This document shows positions 1 through 63,233 of a DNA stretch of 63,233 bases, piece by piece. Made by a program: the position numbers and the translations under genes. Source of the stretch: an uncultured Rhodospirillaceae bacterium (lineage in GTDB: Bacteria; Pseudomonadota; Alphaproteobacteria; Rhodospirillales; UBA2165). Within the stretch, counting starts at the first letter, position 1. Every line of letters begins with the position of its first letter. The notes under the pieces were generated by a model. That model worked only from the letters and a program-made list of their open reading frames with translations. It was not told where the DNA came from and did no database searches. The DNA is taken from contig CAZXSC010000005.1 in the NCBI GenBank assembly GCA_964643045.1, forward strand, positions 1 through 63,233, written 5' to 3'.

Positions 1-2
1 AG

Positions 3-683
3 ATAGCTTTGTTCCAAGCTGAAGAAGAAATTATTCCAAATATAACCTTACCAGCCGTAACAGATTGGCTAGAAAACGATCGTTTGAGAGAAGAGTTTGG
101 AGCGATCGGCTTTTATCTTTCTTCTCATCCTTTAGACAGTTATGGTTCTACACTAAGACGTTTGAATATTTTATCCTCTGGACAACTCTTTGAGACAAAG
201 AAATCCGGCTTAGTTAAGATGGCGGGCATGGTAATCTCAAAAAAAGAACGTGTTTCTGCAAAAGGAAACAAGTATGCTTTTGTTCAGCTTTCGGACTCCT
301 CTGGTTCGTATGAAATCACGGTTTTTTCGGATGTCTTGGCAACCAGCCGAGATTTGCTCGAGCCTGGTTCGAAAGTAATTATCCATGGTTCTGCTGAGAA
401 TAAAGACCAGCTGAAGATACTCGCTAACCGTATCAGTCCGCTTGACGATGCTGCGGAAAAAACTAGTACGGGTCTTAGAATATATTCTAATGATATGAGG
501 GTGATAAATGACATAAAAGACGTGCTGAGTAGTGAGATTCCTGGTAGAGGTAAAGTGTCTTTAGTTTCAACATTTAATATGAAAGAGATCGTCATAGACT
601 TGCCAGGAAAATTTCCTGCATCGCCGTCCATAGCTAAAGCATTAAAAGCAATTTCGGGTGTCGATGATGTTCAGGAGATATGA
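3..683 (+). CDS. dnaE: DNA polymerase III alpha subunit, C-terminal part (5' truncated by window)
   Basis: GFYLSSHPLD motif and OB-fold (YAFVQLSDSSGSYEITVFS); frame is open to the window edge. Confidence 0.95.
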   Translation: MALFQAEEEIIPNITLPAVTDWLENDRLREEFGAIGFYLSSHPLDSYGSTLRRLNILSSGQLFETKKSGLVKMAGMVISKKERVSAKGNKYAFVQLSDSSGSYEITVFSDVLATSRDLLEPGSKVIIHGSAENKDQLKILANRISPLDDAAEKTSTGLRIYSNDMRVINDIKDVLSSEIPGRGKVSLVSTFNMKEIVIDLPGKFPASPSIAKALKAISGVDDVQEI

Positions 684-696
684 GCCAATAAACTAT

Positions 697-1377
697 CTAC
701 CATCCTGTGCATTTTTTGATCAGGTTTCTGTAACTTGATGGTGTATCAATTTCTCTATCTCGAACTTCCATCATCCTCTCAATAGGTGCTTGTAGCCTAG
801 AAATGCTGCGTTTCAAATTTCTAAAAGCTGTTTGGCTAGATATTTCCGGAGTTTGGCCAATTCCGGGTGGAAGATTTCGGATAATGTTCCATAACTTCTC
901 TTCAAACTCTCGTTTCAAGGCGGCAATGCCTGAATGATAGATGGCAACATGTTCATGTTCGTGATCAATGATTGAAGAATACTGGCATGAGCCCTTCTGG
1001 TATTTTCCTAATACATACACATCTAGTTTTAAAATTTTAATGGCTATATTCACCGACACAACGCGAGTGCAAAATAAATTCCCGCCTATTTGAAAGGATT
1101 GACCAGCCATATTTAAAATAATTGAGTGTTTTCTAGACGTTAAACCAAGTATTTTTTGGTTTTTGCGTCGACTAGTGGTTTGTTTTGAAAGGTGATTTAG
1201 CTTGTTCTGATTGACGTTTAAATGGTAGCTAGTGCTTTTAGGCATAGTCTTAATAGAAAAACCAATCCTTTTCTTTAGAGAAGGGCAGGCTGGATTAGCG
1301 CGTATTTCATAAGATAGAAAAAACATTATTTGAAGTAAAAGAATTAGACGTAAACATAAAATTCTTAAATTCGCCAT
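697..1377 (-). CDS. Hypothetical exported protein with HExxH motif (possible Zn-dependent peptidase, DUF922-like)
   Basis: 226-aa ORF; hydrophobic N-terminal signal-like segment; IIDHEHEHV motif; four cysteines in the predicted mature part. Family assignment is inference. Confidence 0.6.
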   Translation of the reverse strand: MANLRILCLRLILLLQIMFFLSYEIRANPACPSLKKRIGFSIKTMPKSTSYHLNVNQNKLNHLSKQTTSRRKNQKILGLTSRKHSIILNMAGQSFQIGGNLFCTRVVSVNIAIKILKLDVYVLGKYQKGSCQYSSIIDHEHEHVAIYHSGIAALKREFEEKLWNIIRNLPPGIGQTPEISSQTAFRNLKRSISRLQAPIERMMEVRDREIDTPSSYRNLIKKCTGW

Positions 1378-1519
1378 AGTAATTATTACATAAAGTTGTT
1401 AATTAGATTCCACGAAGGTATTTATTGGGCACTATAACACAATATCAAAGGTTAATGTTGAAGGCCTAAATTTTTATTTTATCCTTGCATTATATTAGTA
1501 AAGAGAATAGATAACCGCT

Positions 1520-1635
1520 TTGAATCCGCACGTGGGCATAGCGGCTATAACGCAAATTCGTTATTCAGTCGCTCCGGTGTTTTGAATAGCTCAAAATAGC
1601 GCCCACGGAGGTACAACCGGAATAGGAATTTACTT
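1520..1635 (+). promoter_or_regulatory. Structured rpsB 5' leader (S2 autoregulatory-type element)
   Basis: Complementary pairs CGTGGGC(1531-37)/GCCCACG(1601-07), AGCGGCT(1540-46)/AGTCGCT(1567-73), and pseudoknot-like TCCGGT(1573-78)/ACCGGA(1616-21). Candidate promoter TTGCAT-N17-TAGATA at 1485-1513. Confidence 0.65.
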
Positions 1636-2487
1636 ATGGCATTGCCTTCTTTCACTATGCGCCAAATGCTTGAGGCTGGTGTTCACTTTGGTCACGTGAC
1701 CCGGCGTTGGAATCCAAGAATGGAACAATTCATTTTTGGAACTCGGCAAAATATACATATCCTTGATCTTCAACAAACCGTGCCCATGATGTATCGTGCT
1801 ATGCAAGCCGTCAATGAGGCTGTAGCCAGTGGCGGAAGAGTGCTTTGGGTTGGCACCAAACGTCAAGCCGCTGAACCAATTTCTGAATCGGCCAAACGTT
1901 GTGGCCAATATTACGTCAACCATCGTTGGCTTGGTGGTATGATGACTAACTGGAAAACTATTTCCAATTCAATTCACCGTTTGAAGACCCTTGAAGAACA
2001 ACTGAGCGAAGGCCATGAAGAAACAATTGGTTTGACCAAAAAAGAATTGCTCAAATTGACAAGAGAGTATGAGAAGTTGGATCGTTCATTGGGCGGTATC
2101 AAAGATATGGGAGGATTGCCTGATATCGTATTTGTCATTGATACCAACAAGGAAAGTATAGCAGTAGCTGAGGCAAACAAACTTGGAATTCCTGTGATAG
2201 GAATTCTAGATAGCAATTCGGATCCAGATGGTATTGATTATCCGATTCCAGGCAATGATGATTCAATCCGGGCAATTAAGTTTTATTGCGATATGATAGC
2301 AGGTTCAGTTTTGTCTGGAATTCAAACCGAAATTGCTGATTCTGGTGCAGATATTGGTGAATTAGAAGTTCCACCGGAGGAAGAAATTCCATCTGAAGGG
2401 TCTGTGGAGGATGCATCTAAAGTGGGCGATTTGGGAAATGAAAATGATATTGCGGTAGATGATTTAAAACAGGATTCCCAGTCTTAG
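1636..2487 (+). CDS. rpsB: 30S ribosomal protein S2
   Basis: [20 protein letters not shown] and [12 protein letters not shown] motifs. Confidence 0.99.
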
Positions 2488-2534
2488 ATTTGGATGGTTC
2501 TTTTGATAAAATCTTTACAGTATAGGGATTGGAA

Positions 2535-3461
2535 ATGACAGAAGTAACGGCTTCTCTTGTTAAAGAGCTGAGAGAAATTACCGGCGCCGGTATGATGGAT
2601 TGTAAAAAGGCACTAAATGAGAATAGTGCTGATATTGAAGCAGCGGTTGATTGGTTGCGTTCACAAGGGTTAGCGGCGGCTGCTAAAAAATCAGGAAGAG
2701 TTGCATCTGAAGGTTTAGTTGGTGTTATAACATCGGTTAATAAAGGAGCTATCATAGAGCTAAACTCTGAAACTGATTTTGTCGCTCGTAATGACAAATT
2801 CCAGGAAGTCGCGGAGAATATAGTTAAAATAGCTCTGAATGCGCGCGGAGATATTGAAACTTTAAAAACAGCTGAATATCCGGGGGGTGGCTCAGTTTCC
2901 GAACAGCTTACCCAACAGATAGCAACAATCGGCGAAAATTTAGATCTACGTCGCTCAGCTTTTCTTGAAGTGCATGATGGTGTTGTGGTTAGCTACATGC
3001 ATAACGCTATCAAACCAGACCTTGGTAAAATAGGGGTGTTGGTGGCGCTAGAATCATCCGGACCGGCAGAAGAACTTTTGAGTTTTGGAAAACAGGTTGC
3101 AATGCATGTAGCAGCTGCCAACCCGATAGTTCTCAATCGTGATAATGTTAATCCGTCTGATCTAGATAGAGAGAAGACAATATTAATGGAACAAGCGCAA
3201 GTTTCAGGAAAGCCGAAAGAAATTATCGAAAAAATGGTTGAGGGCAGATTAAGCAAATATTACTCGGAAATCTGCTTACTCGAGCAAGCGTTTGTTATGG
3301 ATCCAGACATTACAGTTGAGAAAGCTGTCCAATCTTTAGATTCAAAAATCGGGTCGCCAACAGTCATTGTCGATTTTGTTCGTTTTGCTCTTGGCGATGG
3401 CGTAGAAAAAGAAGAAGAAAATTTTGCTGCTGAAGTCGAAGCTGTAGCAGCCAACCCGTAA
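2535..3461 (+). CDS. tsf: Elongation factor Ts
   Basis: LVKELREITGAGMMDCKKAL and ELNSETDFVA; ATG at 2535 preferred over TTG at 2529. Confidence 0.99.
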   Translation: MTEVTASLVKELREITGAGMMDCKKALNENSADIEAAVDWLRSQGLAAAAKKSGRVASEGLVGVITSVNKGAIIELNSETDFVARNDKFQEVAENIVKIALNARGDIETLKTAEYPGGGSVSEQLTQQIATIGENLDLRRSAFLEVHDGVVVSYMHNAIKPDLGKIGVLVALESSGPAEELLSFGKQVAMHVAAANPIVLNRDNVNPSDLDREKTILMEQAQVSGKPKEIIEKMVEGRLSKYYSEICLLEQAFVMDPDITVEKAVQSLDSKIGSPTVIVDFVRFALGDGVEKEEENFAAEVEAVAANP

Positions 3462-3648
3462 AGACAGGGCCCCTGGAAATTACATGGGGCAGTTCTTTAT
3501 ATATGATGATTGACGATATTCGCTGTTGATAGATTTTGTAGTTTAGGCATTTTTGTGATGGTGTATGATCGGGCTAGATATTAGCTATATTTTTTGTACA
3601 AATATAGTTTAGACGGTCGTTTGAAAGATTGAATAGGAAATCTCTGCT

Positions 3649-4374
3649 ATGCCAAATAATGCACCAAAATATAAGAGGGTTTTACTAAAACTCTCAGGTG
3701 AAGCACTTATGGGGCAAAGTAAATATGGCTTTGATCCAGATGCAATGGATCGAATTTCTCATGAGATAAAATTAGTTTGTGAAAAGAAGGTTCAAGTTTG
3801 CATAGTAATTGGTGCTGGTAATATCTTTAGAGGGTTAAAAGGTGTCTCCGCGGGATTAGATAGATCAAGTGCCGATTATATGGGAATGTTGGCAACCGTG
3901 ATGAACGCGATAGGTATTCAATCCGTTCTGGAAAAAATGGGGGTTACTACACGCGTCCTCTCTGCTATCCCAATGTCGAATGTATGTGAGCCATATATTC
4001 GCCGACGAGCTGAGCGGCACATGGAAAAAGGGCGTGTTATTATATGTGCTGCCGGTACAGGCAATCCATACTTTACAACAGATACCGCTGCTGCATTGCG
4101 TGCTGCCGAAATGAATTGTGATGCCCTATTAAAAGGTACTCAAGTCGATGGAGTTTACAATGCTGATCCTAATATCGTTGCGTCGGCAGTTCGATACGAT
4201 AGTCTTTCATACGAAGAAGTCTTGTCAGCTAATTTGAAGATCATGGATGCTTCTGCTATTTCTTTATGTCGGGAAAACTCTATCCCAATTATTGTTTTTT
4301 CGATACAGTCAATAGGGAGCTTTGGAAATGTTATCACAGGTAAGGGAAAATCTACTATAATTTTTGAAGGATAA
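3649..4374 (+). CDS. pyrH: Uridylate kinase
   Basis: [13 protein letters not shown] and [17 protein letters not shown]; conserved tsf-pyrH-frr order. Confidence 0.99.
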
Positions 4375-4380
4375 GGTCAG

Positions 4381-4941
4381 ATGGATTTTCAAGCAGAAAA
4401 AAAAGATATAATGCGTCGAATGGAGGGCGCGATGGAGGTTCTTCATCGTGAATTTAGTGGTCTACGCTCTGGCAGGGCGTCCGCGAGTTTATTAGAGCCC
4501 ATTATGGTAGATGCTTATGGTCAGCAAATGCCTATAAGCCAAGTTGGAACAATTAGCATACCAGAACCAAGGATGTTAACTGTTCAAGTTTGGGATAAAA
4601 GCCTTGTATCCAATGTAGAAAAAGCCATTCGCGATTCGGATCTTGGTCTGAACCCAGCTCAAGATGGGTTGCTCGTGCGTGTACCAATACCTCCACTTAA
4701 TGAGGAACGTCGTGTTGAAATTACTAGAATTGCTGGCAAGTATACTGAAGAAAGCCGTGTGGCTCTCCGAAATGTGCGTCGTCACGCCATGGACGAGTTA
4801 AAGAAGGCAGAAAAAAATGGAGAAATTTCTCAAGATGAGCATCGTAATTATGACGGTGAAATCCAGCAAGTAACTGATGAATTCGTTCAGAAAGTTGATA
4901 AAGCTCTCGAAAAAAAGGAGCAGGAGATCATGCAGGTTTAG
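4381..4941 (+). CDS. frr: Ribosome recycling factor
   Basis: [11 protein letters not shown] and PPLNEERR motifs. Confidence 0.99.
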
Positions 4942-4964
4942 CTTTTTTAGAATCTAGGAATACA

Positions 4965-5702
4965 ATGATGACTGCGCAACTATCCTTCAAGAGTTCTGAT
5001 CAAGTCATTCCATCTCATATAGCAATTATTATGGATGGAAATGGCCGATGGGCTACATCCCGAGGCTTGCCAAGGATGGCTGGTCATAAGCGCGGTGCCG
5101 ATGCAGCAAGGGAAACAATTAAAAGTGCCATTGATTACGGGGTCAGGTATTTAACTCTTTTTTGCTTCTCGTCAGAAAACTGGAAAAGACCAGTTGACGA
5201 GGTTAATGAATTAATGAGCCTTTTGCGTGGATATCTTATTAATGAAATTGAAGAGTTGCAAAAGAATGGTGTTCGACTTCGTGTCATTGGACAGCGATTA
5301 GATTTAAGTGCTGACATTGTTGAATTAATTGAGGAGTCTGAGCGACGGACTGCAAATAACACCGTCATTGATTTAATAATAGCGCTAAGTTACGGCAGCC
5401 GCGCAGATATTACGAATGCTGCTAGAATTTTGGCAAGAAAATCAGTTATAGGGGATATAGAAGTTGATGAAATTGATGAAGAAATGATTAATAAATATCT
5501 TTCTACTGGTGATGTGCCCGATCCTGATTTACTCATACGCACAAGTGGGGAAAAGAGAATTAGTAACTTTCTACTCTGGCAATTAGCCTATTCAGAATTG
5601 GTATTTATCGACTGTTTGTGGCCCGATTTTGATGAAACAGCATTCGCCAATGCAATTTCCGAATTTAGTCGTCGTGAAAGACGTTATGGGGCGACAAAGT
5701 GA
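4965..5702 (+). CDS. uppS: Undecaprenyl diphosphate synthase
   Basis: HIAIIMDGNGRWA, FSSENWKRP and DLLIRTSGEKRISNFLLWQ motifs. Confidence 0.98.
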   Translation: MMTAQLSFKSSDQVIPSHIAIIMDGNGRWATSRGLPRMAGHKRGADAARETIKSAIDYGVRYLTLFCFSSENWKRPVDEVNELMSLLRGYLINEIEELQKNGVRLRVIGQRLDLSADIVELIEESERRTANNTVIDLIIALSYGSRADITNAARILARKSVIGDIEVDEIDEEMINKYLSTGDVPDPDLLIRTSGEKRISNFLLWQLAYSELVFIDCLWPDFDETAFANAISEFSRRERRYGATK

Positions 5703-5728
5703 GTGATTATTGAGGCGGTATCAAACTT

Positions 5729-6388
5729 ATGATAACTCGTAGTATTTCTGCATTAGTAATGTTGGTAATAGTTGTTGGTGCAATAGGGCTTGGTTCGCCT
5801 TACTTTGAAGGAATGGTCATTTTTGTCGGTATAGCAGCCACAATTGAATGGTCTAAATTAATAACTGTTAATAAGTCAGGAGTGTCTAGAATAACCTATA
5901 TTTTATTAGGCGTTGTATACATATTAACGCCTTGCTTAATACTAATGTGGTTAAGAAATAATGGCCCCAATGGAGAGTATTTTGTCATCTGGTTCCTGTC
6001 CATTATTTGGGCCACAGATATTGGGGCATATTTGTTTGGCAAATTTATTGGCGGATATAAACTAGCACCGAAAATCAGCCCGAATAAAACATGGGCAGGA
6101 TTCTTTGGAGGAGTTCTGATGGCGTTAATAGCAAGTTGGTTGGTAGATAAACATTTATATTCTTTTGCAGATTTTCTACCTCTTATTCTAGCAAGCGTTA
6201 TCTTGTCGGTGATGGGTCAAATAGGTGATTTATTTGAGTCCGTGTGTAAACGAAAATTTGAAGTTAAAGACACAGGCAAGTTGATACCGGGTCACGGAGG
6301 CATCTTAGATCGAGTTGATTCTGCCCTTCTCAGTGCACCAATTGCTGGTATTATTGCCATTGTCTTTGAAATAGGCGAAGTACCTTAA
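5729..6388 (+). CDS. cdsA: Phosphatidate cytidylyltransferase
   Basis: ISPNKTWAG and KDTGKLIPGHGGILDRVDS signatures. Confidence 0.97.
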   Translation: MITRSISALVMLVIVVGAIGLGSPYFEGMVIFVGIAATIEWSKLITVNKSGVSRITYILLGVVYILTPCLILMWLRNNGPNGEYFVIWFLSIIWATDIGAYLFGKFIGGYKLAPKISPNKTWAGFFGGVLMALIASWLVDKHLYSFADFLPLILASVILSVMGQIGDLFESVCKRKFEVKDTGKLIPGHGGILDRVDSALLSAPIAGIIAIVFEIGEVP

Positions 6389-6390
6389 TA

Positions 6391-7587
6391 ATGAAGGTGT
6401 CTCATGATCTAAATTACATTGCTAATTTGCAACGCACTGTCACGATCCTTGGTTCGACTGGCTCAATAGGTTGTAGCACTCTAAATTTGATTAGACATAC
6501 GCCTAGCAACTTTGATCTCATCGCACTTACGGGTAATCAAAATGTTAAATTATTAATTGAACAAGCTCTTCTGTTTAAACCGAAATTTGCCGTGATTGGT
6601 AATGAAACTCTCTATGGTGAACTAAAGGCTGGATTAAATGGAACCGGAGTTCAAGTTGCTGCTGGCAAAACCGCCTTGATCGAAGCAGCGCAAATGGATT
6701 CTGATATTGTAGTTGCAGGTATCGTCGGTATTGCGGGTCTATTTCCAACTATAACAGCGGTCAAAAGAGGCTCCATTGTTGCATTAGCCAATAAGGAGTG
6801 TCTAGTTTGCTCCGGAACTCTTCTACTCGATGAAATTGAATGCAGTGGGGCGACATTGATACCTATTGATTCCGAACACAACGCAATCTTCCAGGTTTTT
6901 AATTTTAATCAAGCATCAAGTGTAGATCGTTTGACACTGACAGCATCCGGGGGTCCATTTATTTTTACTTCTCTTGAAGAGATGAAAAAGGTTACGCCTT
7001 CACAAGCTACCAATCATCCAAATTGGGACATGGGTTCTAAGATTTCCGTTGATTCGGCTACTATGATGAACAAAGGATTAGAGTTAATAGAAGCATTCTA
7101 TTTGTTTCCTGTGGAAGAAAATCAAATTGAAATTATTGTCCACCCTCAATCTGTCGTTCATAGTATGGTAAGCTATAAAGATGGTTCAGTTCTTGCGCAA
7201 ATGGGAGCTCCTGACATGCGTACGCCAATTTCATATGCGTTGGCTTGGCCGCATCGAATGAGCACCCCTACCCAAAGACTTGACCTAACGGAAATAGCCG
7301 AATTAACTTTTTATAAGCCAGATCTAAATCGCTTCCCAGCTTTAATGCTAGCTCGAGATGCCTTGATATCGGGAAAAGCCATGCCTACAATATTAAACGC
7401 CGCAAATGAAATTGGTGTTGAGTATTTTCTCAATGGTAGGATAGGCTTCCTTGACATAACGCGCGTAACTGAGGAAGTATTAAATCGTGTACCAAATAGT
7501 CCTCTAAAGGAGTTAAATGATATCGCTCTTTGTGATAAAGATGCCCGTAAAATGGCAGAAGAGGTAGCTAATTCATTTGCTAAATAG
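6391..7587 (+). CDS. dxr: 1-deoxy-D-xylulose-5-phosphate reductoisomerase
   Basis: ILGSTGSIG, LANKE, PIDSEH and HPNWDMGSKISVDSATMMNKGLE motifs. Confidence 0.99.
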   Translation: MKVSHDLNYIANLQRTVTILGSTGSIGCSTLNLIRHTPSNFDLIALTGNQNVKLLIEQALLFKPKFAVIGNETLYGELKAGLNGTGVQVAAGKTALIEAAQMDSDIVVAGIVGIAGLFPTITAVKRGSIVALANKECLVCSGTLLLDEIECSGATLIPIDSEHNAIFQVFNFNQASSVDRLTLTASGGPFIFTSLEEMKKVTPSQATNHPNWDMGSKISVDSATMMNKGLELIEAFYLFPVEENQIEIIVHPQSVVHSMVSYKDGSVLAQMGAPDMRTPISYALAWPHRMSTPTQRLDLTEIAELTFYKPDLNRFPALMLARDALISGKAMPTILNAANEIGVEYFLNGRIGFLDITRVTEEVLNRVPNSPLKELNDIALCDKDARKMAEEVANSFAK

Positions 7588-7627
7588 CGAACTTTCACAG
7601 TTATTAAAAATATTTTCGGGATATGAA

Positions 7628-8806
7628 ATGGATGTATTAACCATTATTTTGAGCAAGCTAAGTTTTATTTGGGAAATCGGAGTTCCGTTTTTAGTAGCTT
7701 TGACTCTTTTGGTGTTTGTGCATGAACTGGGACATTACATGGTTGCCAGGTGGTGCGATGTGAAAGTTGAGGTATTTTCTATTGGTTTTGGACCCGAATT
7801 AAAGGGATGGAATGATCGGCAGGGTACAAGATGGAAAATAAGTGCGCTACCTTTAGGTGGGTATGTAAAAATGTTTGGTGAAAGCGGATCACTTCTTGAG
7901 AATGATACTGAAGAAGAGCGTGATTTTACCCCGGAAGAGCAAAAGGTATCTTTCTATCATAAGAGTTTGCTCCAACGTTCCGCCATAGTTTTTGCGGGCC
8001 CGTTCATTAATTTTGTATTTGCTGTGATAGTTTTTGCAGGACTGTTTACGTTTTTAGGCGTCCCAGACCCGGTATCACAGAAACCACTGGCGATTGTCGG
8101 TAAAGTTTCGGCCGGTAGTGCGGCCGATGTTGGCGGACTAATGTCCGGAGATCAAATTGTCAATATTGATGGGAATAGGATTATTTATTTTTCCGAGTTG
8201 CAAAGATTAATTCGAGAGAGGCCGGATACGGACATTTCGATCACCATTATACGGGCGGGAGAAGATTTAAAGCTTGACTTAGTTACTGGTTCAAAAAATG
8301 GGAAAAATAGTTCTGGAAAATCTGTCAAAATTGGCTTGCTTGGCATTTCAGTCCTTGCTAGCAAAATAAAATATGAGCGCCAAAATCCACTAGTAGCGAT
8401 AGGGCTTGCGGTTGAACGCACTTTTGCTTTTACAGCCAGAATTCTAATCTATATATGGGATATTATAACTGCTAAACAGTCAGCGGAAGAACTTGGTGGG
8501 GTGTTGCGAATAGCACAAATTTCTGGACAAGTAGCGGAACTAGGTATAGCAAGTTTTGTTTCGTTTTTAGCAATTCTTTCTATTAATTTGGGATTGATTA
8601 ATCTATTTCCCATCCCCTTGCTTGATGGCGGTCATTTGGCTTTTTATGTGATTGAAGCAGTTCGAGGGCGTCCTTTAGGGCCTAGAGCCCAAGAATTTGG
8701 GTTTAAGGTTGGACTTGCTTTGGTTGGGGGGTTATTTCTGTTTGTCACTTGGAATGATCTTGTGTATCTAAAGTTTTTTGAGGCGATCGCTAATATATTT
8801 ACATAA
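7628..8806 (+). CDS. rseP: RIP metalloprotease RseP
   Basis: VHELGH zinc motif, PDZ region and NLFPIPLLDGG; ATG at 7628 chosen to avoid overlap with dxr. Confidence 0.97.
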   Translation: MDVLTIILSKLSFIWEIGVPFLVALTLLVFVHELGHYMVARWCDVKVEVFSIGFGPELKGWNDRQGTRWKISALPLGGYVKMFGESGSLLENDTEEERDFTPEEQKVSFYHKSLLQRSAIVFAGPFINFVFAVIVFAGLFTFLGVPDPVSQKPLAIVGKVSAGSAADVGGLMSGDQIVNIDGNRIIYFSELQRLIRERPDTDISITIIRAGEDLKLDLVTGSKNGKNSSGKSVKIGLLGISVLASKIKYERQNPLVAIGLAVERTFAFTARILIYIWDIITAKQSAEELGGVLRIAQISGQVAELGIASFVSFLAILSINLGLINLFPIPLLDGGHLAFYVIEAVRGRPLGPRAQEFGFKVGLALVGGLFLFVTWNDLVYLKFFEAIANIFT

Positions 8807-8898
8807 ACTGTTGAATCGTTAGAAAAATTTGTGGAATTGCGTGATTTTGGTTCGGTTTTTGTGTAAAGTCCTAACAGACTTGTTTAAGGAGTTTCTTA

Positions 8899-11172
8899 TT
8901 GAAGTTGATTAGAATAATGGCGTTGAGAAGTGCCTTAGTTTTGGCTGTTTTATTGCCTTTCTCGGCTCTAAGTCAAAATGTAGGCGTAATCAAACAAATT
9001 GCAATCCAAGGTACTAAAAGAATCGAGAATAGTACGGTTCGCTCTTATTTGCTTCTGCAAGAGGGAGATATATTTGATCGGCGTCGGATCGATCAGTCGT
9101 TGAAAAGTTTATATGCAACTGGATTATTTGCCGATGTAGTGATTGGTCAGAAGGGAAAAACTTTAATTATTAAGGTTGTCGAAAATCCTATCATTAATCG
9201 AATTGCATTTGAGGGTAATAGACGGATTGAAGATAATGATTTGAGAAATGAAATTATTCTACGGCCTCGGGTTGTATTTACCAGGACTAAAGTACAGGCT
9301 GATGTTAAGAGAATACTTGAAGTGTATAGGGTCAACGGCCGTTTTGCAGCCTCTGTGGTTCCGAAAATTATACAATTACCACAGAATCGGGCTGATCTTG
9401 TTTTTGAGATTAATGAAGGTCCGTTAACAAGGGTACAGAGTATCAAGTTTATTGGTAATAAGTTTGAAAGTGATTCTGATCTTCGTGGCATTATCCGTAG
9501 CAAAGAGACCCGCTGGTATCGATTTTATTCTTCGGATGATACGTATGACCCTGATCGTTTGAACCTAGATCGTGAGTTGCTACGACGTCATTATTTGTCA
9601 AAAGGATATGCTGCCTTCCGGGTTAATTCGGCTGTTGGTGAACTGACCCCTGACGGTAAGGCTTTTTTCATCACTTTTAATATTAATGAGGGTGCGCGTT
9701 ATAAATTTGGCAAAATTGACGTATCGGCCGATATGCGAGGCATTGATAGAAAAAAATTAATTAGACTGATTGGATTTAAATCCGGCGATAGGTATGACTA
9801 TAGAGAAGTTGATAAGGCCGTAGATGCTTTCACGGATGCTGTCGGGAGCCTTGGTTTTGCATTTGTTGAAGTAAAGCCTCGTGCTAGCCGCGACCGGAAA
9901 AATAAGGTGATAAATCTTACGTTCCAGATTCAAGAGGGTCCTCGGGTTTATATTGAGCGAATAGATATTACTGGTAATGTTAGGACGATTGACGAGGTTG
10001 TTCGAAGGGAAATTCAATTGTCTGAGGGCGATGCCTACAATGCTTCCAAAATTCGTCGAGGACGTCAGAAAATTCAAGATTTAAATTATTTTGGTAAAGT
10101 TGACTTGAAAACAATACGCGGTAGTGCGGCTGACAAGACGATTATCAAAGTTGATGTTGAGGAGAAATCAACCGGCTCATTGAATTTGGGAGCAGGTTAT
10201 TCAACCGACGTAGGTCCTCTTGTTGATTTTGGTTTGAAGGAGAAAAATCTTTTAGGTAAAGGGCAAATCTTGAGTTTTAACGCTTCATTCGCAGGAAAAA
10301 GGTCTACAGCTAGTGTGTCATTTACTGAGCCGTACTTTCTTAGCCGGGATGTTAGTGCTGGATTTGATGTGTACCATACAAAGCAAAACCGTCAGTCAGA
10401 AAGTTCTTATGATTCTACTAAAACAGGGTTTGGTTTGCGGTCTAGTTTTCCAGTGGCACCACATTTACGTCAAGGTTTGCGGTATAAAGCAGAATCAGCA
10501 AAGATTGAAAATGTTTCTTCGTCGGCGTCTAACTTGATTAAGACGCAAAAAGGTTCTCGTTTCTTATCTGAAATAGGGCATAGCCTAGCATATGATCGAC
10601 GCGACAGTCGACTACGGCCAAAGGATGGATATCTAGTAAAAATGATGAACGATGTCGCGGGTTTGGGTGGAAATGTTCGGTATTTCCGCAACCAACTAAA
10701 AGCGGCGCACTATAATGAATTAGCCACAAATTATATCTTCAGTCTCGGTGGTCAAGTAGGACATATTCTTGGAATTAGCCAAGATGTAAAAATTCCGGAT
10801 CGCTTTGTACTTGGCGGCAAAAATTTGAGAGGTTTTGCAAATGTTGGTGCGGGACCCAGAGATATAGTGACGGATGATTCTCTTGGTGGTGAGTGGATTT
10901 ATTTTGGTTCTACACAATTAGAATTTCCTCTTGGATTACCGAATGAGCTTGGGATTTCTGGCAGATTATTCAGTGACTTTGGTAGCTTAGGTTCTGTTAA
11001 CCCTTCAAATTCAAATATAAAGGATACCGGCAACGTGAGGGTATCGGCGGGTGCTGGTCTCGGTTGGATTTCGCCATTTGGTCCTATTAATGTTGACCTT
11101 GGCTGGGCTCTAAAAAAAGAATCTTATGATAAAACAGAGCTTTTCAGATTCAATTTCGGAACGAGGTTTTAA
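8899..11172 (+). CDS. bamA: Outer membrane protein assembly factor BamA
   Basis: POTRA-like repeats, LRGF loop and C-terminal FRFNFGTRF beta-signal. Confidence 0.98.
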   Translation: MKLIRIMALRSALVLAVLLPFSALSQNVGVIKQIAIQGTKRIENSTVRSYLLLQEGDIFDRRRIDQSLKSLYATGLFADVVIGQKGKTLIIKVVENPIINRIAFEGNRRIEDNDLRNEIILRPRVVFTRTKVQADVKRILEVYRVNGRFAASVVPKIIQLPQNRADLVFEINEGPLTRVQSIKFIGNKFESDSDLRGIIRSKETRWYRFYSSDDTYDPDRLNLDRELLRRHYLSKGYAAFRVNSAVGELTPDGKAFFITFNINEGARYKFGKIDVSADMRGIDRKKLIRLIGFKSGDRYDYREVDKAVDAFTDAVGSLGFAFVEVKPRASRDRKNKVINLTFQIQEGPRVYIERIDITGNVRTIDEVVRREIQLSEGDAYNASKIRRGRQKIQDLNYFGKVDLKTIRGSAADKTIIKVDVEEKSTGSLNLGAGYSTDVGPLVDFGLKEKNLLGKGQILSFNASFAGKRSTASVSFTEPYFLSRDVSAGFDVYHTKQNRQSESSYDSTKTGFGLRSSFPVAPHLRQGLRYKAESAKIENVSSSASNLIKTQKGSRFLSEIGHSLAYDRRDSRLRPKDGYLVKMMNDVAGLGGNVRYFRNQLKAAHYNELATNYIFSLGGQVGHILGISQDVKIPDRFVLGGKNLRGFANVGAGPRDIVTDDSLGGEWIYFGSTQLEFPLGLPNELGISGRLFSDFGSLGSVNPSNSNIKDTGNVRVSAGAGLGWISPFGPINVDLGWALKKESYDKTELFRFNFGTRF

Positions 11173-11175
11173 ATA

Positions 11176-11757
11176 ATGAGAATGATACGTAGCCTTGGGT
11201 ATTCTTTTTTGTTTTTGGCTTTGGTTCTTTTAAGCTCTCACCGGGTTTTGTCGCAAGAAAATACAATTACCATTACCATGGGCATGCTTGATGTCAATTG
11301 GGTAACGCGTCAATCGCTATTGGCTAAAGATATAGCAAGAAAAATTGATTCGAAACGCAGGAAATTTATGGCAGAGATAAAGAAAGAAGAAAATATCCTC
11401 AGAAAAATTGATGATGAATTACAAAAAAAACGGGTTCTCTTATCTCCCACAGCTTTTGATGATGAAACCCGCGGTTTTCGGGTAAAAACCTCTGCCCTTA
11501 GAAAGAAGGTGCAAATTCGCAATCAGGAACTCGCTCGGTTTAGAGCGCGCGCAGATCTTGTGCTGAATAAGGAAATTCAAAAAGCACTAATTCAAGTATC
11601 AAAAAAAGATAAATTAAATTTGGTTTTTCGATATACACCTGAGCTAATCCTTGTCCGTCCTGATGCCCTGGACATTTCTGGAGCTGTTCTTGATGCGTTA
11701 AATAAGAACATTCCAAAATACTCTATTCCAGTTACTACAAATAAATCAGGAAAGTGA
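11176..11757 (+). CDS. skp: OmpH/Skp family periplasmic chaperone
   Basis: Signal peptide, basic coiled-coil region and LDISGAVLDALN end; lies between bamA and lpxD. Confidence 0.85.
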   Translation: MRMIRSLGYSFLFLALVLLSSHRVLSQENTITITMGMLDVNWVTRQSLLAKDIARKIDSKRRKFMAEIKKEENILRKIDDELQKKRVLLSPTAFDDETRGFRVKTSALRKKVQIRNQELARFRARADLVLNKEIQKALIQVSKKDKLNLVFRYTPELILVRPDALDISGAVLDALNKNIPKYSIPVTTNKSGK

Positions 11758-11760
11758 ACG

Positions 11761-12786
11761 ATGGCTGATCCCCGCTTTTTTAAGGTTGAGGGGCCGTTTA
11801 ATATAGAACAATTAGCTGAAATTAGTGGCTCCAAAATTGGAGGAGATGTTAATAAGGATGCGATGTTCTTTGATGTTTGCTCACTATCTTTAGCTTCTCG
11901 GAAAGATGTGAGTTTTCTCGACAATCCACGTTATGTGGATGAATACCGCTTCTCCAACGCAGGAGCAATTGTAGTTGATGCAAAAATGGTTGATAAAGCT
12001 CCTTCCGGAGCCGCCCTTCTTATTTTGGACGATCCGTATTTAGGCTACGCAAGATTAACGCAAGCTTTTTATCCACGTCTGTCACAATTGCACCGAAACA
12101 TTGATGAAGACGCTAACGTTAGCTCCTCGGCAAACGTGGGAAGAAATATCGTGGTGGAATGTGGAGCAGTTATCAAAAAAAATGTTCAAATTGGTGATAA
12201 TTGTTTGATTGGGGCTAACACATATATTGGTTCCGGTGTTGAGATAGGAAATAACTGTAACATTGGACCTAATGTAACACTAACTCATTGTATATTGGGG
12301 GATAATAATATCATTCATCCGGGAGTTCGGATAGGGCAAGATGGTTTTGGGTTTGCCCCTGGGGTACCTGTTCACAAAAAGGTCGAACAATTAGGTCGTG
12401 TAATCATTGGAGATGAAGTAGAAATTGGAGCAAACACTGCGATCGATAGAGGAGCTCTAGCTGATACTGTAATTGGAGATGGCACTAAAATAGATAATTT
12501 AGTGCATATTGCTCATAATGTGGAGATAGGACAAGGCTGCTTCATAACAGCTCAAAACGGTATCGCCGGTAGTGCTAAAGTGGGTGACTTCGTCTCTTTA
12601 GGAGGACAAGCGGGTGTCGCTGGACATGTAAGTATTGGTAATGGAGTTAAGATAGCTGCTCAGAGTGGTGTCACCAAAGATTTGACGCCCGGTGAGAAGG
12701 TTGCGGGCACTCCCGCCCAAGATAGGAGGCAGCACTGGAAAGCCATTGCAATTCTAAAAAGATTGTCTAAAGAGAAAAGAGGTTAG
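11761..12786 (+). CDS. lpxD: UDP-3-O-(3-hydroxyacyl)glucosamine N-acyltransferase
   Basis: Hexapeptide repeats, GQDGFGF and KIDNLVHIAHNV. Confidence 0.98.
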   Translation: MADPRFFKVEGPFNIEQLAEISGSKIGGDVNKDAMFFDVCSLSLASRKDVSFLDNPRYVDEYRFSNAGAIVVDAKMVDKAPSGAALLILDDPYLGYARLTQAFYPRLSQLHRNIDEDANVSSSANVGRNIVVECGAVIKKNVQIGDNCLIGANTYIGSGVEIGNNCNIGPNVTLTHCILGDNNIIHPGVRIGQDGFGFAPGVPVHKKVEQLGRVIIGDEVEIGANTAIDRGALADTVIGDGTKIDNLVHIAHNVEIGQGCFITAQNGIAGSAKVGDFVSLGGQAGVAGHVSIGNGVKIAAQSGVTKDLTPGEKVAGTPAQDRRQHWKAIAILKRLSKEKRG

Positions 12787-12788
12787 TT

Positions 12789-13259
12789 ATGGAATTAGAG
12801 AAAGTGATGACGGATCATAACCTAATTGATATAGAGAATATTTTAACGATGATTCCCCACCGATATCCATTTTTGATGATCGATCGAGTAGATAACTTGA
12901 TAGTTGATGAAAGTGCAACCGGCCATAAGAATGTAACTATTAATGAACCTCATTTTCAAGGTCATTTCCCACGAAAGCCTATTATGCCAGGGGTTCTAAT
13001 TATCGAAGCAATGGCGCAGACAGCGGCCGTGTTGGTGGTGCATTCTTTAAATGGGCACACAGAAGGCAAACTTGTTTATTTTATGTCTGTAGAAAATGCA
13101 AAATTTCGAAGTCCGGTGCAACCGGGAGATGTACTACAAATTCCTGTAAAAGTTAAGCAGCATAGAAAAAGTGTGTGGAAATTTGAAGGGCTAGCTAAAG
13201 TTAGTACTACTATTGTTGCCGAAGCTACCTTTACTGCGATGATAATTGATGATGAATAA
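12789..13259 (+). CDS. fabZ: 3-hydroxyacyl-ACP dehydratase
   Basis: IPHRYPFLMIDRV and FQGHFPRKPIMPGVLIIEAMAQ. Confidence 0.99.
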   Translation: MELEKVMTDHNLIDIENILTMIPHRYPFLMIDRVDNLIVDESATGHKNVTINEPHFQGHFPRKPIMPGVLIIEAMAQTAAVLVVHSLNGHTEGKLVYFMSVENAKFRSPVQPGDVLQIPVKVKQHRKSVWKFEGLAKVSTTIVAEATFTAMIIDDE

Positions 13260-14052
13260 AATTCACCCAACAGCGATTATAGAAGACGGAGCTATGATCG
13301 GAATCGGTACTGAGATAGGGGCCTATTGCTGCATTGGCAGCGAGGTAGTTTTGGGAGACAATACAAAACTTGAATCTCATGTAGTTCTATCTGGAGCAAC
13401 GTTAATTGGGGAGGGTACGCATATATATCCTTTTGCATCAATAGGCCATTCTCCGCAAGATCTTAAGTACAAAGGAGAGAAATCAAGGCTCGAAATTGGT
13501 ACTAATAATATTATTCGGGAATATGTTACGATGAACCCAGGAACCGCTGGGGGAGGGTTGCTAACCAAAGTAGGGGATAATTGCTTATTTATGATGTCGT
13601 CGCATGTTGCTCACGATTGTACCGTTGGTGACAATGTTATACTTGTCAATAACGCAACGTTAGGGGGACACGTTTCCATTGGTGATTTCGCTATCATTGG
13701 AGGGTTGGCAGCTGTTCATCAGTTTGTTCGGATAGGACGTCATGCTATGATTGGTGGTTGCTCAGGAGTGGAAAATGATGTCATTCCTTATGGTTCAGTT
13801 GTTGGTAATCGCGCTTATTTATCAGGTTTGAATTTGGTTGGCCTAAAACGCCGCGGATTTTCCCGTGAAATTATTCACGATTTGCGACGAGCTTATCGAC
13901 TTTTATTTTCTCTTGAAGGAACTCAGGCTGAAAGAATGGCGGATGTATCTGACCTATTTTCGGGTATTGAACCTGTAATCGAAGTATTGGATTTTATGGG
14001 CGCAGAATCTTCTCGGTCTATTTGTCAGCCGTTGTTAGAGGATGCAGCCTAA
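13252..14052 (+). CDS. lpxA: Acyl-ACP--UDP-N-acetylglucosamine O-acyltransferase
   Basis: KIHPTAII, PQDLKY and HVAHDC motifs; exact start among 13246/13249/13252 uncertain. Confidence 0.98.
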   Translation: MNKIHPTAIIEDGAMIGIGTEIGAYCCIGSEVVLGDNTKLESHVVLSGATLIGEGTHIYPFASIGHSPQDLKYKGEKSRLEIGTNNIIREYVTMNPGTAGGGLLTKVGDNCLFMMSSHVAHDCTVGDNVILVNNATLGGHVSIGDFAIIGGLAAVHQFVRIGRHAMIGGCSGVENDVIPYGSVVGNRAYLSGLNLVGLKRRGFSREIIHDLRRAYRLLFSLEGTQAERMADVSDLFSGIEPVIEVLDFMGAESSRSICQPLLEDAA

Positions 14053-14881
14053 ACTTGGTATCATTGCTGGCGGAGGAAGCCTGCCGCGGAGGATTATTGA
14101 TGTATGTCAAGCCTCTAAGCGCTCCTATTATGTGATTGGTATAATGGGACATGCATCCGCAACGGCATTAGATGGTACTCCACATAGTTGGGTGCATATT
14201 AGCAAAGCAGGTGTTGGTTTTAAAATTTTAAAAGACGAAAATGTAAAAGAGGTTGTAATGATTGGCGACGTGAAATTGCCATCATTACTCGAAATAGTCC
14301 CCGATTATCGGAGCATCAAGTTCTTTACTAAAGTGGCTCTACGATCCTTATTTAAATTCGTTGGTGATAACAGTTTATTAACAGCTGTGGCAGCTGAAAT
14401 GGAGAAGGAAGGATTTGTTGTAATTGGAATAGATGACATTATTGAAGATTTGTTGGCGCCAGAGGGTTTACTCGGGTCTGTTGAAATTGCGAAAGAATTT
14501 TTTTCTGACATAGATTTTGGCGTCAGAGCTGCATTAAGCTTAGGCAAGCGTGATCTGGGGCAAGCGGTGATAGTCAAGTCCGGTAAAGTAATTATTGAGG
14601 AAGGAATTAATGGTACCGCACAAATGATCAAAGACAGCTTAAACCTTACTCCTAGAGGCGTTGGAGGACTATTAGTTAAATTAAAAAAACCCGGACAAGA
14701 CCGACGAATGGATTTGCCAACTATTGGGGTTAATACAGTTCTGGAGGCCAGTGAAGCCGGTTTATCTGGTATCATTATTCAAGCTGGTGAGACAATCATT
14801 ATTGACCGTGAAAAGGTCATTTCGACAGCAAATAAGAAGGGAATTTTTGTTAATGCCTTAGTTTTAAAGGATATCAAATGA
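14042..14881 (+). CDS. lpxI: UDP-2,3-diacylglucosamine diphosphatase LpxI
   Basis: LGIIAGGGSLP, DLGQAV and KPGQDRRMDLPTIG; lies between lpxA and lpxB. Confidence 0.95.
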   Translation: MQPKLGIIAGGGSLPRRIIDVCQASKRSYYVIGIMGHASATALDGTPHSWVHISKAGVGFKILKDENVKEVVMIGDVKLPSLLEIVPDYRSIKFFTKVALRSLFKFVGDNSLLTAVAAEMEKEGFVVIGIDDIIEDLLAPEGLLGSVEIAKEFFSDIDFGVRAALSLGKRDLGQAVIVKSGKVIIEEGINGTAQMIKDSLNLTPRGVGGLLVKLKKPGQDRRMDLPTIGVNTVLEASEAGLSGIIIQAGETIIIDREKVISTANKKGIFVNALVLKDIK

Positions 14882-16020
14882 AAATTCCGCATGTTTATAT
14901 AGTTGCTGGAGAGCCATCGGGTGATCGATTGGGTGCACGTTTAATAGCCGCTGTCAGAAGAAAAACCGGAGACAAAGTTAAACTGTCAGGCATAGGAGGA
15001 CCCGAAATGGAGGCGCAGGGGTTGAAGAGTTATTTCCCAATGTCAGAACTTACTGGAATGGGATTTCTGGAGATTTTGCCCAAGCTTCCTAACATAGTTA
15101 GGCGGATTAAAGATACCGTTACCCACATCTTATCAAATAAGCCAGACGTAGTCATAACGATTGATATCCCGGACTTTTCATTCCGTGTTGCCAAACGGCT
15201 TCGCGGAAAGAACATTCCACTAATCCATTATGTGGCGCCATCCGTTTGGGCCTGGAAACCTTCGAGAGCAAAAAAAATAGCCGCTATTATTGATCATTTG
15301 TTAACCCTGTTACCCTTTGAGCCTGCTTATTTTACAAGAGAAGGCCTTGTCAGTTCATTCGTGGGACATCCAGTTATTGAAAGTGGTGCTGATCAGGGTG
15401 ATGGCATTAATTTTAGGACCCGTCATAATATTCCAACAGAAGCCAAGGTTTTATGCCTTTTGCCAGGTAGCCGGCAAAATGAAGTTGTTAGAATATTACC
15501 TGTATTAAAAGACACGGTTCAACTCTTGAATTATGCAAATCTCCACCTTGTGATGCCAACCACTGCAGCAGTTAAGGCTGAGGTTTGTAATCAGTTAGAA
15601 TCTTGGGATAAAATTCCTATTGTTGTGAGCAGTGATAGGGACAAATTTGCAGCTTTTTCAGCTTCAAATTGCGGAATAGCTGCTTCGGGCACAGTTTCCT
15701 TAGAATTGGCTATAGCAGGCGTACCTCATGTAACTGTGTACAAAGTTAATTGGTTGACGGCCGTTATTGCACGCAGAATGGTTAGAACGCCTTATGTAAA
15801 CTTGATAAATATCCTATTGGATCGGGAAGTTGTGCCTGAGCTAATACAAGAAGCGTGTAAAAGTGATATAATAGCCTCATACATTTCAAGTTATTTGATA
15901 GATTCAAACGCAGCAAAAGCACAAATCAATAGTTTTAACCAAGCTATTATTCAGCTGCAAAACGGAGATATAGCTCCCAGTGATAAGGCAGCAAACATTG
16001 TGATTGATATTATTGGTTAG
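14878..16020 (+). CDS. lpxB: Lipid-A-disaccharide synthase
   Basis: VAGEPSGDRLG, HYVAPSVWAW, LLPGSR and ASGTVSLE motifs. Confidence 0.98.
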   Translation: MKIPHVYIVAGEPSGDRLGARLIAAVRRKTGDKVKLSGIGGPEMEAQGLKSYFPMSELTGMGFLEILPKLPNIVRRIKDTVTHILSNKPDVVITIDIPDFSFRVAKRLRGKNIPLIHYVAPSVWAWKPSRAKKIAAIIDHLLTLLPFEPAYFTREGLVSSFVGHPVIESGADQGDGINFRTRHNIPTEAKVLCLLPGSRQNEVVRILPVLKDTVQLLNYANLHLVMPTTAAVKAEVCNQLESWDKIPIVVSSDRDKFAAFSASNCGIAASGTVSLELAIAGVPHVTVYKVNWLTAVIARRMVRTPYVNLINILLDREVVPELIQEACKSDIIASYISSYLIDSNAAKAQINSFNQAIIQLQNGDIAPSDKAANIVIDIIG

Positions 16021-16038
16021 AAAGGAAGTTAATAAAAA

Positions 16039-16446
16039 ATGGATGATTTAAAAAGTAAATTTAGGTTATTGCATACGATGATTAGGGTTCTTAATCTGGA
16101 AAAGTCCATTGATTTTTATACACGACATCTGGGGATGAAACTCCTTAGACGAAAAGACTTTGAGGGTGGACGGTTTACCTTAGCTTTTTTGGGTTATGGA
16201 GACGAAAATGAAACAACTGTAATCGAGCTTACTCATAATTGGGATCAGGCTGTCGCTTACGATCAGGGCAGTGCATTTGGTCATCTTGCAATAGCAGTAC
16301 CAGATGCTTATGCTGTGTGCCAAGTTATGGAGAATGAGGGGGTTAAAGTTCCTCGGCCTGCTGGTCCGATGAAGGGGGGATCACGAATTATTGCGTTTGT
16401 GGAAGATCCCGATGGGTATAAAATAGAATTGGTACAGCGAGATTAG
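16039..16446 (+). CDS. gloA: Lactoylglutathione lyase (glyoxalase I)
   Basis: LLHTMIRV, IELTHNWD and FVEDPDGYKIEL motifs. Confidence 0.96.
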   Translation: MDDLKSKFRLLHTMIRVLNLEKSIDFYTRHLGMKLLRRKDFEGGRFTLAFLGYGDENETTVIELTHNWDQAVAYDQGSAFGHLAIAVPDAYAVCQVMENEGVKVPRPAGPMKGGSRIIAFVEDPDGYKIELVQRD

Positions 16447-16498
16447 CGTTATAAACGGCGATGTTTGATGATTTTCAAACTACATTAGGCTCGATTGT

Positions 16499-17815
16499 CT
16501 AACGATTATCCAACGGGACATAGTCACGGATTGTTTCGCCAAGGTAGAGTTGCCGTGGGCGACCAATTTTTTGCGTGGGGTCTTCGATCATTTCATTCCA
16601 CTGTGAAATCCAACCAACAGTTCGTGCAACAGCAAATAGAACTGTGAACATTGATTCAGGTATGCCTATAGCCTTAAAGATTATACCTGAATAAAAATCG
16701 ACGTTTGGATATAATTTTCTTTCAATGAAGTATTCATCATTAAGAGCTATTCGTTCCAATTCCATTGCTAGATCCAGTAGAGGTTCATCTTCAATTCCGA
16801 GTTCTTTGAGCACCTCATGGCAAGATTCTTGCATCACTTTTGCACGTGGGTCGAAATTTTTATAGACCCTGTGTCCAAAACCCATTAGGCGAAACGGATC
16901 ATCTTTGTCCTTCGCTCTTTTTACAAACTTAGGGATATTATCTACACTATTAATTTCATTTAGCATTCTTAAAACAGCTTCATTAGCGCCTCCATGGGCT
17001 GGGCCCCATAAGGAGGCTATGCCAGCGGCTATACAAGCAAAAGGATTTGCTCCACTGGATCCAGCTAAACGCACGGTTGAGGTTGATGCATTTTGTTCGT
17101 GGTCGGCGTGTAGAATTAGTATCCGATCCATCGCTTTTGATAGAGTTGGGCTTACTTGATAGTCTTCTGCAGGAGTTGCGAACATCATGTGTAAAAAGTT
17201 TTCGGCAAAACCAAGATCGTTTCGAGGAGAGATAAATGGTTGCCCAATAGAATATTTGAATGCTTGCGCTGCAATGGTCGGTACTTTTGCAATTAGGCGA
17301 TGTGAAGACACCATTCGATGGTGGGGATCGTTAATATCTAAACTGTCATGATAAAATGCCGCAAGAGCCCCAATAACTCCGCACATCACAGCCATCGGAT
17401 GAGCATCACGGCGAAAACCATGAAAAAATGTGTTAAATGATTCATGCAACATGGTATGGCGGGTTATATGGTTAACGAATTTGTTTTTTTCTTCCTTATT
17501 TGGTAACTCTCCGTAGAGAAGGAGGTAACATGTCTCTAAGTAGTCTGAATGTTGTGCTAGTTGATCGATGGGGTAGCCTCGATGCAATAGAATACCTTTT
17601 TCACCGTCAATGTATGTGATTTTAGATTCACAACTACCAGTTGATGTAAAGCCTGGGTCAAAAGTAAAACAATTTGTATCCGAATAAAGACGCCGAACGT
17701 CGATGACTTTTGGGCCAACCGAACCCTTCATCACGGGTAGTTCCCACGAGTTCCCATCTGAGTTGTTGGTTAATGTGAAGGTAGGTTGATTTTTAATATT
17801 CACGCATTTATCCAA
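16499..17815 (-). CDS. gltA: Citrate synthase (type II)
   Basis: [31 protein letters not shown] and YPNVDFYSG motifs. Confidence 0.99.
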
Positions 17816-17908
17816 TTTCCTTTATGTTACGCGAGCGGATATATGAATATTTACGGTACAATGTCAAGCAAAGTACTGAATTTCTGTCATAAATTAGAAA
17901 ATTGTGGA

Positions 17909-19309
17909 TCATAAGGCGTCTTTTAAACGGCTTAAAGTTTCTTTTTTTCCTAAAACTCTCATTACCTCAGAAATACCGGGTGCTGGTAAATCTCCACATA
18001 GGGCAGAGCGAAGCGGTTGGGCAATTTTACCGAGGCTTTTGCCAGTTTTTTCAGCTATTTCTCGCATAAGTTGAGATAATTCATCCCTACCCCAGGTTTC
18101 GAGGTTCTTTAACTCTTCGTACAAGTCTCCGAGAGTGTTAAGGTTGATTTTATCTAATTTTTTAATTTCATTTTCCTCGATCAAAATTGGTCTTTTAATG
18201 CAATAAATTATTGAATTATCAACGAGTTCTTTTATATTATTAACTCTATGCTTTAATTCATCAATTCCCTTCTTGAGACGTATTTTTGTTTCTGGTGAAA
18301 TCCTATCTCCGAGTAAGTTATTAATTTCGGGTATCATAAGGTTAATTAAACGATCATTATCACAATATCTTATATAATGATTGCTTAAGTTATTCAATTT
18401 GTCCATGTCAAAGCGTGAAGGCGATTTACCCACTTTTTTAATTCGGAACCATTTAATAGCCTGTTCTTTGCTAATTATTTCGTGGTTACCGTGGGACCAC
18501 CCTAATCGAAGAAGGTAATTATTTATTGCTTCTGGCAAAAAACCCATCTCTTTATAAGCATTAATGCCAAGAGCTCCATGGCGTTTAGATAATTTTTTCC
18601 CATCAACACCGTGTAACAAAGGCATGTGCGCAAAAACTGGCAACTTCCAATTCATGGCCTTATAAATTTGAATTTGGCGGAATGTATTGGTTAAATGGTC
18701 GTCACCCCTTACTACATGGGTAATATCCATTTCGTGGTCATCGACGACAACAGCAAGCATATAAGTTGGAGTTCCATCTGACCGTAGAAGAACCATATCG
18801 TCGATATTACAATTGTCGACCGTCACTGGACCTTGAATAGCATCTTCTATAGTTGAGTTACCTTCGAGCTGAACACGAAGACGGATGGAGGGTTCTATTT
18901 TTAGGGGAGCTTTTGATGGGTCTTTATCACGCCAAGTCCCATCATAAAGTCTTGTACTCCCTTGCTTTAGAGCTTTATCACGCATTTGTGCAAGTTCTTC
19001 AGGAGTGCAAAAACAGCGGTAGGCCAAACCTTTTTCAACTAATTGATTGGCAACATTAATATGCCGGTGGCGACGTTCAAATTGCGAAAACACTTCACCA
19101 TCCCAATCAATCCCCAGCCATTTTAACCCGTTATAAATTGCTTCAACAGCTTCATTAGTTGAACGTTTTTGGTCTGTGTCTTCGATGCGTAATAAAAATT
19201 TTCCACCGTGATGCTTGGCAAGTAGCCAATTAAAAAGTGCGGTGCGGGCGCCACCTATGTGCAAAAAGCCTGTGGGCGAGGGTGCAAATCGCGTAACTAT
19301 TTCTGACAA
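17909..19309 (-). CDS. gltX: Glutamate--tRNA ligase
   Basis: RFAPSPTGFLHIGG (HIGH-like) and KKLSKR (KMSKS-like) motifs. Confidence 0.98.
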   Translation of the reverse strand: MSEIVTRFAPSPTGFLHIGGARTALFNWLLAKHHGGKFLLRIEDTDQKRSTNEAVEAIYNGLKWLGIDWDGEVFSQFERRHRHINVANQLVEKGLAYRCFCTPEELAQMRDKALKQGSTRLYDGTWRDKDPSKAPLKIEPSIRLRVQLEGNSTIEDAIQGPVTVDNCNIDDMVLLRSDGTPTYMLAVVVDDHEMDITHVVRGDDHLTNTFRQIQIYKAMNWKLPVFAHMPLLHGVDGKKLSKRHGALGINAYKEMGFLPEAINNYLLRLGWSHGNHEIISKEQAIKWFRIKKVGKSPSRFDMDKLNNLSNHYIRYCDNDRLINLMIPEINNLLGDRISPETKIRLKKGIDELKHRVNNIKELVDNSIIYCIKRPILIEENEIKKLDKINLNTLGDLYEELKNLETWGRDELSQLMREIAEKTGKSLGKIAQPLRSALCGDLPAPGISEVMRVLGKKETLSRLKDAL

Positions 19310-19422
19310 GACTATTTAACCTGCTATATTTAACTACCAAATTGACTTGGACTTATATTTAAACTAATGCACTTTTGATGAGTTGTGTCTCATCGTTTTA
19401 TAATTACTACTTTTTGAATTAA

Positions 19423-20112
19423 TTAGTGATAAGTGCGAAATAATCCAACTAATTTTCCTTGGATGTGTACACGATCAGGACCAAATATTCTCGTTTCATA
19501 ATCATTATTTGCTGCTTCTAAGGCTATAGTCCCCCCTTTTATTCGTATGCGTTTTAGTGTTGCTTCTTTATTATCTATAAGTGCCACTACAATTGTTCCA
19601 TTTTCTGCCGTGTCACATTTTTCGATTACCACTGTGTCACCATCGTTTATTCCAGCGTCAATCATGGAATCTCCTTCAACTTCTAATGCGTAGCGTTCGC
19701 CCTTTCCTGACATATTTGCGGGAACATAAACAAAATTGGTAGGATCACTTATTGCTTCTATAGGAGTGCCTGCAGCAATTTTCCCGAGGAACGGAATTTC
19801 AAGTGGGTCATTTGCAGGCGTTGGTAACTGATCCTTAGCTCGAAAATCACCCTTTATTATATTGGATTTACTACTTTGGGGCATCCTTGCGGGAAAATTT
19901 TTTGGGAGTTTAATAATTTCTAAAGCCCGTGCTCGGTGAGGTAGTCTGCGAATAAAACCTCTTTCTTCTAGTCCGGTAATTAAGCGATGGATACCAGATT
20001 TAGACTTGAGATCTAATGCACGCCTCATTTCATCGAAAGAAGGTGATACACCAGAATTACGCAATTTATTATCGATGAATATTAGTAATTCGTATTGCTT
20101 CTTGGTAAGCAT
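19423..20112 (-). CDS. lexA: SOS repressor LexA
   Basis: Alphaproteobacterial [25 protein letters not shown], Ala-Gly cleavage site IAAGTP, catalytic GDSM and TLK. Confidence 0.99.
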
Positions 20113-20127
20113 TTTATAACCTCCTTA

Positions 20128-20175
20128 AGATCTATCTAGCTGGATACTGTTAGATCTATTTAATTGGATACTGTT
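20128..20175. repeat. Tandem duplication of a 24-bp unit upstream of lexA
   Basis: AGATCTATCTAGCTGGATACTGTT (20128-51) directly followed by AGATCTATTTAATTGGATACTGTT (20152-75); 21 of 24 positions identical. Confidence 0.85.
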
Positions 20176-20243
20176 CCAAATTGTTAGAAAGCAAATACTA
20201 AAATAGATTATATTAATTGGTTTGTATAACTAGACTGGTTGTA

Positions 20244-20281
20244 GAACAAAATTTAAACTCACGAATGTTCTATTTTAGTTC
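20244..20281. promoter_or_regulatory. Alphaproteobacterial LexA (SOS) boxes
   Basis: Perfect GTTC-N7-GTTC at 20267-20281 and one-mismatch GAAC-N7-AAAC at 20244-20258, both upstream of lexA. Confidence 0.85.
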
Positions 20282-20337
20282 TTATTTCAGGTCAATAGAA
20301 AAATTATCAAAATTCAACGTTTTTAGACTTGCCGAGC

Positions 20338-21564
20338 TTAATAAAAGTTGTCTAGTCGAATAATTTCTGCAGGTTGACCTGCGCTTAATGCTGCAGCAAA
20401 AGGAGGCCGGATTACTAGGCACTGAGCTTTTGCAAATGTTGCAAGCATTGAGCTATCTTGTTTATCAAATGGAGTAGCAATGGTTTCTCCCATCTTTCCT
20501 ATTGAAACGGTAGCTCTTAAATAATCTTGGCGTTTATCGTTTGGATTTAAGTCGCATCCGATAGTAGCGGTTTCTGTGACGTGTGATGTAACTTCTGCAC
20601 CTAACATCTTGTTCATTGCTGGTTTAAGAAATAACGCCGCGGTTATACCTGCCGACACCGGGTTGCCGGGCAGGCCAAGCATTGGAAATCCCGAGAGCAT
20701 GCCAAATATCAAAGGTTTACCCGGACGCATTGCCACGCGACTGAATATTATATTTAAGCCTTCTTCACTTAAGACGGATTTTATCAAATCATAATCTCCG
20801 ACGGATGCTCCCCCAATCGTGACTAACATATCTATTCCGGATATTTTCGAAATAATATCCTTAATAACATCAGGGTTATCTTTGGCGATACCAAGATTAA
20901 TTGGTAACCCGCCTTCTGCGGCAACCAAGGCAGCCAAACCTATATTATTTGAACTGATGATTTGTTCTGATCCTCTGGCTTCTCCAGGCAAAACAAGTTC
21001 ATCACCAGTTGACAATATAGCTACCCTAGGTTTACGAATAACTTTTAGCCAAGGTAGGTTCATTGCTGCAGCGAGTGCTAGATTCCTGTAATTTAGTCTT
21101 GTCCCAGCAGTAAGAAGTACATCATCTTTTTTAAAGTCAAGCCCCGCCGGGCGAATATATTTCCCGATCGGTACTGGATTACTAACGATCACTTGGTCGC
21201 CAGATTTTTCAACGTCTTCTTGAATAATAATAGCATTTGCGCCGTCAGGAACGGGGGCTCCCGTGAAAATACGCACGGTCTGTCCCGCTTTAATCTTAGC
21301 CTTAAAACCGTTACCGGCGGCTGATACTCCAATTTGAGTTAATGAGGTTGGTGTTGTCGCCAGATCATCTACCGATACAGCATAACCGTCCATAGCAGAT
21401 ACAGACGTTGGGGGTTGAGTGACTCTGGAGGCTAAATCTATTGCTAAAATACGGTTTCGGGCATCGGAAATAGAAATATCCTCAGTGCTCAATTTGCGCA
21501 CTTCTGACAAAATTTTTTGCAATGCATCATCTACGCTGATTAAAGTGTCAGTTATTTTTTTCAT
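20338..21564 (-). CDS. moeA: Molybdopterin molybdenumtransferase
   Basis: SAMDGYA, RIFTGAPVP, STGDEL and LPGNPVS motifs. Confidence 0.98.
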   Translation of the reverse strand: MKKITDTLISVDDALQKILSEVRKLSTEDISISDARNRILAIDLASRVTQPPTSVSAMDGYAVSVDDLATTPTSLTQIGVSAAGNGFKAKIKAGQTVRIFTGAPVPDGANAIIIQEDVEKSGDQVIVSNPVPIGKYIRPAGLDFKKDDVLLTAGTRLNYRNLALAAAMNLPWLKVIRKPRVAILSTGDELVLPGEARGSEQIISSNNIGLAALVAAEGGLPINLGIAKDNPDVIKDIISKISGIDMLVTIGGASVGDYDLIKSVLSEEGLNIIFSRVAMRPGKPLIFGMLSGFPMLGLPGNPVSAGITAALFLKPAMNKMLGAEVTSHVTETATIGCDLNPNDKRQDYLRATVSIGKMGETIATPFDKQDSSMLATFAKAQCLVIRPPFAAALSAGQPAEIIRLDNFY

Positions 21565-21570
21565 CGTCCA

Positions 21571-22047
21571 TTAAGAGCTTTTGAACTCGCCAGATTCACC
21601 GCCAGATTTATGGAGTAAACGAATATCGCTTAATCGTATACCTCGATCGACCGCCTTACACATATCATAAATTGTTAGGGCTGCTATCGAGACAGCAGTT
21701 AAAGCTTCCATTTCTACTCCAGTTTTACCCGATAGTTTGCAGGTTGAGACTATATCAACAGCGTTCCTTGCCGGATCGGTGTTTAATTCTACTTTCACCG
21801 AGGTTAAGTTCAGGGGATGGCATAGAGGTATCAAGTCAGGTGTTCGCTTTGCTGCCATTATACCCGCGATTTGGGCGATGGATAATACGTCACCCTTTTT
21901 TATTTCTTTTTTACTTATTAACTCCAGTGTTGATGAAGCCATATAAACTGAGCCCCTAGCTGTTGCTGTGCGCTCAGTTTTTCCCTTATTTGAAACGTCT
22001 ACCATAATTGCATTTCCAGCATGATCAATGTGTGTCAGTTTACTCAT
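21571..22047 (-). CDS. moaC: Cyclic pyranopterin monophosphate synthase
   Basis: [20 protein letters not shown] and TGVEMEALT; start moved to ATG at 22047. Confidence 0.98.
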
Positions 22048-22048
22048 A

Positions 22049-22846
22049 TCAGATCTCAATACCAAGTAATCGTTTAGTTGCACTTTCTACGTCTCGTTCG
22101 CGCATCAGTGACTCTCCGACTAGAAAGCTACTAATTCCAAGAGCGTGCATGCGGAGCAAATCTTCGTGGCTATGCAGTCCAGATTCACTAACGATAATTA
22201 TATCGTCATCGACTAAAGGTGCCAACTCTTCTGTCTTTTTCAGGTCAATTTCGAGGGTTTTCAGATTACGGTTATTAATCCCAAGAAGAGCGGGAGAAAG
22301 TTTTAGAGCACGATCTAATTCTGTATTACTATGCACTTCGACTAACGAATCCATGCCCAATTCATCGGCCACTGATTTAAAATCGGCTGCCTGCTTATCG
22401 TCGAGGCATGCCATGATAAGTAAAATACAATCGGCCCCAATTGCTCGCGACTCAAGTATTTGGTATGAACTAATGATAAAATCTTTTCGGATTATTGGCA
22501 ATGAAACCGAATTTCGAGCTTGTTCTAAGTAAACATCAGCACCCTGGAAGTATGGCCCGTCAGTTAATATAGAAAGGCAAGTCGCCCCCCCTTCCTTATA
22601 AGAAAGCGCCAATTCTTCTGGATCAAAGTCTTCTCGGATGACGCCCTTCGATGGAGAGGCTTTTTTTATTTCGGCGATCAAAGCAAATTGGTTCGCTTTG
22701 ATCACCTTTTCGAGGTTTTTAATGAATCCTCGTGGAGGCTCAATGAGCTCAATTTTTTTTATTAGTGAAGCCTCGGAAATATTACATTTCTGGTTAAGTA
22801 CATGCGCATATTTTTTAGTACAAATTTCGGAAAGGATGTCGCCCAA
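22049..22846 (-). CDS. trpC: Indole-3-glycerol phosphate synthase
   Basis: [24 protein letters not shown] and VSESG motifs. Confidence 0.98.
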
Positions 22847-22848
22847 TT

Positions 22849-23877
22849 TCAGTTCCCAGTTTGATAGCTGTTAGTAATTTTGACTAGTGCTTCTAGGGTT
22901 AATTTGGCTTTACCATTATCAATAGCTTCAGCGGCAAGTCTGGCACCTTCAGTTAGATCGGTAGCCTTATCGGCGATTAAAAGTGCGGCCGCAGCGTTGT
23001 AGATAACTATATCCCGATAGGCGGATTGCTCTCCATCCAGCATGGATCGAATAGCACTAGCATTGTACGACGGATCACCACCTTTTAGGTTTTCTAATTT
23101 AGAAATTGGCAAACCAGCGTCTTCCGGATTAACCTCAAAGTTAGTGATCTTTCCATCCTTGAGTTCTGATACAAACGTCGGCCCAGTTGTGGTTAGTTCA
23201 TCGGTGCCATCGGAACCGTGCATGACCCACACCCTTTCACTACCCAATTGATTTAGTGTTTCTGCGATTGGTACTACCCACTCTTTGTTAAAGACCCCTG
23301 TAAGTTGACGTTTTACCCCTGAAGGATTGCAGATGGGTCCGAGTAGATTGAAAATGGTTCTTGTAGCGAGTTCAACACGGGAACCCGCGACGTGACGCCA
23401 CGCACTGTGGTGTCGAGGGGCCATTAAAAAGCCAATATTCGCTTTCCAAATCGATTTTTTTACTAATTCAAAATCTGCATCATAATTCACACCTAACTCA
23501 GAAAGAGTGTCTGCTGCGCCAGATTTTGATGATAATGCACGATTTCCATGTTTGGCGACTGGCACTCCACTCGCGGCAACGACTAGAGAGGCACCCGTAG
23601 AGATGTTATAAGTGCCAGAGCCATCGCCTCCAGTACCAACAACGTCAATTGCATTGTCAGGTGCTTCAATATAATGGGCTTTAGCACGCACGGCCCTTGC
23701 TGCACCTGTAATTTCATCTACGGTTTCTCCCCTTACCCGTAAAGCCATCAAAAAACCACCAATTTGGGATGGAGTTGCATCGCCCGACATGATTACACTA
23801 AAGGCTTGTTCCGATTCGGATACGGTGAGTGAAGCACCGTCTGAGACTTTGCCGATAAATGATTTCATATTGCTCAT
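22849..23877 (-). CDS. trpD: Anthranilate phosphoribosyltransferase
   Basis: [17 protein letters not shown] and [17 protein letters not shown] motifs. Confidence 0.98.
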
Positions 23878-24352
23878 ATTTTAGAATTCCTATGAAACGC
23901 GTCTGCATTATTGACTCCGAAACTTGTTAGTTTAACGGAGCGATTTAGATGTTGGCTATTGGACCCTGGCTCTAAATAATTCATTATCAGATAAATCGAG
24001 GAGTATGTGTCGAAACAGCTATTAATTATTACTAATCGATCCTAATCAGAATTTTGATTTGCAGTAACTCATCCGTAACGCTAAATTTGGCGCAGAATGC
24101 AAGGAGATGTTATCTAGGTCAAGCTATCAATTACCTTTAGAATACTATTCAACAATGATTACTTGTCTTTTTTGATAGTGAAAAATAAATAACTAAAATG
24201 GATATCGAAAAAAATCCTGAACAAAATTGATAGGTTTGGGTATCTTTTTACCTTATTATATCTGATCAAAAACGTGCTAGGGTGATTAAATCTCGCTAGA
24301 TTGAAAGCTTACGTATTTCTGTTTGTTGTTATATCGCGGTTAGGGGATCCAA

Positions 24353-25513
24353 TTGAAGCTAATTCAATTAGATAATGTTTTTAAGTTCTTTAACGCTAAG
24401 TTTTCAACTATTGGTTGGATTGTTTTTGGGTTAGTTTTTCTATTAGCTACCTTAGTTATAACCTTTACATTTGTGATAGGAAAAAAAACTAGGAGTCACT
24501 CCGTTGAATTGCCAAAAGTCAACAATCGGTTGCAGGAGGCTATACCCTTTGCCTTGCCTGTAGAAAATAGATTGTTATTTGACAGTAAACAAAAGGCTAC
24601 TTCTAACCGAGGGGAGCTTGACGCAACTAAGACGTTTGAGGATATGAAGTCTTATGAAATAACTTTATCCGAGAAAATATATGATTCTAAACCAAAGGTT
24701 TCTGGTCTTACTAAGGACAAAAAAAGAGACGAAGGTCCAGTAATCTTGATGCCTGGTCAGGAAAATACATGGCGCAAAAATGCCGTTCAACTTGGAGAAC
24801 TCCCGACGGGACCACAAATTGCTATTGTTATTGATGATGCGGGCGTAGATAAAAAGAGGACTGCTTCAATCAGTCGATTAATGGCACCTTTAACAATAGC
24901 ATTTTTGACATACGCTGAAAATTTAGGTGAACAAGTAAAAACTGCTAAAGAATCCGGTCACGAGATACTGGTCCACATGGCTATGGAACCATTGAGTAAA
25001 TCTGCGGACCCAGGCCCCAATACCCTTATTGCTAACAGTTCTACCGAACAAATTTTAAAACGTTTGCGTTGGGGTTTAAGTAGATTTGGTGGTTATGTTG
25101 GTATCAACAATCACATGGGCAGTCTTTTTACGGCTGACGCGGTTGGTATGCATACGGTAATGCGGGAGCTAAAACGACGTGGGCTCTTGTTCTTGGATTC
25201 CCGAACCTCAGGTAGCACGGTAGGAGCCTCAATTGCGCTTGCTAACGATGTACCCTTTACTCAGCGAAATTTTTTTTTGGATAATGACCCCACTATTCAA
25301 GGTGTGAATAAGCAGTTAAATCTAATGGAAAAATTTGCTAAATTAAACGGCTTTGCGGTCGCAATAGGCCATCCTCGAGACGCAACGATAACCGCCTTAT
25401 CTAATTGGCTTGCTACCATAGCAGAGAAAGGGTTTGTTCAAGTACCGATCAGCACCATCGTTGCCAGACAACAAGGTATATCGCCATTAAACCTTGGTAA
25501 ATCAATAAATTAA
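24353..25513 (+). CDS. Divergent polysaccharide deacetylase family protein (YibQ-like) with N-terminal membrane anchor
   Basis: IAIVIDDAG, EILVHMAMEP, GINNHMGS, FLDSRT and AIGHP motifs; start uncertain. Confidence 0.9.
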   Translation: MKLIQLDNVFKFFNAKFSTIGWIVFGLVFLLATLVITFTFVIGKKTRSHSVELPKVNNRLQEAIPFALPVENRLLFDSKQKATSNRGELDATKTFEDMKSYEITLSEKIYDSKPKVSGLTKDKKRDEGPVILMPGQENTWRKNAVQLGELPTGPQIAIVIDDAGVDKKRTASISRLMAPLTIAFLTYAENLGEQVKTAKESGHEILVHMAMEPLSKSADPGPNTLIANSSTEQILKRLRWGLSRFGGYVGINNHMGSLFTADAVGMHTVMRELKRRGLLFLDSRTSGSTVGASIALANDVPFTQRNFFLDNDPTIQGVNKQLNLMEKFAKLNGFAVAIGHPRDATITALSNWLATIAEKGFVQVPISTIVARQQGISPLNLGKSIN

Positions 25514-25537
25514 TGAAATTAAAAGGTGCAGGTGCTT

Positions 25538-27430
25538 TTAAAAGGCCTCTGCAATGGCGGCTTGGTCTGCAGTCACGCCAAATTTATTGCGTAGAGCGTT
25601 GACAAACTGCGTGGCAATATCGCTTTTGAAGTTGGTTTCAAGTTTTTTTTCTAGGGCATCTAAACCCTTTTTTTCAGATGATATATCTGCAAGCTTGATC
25701 GTTCTAATCTGTGCAATGAAATTAGCATCGTCAGATGTCGCTGAAACAAACTCTCTATCATTGGCATCAAACAAGCTCGTGATAAGTTCACCAGGAAATG
25801 GAATTGTTAATCCTGCGCCGCTACGGGTGAATTCCGTACTCGTTTTCACGCTTATATTTAATTCCTTTGCTATTTTGTCCAACCTAGCTCCTAACTTGAG
25901 GCGTTTTATTAATGATTTTACTTTTTTATCTCCGGCAAGGGCTTGTTGTTCTAACCGCCAGTCACGTTCAACCTCAGGTCGAGTTATTGAGAATGGGCGT
26001 AGGGCTGGAGGTATAATATCATCCACATGAAGGATAAAATATCCGTCCTCACCAAAATCCGTAAGAGCGCTATCCTGGTTTTGCTCAGTACTAAAAGCTA
26101 CCTGAATAATCGCCGGATTAAGGTCTTCAATCTTTTTCCCCGCCACACTAAATCCTTCAGCACTGATACCACTTATTTTTCGAACTCTAAAATTCAATTT
26201 CTTTGCTGCTTCTTCAATACTTAAGCCGGCACCTAGTTCATCTTCAAACCTAGTGGAAAGTTTATAAAGATCGTCCACAGCTTTTTCTACTGCTATCGAG
26301 TTTTTAATTTTTTCTCTTACTTCGTTGAGAGTTTTTAGTTTTGAAGGCAAAATTCTTTTAATACGTAAAATATGCCAGCCAAGTGGGCTCTTTACCGGAG
26401 AGCTAACGCCATTTTCTGTCAAACTAAAAGCAGTATCCGAAAGGGTTTTTATAGGTAATTGCTTCCGCGTTAATGTTCCAAGCTCAAGTAATTGCATATC
26501 AAATTTAGGGATATCTTTGGCTGCTTCAGCAAACGAAGTGCCAGCAATGATTTTATTATATATTTCGATAGACTTAGCTTTATTTGATACTAGTAATTGT
26601 TGAATTTCTCTTCTTTCCGGAGATTGAAACTCTCCTATCCGATCATCATAAGATTCTTTTATTTCATTATCTGAAACTTCTATCTCATCAATTATATCTT
26701 CAGTTCCTAATCGTACCAGCGTAATTGCCCTATATTCCGGCGCTGTGAATTGATGGGAGTGCTCTTTATGAAATGTTTTTAAAATCTCTTCACTTGCAGT
26801 TGGGAGCGATTTAAACATGTTGTGTTTAATTTCAATATAATTAGCTGAGCGTTTTTCGTTTCGGTATTGGTAAATTGAATTGACTAATTTGCGTGGTACC
26901 ACTTGCCCATTATTTATACCGCTGAGGTACTGATTTTGTAATAACTGTCCTTTGTAGAGTGCTATATAGCTATTCTCACTCAAACCTGCGCGTTGAATAG
27001 TCTCATCAAATCGTCGGCGATCAAATTTGCCACTCTTGGATTTAAATCGTTCATCATCACGAATTTCGCGGGATGCAAGTTTATCACTTATAACTAAGCC
27101 CATTGATTTAGCCCCTTCAGCAAATACAGAGCGACGTATCAATGACTGCAGTATATTGTCTACCACGCCCATTGCCTTGGCTTTCTCAATGGTAAGACTA
27201 GGGCCGAGAACCTGCTGAAGTCGGCTTATTTGGTATTGCACCTCATTTTGCAACTCAGAAAGAGTTATCTCGCTTTCGCCAACGTTTGCTATCACGTCAT
27301 TGCTTTGTTGTGGGGCAACGTAGTCGCCAATACCCCAAACGCCAAAACTTAATATGAGTAATGCAAGCAAAATCTTGGCACCCCATCCAAGAAGTATTTC
27401 CCGGAGCGTTTTTTTCTTAATTTCAGACAT
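25538..27430 (-). CDS. ppiD: PpiD/SurA-N-type membrane-anchored peptidyl-prolyl isomerase/chaperone
   Basis: LLILSFGVWGIGD anchor, FTAPEYR and parvulin-like SPVKSPLGWHILRI; divergent from tpiA. Confidence 0.9.
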   Translation of the reverse strand: MSEIKKKTLREILLGWGAKILLALLILSFGVWGIGDYVAPQQSNDVIANVGESEITLSELQNEVQYQISRLQQVLGPSLTIEKAKAMGVVDNILQSLIRRSVFAEGAKSMGLVISDKLASREIRDDERFKSKSGKFDRRRFDETIQRAGLSENSYIALYKGQLLQNQYLSGINNGQVVPRKLVNSIYQYRNEKRSANYIEIKHNMFKSLPTASEEILKTFHKEHSHQFTAPEYRAITLVRLGTEDIIDEIEVSDNEIKESYDDRIGEFQSPERREIQQLLVSNKAKSIEIYNKIIAGTSFAEAAKDIPKFDMQLLELGTLTRKQLPIKTLSDTAFSLTENGVSSPVKSPLGWHILRIKRILPSKLKTLNEVREKIKNSIAVEKAVDDLYKLSTRFEDELGAGLSIEEAAKKLNFRVRKISGISAEGFSVAGKKIEDLNPAIIQVAFSTEQNQDSALTDFGEDGYFILHVDDIIPPALRPFSITRPEVERDWRLEQQALAGDKKVKSLIKRLKLGARLDKIAKELNISVKTSTEFTRSGAGLTIPFPGELITSLFDANDREFVSATSDDANFIAQIRTIKLADISSEKKGLDALEKKLETNFKSDIATQFVNALRNKFGVTADQAAIAEAF

Positions 27431-27634
27431 AATATCACCAATCGAAATATATCATTTATATTTTTTTTGTGCGCTTTCTAGAGCACGACATCATAAGAGT
27501 GCTAAACATGCTTAGCAACACCTCCGGCGATTAGTCAAATCTGTCCTTTCAAAATTTAATTATTTATAGTCTAAGTAGCCTCTTTGAGGGCTCTATGCTA
27601 AATAAATGCTCATTCACAGTATGAAGGAATAATA

Positions 27635-28402
27635 ATGATCTTTAAACGGCGTCCCCTGGTAGCAGGTAATTGGAAAATGAATGGTCGCGTGGACTTTGCT
27701 AAAAGTTTTGCTGATGATCTAGTAGCTAAGGTCAATGACGCAAGATCTAGTCACTTTGATCTTCTACTTTGTCCACCGGCGACGCTATTGAGCCCAGTTG
27801 CAGATAAAATATCTGAAGCAGGAATATTTTTGGGCGGACAAGACTGCCACGTAGCTGCGAATGGAGCGCATACGGGCGATATCAGCGCTGAGATGCTGAA
27901 AGATTTGGGCTGCACATATACAATAATTGGTCACTCAGAGCGACGTACAGATCATTTTGAAACTAATGAAATTGTAAAATCCAAAGCCGAAGCGGCATTG
28001 ATAGCAAATTTAATTGCAATAATTTGTATTGGCGAAACAGAAATAGAACGCAAAAATGGTGCAACTAATGAAATCGTTATGGAACAAATTGTGGCTTCTA
28101 TTCCAAAACAAGCCAATTCTGGAAATATAGTGATTGCTTATGAACCAGTCTGGGCGATCGGGACTGGACGAACGCCATCAGCGAAAGAAGTGCAAGACGT
28201 ACATGCATTGATGCGTAAGACATTAAGTGAAAGAATTGGAAATGAACAATCTACAAAAACGCGGTTATTGTATGGAGGTTCCGTTAAACCCGGTAATGCT
28301 ATCGAATTAATGAGTTTACCAGATGTTGATGGGGCTCTAGTTGGAGGTGCTAGCCTATCTGATAAAGATTTTTTGGCGATCGCTGAAAGTTGCCCTAAAT
28401 AA
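27635..28402 (+). CDS. tpiA: Triosephosphate isomerase
   Basis: AGNWKMN, GHSERR, AYEPVWAIGTG and LYGGSVKP motifs. Confidence 0.99.
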   Translation: MIFKRRPLVAGNWKMNGRVDFAKSFADDLVAKVNDARSSHFDLLLCPPATLLSPVADKISEAGIFLGGQDCHVAANGAHTGDISAEMLKDLGCTYTIIGHSERRTDHFETNEIVKSKAEAALIANLIAIICIGETEIERKNGATNEIVMEQIVASIPKQANSGNIVIAYEPVWAIGTGRTPSAKEVQDVHALMRKTLSERIGNEQSTKTRLLYGGSVKPGNAIELMSLPDVDGALVGGASLSDKDFLAIAESCPK

Positions 28403-28508
28403 TTTGCCAAATTGATTAAGACCGTATAAAAGGCAGCTTAATTTGACGAATTGAGTTCATTCATTTTACCTGTGAAAGTTTAGGCCAGATGAGAAATAGA
28501 GAGTCCTA

Positions 28509-28844
28509 ATGGAAGCTGTAATTATTGTCGTTCATTTGTTATTAGCCGTAGCCATGATTTTGCTGGTTCTTATCCAGCAAAGTGAAGGTGGCCTAGGCGG
28601 AATGGGTGGAGGGTCATCGTCAGGAGGTGGCATGGGAGGCTTCATGACAAGCCGCGCTACGGCAAACCTGCTTACACGGTCTACAGCTATTTTAGCTGCG
28701 GGTTTTTTTATTACTTCAATGGCCCTTGCAATAATGGCGGATCAGGGGCGCGAGAAGGGATCTATACTGGATCAAAAAATTAAACCTGCGAATCAAAAAC
28801 AAGTTCCGATTACTCCGTCAGTTCCGAGAGTGCCAAATAATTGA
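28509..28844 (+). CDS. secG: Preprotein translocase subunit SecG
   Basis: Two hydrophobic segments with a Gly-rich linker and NLLTRSTAILA; lies between tpiA and pyrG. Confidence 0.96.
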   Translation: MEAVIIVVHLLLAVAMILLVLIQQSEGGLGGMGGGSSSGGGMGGFMTSRATANLLTRSTAILAAGFFITSMALAIMADQGREKGSILDQKIKPANQKQVPITPSVPRVPNN

Positions 28845-28873
28845 ACAGATATCCTATAAATATGAAGCTTTAC

Positions 28874-28908
28874 AAAGAGGTGGCAATGAGGCCGCCTCTT
28901 TTGTTTTT
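28874..28908 (+). terminator. Intrinsic terminator after secG
   Basis: Stem AAAGAGGTGGC / GCCGCCTCTTT with a 6-nt loop, followed by a T-rich tract. Confidence 0.75.
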
Positions 28909-28941
28909 ATACTTGTCGCTGCTTATGTATAGTGCTGATCC

Positions 28942-30567
28942 ATGACGCGCTTTATTTTTATTACTGGCGGAGTGGTTTCCTCTTTGGGTAAAGGATTAGC
29001 GTCCGCAGCGTTAGCGGCATTACTCCAAGCTCGAGGATTTAAAGTACGCATTCGAAAATTGGACCCTTATTTAAATGTAGATCCAGGTACAATGAGCCCT
29101 TATCAACATGGCGAAGTATTTGTTACAAACGATGGGGCAGAAACGGATCTCGATCTCGGCCATTATGAGCGCTTCACGTGTGTCGACGCTAAACAAAGCG
29201 ATAACGTTACAACCGGACGTATATATTCCGATGTAATCGCAAGAGAACGTCGTGGAGAATATTTGGGGGCAACGATTCAAGTAATCCCCCATGTTACAGA
29301 TGCTATTAAGAATTTTACTGTTTCGAACTTAGATGATGAGGACTTTGTTTTAATTGAAATTGGTGGCACGGTCGGTGATATCGAAGGTACTCCTTTTTTA
29401 GAAGCTATTAGACAGCTCGGCTATGAACTCGGGCAAAATAGAACAATGTACATTCACCTTACTTTGTTGCCCTATATAGCAGCAGCCGGCGAGTTAAAAA
29501 CGAAACCCACACAACACTCGGTCAAAGAGCTTTTGAATGTTGGAATTCAAGCCGATCTGCTCCTTTGCCGATCAGATCGGCAGTTACCTGAAGGAGAAAG
29601 AAAGAAAATCGCTTTATTCTGTAATGTTCGAGAAGAGGCAGTTGTTCCAGCATTGGATGTTGCCTCGATTTATCAAGTCCCCATTAGTTATCACGAACAA
29701 GGACTCGATATAGAGGTATGTAGGCATTTTGAATTAAAGGCTCCTCCGCCAAATTTAAATGAATGGCATTCCGTTGTGCAACGTGCAGTAGCTCCCGAAG
29801 GTGAAATTACAATAGCTATAGTTGGAAAATATACCGGACTGTTAGACGCCTACAAATCGCTCGCCGAAGCTTTGGCACATGGGGGAATTTCAAATAATGT
29901 AAAAGTAAACTTAAAATGGTTAGATTCTGAAATATTTGAATCGGGACAGACTATTGATAAACTAAAAGGCTGCCAAGGCATTTTAGTCCCTGGCGGGTTT
30001 GGTGAACGTGGGGCCGAAGGGAAAATAAATGCAGCTCAATTTGCAAGAGAGAAGAAAATACCCTATTTCGGTATTTGTTTTGGTATGCAGATGGCTGTTG
30101 TTGAAGCTGCTCGAAACCTTGCAGGCTTAAAGGGCGCGGGAACTAGTGAATTCGGTTTTTGCGAAGAGCCTGTTGTTGGATTAATGACTGAATGGGAAAA
30201 AGATGGTAAGCTCGAAAAGCGCGATGAAGGCAGCGACAAAGGTGGAACAATGCGTCTCGGGGCTTATCCTTGCACACTTGGGCCAAAAACCCGTGTCCGA
30301 AAGATCTATGGTAAAAAGAATATCAGTGAGCGTCATCGGCATCGCTATGAGGTAAACATGGCCTTTGAAGAAAAATTGGCTGCGGCTGGTATGATTTTTT
30401 CCGGCAAGTCACCAGATGGTATTTTGCCAGAGATAATAGAGATCCCGGAACACCCATGGTTTGTCGGAGTTCAATTCCACCCGGAATTAAAATCGAGACC
30501 GTTTGAACCCCACCCTTTATTTACGGATTTTGTTCGGGCGGCAGTTGAACAATCGCGTTTGGTATAG
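28942..30567 (+). CDS. pyrG: CTP synthase
   Basis: [28 protein letters not shown] and QFHPE motifs. Confidence 0.99.
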
Positions 30568-30574
30568 TCAGATT

Positions 30575-31420
30575 ATGAGCACCTCAAAAATAGTGGAGGT
30601 TGGCCCTTACACGGTAAGTAACGACCTTAAAATTACAATCATAGCGGGGCCCTGTGCTGTTGAGAGCCGTGCCCATGCAATAGAAACTGCAACGGAACTC
30701 AAAGAAATAACAGAAAAACATGATGTCGGTTTGATTTACAAATCTTCGTACGATAAAGCTAATAGGACCAGTATATCTAGTAAGCGCGGCGTAGGAATCT
30801 CCCAAGCTATGCCAATTTTCTCCGAAGTTAGGGAAATGACTGGCCTACCAGTAGTCACGGATGTTCACAAAGCTGATGATTGCGCCATCGTCGGTGAAGT
30901 TGTTGATGTTATACAGATACCAGCATTTTTGTGTCGTCAAACTGATCTACTTATAGCGGCGGGCAATACAGGGAAGGTGATTAACGTTAAAAAGGGTCAA
31001 TTTCTGGCGCCTTGGGACATGCCAAACGTAGTAAAAAAAATAGAAAGCACAGGCAATAAGAATATTATGTTATGTGACCGTGGTACGAGCTTTGGCTACA
31101 ACACACTAGTCTCTGATATGAGGTCGCTACCGATCATGGCTAAAACAGGTTACCCTATTATTTTTGATGCAACACATTCTGTCCAACAACCTGGGGGCAA
31201 AGGGTACACTTCGGGAGGAGAGCGCGAGTTTGCGCCTATTCTAGCAAGAGCTGCCGTTGGTGTGGGCGTAGCGGGAGTGTTTATGGAAACTCATCAGGAC
31301 CCAGATATTGCTCCCAGCGATGGGCCTAACATGATTTATTTGAATGAGTTGCCTGATATAATCGAAATGCTGTTAAATATTGATGCGGTTTCTAAGAACT
31401 ATCCCGCTAAGATTAGCTAA
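30575..31420 (+). CDS. kdsA: 3-deoxy-8-phosphooctulonate (KDO8P) synthase
   Basis: AGPCAVES, SYDKANRTS, QIPAFLCRQTDL and FDATHSVQQPG; ATG at 30575. Confidence 0.98.
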   Translation: MSTSKIVEVGPYTVSNDLKITIIAGPCAVESRAHAIETATELKEITEKHDVGLIYKSSYDKANRTSISSKRGVGISQAMPIFSEVREMTGLPVVTDVHKADDCAIVGEVVDVIQIPAFLCRQTDLLIAAGNTGKVINVKKGQFLAPWDMPNVVKKIESTGNKNIMLCDRGTSFGYNTLVSDMRSLPIMAKTGYPIIFDATHSVQQPGGKGYTSGGEREFAPILARAAVGVGVAGVFMETHQDPDIAPSDGPNMIYLNELPDIIEMLLNIDAVSKNYPAKIS

Positions 31421-32707
<1,287 letters not shown>

Positions 32708-32795
32708 TTTTGCTTTATTGTGCGTTAAAGTGATTCGCAGTAATTCGGTTTGAGTTAAATATTCTGGCGAAATTTTCCTTTAATTATTTTATTAA

Positions 32796-32810
32796 TTAAC
32801 TAAATATTAA
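32796..32810. promoter_or_regulatory. Candidate CtrA-binding site upstream of ftsB
   Basis: TTAA-CTAAATA-TTAA matches TTAA-N7-TTAA; three GANTC sites nearby. AT-rich context raises the chance-match risk. Confidence 0.4.
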
Positions 32811-33032
32811 GGTATGAGAATCATATTCGATTCCCATGATTATGTCGGCAGAAAAGACCGACGGACATAGAATTCGGATGTAAATCTTTTTATAGTATAA
32901 TACAAAGGAAGACCATCCTAAGTTATCCAAATAGCCTTGATTTGGCTAAAAGAAAATGCATTTACCTTAAAGGTAGATCATTTAATTCGGCCAGAGACGT
33001 ATGGATAGCGGCAGAAAGCCAGTTGAGGAACT

Positions 33033-33344
33033 ATGAAGGTTCTATCAGAGTTAAGGTATCGATCCAGCTATATAATTGGGCCTGTCTTTGGGGCGAGTTT
33101 ATTTATTTATTTTGTTTTTCACGCTGTGCATGGTGACAGGGGGTTAATAGCTTATTGGCAGTTAACCAAACAAATTAAACAAGCAGAGGCAACTCATCAT
33201 ATTGTGGAACGTCAACGATCAAAACTAATGAACCGCGTCAACCTTCTGATCCCAAATACTCTGGACCGCGATATGCTTGAAGAGCGAGCGCGTTTTATGT
33301 TGGGCTATTCTCATCCAGGTGAAATAGTTTTATTTTTCAATTAA
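33033..33344 (+). CDS. ftsB: Septum formation initiator FtsB/DivIC family
   Basis: TM segment, GDRGL, coiled coil and DMLEERARFMLGY; downstream of eno. Confidence 0.92.
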   Translation: MKVLSELRYRSSYIIGPVFGASLFIYFVFHAVHGDRGLIAYWQLTKQIKQAEATHHIVERQRSKLMNRVNLLIPNTLDRDMLEERARFMLGYSHPGEIVLFFN

Positions 33345-33813
33345 ATCCAAGTGGTTATCCAAGTTATAGTTTTAGATACTTATCTTAGATAGTTATTTTA
33401 ATCAGTTAAATTATCTAATTTTGTGCTGCTTAATACTCGGCGAAGCCAAAGTCTAATCCAAGAATGTAACCGTAAATAAAGAGGACCATAATTTTGCCTA
33501 AACTAATATATTTCGAATTTTGCATTTGAATAATTTCGTTACTTTTTCTGATATTTATAACTGAATTTGGTAAATTTGGTTTTATCTTGCGCATTATTAT
33601 TAACTCTTTGTCAAAAGTTTCTTAATCATTCCTAGATTAATTAAATTTTGGTTAATAATAAATTTATTGTTGCAAAACAATAGGTTCGGGTGCATCTTCT
33701 AAGAAGTAATGGGTGTGTTTGGTTGATTTGACCAACTGTTAGAAATATTGTCGACGTATTATCATATGTTGTTTGCGATCAATATCTTGGATTAAATAGA
33801 AGAGAGCGGTCTT

Positions 33814-34836
33814 ATGGTTAAGCAGACAAGAAAACGTAAAACAGTAAAAAAATCACAACACAAGAAGTCAGATACTTCACCTGAGCAATTACTTAAATAC
33901 TATAAAGAGATGCTTCTAATCCGTCGATTTGAAGAAAAAGCAGGCCAGCTGTATGGGATGGGTATGATTTCTGGATTTTGTCATCTTTATATTGGTCAAG
34001 AAGCTGTTGTGGTTGGTATGCAAGCGGCCGCTGATAGGGACAGAGATACGGTCATCACAAGTTATCGCGATCACGGGCACATGCTTGCAAGTGACATGGA
34101 TCCAAAAGGTGTTATGGCTGAATTGACTGGTCGGAGTGGCGGTTATTCGAAGGGTAAGGGCGGCTCGATGCACATGTTCAGTCGTGAGAAAAACTTTTTT
34201 GGGGGGCACGGCATTGTCGGAGCTCAAGTTCCAATAGGTACAGGCCTGGGTTTTTCTCATAAATATAAAGGGGATGGGGGGGTCTGTATGTCGTATTTTG
34301 GAGATGGAGCCTCCAATCAAGGTCAAGTCTTTGAATCTTTTAACATGGCCTCTCTTTGGAATTTACCTGTCGTATATATTATCGAAAATAATCGATATGG
34401 AATGGGGACTTCCGTTAAGCGTGCTTCATCTAACCAGGAACTATTTTCTCGGGGTGAAGCTTTCGGCATCCCAGGTATTAGTGTTGATGGTATGGACGTT
34501 TTAGCGGTGAAAAAGGCTGGAAAAAAAGCATTAGATTTTGCTCGAAGCGGGAAGGGCCCATACATATTAGGTATGCAAACCTATCGCTATCGTGGCCATT
34601 CTATGTCAGATCCGGCGAGATATCGAAGCCGCGAAGAAGTCAGTAAAGTTCGTTCGGAACGAGATCCTATCGATCGAGTGAGACAATATGTGCTGGACGC
34701 GAAAGCTGCAGATGAGAAAGATCTAAAACAGATTGATAGTGAAATTAAATCTGCTGTTTCTGATGCCTCAGACTTTGCCCAGAAAAGTCCGGAGCCAGAA
34801 TTCTCAGAATTGTTTACCGATGTCCTTGTCGAATAA
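33814..34836 (+). CDS. pdhA: Pyruvate dehydrogenase E1 alpha
   Basis: GFCHLYIGQEA, TPP motif GDGA..ENN and YRYRGHSMSDP. Confidence 0.99.
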   Translation: MVKQTRKRKTVKKSQHKKSDTSPEQLLKYYKEMLLIRRFEEKAGQLYGMGMISGFCHLYIGQEAVVVGMQAAADRDRDTVITSYRDHGHMLASDMDPKGVMAELTGRSGGYSKGKGGSMHMFSREKNFFGGHGIVGAQVPIGTGLGFSHKYKGDGGVCMSYFGDGASNQGQVFESFNMASLWNLPVVYIIENNRYGMGTSVKRASSNQELFSRGEAFGIPGISVDGMDVLAVKKAGKKALDFARSGKGPYILGMQTYRYRGHSMSDPARYRSREEVSKVRSERDPIDRVRQYVLDAKAADEKDLKQIDSEIKSAVSDASDFAQKSPEPEFSELFTDVLVE

Positions 34837-34858
34837 ATATTTGGAAAAAGAGAGTTAA

Positions 34859-36244
34859 ATGGTAAATCAAATACTGATGCCCGCGTTATCACCAACGATG
34901 ACCGAGGGTAAACTAGCAAAATGGCTGATAAATGAAGGAGACCCAGTTAAAAGTGGTGACATTATTGCAGAAATCGAAACAGATAAGGCTACCATGGAGT
35001 TAGAAGCCGTTGACGAAGGTGTGTTGGGTAAAATTATTGTAGCGGAAGGGACTGAAGGTGTTGCTGTAAACACACCCATAGCCACTATCAAGGGAGATGC
35101 CGAGGAAGACCCGTCGGGTGACACCGATTTGCAAAGTTCGATTTATCCTGTTGTATCTCCAGAAAAAGAGCTTGAATTAACCAAACCAGTTGGGTCAACA
35201 CAGGTCATTACGCCAACGGATGGTTTAATCTTTAGAGATCAAACTAAGGAACCTGTTATTTCTATTACTGTTCGAGAAGCACTAAGAGACGCTATGGCAG
35301 AAGAAATGCGAAGGGATGACACGGTATTCTTAATGGGCGAGGAGGTTGCTGAATATGAAGGTGCTTATAAGATTTCGGAAGGGTTGCTCGCTGAGTTTGG
35401 AGAGAAACGCATAATCGATACACCTATTACCGAACAAGGCTTTGCCGGTCTTGGTGTTGGTGCCGCTTTTGGAGGTTTACGTCCTATTATTGAGTTTATG
35501 ACATTTAATTTTGCAATGCAGGCAATAGACCATTTGATTAATTCGGCCGCAAAAACACTATATATGTCTGGTGGGCAAATGGGCTGCCCTATAGTTTTTC
35601 GTGGAGCAAATGGATCAGCTTCAGGCGTAGCTGCTCAACATTCACAATGTTATGCAAGTTGGTACGCACATGTACCTGGATTAAAGGTGATTTCACCTTA
35701 TTCAGCTGAGGATGCAAAGGGTTTGTTAAAATCAGCCATCCGCGATCCAAACCCAATCATTTTCCTAGAGAATGAAATTCTCTACGGCAAGACGTTCGAG
35801 CTTCCAGATGAAAAGGATTTAGTAATACCTATTGGAAAAGCTAAGATTGAACGAGGGGGTACGGACGTAACATTAATTTCTTTTTCCATTATGGTTGGAT
35901 TAGCCATAGAAGCTGCTGAGGCTCTTGCAAAAGAAAATATTAATGCTGAAGTTATTAACCTTAGAACAATTCGACCCCTAGATCTAGAAACCATCGTTAG
36001 CTCAATAAAGAAAACTAACCGAGTAGTGAGTGTTGAAGAGGGTTGGCCTGTCGCTGGTGTAGGATCAGAAATTTCTGCAATCTGCATGGAGCACGCTTTT
36101 GATTATTTAGATGCCCCAGTTATGCGAGTGTGTGGCGAAGATGTGCCAATGCCTTATGCCAAGAACCTTGAATCTGCTGCTCTCCCAAGCGTTGAAAAAA
36201 TAATAACAGCGGTGAAAACTGTTTGTTACACTGAACCGGAATGA
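34859..36244 (+). CDS. pdhB: Pyruvate dehydrogenase E1 beta with N-terminal lipoyl domain
   Basis: [21 protein letters not shown] lipoyl domain, then [11 protein letters not shown] and AAQHSQ. Confidence 0.99.
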
Positions 36245-36248
36245 TTAG

Positions 36249-37220
36249 ATGAACTCCCCTAATTCAGGATCAGATTCGAACAATTTTGATCCCGGCAATA
36301 CCATAAAAAATAAAGATAGAATATTTGCAAGCCCCCTAGCAAAACGAATGGCTCGTGACGCCGGCATTGAACTAGCCCAGATCAATGGTACAGGCCCTCA
36401 TGGACGGATCGTAAAAAGTGATGTTGAGGCAATTAAAAAAAATACAGCTACGAAAGGATTCATTGATCCAACTAAGATTATGACAAGTGAGATAACCTCA
36501 TTGCCAGCAATGTCGCCAACGGGAGGCAGTTATAGTGAAATACCAAATTCAAGTATTCGAAAAATTATAGCCGACCGCTTGACGTCGAGCGCACGTGACA
36601 TACCAACATATACTGTAACAATTGATTGTGTTATCGACCGTCTTCTAGATATGCGCTCAGATCTCAATGGTAGATCTCCAAAAGAAGATGGCAAATACAA
36701 GATCTCAATAAATGATTTTGTTATACGAGCTGTAGCATTGGCTATCCGAAAGATGCCGGAGATAAATACATCTTGGACTGATGCAGCCATAATACAATAC
36801 GATAACATTGATGTTTCGGTCGCTGTGACAACTCCGGATGGATTGATTACTCCAATAATTCGACATGCAGACCAAAAAGGCTTGGCAGAAATTTCAATAG
36901 AGATGAAACAATTGGCGCTTCGTGCTCGAGATAATAAACTGTTACCCGAAGAATTCCAGGGCGGTAGTTTTACAATCTCTAATATGGGGATGTATGGCGT
37001 CAAAGAGTTCACCTCAATTATCAATCCACCCCAGTCATGTATCCTTTCTGTCGGCGTTGGAGAGCAGCGAGCCATTGTTCGTGATGGCGCTCTGGGTATT
37101 GCGACGATCATGAGTTGTACTATGGCTTCTGATCATAGAACAGTAGACGGATCTTTATCAGCTCAGTTTTTGCAAGTTTTTAAGGCAATGATTGAAGATC
37201 CATTAACCATGTTATTGTGA
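36249..37220 (+). CDS. pdhC: Dihydrolipoamide acetyltransferase E2 lacking a lipoyl domain (E3-binding plus catalytic domains only)
   Basis: Starts near RIFASPLAKRMA..GTGPHGRIVKSDV; catalytic FTISNMG and DHRTVDG intact; no ETDKA motif; only 4 nt separate it from the pdhB stop. Confidence 0.93.
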   Translation: MNSPNSGSDSNNFDPGNTIKNKDRIFASPLAKRMARDAGIELAQINGTGPHGRIVKSDVEAIKKNTATKGFIDPTKIMTSEITSLPAMSPTGGSYSEIPNSSIRKIIADRLTSSARDIPTYTVTIDCVIDRLLDMRSDLNGRSPKEDGKYKISINDFVIRAVALAIRKMPEINTSWTDAAIIQYDNIDVSVAVTTPDGLITPIIRHADQKGLAEISIEMKQLALRARDNKLLPEEFQGGSFTISNMGMYGVKEFTSIINPPQSCILSVGVGEQRAIVRDGALGIATIMSCTMASDHRTVDGSLSAQFLQVFKAMIEDPLTMLL

Positions 37221-38629
37221 TGGCTGAAGTTCCCTTATCAAAATTTGATGTTGTTATTATTGGCAGTGGCCCTGGCGGTTATGTAACCGCGATAAGAGCG
37301 GCGCAACTTGGTTTAAGAACAGCTGTAATAGAGCGTGAAAACCTGGGGGGGGTTTGTTTGAATTGGGGCTGTATCCCGACCAAGGCATTACTACGCACGG
37401 CTGAAATGTATCGCAGCGCAAAGAATGCTAGTGAATTTGGACTAAAAATCAAAGGATTAGAATTTGATTTCAAGAAAGTTGTTAAACGTTCCAGAGAAGT
37501 TTCGAAGCAACTTTCTCAAGGCGTGGGCTATCTTTTAAAAAAAAATAATATTGATGTTATTCTAGGTCATGGAAAGTTAGCGGGGAAAGGGAAAATAATA
37601 GTTGAAAGAAATGATACTTCCTCACTAGATCTAGAAGCCAAGCATATTATCTTAGCAACCGGCGCACGAGCACGTTCATTGCCCGGGCTTGAACCTGACG
37701 GGAAATTAATTTGGGATTACAAAGATGCAATGAATCCAAATGCAATGCCGGGTTCAATATTGGTCGTCGGATCGGGTGCTATAGGGATTGAATTTGCTAG
37801 TTTTTACAATACGTTAGGCGTTGATGTTTCTGTCATTGAAGTGCAGCAACGTATTTTACCGGCAGAAGATGAAGAAATTTCAGCATTAGCTCAGTCGGCA
37901 TTTGAAAAAGAAGGTATGAAAATTCTTACTTCAGCAAACATAGTCGCTGCGAAAAAAGCTGCGAAGAAAGTTACCGCAACAGTCGAAGTAGGAGGTAAAA
38001 AATCGACCATTAGTGTTGACCGTATCATTATGGCAGTTGGCATTAGAGGGAATATTGAGAACGTTGGGCTTGAAAATACAAAAGTGGAAGTTGCTGATGG
38101 ACATGTTGTTGTAGATGAATGGTGTGGGACGGCCGAACCGGATGTTTATGCCATTGGAGATCTCGTTGGCCCACCGTGGCTGGCACATAAAGCCAGTCAC
38201 GAAGGTGTTATTTGTGTTGAAAAAATAGCAGGGATAAAAGGCCATAATCCATTGAACTCTACAATGATTCCAGGCTGCACTTATTGTTATCCGCAGATAG
38301 CGAGTGTGGGCTTAACCGAAGTTGCTGCTAAAGAGAAAGGGCTTGAGGTTAAAGTTGGCAAATTCCCATTTATTGGCAACGGGAAAGCGATAGCTCTCGG
38401 AGAGCCAGAAGGGTTAATTAAGACTATATTTGAGGCCAACACTGGCGAGTTACTAGGAGCTCACATGATAGGAACAGAAGTAACCGAATTAATCCATGGC
38501 TACGCACTTGGGATGACACTTGAAACAACTGAGGTTGAACTTATGGAAACAGTGTTTCCTCACCCTACATTGTCGGAAATGATTCATGAATCTGTGTTAG
38601 ACGCTTATGGAAAGGCTATTCATTTTTAG
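37220..38629 (+). CDS. lpdA: Dihydrolipoamide dehydrogenase E3
   Basis: GSGPGGY, CLNWGCIP redox motif and HPTLSE. Confidence 0.99.
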   Translation: MAEVPLSKFDVVIIGSGPGGYVTAIRAAQLGLRTAVIERENLGGVCLNWGCIPTKALLRTAEMYRSAKNASEFGLKIKGLEFDFKKVVKRSREVSKQLSQGVGYLLKKNNIDVILGHGKLAGKGKIIVERNDTSSLDLEAKHIILATGARARSLPGLEPDGKLIWDYKDAMNPNAMPGSILVVGSGAIGIEFASFYNTLGVDVSVIEVQQRILPAEDEEISALAQSAFEKEGMKILTSANIVAAKKAAKKVTATVEVGGKKSTISVDRIIMAVGIRGNIENVGLENTKVEVADGHVVVDEWCGTAEPDVYAIGDLVGPPWLAHKASHEGVICVEKIAGIKGHNPLNSTMIPGCTYCYPQIASVGLTEVAAKEKGLEVKVGKFPFIGNGKAIALGEPEGLIKTIFEANTGELLGAHMIGTEVTELIHGYALGMTLETTEVELMETVFPHPTLSEMIHESVLDAYGKAIHF

Positions 38630-38715
38630 TAGTTTTCAATTAATATGATATTTTTGCAAAAACATTAAAACGTGTGTATTTGTCTAATATAAAATATACA
38701 TAAAAAGTATTAGCG

Positions 38716-39657
38716 ATGAGTAATGTTAAAAAATTAAGGCATCCACAATTTAAAAACTCCCCAGACCATCCAAGTACTCGTAAACCGAGTTGGATAAGGG
38801 TTAAAGCTCCGAATTCAGTGGCTTTTGGGGAAACAAAACGCTTAATGAGCAGCCTAAATCTTAACACCGTTTGCGAAGAAGCAGCTTGCCCGAATATTGG
38901 CGAATGTTGGGAACAAAGGCACGCAACGGTTATGATTTTAGGAGATACTTGTACACGTGCTTGTGCATTTTGCAATGTAATCACTGGTAAACCTGGTCCA
39001 GTGGATATAATGGAGCCTGAAAATGTAGGCGTAATGGCTTTCAAAACAGGCCTAAGACATATAGTCATTACTTCCGTTGATCGAGATGACCTTGATGACG
39101 GTGGCGCGCAACAATTTGCCAAATGCATTGCAAAAATACATCAATTAGCTCTCGGTACGACTGTTGAAGTTCTAACTCCAGATTTTAAAAACAAAAAAGG
39201 GGCATTAGAAATAATAATTGCTGCAAAGCCCGACGTTTTTAATCATAATTTAGAAACTGTCCCAAGATTATATCGCAATATTCGCCCGGGTGCCGATTAT
39301 TTGCAATCACTTAGGCTTTTAGATAAAGCTAAAGAACTGGATCACGAGGTTTTTACAAAATCAGGCATTATGGTTGGACTAGGAGAAAGTACCAAAGAAA
39401 TTATTCAAGTGATGGATGATCAACGTGCTGCAGGAGTTGATTTCCTAACAATCGGCCAGTACCTCCAACCTACTCCGCGTCATGCAAAGATAGATCGCTA
39501 CCTGAGGCCAGAAGAATTTCAAAAATTTGAAAAAATAGCCTATTCGAAGGGATTTTTGAAGGTTTCCGCTAGTCCATTAACGCGTTCTTCCTATCACGCG
39601 GATGAGGATTTTCAAGCCCTCCGTGAGACTCGTTTAAAAATTCAAGCTTTAGGCTAA
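38716..39657 (+). CDS. lipA: Lipoyl synthase
   Basis: [12 protein letters not shown] and CTRACAFC cluster motifs; RSSYHA. Confidence 0.99.
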
Positions 39658-39659
39658 TA

Positions 39660-40097
39660 ATGCCCACTCATTCTGAAAAGCGCAATTTACCACATACGCG
39701 TGAGCAAATGTATGATCTCGTATCAGATGTGGAAAAATATCCCGAATTCCTGCCATGGTGTATTGAATTACGGGTAAAAGATAAAAGAATGAATCAAATA
39801 ACGGCGGATATGGTTATTGGTTATAAAATGTTTCAGGAAAAATTCACCTCCAAAGTTCAGTTGAAAGATCCCGATCGCATTGACGTAGTTTATGAAGATG
39901 GTCCATTCAAGTATTTGAATAACCGTTGGATTTTTATCGAGGAGGATGATGGATCATGCACGATCGATTTTTTCGTTGATTTTGAATTCAAATCTAAGCT
40001 TTTGCAGAATATGATTGGGATAGTGTTTAACGAAGCCATTAAAATCATGGTGAAAGCCTTTGAAAAAAGAGCATGTATCGTGTACGGAAATTATTAA
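39660..40097 (+). CDS. RatA/Coq10 START-domain (SRPBCC) protein
   Basis: LVSDVEKYPEFLPWC and GPFKYLNNRW motifs; follows lipA. Confidence 0.92.
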   Translation: MPTHSEKRNLPHTREQMYDLVSDVEKYPEFLPWCIELRVKDKRMNQITADMVIGYKMFQEKFTSKVQLKDPDRIDVVYEDGPFKYLNNRWIFIEEDDGSCTIDFFVDFEFKSKLLQNMIGIVFNEAIKIMVKAFEKRACIVYGNY

Positions 40098-40144
40098 ATG
40101 TTTTCACTGGTCTGTTTCTTTGACCAGGTAAACGGAAAGCGATT

Positions 40145-40633
40145 CTAAATTTGGGTTATCATCATTTTGATAGCGTTTTTAACGCTCGCGATTCTAACAT
40201 CATTTCGATCGCCTTCGAAAATGAAACGTTTATGAATTGTCCTCATGTCAGCCCGCGCCGATGCCATATGAACAGTACCAACGGGCTTCGACATCGTACC
40301 TCCGTCTGGACCTGCTATACCGGTGACGGATACGGTTAATTCAACAGGTGCGTTGCTGAGAGCTCCTTGGCACATTGCTATCGCTACGTTTTTACTGACT
40401 GATCCTTCAACTAGAATCGTGTCGAGTGGCACGTTCAGTATTTCGTGTTTTGCTTCATTTGAATAGGTGTTAAACCCACGTTCGAAGACTTCGGATGAGC
40501 CAGGAATAGATGTGATGCAAGCAGCAATTAATCCACCAGTGCAGCTTTCAGCTGTAGCGATTTTGATGCCCTTTTTTCGGCAATTGGAAATAAGATCTGT
40601 GGCTAAATCTGTAAGATCTTGGGAAAATCTCAA
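40145..40633 (-). CDS. CinA C-terminal domain protein (PncC-like NMN deamidase)
   Basis: TAESCTGGLIA, TYSNEAK and VTGIAGPDGG motifs. Confidence 0.93.
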   Translation of the reverse strand: MRFSQDLTDLATDLISNCRKKGIKIATAESCTGGLIAACITSIPGSSEVFERGFNTYSNEAKHEILNVPLDTILVEGSVSKNVAIAMCQGALSNAPVELTVSVTGIAGPDGGTMSKPVGTVHMASARADMRTIHKRFIFEGDRNDVRIASVKNAIKMMITQI

Positions 40634-40648
40634 TGAATTGACTCCATT

Positions 40649-41143
40649 CTAAATTTGATAAATGCGCCAGCCAATAAAAAGTAAGACACCAGAGTAAATT
40701 GCGGCAAACACATCGTCCAGCATGATACCCAAGCCACCCTCCACTTTCTTATCTGCCCATGAGATTGGCCAAGGCTTCCATACATCAAATAGACGAAAGA
40801 GTAAAAAGCCACAAGAATATAAAATAATGTTTGGAGGCACCATGAGAAGGGTTAGCCATTGGCCAACAACCTCATCAATAACTATTTTCGAGGGGTCCTT
40901 AATACACATATTTTGCGATACTACGCTAGACACGATGACGCCTATTATAAAGGTTAAAACAGTTACTGTTGCTAGTATTGAGGTATTTCCCCAGTAGCTA
41001 ATGCCATACGCTACAGGTAGAGCTATTGCGGACCCCCAGGTTCCGGGAGCTTTTGGCAATAAACCCGCCCCAAAAAATGTAGCCACAATTTCTGAGCATA
41101 TGACTACATACTTCGAAGTTTTATTTTCTTTGAGCCGCTTCAT
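40649..41143 (-). CDS. pgpA: Phosphatidylglycerophosphatase A
   Basis: PKAPGTWGS, DPSKIVIDEVVGQ, FRLFDVWKPWP and GIMLDD motifs. Confidence 0.97.
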   Translation of the reverse strand: MKRLKENKTSKYVVICSEIVATFFGAGLLPKAPGTWGSAIALPVAYGISYWGNTSILATVTVLTFIIGVIVSSVVSQNMCIKDPSKIVIDEVVGQWLTLLMVPPNIILYSCGFLLFRLFDVWKPWPISWADKKVEGGLGIMLDDVFAAIYSGVLLFIGWRIYQI

Positions 41144-41345
41144 TTATTTTTAACAAAATTAAAACTTTTTATGTATTTGTTTATATTCTTATCCTGTCCA
41201 AAACAGTTTACCACAAAATATTAAATTTCTTAATATTGTTGAAATTATTGAATTAATTTTATTTTTTAAAAAAAATCTAAGTATTTGAGTTCATTCCCTT
41301 GCAACAAATGGCATGACCGGATACCCTCTTTTTATATAATTCCGA

Positions 41346-42734
41346 TTGAGAGCCGACAGTTTTTTTAAATTAAAGGTGGCCAGATTGCCAAAAAAAAGAG
41401 CGTCTATTCAGGAAGAAGACGAATTCGAAATATTTAAAAAGCAAGTCACGGCTTTAATAACGCGTTGGTTTCCCCAGCATGAACTTCTGATTCGCACGGA
41501 CGGAAAGATCAGTCATTTGAAGATCTCAAAGACAATGCAAATCTCGGCATTAGCTGTGTTCGCGATTTCAGTAGGCTGGGGTATATTCGCTTCGTTTAGT
41601 TATTTTATTCATGACGAACTAGTTATTTCCAGAAATAAAGAAATACTTGAAGCCCGCATGGCATATCGGGGTTTATTGTCTGAGGTTCAGGAATATCAGG
41701 ATAAATTTTCAGACCTAACTGATGAGTTGAGTAAAAATCATGGCTTGATGCTCAATTTGGTTGAGAAAAATGCAACCCTTAAACAAAATATGAAGTCTGC
41801 TGTTAACAAGTTAGAGACGTCCAAATCACGGCATAAACGTATTTTAATTGCCAAAGCAAACCTTAAAGAAAAGCTTGCCAACATTCAAATAGAGTTAAAT
41901 TCTCTAAACAATCACAATTTTAGCCTAAAAGGAAATCTTAATTCTGTTACGACTGATTTAGAGAGTGCACTTTTTGAGAGAAATTTAGCTCGCTCGAAAA
42001 GTCAGAAGTTGTCAGAAACTGTGAAAAAATTGATGAACGATTTAGCCGAGTTAAACAAGTCAGAAATTAAAGTTTTGAGAAAATTAACTGAAACAACGAA
42101 AAACAACATCGCGGATATTCACTATGTACTCGAGCATACCGGCCTAAACGTTGCCAAATTATTAGGGCTTAAAAAGATGGAAAAAAATAAGAGATCGGCA
42201 CAGGGGGGACCTTTTATTCCGTTTAGCCTATCAAACAACCCCTCAGCAAATCTTAAGTCTTCGCTACACATCTTAAACTCGCAATTAAAACAATATAGAA
42301 ACTTACAAGGTTTAATGAAACGATTACCGCTTTCCTCACCTCTAAACTATTTCACAGTTTCAAGCCATTTTGGGAAAAGGCGGGATCCCATTAATAAGCG
42401 ATGGGCAGTTCATCAGGGTCTTGATTTTGGAGGAATCAAGAATTCACCTGTCTATTCAACGGCTCCCGGAAAAGTATCATTCGCCGGAAGAAATGGTAAA
42501 TATGGAAAACTCATTGAGATTATCCACGGTTATGGTTTTAAGACAAAATATGGGCATTTAAATAAGATACTTGTTAAACGTGGTCAAAAGGTGGATTATC
42601 GTGCCAAAATAGGTTTGATGGGTAGTACCGGGCGGAGTACCGGACCACATCTTCATTATGAGATTTTAATGCGAGGTAAGCATCAGAATCCGTGGCGATT
42701 TATTAAGGCTGGTAGATATGTTTACAAAAGGTAG
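41346..42734 (+). CDS. Membrane-anchored coiled-coil M23 (LytM) peptidase
   Basis: N-terminal cytoplasmic segment, one TM helix, long coiled coil, HQGLDF (HxxxD) and STGPHLHYE (HxH); start uncertain. Confidence 0.93.
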   Translation: MRADSFFKLKVARLPKKRASIQEEDEFEIFKKQVTALITRWFPQHELLIRTDGKISHLKISKTMQISALAVFAISVGWGIFASFSYFIHDELVISRNKEILEARMAYRGLLSEVQEYQDKFSDLTDELSKNHGLMLNLVEKNATLKQNMKSAVNKLETSKSRHKRILIAKANLKEKLANIQIELNSLNNHNFSLKGNLNSVTTDLESALFERNLARSKSQKLSETVKKLMNDLAELNKSEIKVLRKLTETTKNNIADIHYVLEHTGLNVAKLLGLKKMEKNKRSAQGGPFIPFSLSNNPSANLKSSLHILNSQLKQYRNLQGLMKRLPLSSPLNYFTVSSHFGKRRDPINKRWAVHQGLDFGGIKNSPVYSTAPGKVSFAGRNGKYGKLIEIIHGYGFKTKYGHLNKILVKRGQKVDYRAKIGLMGSTGRSTGPHLHYEILMRGKHQNPWRFIKAGRYVYKR

Positions 42735-43182
42735 CAAAGAAGAAGTGAGAAGGCGAGAGCCAAAAGTTCCTAGTCCTCCAACGTTATTGAGCCAAGATAT
42801 CGAAGTTACGGGGGATATTCATAGCGATGGTGAAGTTCAGATAGATGGAACAATAAATGGCAATGTAGTGGCCAATGTTCTGGTTATTGGTGAAACAGCG
42901 CAAGTTATAGGTGAAATTACAGCGGAAAGTGTACGCGTCCATGGTCGAGTTAGCGGGCAGGTTCAGGCCAATTCGGTCTCTTTGGCTAAGTCAGCACATA
43001 TTTTAGGTGACATTTTGCATGGAAATTTGTCGATTGAAAAGGGGGCCTTTCTTGAAGGTCATTGTCGAAGAATAGATTTCGGTAAAAAGCCAGTCGACGG
43101 TGGTTTAAAACTTTTAGTCAAAGGTGTGTCTAAGGATAAATCTGAACAAGCAATAAAAAATTCGATGGCTGAATTGGCTTAA
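42718..43182 (+). CDS. Bactofilin (polymer-forming cytoskeletal protein)
   Basis: Beta-helical VTGDIHSDGEVQIDGTINGNV repeats and LSIEKGAFLEGHC; overlaps the M23 gene end. Confidence 0.95.
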   Translation: MFTKGSKEEVRRREPKVPSPPTLLSQDIEVTGDIHSDGEVQIDGTINGNVVANVLVIGETAQVIGEITAESVRVHGRVSGQVQANSVSLAKSAHILGDILHGNLSIEKGAFLEGHCRRIDFGKKPVDGGLKLLVKGVSKDKSEQAIKNSMAELA

Positions 43183-44171
43183 TCTTCGAATTTTCCGTCT
43201 AACACGTCTTTGAATGTATCAGCATCGATATTTCCACCGGTGCAGATGATGCCGATGGTTTTGCCTTCAGGATTGATTTTTCCTGATAGAATAGCTGCTA
43301 AAGCAATGGCGCCGCTTGGTTCAATCACTATTTTATATACTTCGAATGCTACTTTTATAGCTTTAGCGGTTTCGGCGTCGTTAACTACTAAACCTCCGGT
43401 TAATAGTCTTTTGTTGGTTTTAAAGGTAATCCTACCAGGTTCTTCAAGTAATAGCGCATCACAAAAGGAGCGTTTTCCTAATTTGTTTGTCAAGCGTTCA
43501 CCAGCAATAAGTGATCGTGCGGTATCATCAAAACCTTCAGGCTCAACGCAGTAAATTAATGTATGTTTGCTTAACTCATTGAATACAATAGCGTTTCCTC
43601 CAATTAAACCTCCGCCGCTGCACGGCGCTAGAAAATAATCTAATTCTGCATTTATGTTTTTTGCTTGATCAATAAATTCAATACCTAGTGTAGCTTGACC
43701 CGCCATTATTTCTGCTGCATCGAAAGGGGGAATGAGAGTGCCCCCAGTTTCTTGAGCTATTTTTTTTGCTATTTCCAATCTATTTGCATCTGCACGATTA
43801 TATAAGACAATATTAGCTCCATCTTGCCGTGTATTTTCTATTTTAATCTTTGGTGCATCTGCTGGCATCACCACGGTTGCATTTATTCCAAGTATTTTCG
43901 CTGCAGCAGCTACACCTCGGGCATGATTTCCTGAAGAAAAAGCAACCACACCATTCATTTTATCATTATCCGAGAGGCTCGCGATCATATTAAAAGCTCC
44001 TCGAAATTTAAATGATCCCGTGCGTTGTAGATTTTCAGCTTTAATTAAGAGACGGCATTTGAACTGATTATTCATACGAGTTGATTCAAGTACAGGGGTC
44101 TTGAATATATGGCCTTCCAATCGCTTAGCGGCTGACTCAATATCTTTAAGAGATGGGGCTGTTTTCAACAT
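43179..44171 (-). CDS. PLP-dependent threonine/serine dehydratase-family enzyme (no regulatory domain)
   Basis: KAENLQRTGSFKFRGA (PLP lysine), SSGNH, SGGGL and TGGN motifs. Confidence 0.92.
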   Translation of the reverse strand: MLKTAPSLKDIESAAKRLEGHIFKTPVLESTRMNNQFKCRLLIKAENLQRTGSFKFRGAFNMIASLSDNDKMNGVVAFSSGNHARGVAAAAKILGINATVVMPADAPKIKIENTRQDGANIVLYNRADANRLEIAKKIAQETGGTLIPPFDAAEIMAGQATLGIEFIDQAKNINAELDYFLAPCSGGGLIGGNAIVFNELSKHTLIYCVEPEGFDDTARSLIAGERLTNKLGKRSFCDALLLEEPGRITFKTNKRLLTGGLVVNDAETAKAIKVAFEVYKIVIEPSGAIALAAILSGKINPEGKTIGIICTGGNIDADTFKDVLDGKFED

Positions 44172-44185
44172 GAAACACTCTTAGG

Positions 44186-46180
44186 TCAGTATTTAGCTTT
44201 CGGAATTATAACTTTTCCACTCTTATTGAGGTATGTTCGATACGTCCGGTAATTCTCAATAACACGCTGAATATAGTTTCGCGTTTCACCAAAAGAAATC
44301 ATTTCGATCCAATCAATTTTATCTATATCAATATTTCTCGGATCTCCATTTCGTTTGATCCATATTTTTGCGCGTGCTGGCCCGGCATTGTATGCCGCTA
44401 ACGTTAACACAAGGGACCCATCAAATTGTTTTAGTAGTTCTTGGAGATACACTTGACCTATTTTTAGATTATAGTTGACATCGCTCGTTAATTTAGACTG
44501 TTGATAGGGTATTTTGTACTTCTTAGCTAAGCGCTTGGCCGTAGCGGGCATAATTTGCATCAAACCTCGCGCTCCAGCGTGACTAATAGCTTCAACATTA
44601 AATGCGCTTTCTTGACGAATAAGTGCGTATAGAAAGGCTAAATCAATTTTAATTTTGTTCTTAATAGTTAGGGTTGGAAATCCCTCCTTTATTAACGTGA
44701 AACCGGAGCGATACGCTTTTTTTGATATGTAAATAGCGAGGTCGGATCGTCCACTTTCACGAGCAAGTCGCGCGACGTTCTCATACCAGATAGCCGATGA
44801 TTTTTTTTCATTCAGTGTATATAAAAATGGTTTCAAAAGATCAGACATTTCTGCTTTGGTTAGCACTTTAATAACGCTAACTAATTTGTTGTTTTTAAAA
44901 TCAGAATCGTAGTTTCCCTTAATAGTACTATCTGGAACAATATTTTCTGGCTGCTTTGAGTTTAATTTCAAGGCAGCCTGTTGACCATAAAAAGTTAGAT
45001 CAAAAGAGGCAGCTTTTCTATACCAGACTTGTGCCTGTCTTTGATTATTTAAAGCCTCGGCTGTTCTTGCAGCCCAATAGGCGCCACGTGCGCGACTTAT
45101 TGGGTAACGGGATTTTTTAAATACGGCGTCAAAGTGTTGCAGTGCCAATGCACTTTCTTTTAGGAATCTCAAAGCTATCCAGCCGGCAAGCCATTCTGCT
45201 TCGACAAAATACTTCCCTTCCGTTAAGCCATGATTACGTGCTAGGTCATAAGCTTGACTTATATGGCCAGACTGTAAAATGCGACGCACCAAGATAGCTT
45301 TCTCTTTCCACCAACGCTCGGCGTGTTCAAGGTTCGAAGGTAGGTTCGCAAAAAGTTTAATAGCGTCCTGATCACGTCCTTTACGTCTGCGCCATCGAAG
45401 TCGTTCGAAGATTAGACCCGGTTCGTTTAATAGTTTGTGCGGTACTTTGGCAATAGTGCGATCAACGCCACCTCTAAACCGGCGGAGTGTGATCCGTGCG
45501 AATGCCAAGGCACGATAATCTTTGTTAACCTTATGCAACATCCGTCTCACAGGGTAGTAACGGCCTTTCCACAATAATCGTTCGAGACGTTGAAGATGGT
45601 TATCACGTGTTAAGTAGTGTCTATATTTCTTGTAGAATAGGCGTTCTTGACGCGCGCCAAAATTTCCTTTCACCCACGTATTTTGGAAAACTTTAATCGC
45701 GTCGGATTTGTTCTTTTGCTGGAGTAAAGCTACCCCTAGTCGAATACCACCATCGGGGGTCATAGGCGAGTTGTTTTTAAACCAGGCAGTTACTTTTTCT
45801 GGATCCATTCCCGGTCTCATAGATTCTTCTGCGCGTTTTCTTAGTAAAGTTTGTGAAGGCCATTCTGGATTTTCCCTTATGAATTTATTAATTTCCGAAA
45901 ATCGTGCTCCAGAATTCCGAGATGTATAATATTGCCAGAGAAGTGCTTTTCTTAGTAGGGGGTTGCCGATTTTGATAATATGCCTTTTCACAATTTGCCA
46001 ATCTCGGTTTCTAATCAGATGCAGAACGTTTTTTCCTGTTTTGATATCGGTTTTCGTGAGAGCCGTGAAATTTGATCCTGTGATTTGAAGACCATTTGCT
46101 GCAAACGCAGACACTGATCCCGCATAACTAATTAATAAAAAGAAAAAAATAGATAATTTGATTAGTTGTTCTAGCTTCAT
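44186..46180 (-). CDS. slt: Soluble lytic murein transglycosylase (Slt70-like)
   Basis: IRQESAF, GARGLMQIMPAT, AAYNAG and ETRNYIQRV motifs; divergent from dapA; start 46180 or 46219. Confidence 0.93.
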   Translation of the reverse strand: MKLEQLIKLSIFFFLLISYAGSVSAFAANGLQITGSNFTALTKTDIKTGKNVLHLIRNRDWQIVKRHIIKIGNPLLRKALLWQYYTSRNSGARFSEINKFIRENPEWPSQTLLRKRAEESMRPGMDPEKVTAWFKNNSPMTPDGGIRLGVALLQQKNKSDAIKVFQNTWVKGNFGARQERLFYKKYRHYLTRDNHLQRLERLLWKGRYYPVRRMLHKVNKDYRALAFARITLRRFRGGVDRTIAKVPHKLLNEPGLIFERLRWRRRKGRDQDAIKLFANLPSNLEHAERWWKEKAILVRRILQSGHISQAYDLARNHGLTEGKYFVEAEWLAGWIALRFLKESALALQHFDAVFKKSRYPISRARGAYWAARTAEALNNQRQAQVWYRKAASFDLTFYGQQAALKLNSKQPENIVPDSTIKGNYDSDFKNNKLVSVIKVLTKAEMSDLLKPFLYTLNEKKSSAIWYENVARLARESGRSDLAIYISKKAYRSGFTLIKEGFPTLTIKNKIKIDLAFLYALIRQESAFNVEAISHAGARGLMQIMPATAKRLAKKYKIPYQQSKLTSDVNYNLKIGQVYLQELLKQFDGSLVLTLAAYNAGPARAKIWIKRNGDPRNIDIDKIDWIEMISFGETRNYIQRVIENYRTYRTYLNKSGKVIIPKAKY

Positions 46181-46391
46181 TATTATATTCAGCCTCCATG
46201 TCTGCTGCAAAAAATTCATTCGTAATTTAATAGGGAATAATTTAATGGATCCTGGTTCGCGAGAAGGCTGATTTTTCAGGTAGGTTAATAGTTCAAGTAA
46301 GCAAAATAATCGTATATAGTAGATAATTGTATCACTTCTTGCTCGTATTTGCCACTAGCGTTATGCTCAGCATTGTAGTTTGGAGGATAAA

Positions 46392-47267
46392 ATGTTTAAT
46401 GGATCTTTCGTAGCGTTAATTACTCCGTTTAAAGATGGAAAGGTTGATGAGGAAACCTTTCGTGAATTTGTTGAATGGCAAATTTCAGAAGGCACAAATG
46501 GTTTAGTTCCTGTCGGAACGACAGGAGAATCGCCTACCCTTAGTCATGACGAGCACATGAAGGTGGTAGAAATTTGCATTAAGGTGGCTGATGGTCGCGT
46601 CCCTATCATTGCTGGCGCTGGGTCTAACTCTACTGACGAAGCAATTATGTTATCCCAACATGCAAAAAACGCAGGTGCAGACGCTGCTTTAGTCGTTACT
46701 CCCTATTACAATAAACCAACCCAAGAGGGTCTTTATCGACACTATGAAGCCATTCAAAGTGAAGCAGAAATTCCAATTATTATCTACAATATTCCTGCTA
46801 GAAGTATCATAGATATGAGTGTGGAAACTATGAAGCGTCTCTCAAAATTACAAAATATAGTTGGGGTAAAAGATGCCACCAGCGACCTTAACCGACCAAT
46901 TTTAACTGCGGCTGCATGTGGTAAGGACTTCTGTCAGCTTTCAGGCGAAGATGGAACGGCAATTCCTTTTAATGCAGGGGGTGGCCATGGATGTATTTCT
47001 GTAACTGGAAATATTGCCCCAAAGCTTTGTTCCGAGATGCAAACCGCCTGGTTTGAAGGAGACGTTGAACGCGCGATGGAATTACAGGATGTGCTAATGC
47101 CAGTTCATTCAGCATTGTTCTGCGAGACGTCACCCGGTCCTGTTAAATATGCGGCCGAGTTGATAGGGTTTGGGACGGCTTATGCCCGATTGCCGATTTG
47201 TGAAATTGCTGACAGTAGCAAGAAAATGGTTGAACGTGCGCTCAAAGACGCAGGAATAATATCTTAG
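46392..47267 (+). CDS. dapA: 4-hydroxy-tetrahydrodipicolinate synthase
   Basis: GTTGES, VTPYYNKP, YNIPAR and GVKDAT; GGAGG ribosome site before ATG 46392. Confidence 0.98.
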   Translation: MFNGSFVALITPFKDGKVDEETFREFVEWQISEGTNGLVPVGTTGESPTLSHDEHMKVVEICIKVADGRVPIIAGAGSNSTDEAIMLSQHAKNAGADAALVVTPYYNKPTQEGLYRHYEAIQSEAEIPIIIYNIPARSIIDMSVETMKRLSKLQNIVGVKDATSDLNRPILTAAACGKDFCQLSGEDGTAIPFNAGGGHGCISVTGNIAPKLCSEMQTAWFEGDVERAMELQDVLMPVHSALFCETSPGPVKYAAELIGFGTAYARLPICEIADSSKKMVERALKDAGIIS

Positions 47268-47277
47268 AGAAAGATTG

Positions 47278-47754
47278 ATGGCTAGAAAGAAAAAGTCGGA
47301 CGACCAAATCGCCGCTCGAAACCGTAAAGCTCGTCATAACTACTTCATTACGGATAACATCGAGGCAGGGATCATGCTTCAAGGGACAGAGATAAAATCA
47401 ATCCGTAATGGTAGATCCAGCATCGAAGAATCTTATGCGTCGGAAGAAGGCGGAGAGCTATTTCTCGTTAATGCTTATATCCCTGAATATCAGGCGGGAG
47501 GTCAAAATCAACATGAGACGCGACGTCCTAGAAAATTATTACTGCATAAAAAAGAACTTACGAAAATGATTAGTGCAGTAAATAGAGAGGGGGCGACCAT
47601 CGTTCCTTTGTCACTTTATTTCAACAAAAGAGGTATGCTCAAAGTTGATCTCGGTATGGCAAAAGGTAAGCGGCAATATGATAAACGCCAAACAAATAAA
47701 GAACGCGACTGGAAACGAAATCAAGCGAGGATTTTGCGCAATAAGAACAATTAA
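47278..47754 (+). CDS. smpB: SsrA-binding protein
   Basis: NRKARHNY, EAGIMLQGTEIKS and KGKRQYDKR motifs. Confidence 0.99.
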   Translation: MARKKKSDDQIAARNRKARHNYFITDNIEAGIMLQGTEIKSIRNGRSSIEESYASEEGGELFLVNAYIPEYQAGGQNQHETRRPRKLLLHKKELTKMISAVNREGATIVPLSLYFNKRGMLKVDLGMAKGKRQYDKRQTNKERDWKRNQARILRNKNN

Positions 47755-47766
47755 TGAGCTAACAAT

Positions 47767-48462
47767 CTAGCGCTTTTTAAATTGTGTTTTACCAAATAAG
47801 ATCTCACGCTCTGCCGCTGTAAAGTTGCCTGAGGGGCGTTCGTTAGCGAGAACTTTGGACCCTTTTTGAACAGCTGAGCGATCGTGTATCAGATTAACCC
47901 ATCTTTTTACATTTGGATAATCGTTGGCGTCGACTCCCCTTCGTTCAAACCCCTGAGCCCAGGGATGCGTAGCAATATCTGCGATTGAGTACTCATCGCC
48001 TGCTAAATAAATGCTACTGCTCAATTTTTTATCCATTACTCCATACAACCGATTACACTCGTTCACGTAACGATCAATGGCATATGGAATTTTATCAACC
48101 GCGTAATGCGAAAAATGGTTTGATTGACCGAACATGGGTCCAACTCCACCCATTTGAAACATCAACCATTGTAAGGTTTCATATCGTTGATGTGGTTCAG
48201 ATGGAAGGAATTTTCCAGTTTTTTCAGCAAGATATATTAAAATAGCACCAGATTCGAAAAGTGAAATGGGTTTACCATTCGGTCCATTTTTGTCAACAAT
48301 CGCTGGAATTCTATTGTTTGGTGAGATTTTTAAAAAATTCGGCTGAAATTGCTCACCTTTTCCAATATCCACTGGGTGTGCGTCATAATCCAAATCACAT
48401 TCTTCTAGCATAATATGAATTTTTCTACCATTTGGGGTTGGCCAAGAATAAATATCAATCAT
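47767..48462 (-). CDS. Glutathione S-transferase, YfcG/Ure2-like
   Basis: TPNGRKI, ISPNNRIPAI, LFESGAIL and WLMFQMGGVGPMFGQ motifs. Confidence 0.93.
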   Translation of the reverse strand: MIDIYSWPTPNGRKIHIMLEECDLDYDAHPVDIGKGEQFQPNFLKISPNNRIPAIVDKNGPNGKPISLFESGAILIYLAEKTGKFLPSEPHQRYETLQWLMFQMGGVGPMFGQSNHFSHYAVDKIPYAIDRYVNECNRLYGVMDKKLSSSIYLAGDEYSIADIATHPWAQGFERRGVDANDYPNVKRWVNLIHDRSAVQKGSKVLANERPSGNFTAAEREILFGKTQFKKR

Positions 48463-48568
48463 TTTCGATACCTGTAGAGTTTGGTTAAGTTCTTAACTAT
48501 TCACAAGGGTCATACACTACCGTTTCTAGACGATTTTTAAGTTATGTGCGATTTGATGTAAAACTGAT

Positions 48569-49177
48569 CTAAAAGCGAAAGCTAGCATTTTTGAATTCTA
48601 ACTTGAGTTGAGAATACGTTTTTATCGAAGGGAATTGGGGAAATTCAACTGTAACTTTTTCTGGGGCCATGAAAAGAAAGCCATGGTCGGCTTCTTTCAG
48701 CATTGTAGTGTCATTGTACGAGTCGCCAGCCGCAAATACCGTATAATTCAAGCTGTGCAATGCTTTAACAGCTTCGCGCTTGTGATCTTTCATCCGGAGA
48801 TGATAATTAATTATTTGCCCGTTTGGGTTAGCTTCTAGGCGATGACAAAACAGCGTAGGCCTCCCGAGTTTCTTCATTAAAGGATCGGCAAATTCATAAA
48901 AAGTATCTGATAAGATGACAACTTGAAAAAGCTCCCGAAGTTCGTTTAAAAATTCAAGGGCTCCCTCTAAAGGAGCTAAAGTATCTATTACTTCCTGGAT
49001 TATTGGCAAGCCCAGATTGTTTTCGTTCATTATACGAAGTCGCTGCCGCATTAGTTCATTATAATCAGGGATGTCGCGTGTCGTTGCACTTAGAGCCCGA
49101 ATCCCAGTTTTTTGAGCTACGTTAACCCAAATTTCCGGAATGAGAACTCCCTCAAGATCGAGGCAAACAATTTCCAA
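48569..49177 (-). CDS. thrH: Phosphoserine phosphatase / homoserine phosphotransferase
   Basis: CLDLEGVLIPEIW, TTRDIPDY, ILSDTFYEF and AAGDSYNDTTML motifs. Confidence 0.96.
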   Translation of the reverse strand: MEIVCLDLEGVLIPEIWVNVAQKTGIRALSATTRDIPDYNELMRQRLRIMNENNLGLPIIQEVIDTLAPLEGALEFLNELRELFQVVILSDTFYEFADPLMKKLGRPTLFCHRLEANPNGQIINYHLRMKDHKREAVKALHSLNYTVFAAGDSYNDTTMLKEADHGFLFMAPEKVTVEFPQFPSIKTYSQLKLEFKNASFRF

Positions 49178-49277
49178 AGGAGACCCCCTTTAAAATAGTA
49201 CAATACATGAATATAGAGGCGGATATACCATAAGGAAACGCCAGAACAAACTTTTTGTCACTTAATTGAAAAAAGAA

Positions 49278-50336
49278 TTATAAATTTAGAAATTTTGGGA
49301 TAACATTTTCACCGAACAGTCTCAAAGAATCTTCAGCATGTTCGACTGCTAAATCATTAAAATTAACTTGCAAAGACGCTATTTCAAAGCCACCTGTAAG
49401 ATCCAGGTAGTTTGCAATTTGCTCATTTATATCTTCTGGAGTTCCTATAAATGCGGCTCCCTTTTCCACTTGGCTTTCAAACGTCTCTTTAGAAAGTTGC
49501 TCAATAACTTTGTCATAGCCAGGATAATCATCTGAATTGCTTCCAGTAAGCCAAGGCGATGCCGAATCTACGATTGATTTTAAATAACGGTTTAGAGGAT
49601 CTCGTGAAAGTTCGATTGCTCGTTCGCGATCTTTATGACAGAACATGTGATGAGCTAACATCACATTTCCCTCGCCTTCATGTCCAGCTTCGTTCCATGC
49701 GTTACGATAAATGCTTATAAGTTCATTCATTTTACCGCCAGTAAGCGGTATAGCCATGATATTGAAACCCATTTTGCCGGCAAATTCAAAAGAACTAGGA
49801 GAAATAAGCGCAGCAATCCAAATAGGAGGCCTTGGCCGCTGGATGGTGCGTGGTGTAATAGTTATATTCCTGAAACTATGAAATTGACCTTCTGAGGTAA
49901 CATTCTCCTCCTCCAATAGTTTTCTAACCTGTTCCAGCCCCTCAAAAAATCTCCCTTTGCTTTCGTTAAGCGGGCGGCCGAAGCCTTCAAACTCGTGAGG
50001 CAAAAAGGCACGTCCAAAACCGCATTCTATACGCCCACCAGAAATAGCATCCAGCATTCCTATCTCTCCCGCCACCTTCAGAGGGTTATTGAATATAGGT
50101 AAAACAGCCCCAGTAATTAAGCGTGCTTTCCTAGATCGCATTGCGGCGGCGGCCAGAAAAATATGAGGATTGGGTGAGTAGCCGCCATAATTGACAAAGT
50201 GGTGTTCGACAGTTCGTATATGGGTGTATCCCAATTCATCGGCAAGGGAGGTCAGGTATAAACACTCATCCCAATACTGATCTGCTAATTTTTGATCTGG
50301 ACTTACGTCGGGAAAAAATTGTATGCCAAATTTCAT
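49278..50336 (-). CDS. Luciferase-like (LLM) flavin-dependent oxidoreductase
   Basis: MKFG start, VEHHF, LDAISGGRIECGFGR and QRPRPPIWIA motifs; substrate unknown. Confidence 0.9.
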   Translation of the reverse strand: MKFGIQFFPDVSPDQKLADQYWDECLYLTSLADELGYTHIRTVEHHFVNYGGYSPNPHIFLAAAAMRSRKARLITGAVLPIFNNPLKVAGEIGMLDAISGGRIECGFGRAFLPHEFEGFGRPLNESKGRFFEGLEQVRKLLEEENVTSEGQFHSFRNITITPRTIQRPRPPIWIAALISPSSFEFAGKMGFNIMAIPLTGGKMNELISIYRNAWNEAGHEGEGNVMLAHHMFCHKDRERAIELSRDPLNRYLKSIVDSASPWLTGSNSDDYPGYDKVIEQLSKETFESQVEKGAAFIGTPEDINEQIANYLDLTGGFEIASLQVNFNDLAVEHAEDSLRLFGENVIPKFLNL

Positions 50337-50344
50337 TTTTAATC

Positions 50345-50995
50345 TCAATTTATTTGAAGATGAGTTAAAAGCTCTTTAAATACATCATGGAACATTTGTT
50401 TGGTCAAACGCCCAGTATTAGTATTATAACGGGAGCAATGGTAGCTATCGACCAGTACAAACTTATCAAATCGATGAGAAGAATTATGGCCGAACTTATA
50501 TTCAGCTTTGGGCTTTTCTAGTACAGTTAGTATCGCGGTATGTGCCAATCCTCCTAATGCCAAAACAACCTTTAAATTTTTCATATTCGTTAGTTCACTG
50601 AATAGAAAGGATGCGCAGTTTTTAACCTCAGGCCCATTTGGCTTATTTTGAGGAGGAAGACATCTGACCGCATTGGTAATCCTGCAGTTATTGAGGACTA
50701 AACTATCTCCGGAATGGGCTTCGTAGCTACCGAATGCTAAACCAAAATCTAACAATGTTGAATAGAGCAGATCTCCTGTATAATCGCCAGTAAAAGGTCT
50801 TCCCGTTCGATTTGCGCCTTTTAGTCCTGGAGCCAACCCAACAATTAATAATTGACTATCAATGTTTCCGAAGGAATTAACTGGAGCGTTGTGCCATTCA
50901 GGGTATTTCGTTCTATTTTCTAATATAAATTCACGCAACCGTTGGCATTTTTTGCATTCTCGATTAGGCTGTTTTACCTTTTTTTGGCTTATCAA
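50345..50995 (-). CDS. Uracil-DNA glycosylase (Fe-S type, family 5-like)
   Basis: CKKCQRL, VGLAPGLKGANRTGRPFTGD, NAVRCLPPQNKP and SYHCSRYNTNTG motifs. Confidence 0.93.
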   Translation of the reverse strand: MISQKKVKQPNRECKKCQRLREFILENRTKYPEWHNAPVNSFGNIDSQLLIVGLAPGLKGANRTGRPFTGDYTGDLLYSTLLDFGLAFGSYEAHSGDSLVLNNCRITNAVRCLPPQNKPNGPEVKNCASFLFSELTNMKNLKVVLALGGLAHTAILTVLEKPKAEYKFGHNSSHRFDKFVLVDSYHCSRYNTNTGRLTKQMFHDVFKELLTHLQIN

Positions 50996-51122
50996 AATAG
51001 TGGTCCTGGATCAATAAGATGAATTATCTTAGTTCAACCGATAGTATATTTCGTATTATTTCTCTATATGCAAGAATATATCTTTATAGTAGTTCTAGTG
51101 GTATAAACTTGAAGATGGATTA

Positions 51123-51614
51123 ATGATAATAGTAGCAATTGGGTCAAATCTCGAATCAAATGTATACGGGTCTAGCATAGACATCTGTAACAAATCTGTC
51201 GAATTAATAAGAAATCACGGTGTAGGGGTCATTAATCAGTCTAGTTGGTATGAGACTGCCCCAATACCAGCATCTTCCCAGCCAAACTATATTAATGGAG
51301 TAGTAAGCGTTCAAACCCAATTGAGTAGCGAAGAACTTTTGTTATTGCTGCTCTCAATTGAGAAAGAAATGGGAAGGGTGCGCACATCGAGAAACGCGGC
51401 ACGGATTATAGACTTAGATTTAATATGCTATAACGACGACATTGTTAGAAGCAAAGGGCTGACTTTGCCTCATTCAAAGCTATCGGAACGCGTTTTTGTA
51501 GTTAAACCCATTTCTGAGATTGCCCCGAATTGGGAGCATCCAGTATCGGGGTTAATGGTTAATGAGATTCTACAGAAACTATCAAATCAAGAAATACAGC
51601 AGCTTTCCAATTGA
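51123..51614 (+). CDS. folK: 2-amino-4-hydroxy-6-hydroxymethyldihydropteridine diphosphokinase
   Basis: AIGSNL, YETAP, ARIIDLDLI and LPH..ERVFV motifs. Confidence 0.96.
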   Translation: MIIVAIGSNLESNVYGSSIDICNKSVELIRNHGVGVINQSSWYETAPIPASSQPNYINGVVSVQTQLSSEELLLLLLSIEKEMGRVRTSRNAARIIDLDLICYNDDIVRSKGLTLPHSKLSERVFVVKPISEIAPNWEHPVSGLMVNEILQKLSNQEIQQLSN

Positions 51615-51739
51615 TGACTTGTTTTTTCTGAAAACTGGCTTATATAGTCCCAACTGTTTTTCTGGATCAAAAACTGCGCGTGTTCAAACATTACCAAAGT
51701 TTAAATTTTAAATTTTGAACAAATTAAGGAGACCGAAGC

Positions 51740-52123
51740 ATGGCTCGTGTCACTGTTGAAGACTGTATTGAAAAAGTCGATAATCGTTTCGAACTCGTGA
51801 TGCTTGCGGCTCAACGTGCGCGAACGCTTTCCTCTGGCGCTGAATTGACGGTAGAACGAGACAATGACAAAAATTGTGTTGTTGCATTGCGAGAAATCGC
51901 CGAAGAAACACTAGATTTAGCCGAAATAGAAGAAAGCCTTGTTCAAGGCCTCCAAAAATATGTCGAGCCAGATGAGCCGGATGAAATAGAGATGGACCTC
52001 TTAGAATCGTCGGAAGATTCAGCCGAGGAAATTGCGGTAAATGTTGCCGCTACTGGAGCTTCGCCTGATGGGCCAAAAAGACCAGCATTTGATGATAATA
52101 TAGGCGAAGACGACGAGTTTTAA
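51740..52123 (+). CDS. rpoZ: RNA polymerase omega subunit
   Basis: [29 protein letters not shown]; strong AAGGAG ribosome site. Confidence 0.99.
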
Positions 52124-52174
52124 TAATTTAATTGTTACAGCAATGCGGAATTAGAATTTTATTCTTTGACAAAA

Positions 52175-53401
52175 TCATATGTGTTTAAGCATAGCGTTAG
52201 GTACGAAGTGTGTTCTGCCGATTAAATTTAACTCTTCACTTTCATGCTCAAGGCATAAAAAACGAAGCTGAATAAGTAGCCTTCCCGCCAATGTTTTCTC
52301 ATAAAACCAATCTCCCAATTGGCCATCGGAGATATTCTTTGGACGCGCCATTGCAGACTGAAAGTAAAAATGTTTAAGGTCGTCTGCGGCCAATTTTAAC
52401 GCCCGACCAATTGGTTTATCAGCGAGAAAACTTTCAATTAAGGGATTTTTAAGAAAGCCAACCAGGAGATCAACTATTTCCTCTGGTGAAAAATCGGTTA
52501 GTCCGTCTAGTCTGCGACCGTTAAATTTTTTAATCGACTCTCGATACCAAGGGTGTAAAAGCGCAATTTCCTGTTTTAGATCTATCGCTAGTGCTTCAAT
52601 ATCGCTGATATCCTTTGCGGCTATATTAAAGTTTACGGGGCAAATCCATTTGTCAATTTCATCATTACTTGCGTTGTTGTTTGGCGGCATTTCATTAAAG
52701 ACCTCGATTAATGGCCCATCACTTCGTTCAAGCAATTTTAAGGCGTCAATCAAAACACGTCGCTGAAATTCTGGCTCATTTGGAGCGCCAAAGGGTCGGC
52801 CCAATTCAAACGGCACATATAAGGCTCGTGGGGGGCGCATCCCCTCCGTATGTTTCCGGATCAAACTAATTAGCGTAGTTGGAATTCCTTCGCGTTCTAG
52901 ATAATGTGCCAGCCCGCCAACGGCGCGCGTGCATTGTGGTCAGACACCTGCCAGGAGAACTCCATTCACGTTATCGTCCTTCAATAACCCAGAGAGATCC
53001 TTGGAAACCGCTTCTTGTGCCATGGGTGGAGTAGCGCCCATAAATGCATAATGATAACTGGCAATTTCTTGGATTTCTCCGGCAACTTGAAGTTCGCGCA
53101 AACGATCAATCGGAAACACTACATTGAGATCCTGTTGAAAACCTGTGCGATCAAAATTGGTCGATACGTGGCTCATGAGAAGGTCGTTCATGTCCGTATC
53201 ATTTGGAATGATACGGTATTCACCGACGCCCGGCGTAAAAGTTCTATCGTTTCGCCGTTGTAATCCAGCAGTTGTGATCAGTGAAATTTTGCGTTGAGCA
53301 AGTGCCGGGCCTTCTGCGCAGGCAGTATCATCATATTTTGGTAATTCTTGATTAACTATCATATTGCGCTGAGGCTCAGGCATGTCTGAAAAATATACCA
53401 T
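52175..53401 (-). CDS. PrdB/GrdB-family reductase selenoprotein B-like protein, 408 aa, predicted Sec154 (TGA at 52942-52940)
   Basis: ORFs 52940..53401 and 52175..52864 share a frame and are separated only by one TGA. Read-through gives NGVLLAGV-U-PQCTRAVGGLAHYLEREGIPTTLISLIRKHTEGMRPPRALYVPF, a UxxC motif. N-terminal VFPIDRLREL..YAFMG is PrdB-like. SECIS-like hairpin follows the TGA. Confidence 0.88.
52907..52933 (-). promoter_or_regulatory. Candidate bacterial SECIS element of the PrdB-like gene
   Basis: mRNA UGA-CCACAA-UGC AC GC G CGCC[GUU]GGCG G GC UG GCA; apical loop starts with G, 18 nt after the UGA. Confidence 0.7.
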
Positions 53402-53449
53402 CTGTTTCCTTTATTCTTATTCTCAAAGGTTAATCAAGTAATCTGGTTA

Positions 53450-53483
53450 TTAACGTTCCCGATTATAGCTAATCTCACGTTAA
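53450..53483. promoter_or_regulatory. Imperfect inverted repeat in the divergent promoter between the two predicted selenoprotein genes
   Basis: TTAACGT-tccc-GATTA-tagc-TAATC-tc-ACGTTAA. Confidence 0.45.
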
Positions 53484-53581
53484 GCATGTATAATTGAGCG
53501 ATTACTCGTTTCCAACACACAGATTAAAGATGCTGAAAATGAGTTAGTTTTAGGCTATTAGTATAAGCAAGGGAATAATTC

Positions 53582-54241
53582 ATGTCACGTATTGAAATGG
53601 TAGATCTGAACGTTAACGATCAAGAGATCCAAAACATGTTTTTAGCAGTATCAGCTATGCTTGGTAGGGTTCCTAATTCATATCGAACCCTGGCCCGTTC
53701 GCCTCTGGTGGCCAAGATGTTGGTGCCGTTTAATGCTACCGTTCAGCGGGAGGGAGCTGGGAGCGTCCTTTCCACAAAACTAAAGGAAATGGTGGTTATA
53801 AAAACCAGTCATTTAAACCAGTGCAGCTATTGATTTGCTCATAATACGTCGCTTGGTCAAGCGGCAGGCATTACAGATCAACAAGTCATTGAAATAGGTA
53901 CGGATGATTATCGCTCTTCGAACTTGTTTACAGAACGGGAAAAGGCAGCGCTATTGTGGGCAACACATGTCACTTTGAATACGGCAAAAGATGATAACGG
54001 TATTTATGAACAGGTACGGAAAGAGTTTGATGAACAAGAGATGGTTGACTTAACACTGATTTGCAGTTTTTTTAATTTTTTCAATAGAGTAATGGATTCA
54101 CTTAAGGTTCCAGTAGAAGAACAGGAGGAGATAGATAAGATCAAAAATTCGGTTCGTTTAGATCCAGAAAAGGTTAAAGAGTACTTGGCAACAACTGTTA
54201 AAAATTGGCCGCTTGAGTTTCCAGATCCGAACCCGGATTAA
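53582..54241 (+). CDS. AhpD/carboxymuconolactone decarboxylase-family protein, 219 aa, predicted Sec84 (TGA at 53831-53833)
   Basis: ORFs 53582..53833 and 53924..54241 share a frame. Read-through gives KEMVVIKTSHLNQ-C-S-Y-U-FAHNTSLGQAAGITDQQV..FTEREKAALLWATHVT, placing the TGA at the second Cys of the AhpD CxxC motif. SECIS-like hairpin follows. Confidence 0.9.
53836..53870 (+). promoter_or_regulatory. Candidate bacterial SECIS element of the AhpD-like gene
   Basis: Stem GUCGCUU(53848-54)/AAGCGGC(53859-65) with loop GGUC starting 21 nt after the UGA; possible lower stem UGCU/GGCA. Confidence 0.72.
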
Positions 54242-54242
54242 A

Positions 54243-54494
54243 ATTACACCGAAGGCAGCCATCCTCTACAGTTCCCAATGAAAATTGACCTTCGCCATCA
54301 AAAAGCATCCTATGGTACTGGCGTGGAGCATGACCGTGCGCGCAATGATCTTCAAGCGCCTTAAGTTCACCAGAAGGCGCACGAAAGAAAACGATATCCT
54401 CACCGCAAATTTACCTGGCAAAGGGTCTTTCTGCTAAGATTTCGCTGGAAAGTGCACCAGCATGCCACTGCTCCTGAAGGAATCATTCTGTCAT
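54243..54494 (-). pseudogene. Rieske [2Fe-2S] oxygenase (VanA-like) N-terminal remnant with internal stops and a block swap
   Basis: Translates as MTE*FLQEQWHAGALSSEILAERPFAR*ICGEDIVFFRAPSGELKALEDHCAHGHAP-RQYHRMLFDGEGQ-FSLGTVEDGCLRC-N; two stops; catalytic domain absent; missed by the ORF track. Confidence 0.88.
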
Positions 54495-54829
54495 TTTCTC
54501 TTCCGTCCATCTCATTCACTTTACCGGTGACTGAGAACAGCAACTACCCTTACATGCAAAAAATTCAAGAAGAATAGTCTGCACGAGTTAAACCAATAAA
54601 AAGCTCTGATCAAATTGTAAACAATAAATTGAACCTTTGAACAAATTTTGCAGGGAAAATTGTGCTTAATTTAACAGGATTTGCTAATATAGTTTATTCC
54701 CTATAGAAAAAAATATTTAAAAATCAGATGCTTACAATTATAAATTCTTGGCATTAATTCTGCAGGAGTTTTCCATAGGATTTAAATCCTTGATTTTAAC
54801 AACTCTAAACAAGTGTTAGGAATATGAGT

Positions 54830-54913
54830 ATGAAATTATTACAAAAATCGGGTGAATTCACAGCGATATTAAGTTTGTTAGGATTTGCATATTTTATGTT
54901 TATTGTAAGCTAA
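54830..54913 (+). CDS. Candidate small membrane peptide (27 aa)
   Basis: MKLLQKSGEFTAILSLLGFAYFMFIVS*; AGGA 8 nt upstream; basic N-terminus plus one hydrophobic stretch; below the ORF-track cutoff; alternative ATG at 54824. Confidence 0.4.
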   Translation: MKLLQKSGEFTAILSLLGFAYFMFIVS

Positions 54914-56090
54914 CCTGTGGTCTAAAGAATATATAAATTCCTGCCGGAATTATTCCCCCAAAGATAAGAGCCATCGCCATCGGAAATGATGTGCCATCGG
55001 CATAATATCCAACTAGAATTGCCATGATGGCGCCTGCCAGTTGCCGAAAGAATCCTAAAAGGGATGAAGCGGCCCCCGCATGTGCAGGAAATGGCGTTAT
55101 GGAGCCAGCCATCGACTGTGCTGAAATCATTGCTTCGCCCATTCGCTGAATAGTATATGGCAATATAATGGCAACTACTGTAAATATACCACTTAGGGAT
55201 AATACTAGAAAGCTTAAGCTAGAAATTACGGTGATGAATGCTCCTATACCAATTACCTTGTTTATGCCAAGTTTCAAAGATAATCGGCCGCTAATAAACG
55301 AGCCAATTAGGCTTCCCAACATAACAATGGCAAATTGCCAGGCAAATGTTGTTGGTGCCTGGTTAAGTTGGCTAATCAATAAATCGGATGCTGTCGCCAG
55401 AAATCCGTAAAGGGAACTCACCGAAAATGATGCAATCAAAGTATAGATTATAAAAGATCTATTTGTTAAAATTTGTCGAAAATTATGGGTCATACTATTT
55501 ATGTTTAAGGCCTCAAGATCTTTCTTTTTTAATGTTTCTTTGAAATAGAAAATTGTGAGCAACATTACAATTCCAGCAAAACTTGCCATGAAAATAAAAA
55601 CCGAATACCAGTCGAAGTACCCAATTAGAATACTGCCAATAAACGGATTCACGATGGGCATCAAAGTTGAAACCATCCAAATATTTGATAATAATTTAGC
55701 AGCTTTTTCTCGAGCATGGAGATCTCTTACAATAGCGATCCCAATTATTCTTCCAGAAGCTGCTCCTATCCCTTGAAAGAAACGAATCAAGGACAAAGTT
55801 TCAATATTTGAAGAATAAGGTGCGAGGATTGCAGCTATGATGTATAAAAATAGACCAAAAATGACGACAGGTTTTCTTCCAAAACGATCTGAAATTGGCC
55901 CAAAGATTATTTGCCCTATTGCGGTACCCATCGCAAATATGCCTAGAGTAATGCCGACTGTTCCCGGATCGACAGCCATGGTTAGTGCAATTAGAGGCAT
56001 CGCGGGTAAGAATATATCAATGGCAACCGGGTTTAAGGAAGAAAAACCCGCAATTAATGCCACAAAAAAAACATATCTGATGGGGTTCAT
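54900..56090 (-). CDS. Bcr/CflA-type (DHA1) MFS transporter
   Basis: AIDIFLPAMP, GPISDRFGRKPV (motif A), IVRDL and AGAASSLLG; about 12 hydrophobic segments. Confidence 0.93.
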   Translation of the reverse strand: MNPIRYVFFVALIAGFSSLNPVAIDIFLPAMPLIALTMAVDPGTVGITLGIFAMGTAIGQIIFGPISDRFGRKPVVIFGLFLYIIAAILAPYSSNIETLSLIRFFQGIGAASGRIIGIAIVRDLHAREKAAKLLSNIWMVSTLMPIVNPFIGSILIGYFDWYSVFIFMASFAGIVMLLTIFYFKETLKKKDLEALNINSMTHNFRQILTNRSFIIYTLIASFSVSSLYGFLATASDLLISQLNQAPTTFAWQFAIVMLGSLIGSFISGRLSLKLGINKVIGIGAFITVISSLSFLVLSLSGIFTVVAIILPYTIQRMGEAMISAQSMAGSITPFPAHAGAASSLLGFFRQLAGAIMAILVGYYADGTSFPMAMALIFGGIIPAGIYIFFRPQVSLQ

Positions 56091-57295
56091 TGGGACCTAA
56101 AACTATTTGTAACCAGCATGCAACTGATTATAGTCAGTATACCACATCCTGCTATTGCTGCGGTCATGGGGACTGCGGTACTATCTGCAAATATTGACAA
56201 AATGGCAGATACGATGGTTGCCATTGAATTTTGTAAAAAACCTTGAAGAGTAGAAGCAGTACCTGCTCTATTTGGAAAAGGCTGCAAACAAGCTGACACC
56301 GTTTGCGGCCACAGAATAGCGAAACCCATAACAAACACTACCATTGGGCCTATTATGGCCGCTGGATGGGTTGCCTTGAATGAAACTAATATGAACATTG
56401 TAATCCCAGCACTGGCTATAAACACTGATCCCAATTGCATTAACTTTTTAGTATTTACCCGATCGATTAATTTTTCAGCTATCAATGCTGATGCCGCTTG
56501 GCATATTATAATGAGGGAAAATGTTAGACCATAAACAGATGGGCTAATGCCGAAACTCTTAATAAGGACCCCAGAAGAGGAATTGAGGTAGGCAACTATT
56601 CCTCCTAGAGCAAATCCCCCACAGATAACGTTTAGATAAAATTCGCGGTGAGAAATAATGATCGAAAAATTTCTGATTAAAACTGTAATTTTCAGAGCAT
56701 TGTAATCTTTTCTTGAAATAGTTTCTTTGAAGAAGAGTAGAAAAACTAAGAACGTTCCAATGGCGTAAATTGATATAACCCAAAAAACTGATCGCCATGA
56801 ATAATTTTCCGATAAGTAACCGCCAATGGGGGCGGAACTAATCGAGAAACACAAGCCAATAAACCACATAGTAGTAATTAGCTTTGTTAGTCTTTCTTCA
56901 TTATATAAGTCACGTGCGACTGCATTTGCCAATATTCGGCCAGAAGCGACCAGCAGCCCTTGTATAAAGCGCCAAAAAATCAATGTTTCTATATTATTTG
57001 CAAAGCCAGAACCAATGGCAGAAATTAGATAAATTATTAAGGCTGAAAGAATTATTGGTTTTCGTCCAAATCGGTCGGAAAGAGGTCCAAAAATTATTTG
57101 GCCTAACGCGTTTCCTGCAAAGATAGCTGTGAGAGAAAGTTCTACAGAGCCTGTAGAAACCTGGAAATCTTTAGCTAGTAATGGAACGGCTGGCAGAAAC
57201 ACATCAATCGCTATAGGGCCGGTCATGGTTAAAAAACCAAGGATGACAGCATAAAATATGTATGTTTTGTGCTCGGTCATAAAATGTTTATTCAT
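56087..57295 (-). CDS. Bcr/CflA-type (DHA1) MFS transporter
   Basis: AIDVFLPAVP, GPLSDRFGRKPI, VARDLY and RAGTAST motifs. Confidence 0.93.
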   Translation of the reverse strand: MNKHFMTEHKTYIFYAVILGFLTMTGPIAIDVFLPAVPLLAKDFQVSTGSVELSLTAIFAGNALGQIIFGPLSDRFGRKPIILSALIIYLISAIGSGFANNIETLIFWRFIQGLLVASGRILANAVARDLYNEERLTKLITTMWFIGLCFSISSAPIGGYLSENYSWRSVFWVISIYAIGTFLVFLLFFKETISRKDYNALKITVLIRNFSIIISHREFYLNVICGGFALGGIVAYLNSSSGVLIKSFGISPSVYGLTFSLIIICQAASALIAEKLIDRVNTKKLMQLGSVFIASAGITMFILVSFKATHPAAIIGPMVVFVMGFAILWPQTVSACLQPFPNRAGTASTLQGFLQNSMATIVSAILSIFADSTAVPMTAAIAGCGILTIISCMLVTNSFRSQ

Positions 57296-58493
57296 TCCTC
57301 AAGATTATTCTAGGAACTTTAATGACATACGCTGTAAATCCAAATAAACAGCCAATAGTCAAAACAAAGGCGACTGGCATGGCACTGCTTCCATCCCCTA
57401 AAAAACCAAGAATGATGGCTACAATTGCGCCTGTGCCTAGGTGAATAAATCCAAGCAGCGACGTGGCACGTCCGGCCATATGTTGGAAATTGGATAGCGC
57501 CCCCGCTGTCATACCAGGTATAGTTAATGCAAACCCCATTAAGAATATTGCTGATGGAACTAGTATTGAATAAATCGTTATTTGATTTGCTATTACTATA
57601 ACCATTAAAGATAACCCTCCAACCAAACTAATCGCCGTTCCAACAAGGAGAAGTTTTCTTATCCCAAGAGTGTCAACTAATTTTCCGGACCACGCCGCAG
57701 CAATAAGGTGACAAGTCATGATCGCACCAAATTGATAACCAAATGCATCCGCTGTTTGGCCAAGCACGCCAACCATCACGGGTGCGATACCGGTTAATAT
57801 TGAAAACAATCCAATATAAGCTCCCACTCCAATTAAGAGAAATGCTTGAAAATTACGCTCCAAGATAATTTCCAAAAAATTAGCTAAAAGAATATTTGGA
57901 CTTAGAGCGTGGATATCTTTCTTATTGAGGCTTTCCTCAAGAAATAAAATCACAACCAGGAGAACCATCCCAGATATGAAAGCCATTAATACAAATATTG
58001 ATTCCCAGCCAAACCATGTTGTTAGATGACCTCCAATTATTGGTCCAATAATGGGAATAGTAGATAGAACAACAAATAAATTTGCAAAAACTTTAGCGCC
58101 TTTTTTTACACTGAAAAGGTCGCGGACGACTGCACGCATAATGATCATTGTAGCACCCATTGCAAAGCCTTGGAACAACCGCATAACATAAAAGGGACCT
58201 ATGCTGTGCATTAAAGGAGATAAGAGTGATGTTATAAAATAGGCCAGCAAACCAAAAATTATAACGGGCTTTCGTCCAAATCGATCAGATAACGGCCCAT
58301 GTACTAGTTGACCAATTCCGCAGCCCACCGACAATATTCCCCACGAAATCATTATTTGGCCGACAGAGCAGTTAAGGTCGGCTGCCACGTCATTAACAGC
58401 GGGCAAGAAAGCATCCAACGCAAGAGGGCTCAATATCGCTAATCCACTTAGAATAAAAAACGTTCGTGTGTTGGAGGACAAGAATGAAGCCAT
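57288..58493 (-). CDS. Bcr/CflA-type (DHA1) MFS transporter
   Basis: ALDAFLPAV, GPLSDRFGRKPV, RAVVRDLF and MAGRATSLLG motifs. Confidence 0.93.
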   Translation of the reverse strand: MASFLSSNTRTFFILSGLAILSPLALDAFLPAVNDVAADLNCSVGQIMISWGILSVGCGIGQLVHGPLSDRFGRKPVIIFGLLAYFITSLLSPLMHSIGPFYVMRLFQGFAMGATMIIMRAVVRDLFSVKKGAKVFANLFVVLSTIPIIGPIIGGHLTTWFGWESIFVLMAFISGMVLLVVILFLEESLNKKDIHALSPNILLANFLEIILERNFQAFLLIGVGAYIGLFSILTGIAPVMVGVLGQTADAFGYQFGAIMTCHLIAAAWSGKLVDTLGIRKLLLVGTAISLVGGLSLMVIVIANQITIYSILVPSAIFLMGFALTIPGMTAGALSNFQHMAGRATSLLGFIHLGTGAIVAIILGFLGDGSSAMPVAFVLTIGCLFGFTAYVIKVPRIILRNE

Positions 58494-58631
58494 TCAACGT
58501 GTTTACTGCTTATAGCCGTGACTCGCAAACAAACTATAAAGGTTCTAACTTTAGTAAAAAATCCAACTATTGATTAAGGAGGTTAACGTCGCACCAGGAA
58601 ATACCGGTTAACCCTAAAGAGCTTTGTAGAT

Positions 58632-59738
58632 TTAAGACCAAATTTTTTCAGCAACATCAACAATTAGTTCAAGTTTTCTCTTTTGATCATCAACTGTAAT
58701 GGGGTTACCAGCAACCGTGCTCGCGAAACCGCACTGCGGACTTAAAGCGAGTTGATCGATATCAATATATTTTGAAGCTTCATCAATCCGTGTTCGTAAC
58801 CCATCTTGAGATTCCATTTGTGGTGTTTTGCTGGAAACCAAACCGAGTACTACCATTTTATCCTTGGGCACAAATTTCAGTGGTTCAAAGTCGCCCGCAC
58901 GCGGAGTGTCATATTCTAGAAAATAAGCATCGACGTTAAGTTCATTAAAGAATTTTTCGGCAAATGTTTCATAGCCGCCTTCAGATAAGAAACGTCCTTT
59001 GTAGTTTCCACGGCACATATGAACAGCAATAGTTACACCTTCTGGCCGGCCTGATAAGCCATCATTGAACAGATTTACGTAGTCATCCATTAATTGCGCA
59101 GGTTCGAGGCCATCCTCTTTAACACGGGCCTGGATTTGTGGATCACTCAGCATTGGTATCGGCACGTCATCGAGTTGAATGTATATACATCCTGCATCTG
59201 CTAAAGCATTGATTTCTTCACGATAAACCAAAGCCAGATCTGAAAAATATTCTATTCTACTATCGTAGACACCCGGTTTGATGCTTTTGTCCAAACGAAA
59301 CATGTGCATGGTAGGTGGAGATACGATGGTCGTTTTTGGCGTATTCTTGGTATTAGCTTTAACAAAATCAAACTCGTCTCCAGCGATAGAAGTAGAGCGT
59401 GACACCTTACCTGTTACAAAAGGCGCCGTAAATTTTTGTTCATGCCCATCCCCATCGTGAAATGTGAAGCGCGCGTCATCGACTTCGAGCCCTTCAACAC
59501 GTTCAACAAAGGATGACCAGTAGGAAGCTCTGCGGAATTCACCGTCAGTAATGGCTTGCATGCCAACATCTTCCTGAAGGGTAATTACTTCTTTGATTGC
59601 TTTGTCTTCTACAATTTGCATTTCTTTTTGGGTGATTTTTCCAGCCTTCAATGAGTTAAATGCCTCATTAATCATCTTCGGACGAAGAAGACTGCCAACA
59701 TGATCTGCACGAAAGGGAGGGGAGGGTCGCGATGTCAT
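58632..59738 (-). CDS. Cobalamin-independent methionine synthase II-family protein (single-barrel MetE-like, Zn-dependent)
   Basis: PPFRADHVGSLLRP, ITDGEFRR, Zn ligands HMCRGN / FLEYD / LSPQCGFAS; 368 aa, no N-terminal MetE half. Confidence 0.92.
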   Translation of the reverse strand: MTSRPSPPFRADHVGSLLRPKMINEAFNSLKAGKITQKEMQIVEDKAIKEVITLQEDVGMQAITDGEFRRASYWSSFVERVEGLEVDDARFTFHDGDGHEQKFTAPFVTGKVSRSTSIAGDEFDFVKANTKNTPKTTIVSPPTMHMFRLDKSIKPGVYDSRIEYFSDLALVYREEINALADAGCIYIQLDDVPIPMLSDPQIQARVKEDGLEPAQLMDDYVNLFNDGLSGRPEGVTIAVHMCRGNYKGRFLSEGGYETFAEKFFNELNVDAYFLEYDTPRAGDFEPLKFVPKDKMVVLGLVSSKTPQMESQDGLRTRIDEASKYIDIDQLALSPQCGFASTVAGNPITVDDQKRKLELIVDVAEKIWS

Positions 59739-59840
59739 TAAATAAAATCCTTTAACATTGGATGATTAATCTATTTATTAGTTGCTTAAGCGTATATCGA
59801 TTATTCAATATATCAATAGAAATATGTATTGGAGGTGCTA

Positions 59841-61253
59841 ATGGCTAATAGCAAAAAAGAGAAGACTCGTGCGGCATGGCTTAAAACGCTGGCTAAACAT
59901 AAGTTAGATGCTGATGCGCCCGCAACAGATCAAATTTGGTCACCACAACTTGAATGCGCTAGCCGAGACGAGTTGACAGCAATCCAGAATCAAAAATTGA
60001 AAGTTGTCACTCCTTTCCTTTATGAGAATAGTGATTTTTATCGCCGCCGCTTTGACCGATTAGGTTTAGCCCCAACAGATATTAAAACTGTCGAAGATCT
60101 TACAAAATGGCCCGTTATAGATAAATTGGAGATGATAGAAGACGTTAAAAAACACCCCCCTTATGGTTCTTATTCGACCATGAATGAGGAACTTTGGAAT
60201 AAGCGTGGCTGGATGCTTTTTTCTTCCTCAGGCTCAAGCGGGGTTCCCAGAGTATTTCGCTATTCTCACGTTGATCGAGATTTATGGGAGTGGGCAAATG
60301 CTCGGGCTATATATTCATTTGGGGTGAGACCTGTTGATACCGTTTTCTTAGCATCAGGATATGGCCCCCATGTATTTGCCTGGGGTGTTCAATACGCATT
60401 GCAGAGGATGGACGTAGCCTCTATTCCAGGAGGCGGGATGACAACCGATATGAGAGCAAATATTGTGGACCGTTTTAAGCCCACAGTTTTGTGTTGTACC
60501 ACATCCTATGCGCTACATCTTGGTCGTGTAATGCAGGATCGAGGGTTTGATCCTGCTGAAAGTTCTATCCGCATGCTGTTTGTAGGAGGAGAGCCGGGGA
60601 CCGGCATTATGAATACTCGTAATCGCCTTAAAAATTTATGGGGTGCTGAAATCAGAGAGTTTTATGGATGTACGGAAGTGTCTCCCCATAGTGGAGGTTA
60701 CTCTTGTTCTCATTCGGAGGTGTCGGACGAAATTGTTGCTACACATCTAATGGAGGACCATCAGATCTGGGAGCTCGTTGATCCCGATACTTTTGAGCCA
60801 GTTCGAGAGGGCGAGCGTGGTATTACAGTTTGCACAAGCCTCAATTCAGAGAGTTCACCACAACTGAGGTTTAATGTTGGTGACTATACTGTTTATTCAA
60901 CGAAGGAATGTGGTTGCGGTAGAACACATGTTCGAGCTATGGGTTCATTTGCTGGTCGTTCGGATGATTTGATCAATCTACGTGGGATAAAAATGTTTCC
61001 GGTCCAGTTAGAGCAGGCAGTCCGAGCAATTCCAAATATTGGTGACGAGTACGAAGTTTTGATTGAAACGACGGAAGCTGGTTTAGATGTTATGACTGTT
61101 CGCATTGAGCATACGGATGATGTATCTGCTCAAGTGGCTAATGAAATTAAGACACGGTGTGAAGTGACAGTCGCCGTCGAAGTTCTCGCGCCTGATACAC
61201 TACCTAAGACGGAATTCAAGGCAAAGCGTATTCTTGATGAGCGAAACAAATAG
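59841..61253 (+). CDS. Phenylacetate--CoA ligase (PaaK)-family adenylate-forming enzyme
   Basis: SSSGSSGVPR P-loop, GGEP, FYGCTEV, LRFNVGD, GRSDDLINLRG and LPKTEFKAKRILD; GGAGG before ATG 59841. Confidence 0.9.
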   Translation: MANSKKEKTRAAWLKTLAKHKLDADAPATDQIWSPQLECASRDELTAIQNQKLKVVTPFLYENSDFYRRRFDRLGLAPTDIKTVEDLTKWPVIDKLEMIEDVKKHPPYGSYSTMNEELWNKRGWMLFSSSGSSGVPRVFRYSHVDRDLWEWANARAIYSFGVRPVDTVFLASGYGPHVFAWGVQYALQRMDVASIPGGGMTTDMRANIVDRFKPTVLCCTTSYALHLGRVMQDRGFDPAESSIRMLFVGGEPGTGIMNTRNRLKNLWGAEIREFYGCTEVSPHSGGYSCSHSEVSDEIVATHLMEDHQIWELVDPDTFEPVREGERGITVCTSLNSESSPQLRFNVGDYTVYSTKECGCGRTHVRAMGSFAGRSDDLINLRGIKMFPVQLEQAVRAIPNIGDEYEVLIETTEAGLDVMTVRIEHTDDVSAQVANEIKTRCEVTVAVEVLAPDTLPKTEFKAKRILDERNK

Positions 61254-61360
61254 AAATTTCACTATGCTAAATGGTAGAATTATGAGTAAAATGATGTAGT
61301 TGTGGTAAAATTGTAAAAGACAAGAATCAAGTCGGGATTAACGGTTGAAAGTAGGTATAT

Positions 61361-61759
61361 ATGACTGCAAAAACTACTTTGACAGTGATAGGCATCGTTA
61401 TGATTATTCAAGGCCTTGTGTTTTATGGTTTTTCTGTTTCGATTACCCAGAATATGTTTCCTGAGGCTGGTTCTGAGGCTGTTGAGGTAGGGGCTATTAT
61501 GCGGCAACTTTTGGCCGCCGGTTCACTATTTATTGGGATTATCTTGTTTTTAGCTCGAACGAATGTAACGAGCGCAGCAAAAAGAATATTGTTCGGATCT
61601 TCGATTGGCTTTACACTAATTTTAGCCGTTTTAATCCATATTGCAGTTACTCATGATTCTGTCAGTGTGCCGGTGACCCCTTTAATACTGTTTGCGATTT
61701 TTGCCGTAGTATCATTCATTTTTGGTGATGCAGGAATTGGCGATAGGCGTGGTTATTGA
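61361..61759 (+). CDS. Hypothetical small integral membrane protein (about 4 TM)
   Basis: 132-aa ORF with four hydrophobic segments and an AGGT ribosome site; family not recognised. Confidence 0.75.
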   Translation: MTAKTTLTVIGIVMIIQGLVFYGFSVSITQNMFPEAGSEAVEVGAIMRQLLAAGSLFIGIILFLARTNVTSAAKRILFGSSIGFTLILAVLIHIAVTHDSVSVPVTPLILFAIFAVVSFIFGDAGIGDRRGY

Positions 61760-61866
61760 ATAAATCTTAAAATACATCATCAGTAGTGGTTGTATTTATC
61801 TAGGTTTCAATAATTTTGCCGTCAACTAAGACTGAGAACTCAATTCAATCGCTTTTGGGACTCTCG

Positions 61867-63039
61867 TTACCTGTGTAAATTAGAAGCTATCCGCAAGGGA
61901 ATCACTGTAAGCATTCCCGAAAACATTAACGCAACCGCCAAGGGAAATTGGGTCCCATCCGATGCCAAACTAAGAATTAGCGATGTGAAAGCCCCAAATC
62001 CCAATTGAATAAGACCTACCAAAGATGACGCTTTGCCAGCCATCTCGGGGAATGGCGACATGGCTTCCGCAGTTGCCGCCGATACCACGAGGGGGAAGCC
62101 GATCATGAAACCTGCAGCGGGAAAAACAATAGTTAAAGGGTTAACTATCTCAAATAATGCTATAATATAAGCTATTATACCTGATACAAAGCAAATTATT
62201 CCACCTGTAAGAATTAATTTGAAGCTACTTAGAGAGTTCGACAGTTTTCCAGCAAGCATGGATGCCAAAAGGTTTCCTGCCATGATGATAGCAAAGTAAT
62301 AGCCAAAAATAGACGTGCTAATTCCCATGAAGTCAATCAACACCGATGATAGTCCAGCTAATATGCAGAGTAATCCAGCAAATGGTCCTAGGGTGATAAA
62401 TGTAAAACAAATAAATATCTTGGATTTAAATAGTATTTTAAAGCTTTTGACGATTTCCGATGGTTCCAAGGCCTTTAAATCCGGCTTACCCGTCTCTTTT
62501 AACCATACAGCTAATAATAAAGTTAGAACTAGACCAAACCCGGCTATTATATAAAAGTTATATTTCCAGCCAAATAACTCTGTCACATGTCCACCTATAA
62601 TAGGTGCTAATATCGGCATTAGGCTACTGCCAGCCATTGTATATGCAAACATTTTTGTCGCAGCAGCCCCACCATAAAGGTCTCTTACAATTGCCCGTAC
62701 GATTATCATTCCCCCAGCGCCGGTAACTCCCTGAAGAAATCTTGCAAAGCTATGGGAGTTTGGTGTGGATGTGTACACAGTTACAAAACTAACTACAGTA
62801 AAAATTAGCATCGTAACTACTATTACTAGTTTTCTTCCAAACCGATCAGCCAATGGACCATAAATAATTTGGCCAAAGGCAGCTCCAAAGAAAAGAAAAG
62901 AAATTGTCTGCTGGATTCTGCCGGTTTCTGCGCCATAATATCGTGCAATATCTGGGATTGCCGGAAGACAAATGTCGGTGACGAGCGGCATGATGACCGA
63001 CAGTCCGCTAAATATTACTAGAGCTCTCCAAAAAGACAT
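61867..63039 (-). CDS. Bcr/CflA-type (DHA1) MFS transporter
   Basis: TDICLPAIP, GPLADRFGRKLV, RAIVRDLY and MAGKASSLVG motifs. Confidence 0.93.
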   Translation of the reverse strand: MSFWRALVIFSGLSVIMPLVTDICLPAIPDIARYYGAETGRIQQTISFLFFGAAFGQIIYGPLADRFGRKLVIVVTMLIFTVVSFVTVYTSTPNSHSFARFLQGVTGAGGMIIVRAIVRDLYGGAAATKMFAYTMAGSSLMPILAPIIGGHVTELFGWKYNFYIIAGFGLVLTLLLAVWLKETGKPDLKALEPSEIVKSFKILFKSKIFICFTFITLGPFAGLLCILAGLSSVLIDFMGISTSIFGYYFAIIMAGNLLASMLAGKLSNSLSSFKLILTGGIICFVSGIIAYIIALFEIVNPLTIVFPAAGFMIGFPLVVSAATAEAMSPFPEMAGKASSLVGLIQLGFGAFTSLILSLASDGTQFPLAVALMFSGMLTVIPLRIASNLHR

Positions 63040-63142
63040 TCTTCATAATCTTTAGTTATGACACGCAACGTTTTAATCCGGTTTGTATTAATTTTGAACG
63101 AGTCAGAAAAGTTTCGGTAAACAACCAAATAACCTAAGAAAA

Positions 63143-63232
63143 TGGCGGAGAGGGTGGGATTCGAACCCACGAAACGCTTGCACGCTTGCCAGTTTTCAAG
63201 ACTGGTGCCTTCAACCACTCGGCCACCTCTCC
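63143..63232 (-). tRNA. tRNA-Ser (anticodon TGA)
   Basis: GGAGAGG acceptor stem, CCAGT-CT-TGA-AA-ACTGG anticodon arm, long variable arm, GTTCGAATC T-loop and encoded CCA end; 90 nt. Confidence 0.98.
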
Positions 63233-63233
63233 T

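What the first reader, a model, noticed from the sequence alone, without database searches (positions are those of the whole stretch)
52175..54241. Divergent pair of hidden selenoprotein genes: a candidate stand-alone Sec redox module (PrdB-like UxxC plus AhpD-like CxxU)
Seen: four ORF-track fragments collapse into two head-to-head genes sharing a 180-bp intergenic region. Each is broken by a single in-frame TGA inside a redox motif (U-P-Q-C and C-S-Y-U) and followed by a hairpin with a G-starting apical loop. Two such coincidences side by side are hard to explain as random nonsense mutations. Established: PrdB/GrdB selenoproteins act in clostridial D-proline/glycine reductase complexes with proprotein partners, and AhpD-family proteins are dithiol reductants. 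No prdA or grdA/C/D/E partner is in this window. Inference: the AhpD-like protein may re-reduce the PrdB-like enzyme in an undescribed two-component selenium-dependent reductase or detoxification system in an alphaproteobacterium.
Basis: partly seen in the sequence, partly recalled or inferred. Interest (0 to 1): 0.9.

Follow-up and report, generated by a model that had tools for sequence, protein, structure and literature searches.

The report
Two adjacent known-family selenoprotein genes
Two neighbouring genes in a marine alphaproteobacterium each use a UGA codon for selenocysteine; both belong to selenoprotein families already catalogued in ocean surveys, but their linkage, which recurs in relatives, appears not to have been described.

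Summary
Gene A (52178-53401, minus strand, 408 aa) has one in-frame TGA in a V-U-P-Q-C motif. Gene B (53582-54238, plus strand, 219 aa) has one in a C-S-Y-U motif. They lie head to head, 180 bp apart.

Both are genuine selenoprotein genes:
- The genome holds selA, selB, selD and tRNA-Sec.
- All 89 A-like and 12 B-like copies in 80 related loci carry TGA at these sites, and Cys forms exist.
- B's hairpin has an invariant GGUC loop and compensatory pair changes.
- A's hairpin shows the strongest synonymous-site conservation in the gene.
- Contigs from other samples keep both TGAs.

Neither family is new. "Proline reductase PrdB" (UxxC) and "AhpD-like" (CxxU) are among the commonest marine selenoproteins in the 2005 and 2008 ocean surveys.

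A is not D-proline reductase. It scores far below the PrdB model cut-off, has an extra helical C-terminal domain, and no PrdA/GrdE or GrdA was found.

The linkage is the new part. In 15 of 21 B-holding genomes of the order, an AhpD-like gene sits within about 2 kb of a PrdB-like gene, in three arrangements, often with an HxlR-type regulator. However, 73 of 80 A loci lack B. The partnership is therefore lineage-specific, and that B reduces A is untested.

The parts
52178..53401 (-). Gene A: PrdB/GrdB-superfamily selenoprotein, 408 aa. It has a Rossmann-like N-terminal domain (about residues 32-235), a low-confidence linker (243-263) and a helical C-terminal domain (267-408).
   Evidence: frame; Pfam GRDB PF07355, 36.8 bits against cut-off 22; TIGR04483 PrdB 98.1 bits against cut-off 300; TIGR01918 53.1 against 65.45; AlphaFold2 model, mean pLDDT 86.5.
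52940..52942 (-). In-frame TGA read as selenocysteine 154 of gene A (motif V-U-P-Q-C; U154 and C157 sit at the N-terminal end of helix 155-170).
   Evidence: TGA at this site in 89 of 89 A-like copies in loci L012-L091, with motif [VI]-U-P-x-C-[TK]. Cys at this site in P0015, P0043, P0083 and P0076; contigs of runs X3 and X4 cover the site with 0 differences; helix position.
52907..52933 (-). SECIS-like hairpin of gene A. In this copy the 5' arm spans positions 10-21 after the U of UGA, the loop is GUU (GUG in the consensus of relatives), and the 3' arm spans positions 25-36.
   Evidence: fold. (near-invariant nucleotides across 90 copies). (third-position entropy 0.32, 0.32 and 0.38 bits at codons 158-160, the three lowest of 82 conserved degenerate columns; mean elsewhere 1.60; Mann-Whitney p = 0.005). 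No covariation was found.
52175..52177 (-). TGA used as the ordinary stop codon of gene A.
   Evidence: read-through past it adds only 8 codons. Homologues end at the same place.
53402..53581 (.). 180-bp divergent intergenic region with AGGA- and GGGA-type ribosome-binding sites before both start codons. One promoter-like match for gene A lies at 53588-53560.
   Evidence: sequence. (promoter-like site, 10 of 12 matches; promoter-like sites in the region are not above chance: 6 found against 7.2 expected).
53582..54238 (+). Gene B: AhpD-like / carboxymuconolactone-decarboxylase-family selenoprotein, 219 aa.
   Evidence: (Pfam CMD PF02627, 36.8 bits against 23). (TIGR00778 AhpD core 29.5 against 27.8; TIGR01926 75.1 against 81.8). 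(solved relatives: CMD/AhpD-family proteins and debrominase Bmp8).
53831..53833 (+). In-frame TGA read as selenocysteine 84 of gene B (motif C-S-Y-U).
   Evidence: TGA in 44 of 45 distinct B-like copies and TGC in one. Cys in 10 of 24 aligned database homologues; W in 8, including the window's own protein, which shows a gene caller read TGA as Trp; run X4 record 21 covers 53751-53954 with 0 differences.
53848..53865 (+). SECIS hairpin of gene B: 7-bp stem (positions 18-24 with 29-35 after the U of UGA) and apical loop GGUC.
   Evidence: 99.7% of 287 cells paired; 3 of 7 pairs have changes on both sides (29 cells); 0 of 500 shuffles reach the observed pairing or covariation; loop GGTC in 44 of 44 TGA copies; the single TGC (Cys) copy lacks the hairpin sequence.

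Best explanation
These are two genuine selenocysteine-decoding genes of two already catalogued marine selenoprotein families.

Gene A is a stand-alone member of the PrdB/GrdB superfamily (UxxC). It is the family that ocean surveys list as 'proline reductase PrdB', but it is not D-proline reductase. Gene B is an 'AhpD-like' CMD-family protein (CxxU).

Shown: in each gene, UGA is followed by an in-frame hairpin under RNA-level constraint, and the genome holds selA, selB, selD and tRNA-Sec.

Inferred: SelB with tRNA-Sec recodes each UGA at that hairpin. The head-to-head arrangement is the reduced form of a gene cluster conserved in the organism's family: [HxlR-type regulator, B] divergent from [X, B2, A2, A]. 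X is a gene of unknown function, B2 is a paralogue of B and A2 a paralogue of A. Losing the regulator, X, B2 and A2 would leave B and A head to head.

Inferred mechanism: both proteins are thiol/selenol oxidoreductases. A's Sec154 acts as the nucleophile and Cys157 resolves it to a selenenylsulfide. In this lineage the CxxU pair of the AhpD-like protein exchanges reducing equivalents with A. This would parallel GrdB-GrdA and PrdB-PrdC, where a UxxC B protein works with a CxxU partner. The HxlR-type regulator in relatives points to an oxidant or electrophile stress response.

My odds: genuine selenoproteins of known families 0.95; functional link between A and B in this lineage about 0.5; B as the direct reductant of A about 0.25.
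For: Sec machinery: selA 594.7 bits and selB 442.9 bits lie side by side on contig C113. selD scores 398.5 bits on C96 and itself contains one TGA. tRNA-SeC(tca) is on C57.

Sec/Cys alignment: 80 of 80 related loci have a stop at U154 and Cys at 157. The codon is TGA in 89 of 89 A-like and 12 of 12 B-like copies. Cys forms of both proteins exist.

SECIS: B has an invariant GGUC loop and compensatory pairs, and the only Cys form lacks the hairpin. A has the gene's three lowest synonymous-site entropies in the 5' arm.

Independent DNA: contigs of a second sample and of a second study show no difference at either TGA.

[quoted passage not shown] The Sargasso Sea survey lists both.

Not PrdB proper: TIGR04483 scores 98.1 against a cut-off of 300. 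No PF09338 or PF04723 was found in the genome. The protein has an extra C-terminal helical domain.

Linkage: an A-like gene lies within about 2.2 kb of B in 15 of 21 B-holding genomes among 201 of the order. These 15 fall in 4 families and show 3 arrangements: B divergent from A directly; B divergent from X-B2-A2(-A), with B2 immediately upstream of a PrdB-like gene on the same strand; and A followed by B on the same strand. An HxlR-like gene lies in the cluster in L012, L013, L074 and L096.

UxxC/CxxU precedent: the 2026 review's passages on grdA-grdB and prdB-prdC.
Against: A occurs without any AhpD-like gene within 4 kb in 73 of 80 related loci. Its neighbours outside one clade are heterogeneous.

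In the order, at least 11 genomes have A but no B-type gene at the thresholds used.

A same-genus genome (G182) keeps B and B2 but holds only a 36-residue remnant of A. So neither protein strictly needs the other.

In G135 and G003 the closest orthologues of the window's A (73% and 72% identity) lie on other contigs, away from B.

The linked genomes are kin, mostly one family, so the counts overstate independence.

Selenoprotein genes may cluster for co-regulation or joint transfer without any direct interaction.

A's hairpin shows no covariation.

No experiment or interaction prediction supports electron transfer between A and B.
Confidence: 0.8

Rival explanations
1. Both are genuine selenoproteins, but the adjacency has no mechanistic meaning. 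It would be inherited synteny within one bacterial order, or a 'selenoprotein island' kept together by co-regulation or joint transfer. Each protein would work with general reductants such as thioredoxin, glutathione or lipoamide.
For: 73 of 80 A loci lack an AhpD-like neighbour. G182 retains B and B2 after losing A. In another clade (17 alphaproteobacterial loci between L022 and L043, plus L079), A sits next to an Ndh-SelD fusion gene, which shows that selenium-related genes cluster in other ways too. B-type genes are rare outside the order (3 of 401 genomes of the class), so the linked cases are mostly kin.
Against: Three different arrangements keep an AhpD-like gene immediately beside a PrdB-like gene. 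These include B2 immediately upstream of a PrdB-like gene on the same strand, and A followed by B 46-300 bp apart, in 4 families. Paralogue pairs B/B2 and A/A2 are retained together.
Confidence: 0.4
2. Gene A is the B subunit of a real D-proline, glycine, sarcosine or betaine reductase whose partners are encoded elsewhere.
For: Pfam GRDB hit. The best NCBIfam hit is PrdB. The marine surveys label the family 'proline reductase PrdB'.
Against: TIGR04483 scores 98.1 bits against a cut-off of 300, and TIGR01918 scores 53.1 against 65.45. No PF09338 (PrdA/GrdE) or PF04723 (GrdA) match in a 97.3%-complete assembly (the controls were silent, so this is weak). The architecture differs, with an added C-terminal helical domain of about 140 residues. 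Neighbourhoods never showed prd or grd genes in the 20 neighbours scanned or in the clusters.
Confidence: 0.03
3. The TGAs are nonsense mutations (pseudogenes), assembly errors, or TGA read as tryptophan under another genetic code.
For: Some database entries show W at the site in B homologues. Most database entries of A are truncated at the TGA.
Against: TGA is conserved at exactly these sites in 89 of 89 and 44 of 45 copies across several phyla. Cys, never Trp, is encoded by a sense codon at the site in homologues. Both halves of each gene are conserved. Gene A also uses TGA as its stop. Independent contigs agree. The W entry P0123 is the window's own sequence, whose codon is TGA.
Confidence: 0.01

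Closest known systems
Marine 'Proline reductase PrdB' selenoprotein family of the Sargasso Sea and GOS surveys (Zhang et al. 2005, PMC1088965; Zhang and Gladyshev 2008, PMC2398784; passages and tables read)
   Same: pfam07355 domain, a UxxC motif with Sec first, high abundance in marine samples and few Cys homologues. Gene A fits this description, and hundreds of database homologues are truncated at the same TGA.
   Different: Nothing essential; gene A is a member. In the passages I read, the surveys treat the family as D-proline reductase and do not discuss the C-terminal domain, the missing PrdA, or AhpD-like neighbours.
D-proline reductase PrdB (TIGR04483) and glycine/sarcosine/betaine reductase protein B (TIGR01917/TIGR01918) of amino-acid-fermenting anaerobes
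   Same: Homologous domain (residues 33-226 align to positions 26-220 of the 238-position PrdB model). UxxC selenocysteine motif. Known to work with a CxxU selenoprotein partner (GrdA; PrdC form 1), according to the 2026 review.
   Different: Scores are far below the family cut-offs. No pyruvoyl proprotein (PrdA/GrdE) or GrdA was found. There is an extra helical C-terminal domain. The host is a marine alphaproteobacterium and the neighbourhood holds no prd or grd genes.
'AhpD-like' selenoprotein family (COG2128 / TIGR01926, CxxU), first reported from the Sargasso Sea
   Same: CMD/AhpD core domain, a CxxU motif, marine abundance and widespread Cys homologues. Gene B fits.
   Different: TIGR01926 scores 75.1 bits, just below its 81.8 cut-off. 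No function has been shown for this subfamily. M. tuberculosis AhpD, a lipoamide-dependent reductant of AhpC (recalled, not from a call), is only a distant model.
Known selenoprotein operons (grdA-grdB, prdB-prdC, Prx/SelW-like, Prx-like/AhpD-like) listed in the 2026 review PMC13188914
   Same: Co-localised selenoprotein genes with complementary UxxC and CxxU motifs.
   Different: A PrdB-like/AhpD-like pairing is not in that list (passages). It is also not among the neighbouring selenoprotein pairs reported from GOS reads. The relatives' cluster holds up to four selenoprotein genes (B, B2, A2, A).

Membership tests
Bacterial selenoprotein gene (Sec decoding) | Genome encodes selA, selB, selD and tRNA-Sec | tested here: met
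   All three proteins score over their curated cut-offs. ARAGORN finds tRNA-SeC(tca) on C57.
Bacterial selenoprotein gene (Sec decoding) | In-frame UGA aligned with Cys (or UGA) in homologues, with conservation on both sides | tested here: met
Bacterial selenoprotein gene (Sec decoding) | SECIS hairpin just downstream of the UGA with a conserved G in the apical loop | tested here: met
   Gene B: covariation, 0 of 500 shuffles; GGUC loop in 44 of 44. Gene A: (synonymous-site constraint), but no covariation. The spacing rule and the loop-G rule are partly recalled; a figure legend in PMC1088965 mentions conserved loop guanosines.
Bacterial selenoprotein gene (Sec decoding) | Selenium actually incorporated into the protein | not testable with these tools
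   Needs 75Se labelling or mass spectrometry.
Pfam GRDB (PF07355) superfamily | Score over the gathering cut-off | tested here: met
   36.8 bits against 22 (residues 33-151).
D-proline reductase PrdB (TIGR04483 equivalog) | Score over the curated cut-off | tested here: not met
   98.1 bits against 300.
D-proline reductase PrdB (TIGR04483 equivalog) | Pyruvoyl proprotein partner PrdA (PF09338) in the genome | tested here: inconclusive
   no match in the 97.3%-complete assembly. The family rang in none of the control genomes, so the search is unvalidated.
Glycine/betaine/sarcosine/D-proline reductase selenoprotein B subfamily (TIGR01918) | Score over the curated cut-off | tested here: not met
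   53.1 bits against 65.45. No GrdA (PF04723) was found (controls silent).
AhpD / CMD family (PF02627, TIGR00778 core domain) | Score over the cut-offs and a redox CxxC-type motif in the core | tested here: met
   (36.8 against 23). (TIGR00778 29.5 against 27.8). The motif C81-x-x-U84 aligns with CxxC in Cys homologues.
Peroxidase-related enzyme subfamily TIGR01926 (the 'AhpD-like' selenoprotein of the reviews) | Score over the curated cut-off | tested here: not met
   75.1 bits against 81.8, a narrow miss. It is the best-scoring NCBIfam model over residues 2-180.
   Met within the order (15 of 21 B-holding genomes, 3 arrangements). Not met elsewhere (7 of 80 A loci; 0 of 2 Cys-form B genomes of the class).
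Biochemistry is needed.

The most novel reading that the evidence does not exclude
A lineage-specific, selenium-dependent redox cluster of marine Rhodospirillales-like alphaproteobacteria. In it, a stand-alone PrdB-like UxxC selenoenzyme would use an AhpD-like CxxU selenoprotein as its dedicated partner, either as reductant or as acceptor. This would be a third version of the B-protein/CxxU-partner logic of glycine reductase (GrdB-GrdA) and proline reductase (PrdB-PrdC). It would run without a pyruvoyl subunit, under an HxlR-type redox regulator, and would serve detoxification of an oxidant or electrophile rather than amino-acid fermentation. The window would carry the minimal two-gene form of a cluster that in relatives holds four selenoprotein genes.
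Probability: 0.25. Interest if true: 0.65.

Novelty: new variant of a known kind. Interest (0 to 1): 0.45.

Why it matters
The 'PrdB' family is among the most abundant selenoproteins in surface-ocean surveys, yet its label as D-proline reductase does not fit the organisms that carry it. They have no PrdA, the protein has a different architecture, and the gene mostly stands alone.

A conserved neighbour gives a first handle on its function. The neighbours here are an AhpD-like selenoprotein, a second pair of paralogues, and an HxlR-type regulator. They yield a simple, testable hypothesis: selenol/thiol exchange between a UxxC protein and a CxxU protein.

There is also an annotation point. Most database entries of this family are truncated at the UGA, or carry Trp there, so the proteins are systematically mis-annotated.

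Tried and rejected
- Rfam scan of 51500-55000 at E up to 10 gave only a chance snoRNA match. No curated family matched either hairpin at E up to 10.
- RNAalifold and pair counting on A's hairpin gave no covariation. The stem is nearly invariant, so I used synonymous-site entropy instead.
- Foldseek against the PDB found nothing at E <= 0.001. The VIA-align wide search gave only generic Rossmann-like matches (best Z 8.2, LacI/SDR types, residues 32-250). The C-terminal domain was barely tested. A sequence search of the PDB with A gave nothing meaningful.
- Neighbour clustering around A: the apparent conserved neighbours (Ndh-SelD fusion, Mo-hydroxylase, GST) all come from one clade, alphaproteobacterial loci between L022 and L043, with L079, L037 and L089 as single additions. 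Several 'clusters' were antisense ORFs over A in GC-rich genomes and were ignored. The 20 neighbours scanned from 15 other loci showed no common partner.
- Gene X of the relatives' cluster has no Pfam hit. The Atlas suggests NIPSNAP/EthD-like proteins; this is a lead only. Neither X, nor the HxlR gene, nor B2, nor A2 was found in the window's genome with these queries.
- Promoter and terminator scans were at chance level.
- Literature: a search for 'PrdB-like', 'GrdB-like', 'PrdB homolog(s)' and 'selenoprotein B-like' found 2 unrelated papers. A search for selenoprotein, AhpD-like and PrdB found 27 papers, 20 listed. I read passages of four of them. None mentions a PrdB/AhpD-like pair. Supplementary tables were not seen and might list such neighbours.
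- An RNA-library contig (run X7) covers 53896-54122 of gene B only. This does not show transcription.
- Interaction prediction: no result (see below).
Full report
**Observation.** Under table 11, the region holds four ORF fragments. Reading TGA through joins them into two frames.
- Gene A runs 52178-53401 on the minus strand and encodes 408 aa. It has one internal TGA at 52940-52942 (U154, V-U-P-Q-C) and uses TGA again as its stop at 52175-52177.
- Gene B runs 53582-54238 on the plus strand and encodes 219 aa. It has one internal TGA at 53831-53833 (U84, C-S-Y-U).
- The genes diverge from a 180-bp spacer, and both have Shine-Dalgarno-like sequences.
- Each TGA is followed by a hairpin with a G-initial apical loop: GUU 18 nt after the UGA in A, and GGUC 21 nt after it in B.
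- Taken alone these folds are not remarkable (z = -0.57 and -1.73), so the case rests on comparison with relatives.

**Are they selenoprotein genes?** The window's assembly has 3.13 Mb in 215 contigs, is 97.3% complete and has 42% G+C.
- selA (594.7 bits) and selB (442.9 bits) lie side by side on contig C113.
- selD (398.5 bits) is on C96 and itself contains one TGA.
- tRNA-SeC with anticodon tca is on C57.

A scan of species-representative genomes found 594 relatives of A, and the best 80 loci (L012-L091) were kept.
- All 80 have a stop at U154 and Cys at position 157.
- The codon is TGA in all 89 A-like copies, tandem paralogues included, with motif [VI]-U-P-x-C-[TK].
- These loci come from Alphaproteobacteria, Desulfobacterota, and Gamma- and Betaproteobacteria.
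- In the protein database, 116 of the 120 best hits to A are fragments of 224-263 residues covering only the part after the Sec site, as expected for genes cut at UGA by gene callers.
- The four longer hits (P0015, P0043, P0083, P0076) have Cys at the site.

For B, 24 rows were aligned, including the query, which carries C as the stand-in for U.
- Ten of the 23 database homologues have Cys at the site.
- Eight have Trp, one has Leu and two have Ser.
- Two are fragments that start just after the site.
- One of the Trp entries is the window's own protein, whose codon is TGA. The Trp is therefore an artefact of a caller that read TGA as Trp.
- In genome loci, 44 of 45 distinct B-like copies have TGA and one has TGC.

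**SECIS evidence.** For B, I aligned 44 TGA-containing copies (A5).
- They show an invariant GGUC loop on a 7-bp stem with 99.7% of cells paired.
- Three pairs carry changes on both sides (U-A to C-G in 13 rows; G-C to A-U in 7; U-G to A-U or G-C in 9).
- None of 500 shuffles reached the observed pairing or covariation, and sliding the partner collapses pairing to 20-53%.
- The single Cys-encoding copy does not have the hairpin sequence, which serves as a natural control.

For A, the 30 nt after the UGA are almost invariant across 90 copies from genomes of very different composition. Covariation therefore cannot be seen. I tested synonymous-site entropy instead.
- I used 86 full-length copies. 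Four of the 90 were dropped because their tblastn match did not span residues 3-380.
- The three lowest third-position entropies among 82 conserved degenerate codons are codons 158, 159 and 160, the 5' arm of the hairpin. They are 0.32, 0.32 and 0.38 bits, against a mean of 1.60 in the 75 columns outside the zone.
- The seven columns in the zone average 0.99 bits (Mann-Whitney p = 0.005).

**Independent DNA.** Contigs of public marine metagenome runs were laid on 52100-54300.
- A second sample of the probable source study (X3, record 11, 52803-53062) shows no difference at A's TGA.
- A run of a different study (X4, records 19 and 21, 52913-53121 and 53751-53954) shows no difference at either TGA.
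- The only listed difference is at 52701.
- Short contigs of other organisms match the stretch at 90% or more only at the two SECIS segments, which fits their nucleotide-level conservation.

**What the proteins are.**
- A hits Pfam GRDB (36.8 bits, cut-off 22).
- A's best NCBIfam model is PrdB at 98.1 bits against a cut-off of 300. The broader 'selenoprotein B' subfamily model scores 53.1 against 65.45. A therefore belongs to the superfamily but not to either curated family.
- An AlphaFold2 model from 33 aligned sequences has mean pLDDT 86.5 and pTM 0.84. It shows a Rossmann-like alpha/beta domain (about residues 32-235), with U154 and C157 at the N-terminal end of helix 155-170. That is the usual place for a redox-active CxxC-type pair. 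A low-confidence linker (243-263) and an all-helical domain (267-408) follow.
- No solved structure is a specific relative.
- No PrdA/GrdE (PF09338) or GrdA (PF04723) was found in the genome. These searches also rang in none of the control genomes, so the negative is weak.
- B hits Pfam CMD and the AhpD core-domain model. It narrowly misses TIGR01926 (75.1 against 81.8).
- B's solved relatives are uncharacterised CMD/AhpD proteins and the thiol-dependent debrominase Bmp8.

**What is already known.** I read passages and tables of four papers.
- The Sargasso Sea selenoproteome paper (PMC1088965) lists 'Proline reductase PrdB' (UXXC, 42 sequences). It also lists 'AhpD-like protein' (CXXU, 27 sequences), which was new at that time.
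- So the two genes are not hidden novelties.
- The 2026 review (PMC13188914, 'Selenoprotein operon' section) lists grdA-grdB, prdB-prdC, frhA-frhD-hdrA, Prx/SELENOW-like, Prx-like/AhpD-like, SAO and Tso.
- Neither paper mentions a PrdB-like/AhpD-like pair. A term search for PrdB-like or GrdB-like proteins found nothing relevant. Supplements were closed and might bear on this.

**Is the pairing conserved?** From A's side it is rarely so. Only 7 of the 80 A loci have a B-like gene within 4 kb.

From B's side, within the organism's own order, it usually is.
- B-type genes (E <= 1e-30) occur in 21 of 201 sampled genomes, and A-type genes (E <= 1e-20) in 30 of 201.
- In 15 of the 21, a PrdB-like gene lies within about 2.2 kb of B on the same contig. 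These are G000, G135, G145, G190, G048, G087, G165, G155, G101, G125, G069, G114, G017, G003 and G013. G013 is counted, where A is cut by the contig end.
- The other six are G198 (contig break after B2), G182 (only a 36-residue remnant of A's C-terminus next to B2), G042, G012 and G065 (not adjacent, or on different contigs), and G178 (a Cys-form B with no A found).
- The 15 fall in four families, but 12 are in the window's own family, so they are not independent.

Three arrangements occur.
- (i) The window: B divergent from A across 180 bp.
- (ii) The common one in the family: B, often preceded by an HxlR-type regulator gene, diverges from an operon-like row X-B2-A2-(A). B2 is a second AhpD-like selenoprotein (about 31% identical to B, C-A-Y-U motif, TGA) lying directly upstream of a PrdB-like gene on the same strand. 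A2 is a paralogue about 45% identical to A (V-U-P-S-C). X is a 245-aa protein without a Pfam hit. This is seen in L012, L013, L019, L021, L040 and L096.
- (iii) A followed by B on the same strand, 46-300 bp apart, in L074/G017 and G013, with an HxlR-like gene upstream in L074.

The window's A is the orthologue of the distal A of arrangement (ii): 76% identity to the G145 copy and 62% to G048 and G087. X, HxlR, B2 and A2 were not found in its genome. The head-to-head pair therefore looks like the reduced form of the four-selenoprotein cluster. This is an inference.

Outside the order, B-type genes are rare. They occur in 3 of 401 genomes of the class, including the window's own, and the other two are Cys forms. 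In those two, A is 155 kb away (G332) or not found (G484).

**Evidence against an obligate partnership.**
- A stands alone in most lineages, with heterogeneous neighbours.
- One alphaproteobacterial clade places A beside an Ndh-SelD fusion gene, a GST and a molybdenum hydroxylase instead.
- G182 lost A but kept B and B2.
- In G135 and G003 the closest orthologue of the window's A lies away from B.

**Most likely working.**
- Shown: two UGA codons are conserved across relatives and each is followed by a hairpin under RNA-level constraint, in a genome with the complete Sec machinery. Both proteins carry the Sec in a CxxC-type redox motif that is Cys in some homologues.
- Inferred: SelB with tRNA-Sec recodes each UGA at its hairpin. 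A is a stand-alone selenol/thiol oxidoreductase in which Sec154 attacks a substrate and Cys157 resolves the adduct to a selenenylsulfide. Without a pyruvoyl subunit it cannot work as proline or glycine reductase does.
- Inferred: in this lineage the AhpD-like CxxU protein exchanges reducing equivalents with A. This fits the repeated side-by-side placement, the retention of paralogue pairs, and the precedent that B-type UxxC proteins work with CxxU partners (GrdA, PrdC). The HxlR-type regulator suggests control by oxidants or electrophiles; the properties of that regulator family are recalled, not taken from a call.
- My odds for a functional link are about one half, and for B as the direct reductant of A about one quarter. 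The main rival is that the genes are merely co-inherited or co-regulated selenoprotein genes.

**Verdict.** The value lies in two points:
- The abundant marine 'PrdB' is not D-proline reductase by the tests possible here.
- In one marine alphaproteobacterial order it is linked to AhpD-like selenoproteins in a cluster that I did not find described.

Noticed in passing
own genome G000, contig C96:1998-2924 (locus L009): The selenophosphate synthetase gene selD itself contains one in-frame TGA, so SelD is a selenoprotein in this organism. selA and selB lie side by side on C113, and tRNA-SeC is on C57:6650-6745.
   Followed up: partly
own genome G000, contig C122 (locus L093:1111-2028, minus strand): A second, shorter PrdB/GrdB-like selenoprotein gene (305 aa, motif L-U-P-V-C, one internal TGA, 28% identical to gene A). 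It lies next to a 318-aa ORF and a 443-aa ORF that I did not identify.
   Followed up: partly
own genome G000, contig C15:2494-2877: Another distant AhpD/CMD-like match (27% identity to B) with a stop inside the match; possibly a further CxxU selenoprotein. Three Cys-type paralogues lie on C129, C60 and C32.
   Followed up: no
window 54242-54899: About 660 bp between the end of gene B and the convergent MFS transporter gene hold no ORF of 60 aa or more and gave no Rfam match. In relative L013 the MFS gene ends only about 60 bp from B. This may be a decayed gene or a regulatory spacer.
   Followed up: partly
window 54900-58493: Three ORFs of about 400 aa (396, 402 and 401 aa) in tandem on the minus strand, just downstream of gene B. 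From the translations of the first two they look like MFS-type transporter genes; no family scan was run. A homologous MFS-like gene also flanks B in L013.
   Followed up: no
17 alphaproteobacterial loci between L022 and L043, plus L079 (for example L043:5245-7593, minus strand): In one alphaproteobacterial clade and one gammaproteobacterial MAG, the PrdB-like gene is followed by a convergent gene for a pyridine-nucleotide-disulfide oxidoreductase fused to SelD (the Ndh-SelD fusion noted in the GOS paper). In most of the alphaproteobacterial loci a GST gene and a molybdenum hydroxylase gene lie nearby.
   Followed up: partly
L031, L032, L035, L058, L059, L064 (second copy at about 5230-6470); L012, L015, L040 (second copy upstream): Tandem duplicates of the PrdB-like selenoprotein gene (44-50% identical to A), each with its own TGA and SECIS.
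   Followed up: partly
G182:C3:30058-30165 (same genus): Only a 36-residue remnant of the C-terminus of the PrdB-like gene remains next to B2, while B and B2 are intact. This looks like a recent deletion of A.
   Followed up: partly
database proteins P0123-P0133 and P0150; most hits: Public gene calls of these families are systematically wrong. A-family entries are cut at the UGA, and B-family entries are either cut or carry Trp at the Sec site because a caller read TGA as Trp.
   Followed up: yes
L047:1685-3976 (plus strand): In one Desulfobacteraceae MAG, the gene directly upstream of the PrdB-like gene on the same strand encodes a VTT (DedA) domain fused to a glutathione/mercuric-reductase-type flavoprotein disulfide reductase. 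This is a possible alternative reductant in that lineage.
   Followed up: no
window 63143-63232: tRNA-Ser(tga) gene at the very end of the window, on the minus strand.
   Followed up: no
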